Both the position numbers and the translations under genes were made by a program. DNA of 15,441 nucleotides from contig JBFMCP010000052.1 in the NCBI GenBank assembly GCA_040754455.1, forward strand, positions 1-15,441, in the 5' to 3' direction. Shown one piece after another: positions 1 to 15,441 of this stretch (its first letter is position 1; each line of letters starts with the position of its first letter). Source of the DNA: Nitrospirota bacterium (GTDB taxonomy: Bacteria > Nitrospirota > Thermodesulfovibrionia > Thermodesulfovibrionales > Dissulfurispiraceae). The notes under the pieces were generated by a model, which saw only the letters and a program-made list of their open reading frames with translations, had not been told where the DNA came from and searched no databases.

Positions 1-128
1 CCGGAGATAACGTGACGATAACGGTAGAGCTGATTGCACCCATTGCCATGGAGAAGGAACTGAGATTCGCTATCAGAGAAGGCGGTAGGACCGTGGGTGC
101 AGGCGTCGTTACCGAAATACTGGGGTAG
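1..128 (+). CDS. tuf: Elongation factor Tu, C-terminal fragment (5' truncated by window)
   Basis: Frame from nt 3 reads [41 protein letters not shown], the canonical EF-Tu C-terminus. TAG at 126-128. Directly upstream of rpsJ. Confidence 0.97.
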
Positions 129-132
129 TACG

Positions 133-438
133 GTGAATCAGAAGATAAGAATAAAACTGAAGGCTTACGACCACCGGCTGCTGGACCAGTCGGTGCGGGA
201 GATCGTGGATACTGCGCAGAGGACCGGTGCACGGATTGCAGGACCGGTGCCCCTGCCGACCAAGATCAGCAAATACACCATTTTGAGATCGCCCCATGTG
301 GACAAGAAGTCCCGGGAGCAGTTCGAGATACGGACGCACAAACGGTTGATCGATATTTATGATCCCACCCCTGATACGGTGGATGCGTTGATGAAATTAG
401 AGCTTGCATCAGGCGTAGATGTGGAGATAAAGCTATGA
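133..438 (+). CDS. rpsJ: 30S ribosomal protein S10 (uS10)
   Basis: [15 protein letters not shown]...GPVPLPT...[14 protein letters not shown] motifs. Start moved to GTG at 133; the ORF-track start at 97 overlaps tuf. Confidence 0.97.
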
Positions 439-1049
439 CAGGTATCCTAGGCAAGAAATTGGGAATGACGCAGGTATTTACCGAGGACGGCAGACTGGTG
501 CCGGTAACCGTGGTCGAGGCGGGCCCCTGTCCTGTGGTGCAGGTCAAGACACCAGAAAAGGATGGTTACGAGGCGGTAAAGGTCGGCTTTATCGAAGAGA
601 GAAAAGCAAAAAATGTGACCAAGCCCCTTGCCGGCATGTTCAAAAAGGCCGGGACCGCGATGTTCAAGGTCCTGAGGGAGTTCCCCATGACTGGATTGAA
701 GGTCGGTGATGTTGTTAAATCCGAGAGCTTTCAGAGGGGTGACGTCGTGGCGGTTTCCGGTATCTCTAAAGGTAAGGGGTTCCAGGGTGTCATGAAGCGG
801 CACAATTTTCTGGGTGGACCGGACACCCATGGTTCGATGTTCAACAGGGCGCCGGGCTCCATAGGTGCGAGCTCCTTCCCCTCGAGAGTCTGGAGAGGAA
901 TGAGGATGGCGGGGCATATGGGCAACGAACGGGTAACGGTGAGAAACCTGAAGATCGTCGATGTCAGGCCTGAACAGAATCTTATACTTATCAAGGGCGC
1001 TATCCCTGGCCCTACAAACACAATCATAGAGATTCGGAAGGAAGATTAG
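435..1049 (+). CDS. rplC: 50S ribosomal protein L3 (uL3)
   Basis: [13 protein letters not shown]...[15 protein letters not shown]...GHMG motifs. ATGA overlap with rpsJ. Confidence 0.98.
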
Positions 1050-1050
1050 T

Positions 1051-1692
1051 ATGCCGGAGAACAAGACGCTCGAAATAAAGGACACCAACAATAACGTGAA
1101 GGGTACGGTGACCCTACCAGCATCGGTATTCGGGAACAACGGTTCCGAAGCAGCGGTGCACAGTGCCGTTGTCGCATTCCTGGCGAATCAGCGGCAGGGG
1201 ACGCACTCAACCAAGACGCGCGGCATGGTGAGCGGCGGCGGCAAAAAGCCGTACAAACAGAAGCATACCGGCCGCGCTCGGCAGGGAAGCACCAGGGCGC
1301 CACAGTTTAGGGGCGGCGCCATAATATTCGGCCCCCAGCCCCGGGACTATTCCATGAAGCTGCCGAAGAATATGAGAAGGGTGGCGCTCTACAAGGCACT
1401 GTCCATGAAGCTCGCTGACGGCGAAATCGTGGTTGTTGATGCGCTTGCTCTCGATAAGCCGAACACGAAGGGAATGGCGAAGATTCTGAGCAACCTCGGC
1501 CTCTCGGAAAAGAGCGTGCTCATTGTGCTGCCCGAGAGCGATAAAAATGTCGTTCTTTCGGCGAGGAACATCCCCGGCGTGTCGGTCACGAGGGCGGCTG
1601 ATCTGAACGCCTATGAGGTTGCGGCATACAACAACCTGCTGTTTACAGCCGATGCGCTTAAGAAGCTGCAGGGAAGCGAGGAGGCGGCATAA
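1051..1692 (+). CDS. rplD: 50S ribosomal protein L4 (uL4)
   Basis: RQGTHSTKTRGMVSGGGKKPYKQKHTGRARQGS...FGPQPRDY motif and synteny. Confidence 0.98.
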   Translation: MPENKTLEIKDTNNNVKGTVTLPASVFGNNGSEAAVHSAVVAFLANQRQGTHSTKTRGMVSGGGKKPYKQKHTGRARQGSTRAPQFRGGAIIFGPQPRDYSMKLPKNMRRVALYKALSMKLADGEIVVVDALALDKPNTKGMAKILSNLGLSEKSVLIVLPESDKNVVLSARNIPGVSVTRAADLNAYEVAAYNNLLFTADALKKLQGSEEAA

Positions 1693-1693
1693 C

Positions 1694-1984
1694 ATGAAGC
1701 ATATCTACGATGTCATAAAGAAACCGCTCTTTACTGAAAAAGGAATGGACATAAAGGAGCGCGAGAATAAGATTCTCATTGAGATTGACGCCAACGCAAA
1801 CAAGCACGAAGTGAAAAAAGCGGTCGAGGAGATATTCAAGGTAAAGGTTGAGAAGGTTGCCACAGTGAATGTGAAGGGAAAGATGAAGCGGTTCGGCAAA
1901 TCGGTCGGGAGAAGGTCTGACAAGAAGAAGGCGATCATCACCCTGAAGCCCGGTGAGAAGCTCGACTTTATCGAAGGCGTATAA
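1694..1984 (+). CDS. rplW: 50S ribosomal protein L23 (uL23)
   Basis: YDVIKKPLFTEK...ANKHEVKKAVEEIFKVKV...KKAIITL. ATG at 1694 preceded by GGAGG. Confidence 0.97.
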   Translation: MKHIYDVIKKPLFTEKGMDIKERENKILIEIDANANKHEVKKAVEEIFKVKVEKVATVNVKGKMKRFGKSVGRRSDKKKAIITLKPGEKLDFIEGV

Positions 1985-1988
1985 AGGC

Positions 1989-2016
1989 CGTAACGCGTGA
2001 TGCGTAATAAGTTATA
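1989..2016 (+). repeat. Degenerate 7-nt tandem repeat, single arm (CGTAACG CGTGATG CGTAATA AGTTATA)
   Basis: Four 7-nt units read directly in the rplW-rplB spacer. Confidence 0.6.
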
Positions 2017-2041
2017 AGGAACCAAATAGGGGAAGAGGAAA

Positions 2042-2863
2042 ATGGGAATAAGAAAGTTTAATCCAACATCGGCGGGAAGAAGATTCCAGAGCGCATCGGA
2101 CTATAAGGATACGACCACTGATACGCCCTACAAGCCCCTTACCGTGCCGGCAAAGAAGACCGGAGGCAGGAACAACACCGGTGAGGTAACCGCCTGGCAG
2201 AGGGGCGGCGGCAATAAACGGCAATACAGGATAATTGACTTCAAGCGTGATAAAACCGGCATCCCCGCTACGGTAAAGACCATCGAGTACGATCCCAACA
2301 GGTCAGCGAGGATTGCCCTCCTCCAGTACAGAGATGGAGAGTACCGGTATATCCTTGCTCCCGTAGGGCTGAATGTGGGAGACACTATTATGGCGGGCAC
2401 GGATGCCGAGATAAAGCCCGGTAATGCATTGGTGATCAAGGATATTCCTCTCGGCACTACGGTCCACAATATCGAATTGAGGCCTGGGGAGGGCGCTAAG
2501 CTCGTGAGGGGCGCCGGCGCCGGCGCGCAGATTGTCGCCAAGGAAGGCAAGTACGCTCAGGTAAAATTGCCCTCCGGAGAAATGCGCCTTGTCCTCGCTA
2601 CCTGCATGGCAACAGTCGGACAGGTCGGCAATACGGAGCGCGAAAATATATCCCTCGGTAAGGCCGGCAGAAACCGTTATATCGGCAAGAGACCTCATGT
2701 GAGGGGTGTTGCCATGAACCCCATTGACCATCCGCTCGGCGGAGGTGAGGGGAGGAGCTCCGGCGGAAGGCCCCCCTGCTCACCATGGGGCAAGCCCGAG
2801 GGCGTGAGGACGAGACGCAACAAGAGAACGGATAAATTCATTGTAAAGAGGCGTAGCAAGTAA
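2042..2863 (+). CDS. rplB: 50S ribosomal protein L2 (uL2)
   Basis: GGRNNTG...[14 protein letters not shown]...[21 protein letters not shown] motifs. Confidence 0.99.
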
Positions 2864-2870
2864 ATTTGTA

Positions 2871-2928
2871 TATGGTTCATTGTTCTCCGTTCATGGTTTG
2901 ATGAACGACGAACAATGAACGGTGAACT
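2871..2928. repeat. Inverted pair of 7-nt tandem arrays (GTTCATN / ATGAACN family) forming a hairpin
   Basis: Left TATGGTT CATTGTT CTCCGTT CATGGTT; right ATGAACG ACGAACA ATGAACG GTGAACT. 2875-2894 matches the reverse complement of 2901-2920 at 18/20. Confidence 0.9.
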
Positions 2929-2945
2929 AAAAAAAGGAGGATTAC

Positions 2946-3224
2946 GTGCCGAGATCCTTGAAAAAAGGGCCTTTCGTTGAGGCCAAGCTTATGAAAAAGG
3001 TGGAGACCATGATTGCCTCCGGTGACCGGAAGATGATCAAGACCTGGTCAAGACGATCCACTATCGTACCCGAGTTTATCGGGTTTACCTTTGCGGTGCA
3101 TAACGGGAAAAAGTTCATTCCTGTCTATGTGACCGAGAATATGGTAGGACACAAGCTCGGTGAGTTCTCTCCAACGCGGACCTTTAAAGGCCACGCCGGC
3201 GGAGAGAAGGCAGCGGGAAAGTGA
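2946..3224 (+). CDS. rpsS: 30S ribosomal protein S19 (uS19)
   Basis: [10 protein letters not shown]...KTWSRRSTI...HNGK...[16 protein letters not shown] start after AGGAGG. Confidence 0.98.
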
Positions 3225-3245
3225 TAGAAGGAAAGGGATAGAACA

Positions 3246-3581
3246 ATGGTATCGAAGGCGATTTTGCGACATGCGAGAATAACCCCCCGTAAAGCACGGA
3301 GGGTCATCGATCTGATCAGAGGCAAACGGGCGGCCGATGCCCTGATCTCGCTCAGGTATATGCCGTATAGGGGGGCACGCCCTATCGAAAAGCTGCTGAA
3401 GTCGGCGATGGCGAATGCGGAGAACAAGAACACGCAGGTGGATATTGATAGATTGAAAATTAAGACGGCTTTTGTTGATGCTGGGCCTACGATGAAGCGC
3501 ATGGAGCCGCGCGCTATGGGAAGAGCGAATGTGATCCGTAAGAGGACCAGCCACATCACGATCATTCTTGCGGAGGAATAG
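3246..3581 (+). CDS. rplV: 50S ribosomal protein L22 (uL22)
   Basis: RITPRKARRVIDLIRGK...KLLKSAMANAE...PRAMGRA...RTSHITI. Confidence 0.98.
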   Translation: MVSKAILRHARITPRKARRVIDLIRGKRAADALISLRYMPYRGARPIEKLLKSAMANAENKNTQVDIDRLKIKTAFVDAGPTMKRMEPRAMGRANVIRKRTSHITIILAEE

Positions 3582-3591
3582 ATATGAGATA

Positions 3592-3678
3592 CAGAATCCA
3601 GAATTCAGAATTCAGAATTCAGGAGAAACAAGGCAAGGACATGACTTCTGTCTCCTGGCTTCTGTCTCCTGGCTTCTG
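3592..3678. repeat. Inverted pair of 7-nt tandem arrays (CAGAATT / NCTYCTG family)
   Basis: Left CAGAATC CAGAATT CAGAATT CAGAATT CAGGAGA (3592-3626); right ACTTCTG TCTCCTG GCTTCTG TCTCCTG GCTTCTG (3644-3678). Confidence 0.9.
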
Positions 3679-3698
3679 CTCTTTACGGGGGTGTTGAT

Positions 3699-4355
3699 TT
3701 GGGACAGAAGACGAATCCAATCGGTAACAGGCTGGGCATCATTCGTACATGGGAGTCGAGATGGTATCTTAAAAGAGGCTATGCCGATCAGCTCCTCGAA
3801 GACATCAACGTACGCAAGATGATCAAGCAGAAGCTTTTCCATGCCGGCGTGGCGAAGATCGAGATCGAGCGTCCCGGTCAGAAACTGAAGATCATCATTT
3901 ATACGGCACGCCCCGGTATCATTATCGGCAAGAAAGGCGCTGAGGTAGAGAAGCTCAAGAAGGAGATCGAAGAGGCGACAGGAAAGCAGGTTGCCATTGA
4001 TATAAAAGAGATCAGAAAGCCCGAGGTTGACGCCCAGCTTGTTGCAGAGAATATTGCGCTCCAGCTCGAGAAACGAGTTGCCTTCAGACGGGCGTTGAAA
4101 CGCGCCGTATCCTCCGCGATACGCTTCGGTGCGCTCGGCATCAAGGTCCAGTGCTCGGGAAGGCTGGCAGGTGCCGAAATCGCACGGACGGAATGGTACC
4201 GCGAGGGAAGAGTGCCCCTCAGCACCTTCAGGGCGAATGTGGATTACGGTTTTTCCGAGGCAAGGACCACCTACGGGAAGATCGGTGTCAAGGTTTGGCT
4301 ATACCATGGTGATATCCTTTCGGATCAACCAGTGACTTCAGCAGTGGGAGAGTAA
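3699..4355 (+). CDS. rpsC: 30S ribosomal protein S3 (uS3)
   Basis: [14 protein letters not shown]...[11 protein letters not shown]...[12 protein letters not shown]...GRVPL. TTG start. Confidence 0.98.
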
Positions 4356-4356
4356 C

Positions 4357-4776
4357 ATGCTAGCACCAAAAAAAGTGAAATTCAGAAAAACGATGAAGGG
4401 CAACATGGCCGGAAAAGCATACCGCGGCTCGGATATCAGTTTTGGTGATTTCGGCATCAAGGCCATGGAACCAGGCTGGATATCCAGCCGTCAGATAGAG
4501 GCTGCGCGAGTTGCGATTACGAGGGCTGCAAAGAAGGGGGTCAAGGTCTGGATCAGGATATTCCCTGATAAGCCGATTACCAAGAAGCCGGCGGAAACGA
4601 GAATGGGAAAAGGCAAGGGCAACCCCGAATACTGGGTAGCGGTGGTAAAACCGGGCAGGATACTTTATGAGGTATCGGGAATTACCGAGGACATCGCGAA
4701 GGAGGCATTCAAGCTCGCCTCCCGGAAGCTTCCTGTTTCGACAAAATTCGTAAAGAGAGAGGAGGCAGCCTCATGA
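4357..4776 (+). CDS. rplP: 50S ribosomal protein L16 (uL16)
   Basis: [11 protein letters not shown]...RQIEAAR...[22 protein letters not shown]. Confidence 0.98.
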
Positions 4777-4985
4777 AACCTTCTGAGCTGAGAGCATTAT
4801 CCATAGAGGAATTGCGACAGAAAGAGATGGACCTGAGGAAGGAGCTCTTCAATCTCAGATTCCAGCTCTCGAAGGGAGAACTGACGAACAACAGAAGGGT
4901 GCGTGATGTCCGCAAGGATATCGCACGGATCCTGACGGTAATGACTGAAAAAGGAGCTCCTGCCGGAGCCGGTAAGAGGGGTTAG
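4773..4985 (+). CDS. rpmC: 50S ribosomal protein L29 (uL29)
   Basis: MKPSELR...KELFNLRFQ...[13 protein letters not shown] overlap with rplP. Confidence 0.97.
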
Positions 4986-4987
4986 CG

Positions 4988-5236
4988 ATGCCGAAGAAGG
5001 TATATACAGGAAAAGTGGTAAGTGACAAGATGGACAAGACCGTTGTGGTGGCGGTGACGAGGACATTCCAGCACCCGCTGTACCACAAGACGGTGAAGAA
5101 GGTCACCAAGTTCAAGGCGCACGATGCAGAGAACAAGTGCAAGGCTGGTGACGTCGTCCAGATCGTCGAGAGCCGTCCGCTGAGCAGGGACAAGCGGTGG
5201 CAGGTCCTTAAAATAGTCGAAGGTGAGGGAAGGTAG
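4988..5236 (+). CDS. rpsQ: 30S ribosomal protein S17 (uS17)
   Basis: [14 protein letters not shown]...HPLY...AHDAEN...[16 protein letters not shown]. Confidence 0.98.
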
Positions 5237-5238
5237 TC

Positions 5239-5607
5239 ATGATACAGACACTGAGCAGACTCGATGTTGCTGATAACTCAGGCGCTAAAAAGGTCATGTG
5301 CATCCGCGTCATGGGCGGCTCGAACAAGCGGTATGCCCGGGTCGGCGATATCATTATGGTAAGCGTGAAAGAGGCGATTCCCGACGGCAATATCAAAAAG
5401 GGGGCTGTCTCCAAGGCAGTCGTGGTCAGGACCAAAAAAGAGACCAAGCGGCCCGACGGCTCATATATACGGTTTGACCAGAATGCGGTCGTTCTTTTAA
5501 ACAACCAGTTGGAGCCGATAGGGACGAGAATTTTCGGACCTGTTGCAAGAGAGCTGAGATGGAAAGAGTTTATGAAGATCATCTCACTTGCTCCGGAGGT
5601 ACTATAA
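5239..5607 (+). CDS. rplN: 50S ribosomal protein L14 (uL14)
   Basis: VADNSGAK...AVVVRTKK...IRFDQNAVV...[12 protein letters not shown]...SLAPEVL. Confidence 0.99.
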
Positions 5608-5608
5608 C

Positions 5609-5696
5609 GCGTTATTGCGTAGGGCGTAATAGCGTTAGTAAGGACTAATTGATAAAATAATCAACGCTCGACGCTATAACACTGAACGCTATAACG
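5609..5696. repeat. Inverted pair of 7/8-nt tandem arrays (GCGTTATA/GCGTTCA family, ~15-nt period)
   Basis: Left GCGTTATT GCGTAGG GCGTAATA GCGTTAG (5609-5638); right TCAACGC TCGACGC TATAACAC TGAACGC TATAACG (5661-5696). Confidence 0.8.
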
Positions 5697-5714
5697 AAGA
5701 TTGAGGAGGATACG

Positions 5715-6032
5715 GTGGGTTTAAGAATAAAAAAGGGTGATACGGCCGTGGTGATAACCGGCAAGAACAAGGGCAAGAAGGGAAGAGTATTGTCTGTTTC
5801 ACCCACTGAGGGCAGGCTTATTGTTGAAGGGGTAAACATTATCAAGAGACATACAAAACCCAACAAGAAATACACGCAAGGCGGCATCATCGAGAGAGAG
5901 GCGCCGATTCACATGTCGAACGTCATGCTGCTCTGTCCCAAATGCAATAAACCCGCCCGGATCGGCAACGCCATCCAGGCCGACGGAAAGAAGCTCAGAG
6001 TCTGCAGGCAGTGTAAGGAGGTTATCGAGTAG
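5715..6032 (+). CDS. rplX: 50S ribosomal protein L24 (uL24)
   Basis: [22 protein letters not shown] motif...VEGVN...[18 protein letters not shown] start after GAGGAGG. Confidence 0.98.
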
Positions 6033-6034
6033 TC

Positions 6035-6577
6035 ATGGCACCGAGGCTGAGAGAGAAATATACGAAAGAGATTGTACCGGCGCTCATGAAGGACTTTTCA
6101 TATAAGAGTATCATGCAGGTCCCCAAGCTGCAGAAGATTGTTGTACATGTGACGCTCGGTGAGGCAACCCAGAATATCAAGCTTCTTGATGCTGCCGAGA
6201 AAGAGCTCGCCGCCATCACCGGCCAGAAGCCGCTCATTACCAAGTCGAAGAAGGCGATTGCAGGCTTCAAGCTCAAACAGGGCGTGCCGCTGGGGTGCAA
6301 GGTGACCCTGCGGGGCGACAGGATGTACGAGTTCCTCGACCGTCTGATCAGCGTTGCGCTGCCGAGGATAAGGGACTTCAGGGGGCTCTCCACAAGGTCC
6401 TTCGACGGAAGGGGCAACTACTCCTTTGGACTGAAAGAGCAGTATATCTTTCCGGAGATAAATTATGACAAGGTCGAGATGGTGCACGGCCTGGACATCA
6501 CCATGTGCACCACAGGAAAAACCGATGAAGAAAGCAAGGCATTGCTGAGATATTTCGGAATGCCCTTCAGAAAATAA
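6035..6577 (+). CDS. rplE: 50S ribosomal protein L5 (uL5)
   Basis: [11 protein letters not shown]...ITGQKP...[14 protein letters not shown]...LPRIRDFRG...FDGRGNY. Confidence 0.98.
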
Positions 6578-6589
6578 AGGAGGAGTTTG

Positions 6590-6775
6590 GTGGCAAAGAC
6601 ATGCATGATAGAGAAGGCAAAGAGGGAGCCGAAGTTCAAGGTAAGGGCCCACAATAGATGCAAAGTATGCGGCAGACCGCGGGCCTATATGAGGAAGTTC
6701 GGCATTTGCAGAATCTGTTTCAGAGGACTTGCGCTCAAGGGACATATTCCCGGAGTGACGAAGTCGAGCTGGTAG
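6590..6775 (+). CDS. rpsZ: 30S ribosomal protein S14, short zinc-binding type (uS14 C+, type Z)
   Basis: 61 aa with RCKVCGRPR...FGICRICFR...[11 protein letters not shown] at 6590 (in-frame TTG at 6587 is an alternative) after AGGAGG. Confidence 0.96.
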
Positions 6776-6785
6776 AGGTGGCGTC

Positions 6786-7181
6786 ATGGTAACCGATCCG
6801 ATTGCAGATATGCTCACCAGAATGAGAAACACGCTCCTGACGAAGACGGAGAAGGTCGATATTCCCGCTTCGAGAATGAAGGTGGAGATCGCGAAGATAC
6901 TGAAGGAAGAGGGTTTCATCAAATCCTATAAAATCATAAAGGACAAAAAACAGGGAATTTTACGGATCACCCTTAAATATACAGCGGACAACAAGCCGGT
7001 CATTACCGGCCTGAAGAGAATCAGCAAACCCGGCAGAAGAGTGTATACTGGGAAGGAAGAGGTACCCAAGGTGATGGGGGGCGTCGGGATCGCCGTCCTT
7101 ACGACATCAAAAGGGGTGCTGAGCGACAAGGTGTGCCGCCGCGATGGAGTCGGCGGAGAAGTACTATGCTATATCTGGTAA
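6786..7181 (+). CDS. rpsH: 30S ribosomal protein S8 (uS8)
   Basis: [13 protein letters not shown]...ILKEEGFI...[10 protein letters not shown]...TTSKG...GGEVLCYIW. Confidence 0.98.
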
Positions 7182-7191
7182 GGAGAGGGAG

Positions 7192-7734
7192 ATGTCACGA
7201 ATCGGCAAGAAACCTATAGAGATTCCGCAGGGAATCAATGTCGAGATACAGCAGGATGTGATCAAGGTGAAAGGGCCGAAGGGCGAGCTCAGCTACACCT
7301 TCCCGGAGGGGCTGAAGATCACCTCTGCCGACGGCAGGATCGTGATAGAGAGGAGTCAGGACTCCAAGACGGACCGTGCGCTCCACGGCCTTGCCCGGAG
7401 CCTGATCTCGAATATGGTGAACGGCGTCTCTCAGGGATATACCCGCGTGCTCGAGATTACCGGCATCGGGTATCGTGCCCAGGTAAAAGGGAGCAAGATC
7501 GCCTTTACCCTCGGCTATTCCCATCCCGTGGAGTTTCAGCTCCCTGCGGGCATTACGGCGAAGGTTGACGAAAAGCAGACCACGATCACGCTGAGCGGCA
7601 TTGACAAACAGCTCCTGGGCCAGGTCGCGGCAAATATCAAAGAGCTGAGGGCGCCTGATGCATACAAGGGCAAAGGTATCCGCTTCGCCGGAGAGAGAAT
7701 CAAGCTGAAAGCCGGTAAAACAGGCAAGAAATAA
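7192..7734 (+). CDS. rplF: 50S ribosomal protein L6 (uL6)
   Basis: MSRIGKKPI...VKGPKGEL...LGYSHPV...PDAYKGKGIR. ATG at 7192 after AAGGAG. Confidence 0.98.
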   Translation: MSRIGKKPIEIPQGINVEIQQDVIKVKGPKGELSYTFPEGLKITSADGRIVIERSQDSKTDRALHGLARSLISNMVNGVSQGYTRVLEITGIGYRAQVKGSKIAFTLGYSHPVEFQLPAGITAKVDEKQTTITLSGIDKQLLGQVAANIKELRAPDAYKGKGIRFAGERIKLKAGKTGKK

Positions 7735-7745
7735 ACGATGATTGC

Positions 7746-7764
7746 TGTCCGCCTCAGGCGGACA
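7746..7764. repeat. Perfect GC-rich inverted repeat TGTCCGCC-TCA-GGCGGACA (REP-like hairpin)
   Basis: 8-bp perfect stem with 3-nt loop in the rplF-rplR spacer. No U-tract follows. Confidence 0.7.
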
Positions 7765-7788
7765 TACATCTGATTGTGGAGGATGTCG

Positions 7789-8148
7789 GTGAGCATAAAA
7801 GAGCAAGCAAGAGAGAGGCGGCACGCAAGGTTGAGGAAGAAGGTGTTCGGGACTACTGAACGGCCGAGGCTCTGCGTTTACAAAAGCCTTAATCATATAT
7901 ACGTGCAGATTATCGATGATACGAAGGGCCGCACGGTGGCGGCAGCATCAACGACTGACAAGGATGTGAAGGGCGAGGCCGGGCATAAGGGCAATGTGGC
8001 AGCTGCCAAGAAGGTCGGACAGCTGATCGCTTCGAGGGCGATCGGAAGCGGCATCAAAAAGGTCGTCTTCGACCGCGGCGGATACAAATACCATGGCCGT
8101 GTCAAGGCGCTCGCTGACAGTGCGCGCGAGGGCGGCCTGGAATTTTAA
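7789..8148 (+). CDS. rplR: 50S ribosomal protein L18 (uL18)
   Basis: [19 protein letters not shown]...[31 protein letters not shown] at 7789 lies 6 nt after GGAGG; ATG at 7783 abuts the SD. Confidence 0.96.
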
Positions 8149-8219
8149 ATTTAAAATGCAAAAATTAAAAATAAAAATTTCGAATTCCTTAATTTTGCAT
8201 TTTGCTCTTTCAACTTTGA
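8144..8219. repeat. Inverted pair of AT-rich 7-nt arrays (KYAAAAT / ATTTTGC family)
   Basis: Left TTTAAAT TTAAAAT GCAAAAA TTAAAAA TAAAAAT (8144-8178); right ATTTTGC ATTTTGC TCTTTCA ACTTTGA (8192-8219). Confidence 0.8.
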
Positions 8220-8239
8220 TTGTTACGTTATAAGGAGGT

Positions 8240-8782
8240 ATGGTGAAGACCGAGAGAATCGACCCCGATGGGCTTAACTTAAAGGATAAAGTTGTCTACA
8301 TCAACAGGGTTGCCAAGGTCGTTAAAGGTGGAAGAAGATTTTCCTTCAGCGCCCTTGTGGTGGTAGGCAGCGGTGACGGTATTGTCGGCGTGGGCAAGGG
8401 AAAGGCTTCCGAAGTTCCCGAGGCGATCAGAAAGGCTGTGGAACAGGCAAAGAAGCGGCTCATGAGATTCCCCATGAAGGATGGAACAATACCGCACCGG
8501 ATCATCGGGCGGTTCGGTTCGAACTCGGTCGTCATGAACCCGGCTCCCAAGGGTACTGGCTTGATCGCAGGCGGTGCGGTCCGCGCGGTATTCGAGGTCG
8601 CCGGCATCCACGACATCGTTGCAAAATCCCTGGGTGGACATAACCCTTTCAATACCGTGCGGGCGACACTGGACGGTCTCGGCAATCTGAAAGACCCCGA
8701 TGTCGTCTTCAAACTGAGAGGACGTGCGGAGGGTGAAGTTGCAGTGGTAGAGGAAGAGAGCGAACAGGAGGTCAAGAGCTAA
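8240..8782 (+). CDS. rpsE: 30S ribosomal protein S5 (uS5)
   Basis: [23 protein letters not shown]...[13 protein letters not shown]...[12 protein letters not shown]. Acidic C-terminal tail. Confidence 0.98.
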
Positions 8783-8785
8783 GTC

Positions 8786-9229
8786 ATGAAAATAGAGGAG
8801 TTGGCTCCGGCGGACGGGAGCACGAAAAAAGCGAAGCGGATCGGCCGCGGACGAGGTTCGGGCCACGGCAAGACAGCCACCAAAGGGCATAAAGGACAGA
8901 AAGCGCGCTCCGGCGGCCCCAAAGGGCCTGCCTTTGAGGGAGGACAGACACCGCTCCAGAGGAGACTTCCGAAAAAAGGGTTCAAGAACAGGCCCTTTAA
9001 AAAGGAGTATGCAGTGATCAATCTCGAGACGCTGGTAAAGATAGCGGGCAGCGATACGATTACTCCTGAGCTGCTCCTCGAGAAGAAAATCATTAAAGAC
9101 ATCAAGGACGGCCTCAAAGTGCTCGGTACCGGCACGATCGGTAAGCCCTTGACCGTAAAGGCACACGCCTTCAGCGCGTCTGCAGCTGAGAAGATCGCAG
9201 CAGCGGGCGGCACAGCCGAGGTGCTCTAA
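8786..9229 (+). CDS. rplO: 50S ribosomal protein L15 (uL15)
   Basis: [24 protein letters not shown]...[14 protein letters not shown]. Confidence 0.98.
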
Positions 9230-9230
9230 A

Positions 9231-10538
9231 TTGGGCCTCCTGAGCAGTATCCAGAACATCTTCAAGATCCCCGAGCTCAAAAACAGAGTGCTCTTCACCC
9301 TGAGTATGCTCGCCGTGTACCGGATCGGCGCACACATCCCCACTCCGGGTATTAACAGCGAGGCATTGAGCAGGTTCCTTACGGAAAAGGGCGGCGCTAT
9401 GATGGGCTTCTTTGATATGTTCTCGGGAGGAGCTCTTTCCCGTGTCACGATTTTTGCCCTCGGCATTATGCCCTATATCAGTGCATCGATTATTTTCCAA
9501 CTGCTTACGGTCGTAATTCCAGCACTTGGCAAGATCGCCAAAGAGGGTGAGGCAGGCAGGAAGAAAATCGTAAAATATACCCGGTATGCAACGGTTGTTA
9601 TCGCGGCGATCCAGTCCTTCGGTATCGCTGTGGGGCTCGAGGGCATGCAGGGCGGGCAGTTTATTCAGAATCCCGGTTGGTCTTTCAGGTTGCTCACTAT
9701 GATCACCCTCACTTCAGGCACTGCCTTCCTCATGTGGCTTGGCGAGCAGATCACTGAACGGGGTATCGGCAATGGTATTTCCCTGATCATCTTTGCCGGT
9801 ATCGTGGCACGTTTTCCCAATGCGGTGCTCAGTACGTTCAGCCTCGTGCGTGCCGGTGAGCTCTCTATTTTCTTCGTGCTCTTGCTGGTGGTGATCATGG
9901 TTGCTACCATAGCCGGTATCATCTTTATCGAACGGGGGCAGAGGAAAATTCCTGTTCAGTATGCGAAGCGGATCGTCGGCAAAAAGATGTTCGGCGGTCA
10001 GAGCACGCATCTGCCGCTCAAGGTAAATACGGCCGGCGTTATCCCGCCGATCTTCGCTTCATCGATTATTATGTTCCCTGCAACAATAGCGGGCTTTATT
10101 GCAATTCCCTGGGTGCAAGCGATTGCACGGCAGCTCTCACCGGGAACCGCGATCTACACGATTCTCTATGTGGGGATGATCTTTTTCTTCAGCTATTTCT
10201 ATACTGCGGTGATTTTCAACCCTGTCGATATTGCGGAGAACCTGCAGAAGCACGGCGGTTTCATTCCGGGCATCAGGCCGGGACAGAAGACCTCTGAATA
10301 CATTTACCGGGTATTGACGAGGCTCACCTTTGTCGGCGCCGTCTATCTCGCTTTTGTGTGCGTTATGCCGGAACTGCTCATTACGAGGTTCAATGTGCCT
10401 TTTTACTTCGGCGGCACCTCGCTCCTGATCGCGATCGGCGTGGCCCTCGATACTGTCTCACAGATCGAATCGCATCTGGTAACAAGATCGTACGAGGGAT
10501 TCCTTAAGAGAGGACGATTAAAGGGCAGAAGAGATTAA
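9231..10538 (+). CDS. secY: Preprotein translocase subunit SecY
   Basis: Multi-TM 435 aa with IFALGIMPYISASII, WLGEQITERGIGNGISLIIF, IPGIRPG, FYFGGTSLLI. TTG start after GAGGTG. Confidence 0.99.
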   Translation: MGLLSSIQNIFKIPELKNRVLFTLSMLAVYRIGAHIPTPGINSEALSRFLTEKGGAMMGFFDMFSGGALSRVTIFALGIMPYISASIIFQLLTVVIPALGKIAKEGEAGRKKIVKYTRYATVVIAAIQSFGIAVGLEGMQGGQFIQNPGWSFRLLTMITLTSGTAFLMWLGEQITERGIGNGISLIIFAGIVARFPNAVLSTFSLVRAGELSIFFVLLLVVIMVATIAGIIFIERGQRKIPVQYAKRIVGKKMFGGQSTHLPLKVNTAGVIPPIFASSIIMFPATIAGFIAIPWVQAIARQLSPGTAIYTILYVGMIFFFSYFYTAVIFNPVDIAENLQKHGGFIPGIRPGQKTSEYIYRVLTRLTFVGAVYLAFVCVMPELLITRFNVPFYFGGTSLLIAIGVALDTVSQIESHLVTRSYEGFLKRGRLKGRRD

Positions 10539-10550
10539 GCAGCAGGCATT

Positions 10551-11300
10551 GTGATCATTATCAAATCACAGAGAGAGATAGCAAAGATCGCCGCTGCATG
10601 CCGGATTGTCGCAGAGATTTTGGAACACCTTACAGCTTTTGTAAAAGCCGGCATATCGACCGCCGATATCGAGACCTTCGTCGACAAGGAAATCAGAAAG
10701 AGGAATGCGATACCGGCGTTCAGGGGATACCGGGGGTATCCTGCCGACACCTGTATCTCGATTAACGATCAGGTGGTCCACGGAATACCTTCGCCGAAGG
10801 TCATCATCAAGAACGGCGATATTATCAGCATTGATCTTGGTGTTGTACTGGATGGCTTCTACGGCGACGGGGCGATTACCATCCCCGTTGGTGATGTAGA
10901 TGATGAGGCGATGCAGTTGATCAGGGTTACCGAGGAGGCGCTCTCCCTCGGTATCCGGAGTGCTGTTGTCGGTAACAGAGTGTCCGATATCTCGGCGGCG
11001 ATCCAGCAGCATGTAGAGGCCCATGGATTTTCGGTGGTCAGGGCCTTTGTAGGGCACGGCATCGGCCAGTCGCTGCATGAGGATCCCCAGGTGCCCAACT
11101 TCGGGAGGCCGGGACAGGGCCCGCGCCTCAAAGAGGGGATGACCCTGGCAATCGAGCCGATGGTGAATGCAGGAGGCGCAGAGGTAAAGATTCTGGACGA
11201 TGGATGGACCGCGGTGACAGCTGACGGAAGCCTGTCGGCCCACTTTGAGCACACCATCGCCATTACAAAGAACGGCCCCAAAATCTTGACTAAACCCTGA
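10551..11300 (+). CDS. map: Methionine aminopeptidase type I
   Basis: [18 protein letters not shown]...[31 protein letters not shown] metal-ligand motifs. GTG start. Confidence 0.98.
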
Positions 11301-11315
11301 TAAGATAGGTATAAT
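11286..11315 (+). promoter_or_regulatory. Putative sigma70 promoter upstream of infA (TTGACT-N18-TATAAT)
   Basis: -35 TTGACT at 11286-11291 (inside the map 3' end) and perfect -10 TATAAT at 11310-11315, 18-nt spacing. Confidence 0.7.
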
Positions 11316-11337
11316 TTTAAGCTTAACTATAAAAACT

Positions 11338-11556
11338 ATGTCAAAAGAAGAAAATATTGAAGTACAAGGGACGATCGTCGAAACCCTGCCGAATGCCATG
11401 TTCAGGGTTGAATTGGAGAACGGGCAGATCATACTTGCGTATGTGTCGGGTAAGATGAGGATGCATTTTATCAAGATACTGCCGGGGGATAAAGTTACCG
11501 TAGAGCTTTCCCCCTATGACCTGACAAAAGGCCGTATAACATACAGGTTTAAATAA
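11338..11556 (+). CDS. infA: Translation initiation factor IF-1
   Basis: [26 protein letters not shown]...[33 protein letters not shown]. Confidence 0.99.
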
Positions 11557-11559
11557 AGA

Positions 11560-11629
11560 GCAAAATTTAAAATGAAAAATTCAAAATTGTGGAACTCCAT
11601 AGTTTTGCATTTTGCTTTTTAAATTTTAA
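11560..11629. repeat. Inverted pair of AT-rich 7-nt arrays (same family as 8144-8219)
   Basis: Left GCAAAAT TTAAAAT GAAAAAT TCAAAAT (11560-11587); core TGTGGA-AC-TCCATA; right GTTTTGC ATTTTGC TTTTTAA ATTTTAA (11602-11629). Confidence 0.88.
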
Positions 11630-11641
11630 TTTGGAGGAGAT

Positions 11642-11755
11642 ATGAAGGTAAGGCCTTCGGTAAAGCCGATATGCGCAAAGTGCAAGGTCGTAAAGAGAAA
11701 GGGCGTCATACGCGTCCTCTGTGAAAACCCGCGGCATAAGCAGCGGCAGGGATAA
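11642..11755 (+). CDS. rpmJ: 50S ribosomal protein L36 (bL36), zinc-ribbon type; missing from the ORF track
   Basis: Manual translation [37 protein letters not shown] (37 aa). SD GGAGG at 11633. Confidence 0.98.
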
Positions 11756-11756
11756 G

Positions 11757-11830
11757 AATAGTTTATGGTGCATCGTTCGTAGTTCACCGTGTATGGGTGG
11801 CGATGAACAATGAACGGTGGGCGGTGAACA
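11757..11830. repeat. Inverted pair of 7-nt arrays (GTTCATN / ATGAACN family, same as 2871-2928)
   Basis: Left AATAGTT TATGGTG CATCGTT CGTAGTT CACCGTG; right ATGAACA ATGAACG GTGGGCG GTGAACA (11803-11830). Shares GAACAATGAACGGTG with the rplB-rpsS spacer. Confidence 0.85.
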
Positions 11831-11858
11831 ATACTACGGATATAAAAGGAGTGCGAGA

Positions 11859-12224
11859 ATGGCGAGAATAGCTGGTGTCGACCTGCCCAAGAACGAGCGT
11901 GTAGAGATAGGGCTGACCCGCATCTTTGGTATCGGGAGGGCTCTGTCGAATCAGATATTGAAAGAGGTGAACGTCAACCCTGATACGAGGGTGAAAAACC
12001 TCACCGATGAGGACGTCGTAAAGATCAGGGGACGCATCGAGAAGGACTTCAAGGTCGAGGGTGATCTCAGGAGAGAGATCGCCATGAATGTGAAGCGGCT
12101 TACCGATATAGGCTCCTACAGGGGGTTGCGCCACGCGGCGCACCTGCCGGTACACGGGCAGCGCACTAAGACCAATGCAAGGACTCGCAAGGGACCGAGA
12201 AAGCTTGTCATCAAGAAAAAGTAG
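11859..12224 (+). CDS. rpsM: 30S ribosomal protein S13 (uS13)
   Basis: [10 protein letters not shown]...LTRIFGIG...EGDLRRE...YRGLRH...[20 protein letters not shown] at 11859 after AAGGAG. Confidence 0.98.
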
Positions 12225-12245
12225 CTAAGGAGGAGTACTACGGAC

Positions 12246-12632
12246 ATGGCGCAGAAAAAGAGAGTCGGTAAAAAGGTAAAGAAGCACATACAGGTAGGCA
12301 CTGCTCATATACAGACTACTTTTAACAATACGATCGTGACGATTACCGATGCGGTCGGCAATGTCATTGCATGGTCGAGCGCCGGGAGCCTTGGCTTCAA
12401 GGGGTCCCGGAAAGGCACTCCCTTTGCAGCGCAGATGGCTTCGGAAACCGCAGCAAAGAAGGCGATGGAGACAGGCCTGAAGCAGGTCGATGTTTTCGTA
12501 AAAGGTCCCGGTGCAGGCAGGGAGACGGCGATCCGTGCCCTGCAGGCGGCGGGGCTGGAAATAACGCTTATCAAAGATGTTACTCCGGTGCCGCACAACG
12601 GGTGCAGGCCGCCGAAAAGGAGGAGAGTATAA
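12246..12632 (+). CDS. rpsK: 30S ribosomal protein S11 (uS11)
   Basis: [16 protein letters not shown]...[14 protein letters not shown]...GPGAGRE...[18 protein letters not shown]. Confidence 0.99.
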
Positions 12633-13259
12633 ATGGCACGTTATACGGGACCGCTGTGTCGACTGTGCAGGAGAGAGGGTGAAAAGCTCTTCCTGAAAGG
12701 CACCCGCTGCTATACCGAGAAGTGCGCAGTGGAGCGGAGAAAGTATCCTCCGGGACAGCATGGTCAGAACAGGGGAAAACTCTCTGACTACGGAATGCAG
12801 TTGAGAGAGAAGCAGAAGGCAAGAAGAATCTACTGGATAATGGAGAATCAGTTCCGTAATTACTTTGAGAAGGCCTCCAGTATGAAGGGGATCACCGGCG
12901 AAGTGCTCCTCCAGATGCTGGAGCGGCGCATTGATAACGCCGTCTACCGCATGGGATTCGCCCTCAACAGGAGAGAGGCGCGCCAGCTCGTCAGACACGG
13001 ACACTTTCTCGTCAACGGGAAGAAGGTCGATATCCCCTCCTATCTGCTGAAACCGGGTGATATGGTCCAGGTTAGTGAGGCGAGCAAGGAGCTGCAGGCG
13101 ATCGCCGATAGCCTTTCGATGGCCGAGCACCGCGGATTCCCGGGTTGGGTGGAGGTCGAGCCCCAGAACCTGAGAGGAAAGTTTGTCAGAGTCCCTTCGA
13201 GGGACGAGATGCAGCTGCCGGTAGCGGAACAGCTCATCGTCGAACTTTACTCAAAGTAG
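12633..13259 (+). CDS. rpsD: 30S ribosomal protein S4 (uS4), zinc-binding type
   Basis: [24 protein letters not shown]...KC...PPGQHG...SDYG.QLREKQK...IVELYSK. Confidence 0.99.
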
Positions 13260-13346
13260 TCAGTGGGCAACTTCCGGGCCGTGCTCCGAGGAGCGGTGCC
13301 GGGATTCTCTTGAGAATAAATACAGAAAGGCATAGGAGACCGTACT

Positions 13347-14348
13347 ATGGATCTTGTTAAAAAGGGCTTTCAGCTGCCGAAGAAGATCAATTTTGATGAA
13401 GAGACCCTTACCGAGAGTTATGGGAAACTGGTCGTCGAGCCCCTTGAGCGCGGCTTCGGCACCACGATCGGCAACTCGCTGCGGAGGGTTTTACTTTCTT
13501 CCATAGAGGGCGCTGCAATTACGGGGTTCAGGATACCCGGAGTGCTGCATGAATTTTCGGCGATAAAATCGGTGAAAGAGGATGTCGTTGATATCGTCCT
13601 GAATATAAAGAAGCTGCGCTTCAGGGTACATGGCGACGAAAGCCGGACCATCACCGTTAAGGCGAAGGGCCCCAAAGTGGTCACCGGCGCCGATATCGAG
13701 ACCGATGCCAATGTGGAAGTGCTGAACAAGGACTGCTATATCGCATCCGTCGACAACAACATGACCCTCGAGATGGAGATGTATGTGAAGAAAGGCAGGG
13801 GCTATGTGCCTGCCGAATTCAATAAAGAGGAAAATCTGCCTGTCGATGTCATTGCCGTGGACTCTGTCTTCAGCCCGATCAAGAAGGTGAACTTCTGGGT
13901 GGAGAAGGCCAGGGTCGGCAGGTCGACCGATTACGACCGCCTCATTATGGAAGTATGGACCGACGGCGGCATCAGCCCTGAAAAAGCGGTCAGCGATGCG
14001 GCGTCGATCCTCATGGACCACCTCGATCTTTTCATATTCGTCGAGGAGCCCGAGGAAACGGAAGAATCCTCACACGCCGCCTCTCCGGTAACCGCCACTC
14101 CGGCCATGAACGAGCATCTGCTCAAGAGCATTGATGAACTGGAGCTCTCGGTGCGGGCATATAATTGCCTCAAGAACGCCAACATCAAGACCCTTGGCGA
14201 CCTTGTGCAGAGGACGGAGCACGAGATGCTCAAAACAAAGAACTTCGGCCGCAAATCCCTGAACGAGATAAAGGACATCCTGACCTCGATGGGCCTGAGC
14301 TTCGGCATGAAAGTCGATATGAACGAAATAGAAGGCAGTATAAAGTAG
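13347..14348 (+). CDS. rpoA: DNA-directed RNA polymerase subunit alpha
   Basis: EPLERGFGTTIGNSLRRVLLSSIEG, VLHEFS, alpha-CTD ELELSVRAYNCLK...KTKNFGRKSLNEIK. Confidence 0.99.
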   Translation: MDLVKKGFQLPKKINFDEETLTESYGKLVVEPLERGFGTTIGNSLRRVLLSSIEGAAITGFRIPGVLHEFSAIKSVKEDVVDIVLNIKKLRFRVHGDESRTITVKAKGPKVVTGADIETDANVEVLNKDCYIASVDNNMTLEMEMYVKKGRGYVPAEFNKEENLPVDVIAVDSVFSPIKKVNFWVEKARVGRSTDYDRLIMEVWTDGGISPEKAVSDAASILMDHLDLFIFVEEPEETEESSHAASPVTATPAMNEHLLKSIDELELSVRAYNCLKNANIKTLGDLVQRTEHEMLKTKNFGRKSLNEIKDILTSMGLSFGMKVDMNEIEGSIK

Positions 14349-14375
14349 AAATCCTAGAGGAGGTAGAGGCGTACC

Positions 14376-14786
14376 ATGCGTCATAAAGTAGCAGGAAGAC
14401 ACTTCGGAAGAACGGCGAACCAGAGGAAAGCGTTGCTGCGCGGCCTCGTTGCATCCCTCTTCGAGCACCAGAGAATAGAGACGACCGTTGCCCGGGCGAA
14501 GGCCATCAAGGGGATCGCTGAAAAGCTCGTCACCTTCGGCAAGCAGGGCGATGTCCATTCAAAGAGAATGGTCATGTCCTACATCCCCAACAGGGCGGTG
14601 GTGGCGAAGCTCTTCTCCGAGATCGCACCGCGCTTTGCGGACAAAAACGGCGGCTATCTGAGGATTGTCCAGACACGGCAAAGGGTCAATGACCGCGCCC
14701 CCATGGCGATCATCGAGTTCGTCGATTACGAGCAGAGTGTAAAGGCCAAGGCTGCAGAGAAGACCGAGAAGAAGGAGAGCACGTAG
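14376..14786 (+). CDS. rplQ: 50S ribosomal protein L17 (bL17)
   Basis: MRHKVAGRHFGRTANQRKALLR...IETTVARAK...GGYLRI...D.APMAIIE. SD GAGGAGG. Confidence 0.98.
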   Translation: MRHKVAGRHFGRTANQRKALLRGLVASLFEHQRIETTVARAKAIKGIAEKLVTFGKQGDVHSKRMVMSYIPNRAVVAKLFSEIAPRFADKNGGYLRIVQTRQRVNDRAPMAIIEFVDYEQSVKAKAAEKTEKKEST

Positions 14787-14920
14787 TGAACGATCTCCTG
14801 CTCGGAGCGATTATCCTCGTCGTCTGGATCGTGCTGCAGGTCTTTGTCTTCCCCCGCATCGGCGTGCCCACCTGAGGCGTGCCGCCCAAGGGTCCGGGGG
14901 ACTCTAAGAAGTGTAAGTAA
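14786..14920 (+). CDS. Small single-pass membrane protein; 29 aa if TGA is a stop, or a 44-aa candidate selenoprotein if TGA(14873-14875)=Sec
   Basis: GTG overlaps the rplQ stop (TAGTG), SD AAGGAG at 14772-14777. Translation MNDLLLGAIILVVWIVLQVFVFPRIGVPT-(TGA)-GVPPKGPGDSKKCK-TAA. Hydrophobic helix at about residues 4-22. Hairpin 13 nt after the TGA. Confidence 0.6.
14889..14905 (+). promoter_or_regulatory. Candidate bacterial SECIS hairpin
   Basis: AGGGTCC-GGG-GGACTCT: 7-bp stem with one G-U pair and a G-rich apical loop about 20 nt downstream of the in-frame TGA. Confidence 0.45.
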
Positions 14921-14943
14921 GAGTAAATAACATAAAGCAAATG

Positions 14944-14976
14944 AAAGGGATTCGCGAAAAGCGAGTCCCTTTTTTA
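14944..14976 (+). terminator. Rho-independent terminator closing the ribosomal superoperon
   Basis: AAAGGGATTCGC-GAAAA-GCGAGTCCCTTT stem-loop followed by a T-run. An A-rich 5' side may allow bidirectional use. Confidence 0.88.
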
Positions 14977-15030
14977 TTATCCCTTCCTCAAGCAATTCAG
15001 ATTTTCAGGAGTGCCAAGAACTTTGAAAAG

Positions 15031-15441
15031 GGGACTGTCTCGCCAACTGTGTAAATCAGTTTCCTCATAACAGCCTGTCCTCGAAGAGGACGACGAGCTG
15101 TGCATAGATTATAGCCCAATCCTTGATAGGTTTGCTCCATTTCCTTTCAAGCTCAAGCGCAGCCATGTAGAGGGACTTCAGCACCGCCTCGTCCGAGGGG
15201 AAGGCCCGGCGGGCATCTGTGACCTTCCTGAACTTGCTGTTAACGCTTTCGATGATGTTGGTGGTGTACATGACCTTCCGGATCTCCACCGGGTAGCGGA
15301 AGAAGGTCGTGAGAGGGTCCCAGTTCGCCCGCCAGGATTTTACGACGTGGGGATACTGCCGGAGCCAGCGCTGCTCGAACCTCTGCATCTGCGACTCGGC
15401 CTCTCCGAGGGGCGCAGCCCCATAGACGGCCTTGAGGTCTG
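15031..15441 (-). mobile_element. IS256-family insertion sequence, distal end (truncated by window)
   Basis: Transposase C-terminus plus a probable terminal inverted repeat GGGACTGTCTCGCCAACTGTGTAAA at about 15031-15055, just past the transposase stop. The other end is outside the window, so the IR and target duplication cannot be confirmed. Confidence 0.85.
15065..15441 (-). CDS. IS256-family (Mutator-like) transposase, C-terminal part
   Basis: Open frame to the window edge: DLKAVYGAAP...QRFEQRW...YPHVVKSW..NWD.LTTFFRYP.EIRKVMYTTNIIESVNSKFRK...RRAFPSDEAVLKSLY. YTTN.IES.N and FP motifs are typical of IS256. Confidence 0.93.
   Translation of the reverse strand, partial: DLKAVYGAAPLGEAESQMQRFEQRWLRQYPHVVKSWRANWDPLTTFFRYPVEIRKVMYTTNIIESVNSKFRKVTDARRAFPSDEAVLKSLYMAALELERKWSKPIKDWAIIYAQLVVLFEDRLL

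Follow-up and report, generated by a model that had tools for sequence, protein, structure and literature searches.

The small open reading frame that closes the alpha ribosomal-protein operon in the window (the whole 15,441-nucleotide stretch of Nitrospirota DNA analysed here) is very probably a real selenoprotein gene, in which the UGA at codon 30 is recoded as selenocysteine (Sec) by way of a downstream hairpin to give a 44-residue membrane peptide. An earlier note on this DNA had put forward such a mini-selenoprotein as a candidate. Comparison among genomes now supports that reading strongly: as far as sequences can show it, there is a gene, its TGA is conserved and recoded, coding continues past the TGA, homologues place cysteine (Cys) where Sec would stand, and the genome encodes the Sec machinery. 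The hairpin adds to this support.

The frame lies at positions 14786..14920 of the forward strand, as do all features given here, directly behind rplQ, the gene for ribosomal protein L17 (14376..14786; Pfam Ribosomal_L17, E 1e-35). Pfam identifies S13, S11, S4, RpoA and L17 at 11817-14786, preceded in the window by SecY and methionine aminopeptidase, and the small frame is the last cistron of this alpha operon (rpsM-rpsK-rpsD-rpoA-rplQ). Its GTG start (14786-14788) shares one base with the TAG stop of rplQ (14784-14786) in the string TAGTG, and a Shine-Dalgarno-like AAGGAG (14772..14777) is positioned 8 nt 5' of the start; both had been described in the earlier note and both are present. Twenty-nine residues follow, including a hydrophobic stretch at codons 4-22 (14795..14851) which, judged from its hydrophobicity, forms a transmembrane helix bearing Trp14 and Gln18. 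Next come the in-frame TGA at codon 30 (14873..14875), the proposed Sec codon in the alignments with orthologues and with the C-x4-C proteins discussed below, then 14 sense codons, and then a TAA (14918..14920) which, by translation of the window, is the real stop of the extended frame. Among the 14 codons is a TGT (14912..14914) for Cys43, placed in a K-K-C-K C-terminus and marked by the orthologue alignment as a candidate resolving thiol. The hairpin AGGGTCC-GGG-GGACTCT, the proposed bSECIS, begins 13 nt past the TGA and occupies 14889..14905, with a 7-bp stem and a GGG loop at 14896-14898. The layout that the note had given, from the 29 residues through the TGA, the Cys-containing extension and the TAA to the hairpin, is thus borne out, as is the terminator that it had placed after the frame: an intrinsic-terminator-like hairpin followed by a T run is found at 14943..14973 and ends the operon. 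Translational coupling to rplQ, expected from the overlap, is supported by a stop/start overlap of -1 or -4 in 22 of 30 inspected loci, and rplQ is directly upstream of the small frame in 29 of the 30.

A six-frame search with the read-through peptide recovered the frame, with exactly one in-frame TGA, from 52 of 61 related genomes. The TGA falls at the identical aligned codon in all 30 loci inspected, right after the motif P-(K/R)-x-G-(V/I)-P-T. Orthologues diverge to ~34% identity, yet W14, Q18, P23, G26 and T29 are kept; across the 30 loci Q18, P23 and G26 are invariant, and conservation of at least 90% is seen for W14, L17 and T29. The wider phylum was surveyed through an even sample of 401 genomes, using a profile of the TGA-form sequences, and 93 genomes matched: 89 of the 118 belonging to the window's order, together with 4 of the other 283, each of these from the same class. 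A TGA was scored in 90 of these matches, and inspection of the remaining three (G080, G220 and G298) finds it just beyond the aligned part. Whether homologues keep the TGA at codon 30, a check that the earlier note had proposed, can therefore be answered for 30/30 loci and 93/93 sample matches, neither TAA nor TAG being found at this codon in either set. The terminal stop varies (TAA 13, TAG 5 and TGA 4 among 22 ungapped orthologues). Within the window's order, no such gene follows rplQ in genus g12, where rplQ runs into a terminator, or in family f10, where it runs into a tRNA gene, and the gene is thus dispensable. G050, scored as a miss, carries a diverged copy with the same layout.

Frame and amino acids are also conserved beyond the TGA, a second test that had been suggested for the candidate, as seen in triplet periodicity, whole-codon indels and retention of the Cys. 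Averaged over the columns of the 22 ungapped sequences, entropy at the first, second and third codon positions goes from 0.91/0.40/1.59 ahead of the TGA to 0.55/0.57/1.40 behind it, and the tail codons 41-44, which lie outside the hairpin, show 0.33/0.29/1.30. Ser40 uses all four TCN codons (TCC 6, TCT 5, TCG 4, TCA 4), and Cys43 is written as TGT in 12 sequences and as TGC in 8 of the same ungapped set. The open frame after the TGA spans 13-21 codons and is exactly 14 in 22/30 loci; where its length changes, it does so by whole codons (+1, +2 and +7). A Cys stands two or three residues from the C-terminal end in 27/30 orthologues. L023, L030 and L043 are without a tail Cys, and the Sec30-Cys43 pair is consequently not universal. 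Openness of the frame was rejected as an argument for coding, frame +1 after the TGA being mostly open as well (13 codons or more in 27/30). A separate gene after the TGA was likewise rejected, given that no start is conserved there: a GTN stands at codon 32 in just 13 of the 22 sequences.

The earlier note had mentioned small proteins with a W...P..G(V/I)PT-C pattern which would place Cys at the TGA. Such proteins exist: Cys occupies the TGA position at 12 loci from other phyla, obtained from species-representative genomes with a search pattern that closes on a true Cys codon, and in 2 database proteins. The titles of the MAGs carrying these loci name Deltaproteobacteria, Polyangia, Desulfobacteraceae, Planctomycetes, Leptospira and Bacteroidota. 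In the translated loci (alignment A3) the same helix and junction lead into C-x4-C, and hhalign aligns the TGA forms with the Cys forms at a probability of 99.4% (E 1.4e-21), setting U on the first Cys. These C-x4-C membrane proteins (for example P0037, P0051 and L044-L055) share with the window's subfamily the N-terminal helix with W14 and Q/N18, the junction P-(K/R)-(L/F)-G-I-P-T-C and a similar size (39-171 residues). They differ in having a second Cys five residues on, which the window's subfamily lacks, and in their surroundings, for their genes adjoin those for thioredoxin, DsbD_TM-thioredoxin, MBL-rhodanese, TauE, HesB/IscA-like, DUF302 and DUF6132 proteins rather than rplQ. The Cys family is large: with a cut-off of E <= 0.001 it takes in 974 representative clusters, with one of <= 1e-10 still 92, and C-x4-C is found in 121 of its 149 top representatives. 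A Trp occupies the first Cys position in 16 of the 149 (15 W-x4-C and one W-x4-T). These Trp forms are probably TGA codons decoded under another code by the gene caller, since one of them, P0178, is nearly identical to locus L096, whose codon at this position is TGA.

A sister Sec subfamily came to light within this family. In the order to which L052's genome belongs, the Cys-family profile matched 136/201 genomes, 135 of them with one TGA, and all 19 loci inspected have U-x4-C at the junction. They carry a hairpin of their own, with a 6-bp stem 10 nt past the UGA and a 5-nt loop that is mostly AGGUR or AGUUR. In an ungapped alignment 97.4% of its cells are paired, compared with at most 62% in slid controls, and 8 cells show a double change against 1.8 in shuffles (0 of 500). 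Under a strict no-bulge test, -7.5 kcal/mol is reached in 4/19 of these loci, and the loop and spacing criteria hold in 19/19. The sister Sec genes do not lie next to rplQ, and no conserved neighbour was found across the 19 loci, DctM being upstream in 6/19 and the rest variable.

The presence of Sec machinery was another of the checks proposed, and selA, selB, selD and the Sec tRNA are all present in the window's genome (92 contigs, 3.27 Mb). The genome holds selB at 376 bits, selA at 626 bits and two Sec-type selD genes with one in-frame TGA each, while the tRNA is scored by Rfam as tRNA-Sec and called by ARAGORN as tRNA-SeC with anticodon tca. The same genome has a second Sec-like tRNA, with a Cys anticodon. 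As selB was found in 60/61 related genomes, including all 52 carriers of the TGA-form frame, its co-occurrence with the frame does not discriminate within the order. An altered genetic code was considered and rejected: TGA is an ordinary stop elsewhere in the genome, where it terminates 4 of the window's 23 genes and, over the whole assembly, 313 of 1035 long frames.

According to the text of PMC13188914, a bSECIS has a loop of 3-9 nt, a stem of 4-16 bp and a G in the first two loop positions, lies 16-37 nt from the UGA, and folds at an MFE of -7.5 kcal/mol or lower. The window's hairpin, with its GGG loop, 7 bp, 20 nt from UGA to loop and -7.7 kcal/mol, falls within all four of these criteria, and the earlier claim that it fits the geometry of bacterial Sec insertion is upheld. 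By itself the hairpin could be a chance occurrence. The strict bSECIS test is passed by 16 of 626 ordinary TGA stops and by 94 of 3000 random TGA triplets in the same genome, and, compared with shuffles, the 40-nt hairpin region reaches a z-score of just -0.3. It is the comparative data, rather than the single sequence, which lift the finding far above chance. Across 30 orthologues, with pairs counted on a named structure, paired cells make up 73.8%, compared with 63.9% after shuffling (0 of 500), 18 cells show a double change against 6.1 (0 of 500), and slid controls pair at no more than 57%. The hairpin past the TGA, whose lack of conservation the earlier note had named as a ground for refutation, hence keeps its position with compensatory changes. 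Other measures are less generous: RNAalifold returned no consensus structure for the 30 orthologue sequences, single-sequence folds have a mean z-score of only -1.1, and under the strict no-bulge test -7.5 kcal/mol is reached by only 3/30 orthologues, the loop and spacing criteria holding in 29/30. Third positions vary unusually little in codons 35-37, which contain the 5' arm and the loop; this points to an RNA constraint laid over coding.

The genome's other Sec genes offer a further comparison. Hairpins follow the UGA of fdhA (UGA+14 nt, 9 bp, loop GGC), of an fdh-like gene (UGA+12, 8 bp, loop GUC), of mvhD (UGA+16, 7 bp, loop GGA) and of selD2 (UGA+12, 5 bp, loop GUC); the loop in selD1 is UUC. 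The fdhA, fdh-like, mvhD and selD2 elements resemble that of the rplQ-linked frame in being short hairpins with a 3-nt loop, G first, 12-16 nt past the UGA. The proteins are quite unlike. Set against the products of fdhA, mvhD and selD, the rplQ-linked peptide has only 44 residues, is membrane-anchored and is without a thioredoxin-like or enzyme domain, and its gene differs from theirs in being the last cistron of a ribosomal-protein operon.

Several other accounts of these observations must be weighed. The frame could be a chance opening in the spacer between rplQ and the terminator that yields no protein, as its very short length, its GTG start and its want of a Pfam or NCBIfam family might suggest. 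We give this almost no credence, and, to the extent that comparison can decide, it stands refuted by protein-level conservation across the order and beyond, with key residues kept at ~34% identity, by a codon-position pattern proper to coding sequence, by the coupled stop/start overlap with rplQ in 22/30 loci and by the 974 clusters of Cys-type relatives. A more substantial proposal is that the TGA is a true stop, that the product has 29 residues and that the conserved 45 nt behind it are a non-coding RNA element, such as a stability or regulatory hairpin. Public gene calls are indeed 29 residues long, the synonymous positions of the hairpin region are under RNA-level constraint, and sequence alone never proves Sec insertion. 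Even so, triplet periodicity and synonymous codon use persist over codons 31-44, the last four of which lie beyond the hairpin, and the indels are of whole codons. A true stop would moreover vary as the terminal stop does, with TAA and TAG replacing TGA in some genomes; instead, TGA is found in 30 loci and 93 matches, and homologues have Cys at exactly this codon. We consider a true stop highly improbable.

Coding past the TGA speaks for read-through and is silent on the identity of the residue inserted, which leaves a third account to be considered, namely that the UGA is read without Sec-tRNA, by a near-cognate Trp or Cys tRNA or a suppressor, to give a 44-residue peptide without selenium. 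The hairpin is weaker than many SECIS elements, and the Sec-like tRNA with a Cys anticodon mentioned above could be cited in favour of such decoding. Against it, all 52 carriers of the TGA form have selB, the residue is replaced in homologues by Cys, the classic partner of Sec, and the hairpin matches the genome's own SECIS elements in geometry and in its G-first loop. Two lineages, furthermore, keep different hairpins at the same place, and TGA serves as an ordinary stop elsewhere in the genome. Read-through of this kind is improbable in our estimation, and recoding of UGA-30 as Sec is the reading that we retain.

Existing annotation gives little hint of such a gene. Neither the 44-residue nor the 29-residue form matches any Pfam or NCBIfam family at E <= 10, and the YgaP-like transmembrane domain (DUF2892, PF11127) is likewise without a Pfam match to either form at that threshold. 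The Cys and W forms obtain only chance-level Pfam or NCBIfam matches, save for the thioredoxin domain of the fusion protein P0222. Gene callers had been predicted to miss or truncate the product, and the public copies are in fact 29-residue stubs, this being the length of nearly all of the 77 public proteins matched in the window's family. Names for related protein clusters amount to nothing beyond 'hypothetical protein', and a protein atlas returned only an unnamed 56-residue cluster (0.89). As regards the literature, the 119 families in Table 1 of PMC13188914 (2026) include no small single-pass membrane family, and the text of the deep-Sep paper (PMC12013277) names nine other new selenoprotein families. 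No description of the present family was found in full-text searches of the literature. We therefore present it as a candidate for a new, uncatalogued selenoprotein family within a well-known mechanism, with selenium inferred from comparison.

Expression of the gene may be envisaged as follows. Ribosomes ending rplQ probably restart at the overlapping GTG and proceed to UGA-30, where the hairpin 13 nt further on probably recruits SelB together with Sec-tRNA(Sec), so that selenocysteine would be inserted; the dependence of the hairpin on SelB is, like the topology and chemistry considered here, our inference. Translation would then continue through 14 more codons, and the product would be a 44-residue single-pass membrane peptide. 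Residues 4-22 are hydrophobic, the three N-terminal residues are acidic and the tail has five Lys/Arg against one Asp. By the positive-inside rule, the acidic N-terminus and the Lys/Arg-rich tail predict a cytoplasmic tail; the three-residue N-terminus would thus lie outside, the Lys-rich tail with Cys43 in the cytoplasm and Sec30 at the membrane interface. The invariant polar Gln18 within the helix suggests docking, either to another copy of the peptide or to a partner helix. A complex prediction for two copies of a Cys-form relative (alignment A4) scored 0.01.

In this position Sec30 could serve as a membrane-tethered selenol which cycles with Cys43, or with the thiol of a partner, as a selenenylsulfide, and which thioredoxin would reduce. 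We hold this to be the most likely chemistry, if only tentatively and with rather more doubt than confidence. A thioredoxin-linked redox role is suggested by the Cys forms, which carry C-x4-C and adjoin or are fused to thioredoxins: L045 adjoins thioredoxin genes and a DsbD_TM-thioredoxin fusion, L053 adjoins thioredoxin, L055 adjoins thioredoxin and DUF302, and the representative Cys form P0222 is itself fused to a thioredoxin domain. The surroundings of Cys forms also include MBL-rhodanese, TauE and pyridine-nucleotide-disulfide oxidoreductase genes, a HesB/IscA-like gene, and DUF6132 together with thioredoxin and DUF302. The case for redox function is a weak one: its support comes from genes adjoining distant Cys forms, and no redox neighbours accompany the Sec forms, which follow rplQ here and lie among variable genes in the other order.

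Architectural counterparts exist among eukaryotes. SELENOK and SELENOS are small selenoproteins in which a single membrane helix at the N-terminus is followed by a disordered tail that faces the cytosol and bears selenocysteine; their SECIS lies in the 3'-UTR and their Sec next to the C-terminus. The rplQ-linked peptide resembles them in the outline of its architecture only, for they are two to four times longer and its own Sec would be at the membrane interface.

Selenoprotein inventories are built on gene calls and domain models, and a frame of 44 codons interrupted by a TGA escapes both of them. In public databases the product is recorded either as a 29-residue stub or with Trp in place of Sec, and, since 89/118 sampled genomes of the window's order carry the family and 135/201 sampled genomes of another order its sister form, the selenoproteomes of these anaerobes would be undercounted by at least this gene. 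The peptide would rank among the smallest selenoproteins, and its gene belongs to an operon that is among the best conserved in the cell. Its Cys relatives form an uncharacterised family of 974 clusters with links to thioredoxin and to sulfur-stress genes, and a selenol on the membrane's inner surface would provide a testable lead to a redox function. More speculatively, and we think it unlikely on present evidence, the peptide may be a housekeeping micro-selenoprotein tied to the ribosome/RNA-polymerase operon, in which the ratio of stub to full-length form could serve, at the membrane and with thioredoxin behind it, to read out or relay the state of selenium and thiol redox. If this were true, selenium supply would set the balance between the 29-residue stub and the 44-residue selenol form, because the latter needs Sec-tRNA, and the peptide, with its U-x4-C and C-x4-C relatives, would define a new and very widespread class of juxtamembrane redox micro-proteins.

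Copies of the small selenoprotein gene linked to rplQ in other orders of the same class (loci L086, L087 and L088) place a Cys 8 residues downstream of the TGA. This distance is 13 residues for the window's order and 5 for the sister order, where the U-x4-C subfamily occurs. Given these differing distances, the position of the presumed resolving Cys relative to the TGA is free. Within the window's order, the gene itself has been lost at least twice. In genus g12 (L081 and L082), a terminator comes immediately after rplQ, and in family f10 (L084) a tRNA gene does, with no small selenoprotein gene between; the gene was found in none of the 14 sampled f10 genomes.

A 9-base near-perfect direct repeat lies on both sides of the window's TGA (14861-14887; GGCGTGCCC ... 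TGA GGCGTGCCG), such that G-V-P is encoded before and after it. This repeat is not kept in the close relative L015. Just beyond the terminator-like hairpin of the ribosomal-protein operon lies a transposase gene of the Mutator family (IS256-like; 15065-15439, reverse strand; Pfam Transposase_mut, E 3.5e-23), of which only the C-terminal portion is present before the contig ends.

The surroundings of the U-x4-C gene were inspected at 19 sister-order loci. Six of these (L095, L098, L103, L104, L108 and L110) feature a gene for the TRAP transporter protein DctM on the same strand, a few hundred bases upstream. At 6 of the 19, an AMP-binding enzyme gene flanks the U-x4-C gene on its other side, encoded by the opposite strand.

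Database representatives retrieved with the profile of the Cys family included P0123, P0178, P0208 and 13 more with Trp exactly at the Sec/Cys position. As P0178 is almost identical to the product of locus L096, in which the same codon is TGA, some gene callers seem to have applied a code reading TGA as Trp to these genes.

The window's own genome encodes a second tRNA-Sec-like tRNA (contig C21, 54199-54289, reverse strand; 1497-1591 in extracted locus L013), detected with both Rfam and ARAGORN. Its score exceeds the Rfam tRNA-Sec cut-off (58 bits), but in the ARAGORN prediction it is 95 nt long and carries a Cys anticodon (gca). Approximately 5 kb separates it from one of the two Sec-type selD genes (C21, 48405-49331). 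Sec-like tRNAs of unusual structure have reportedly been described in other work, and this tRNA may be one of them.

In P0222 (171 aa), also retrieved with the Cys-family profile, the C-x4-C membrane peptide is naturally fused to a complete thioredoxin domain (TIGR01068, E 1.1e-35). This fusion is a Rosetta-stone pointer, hinting at the partner of the family.
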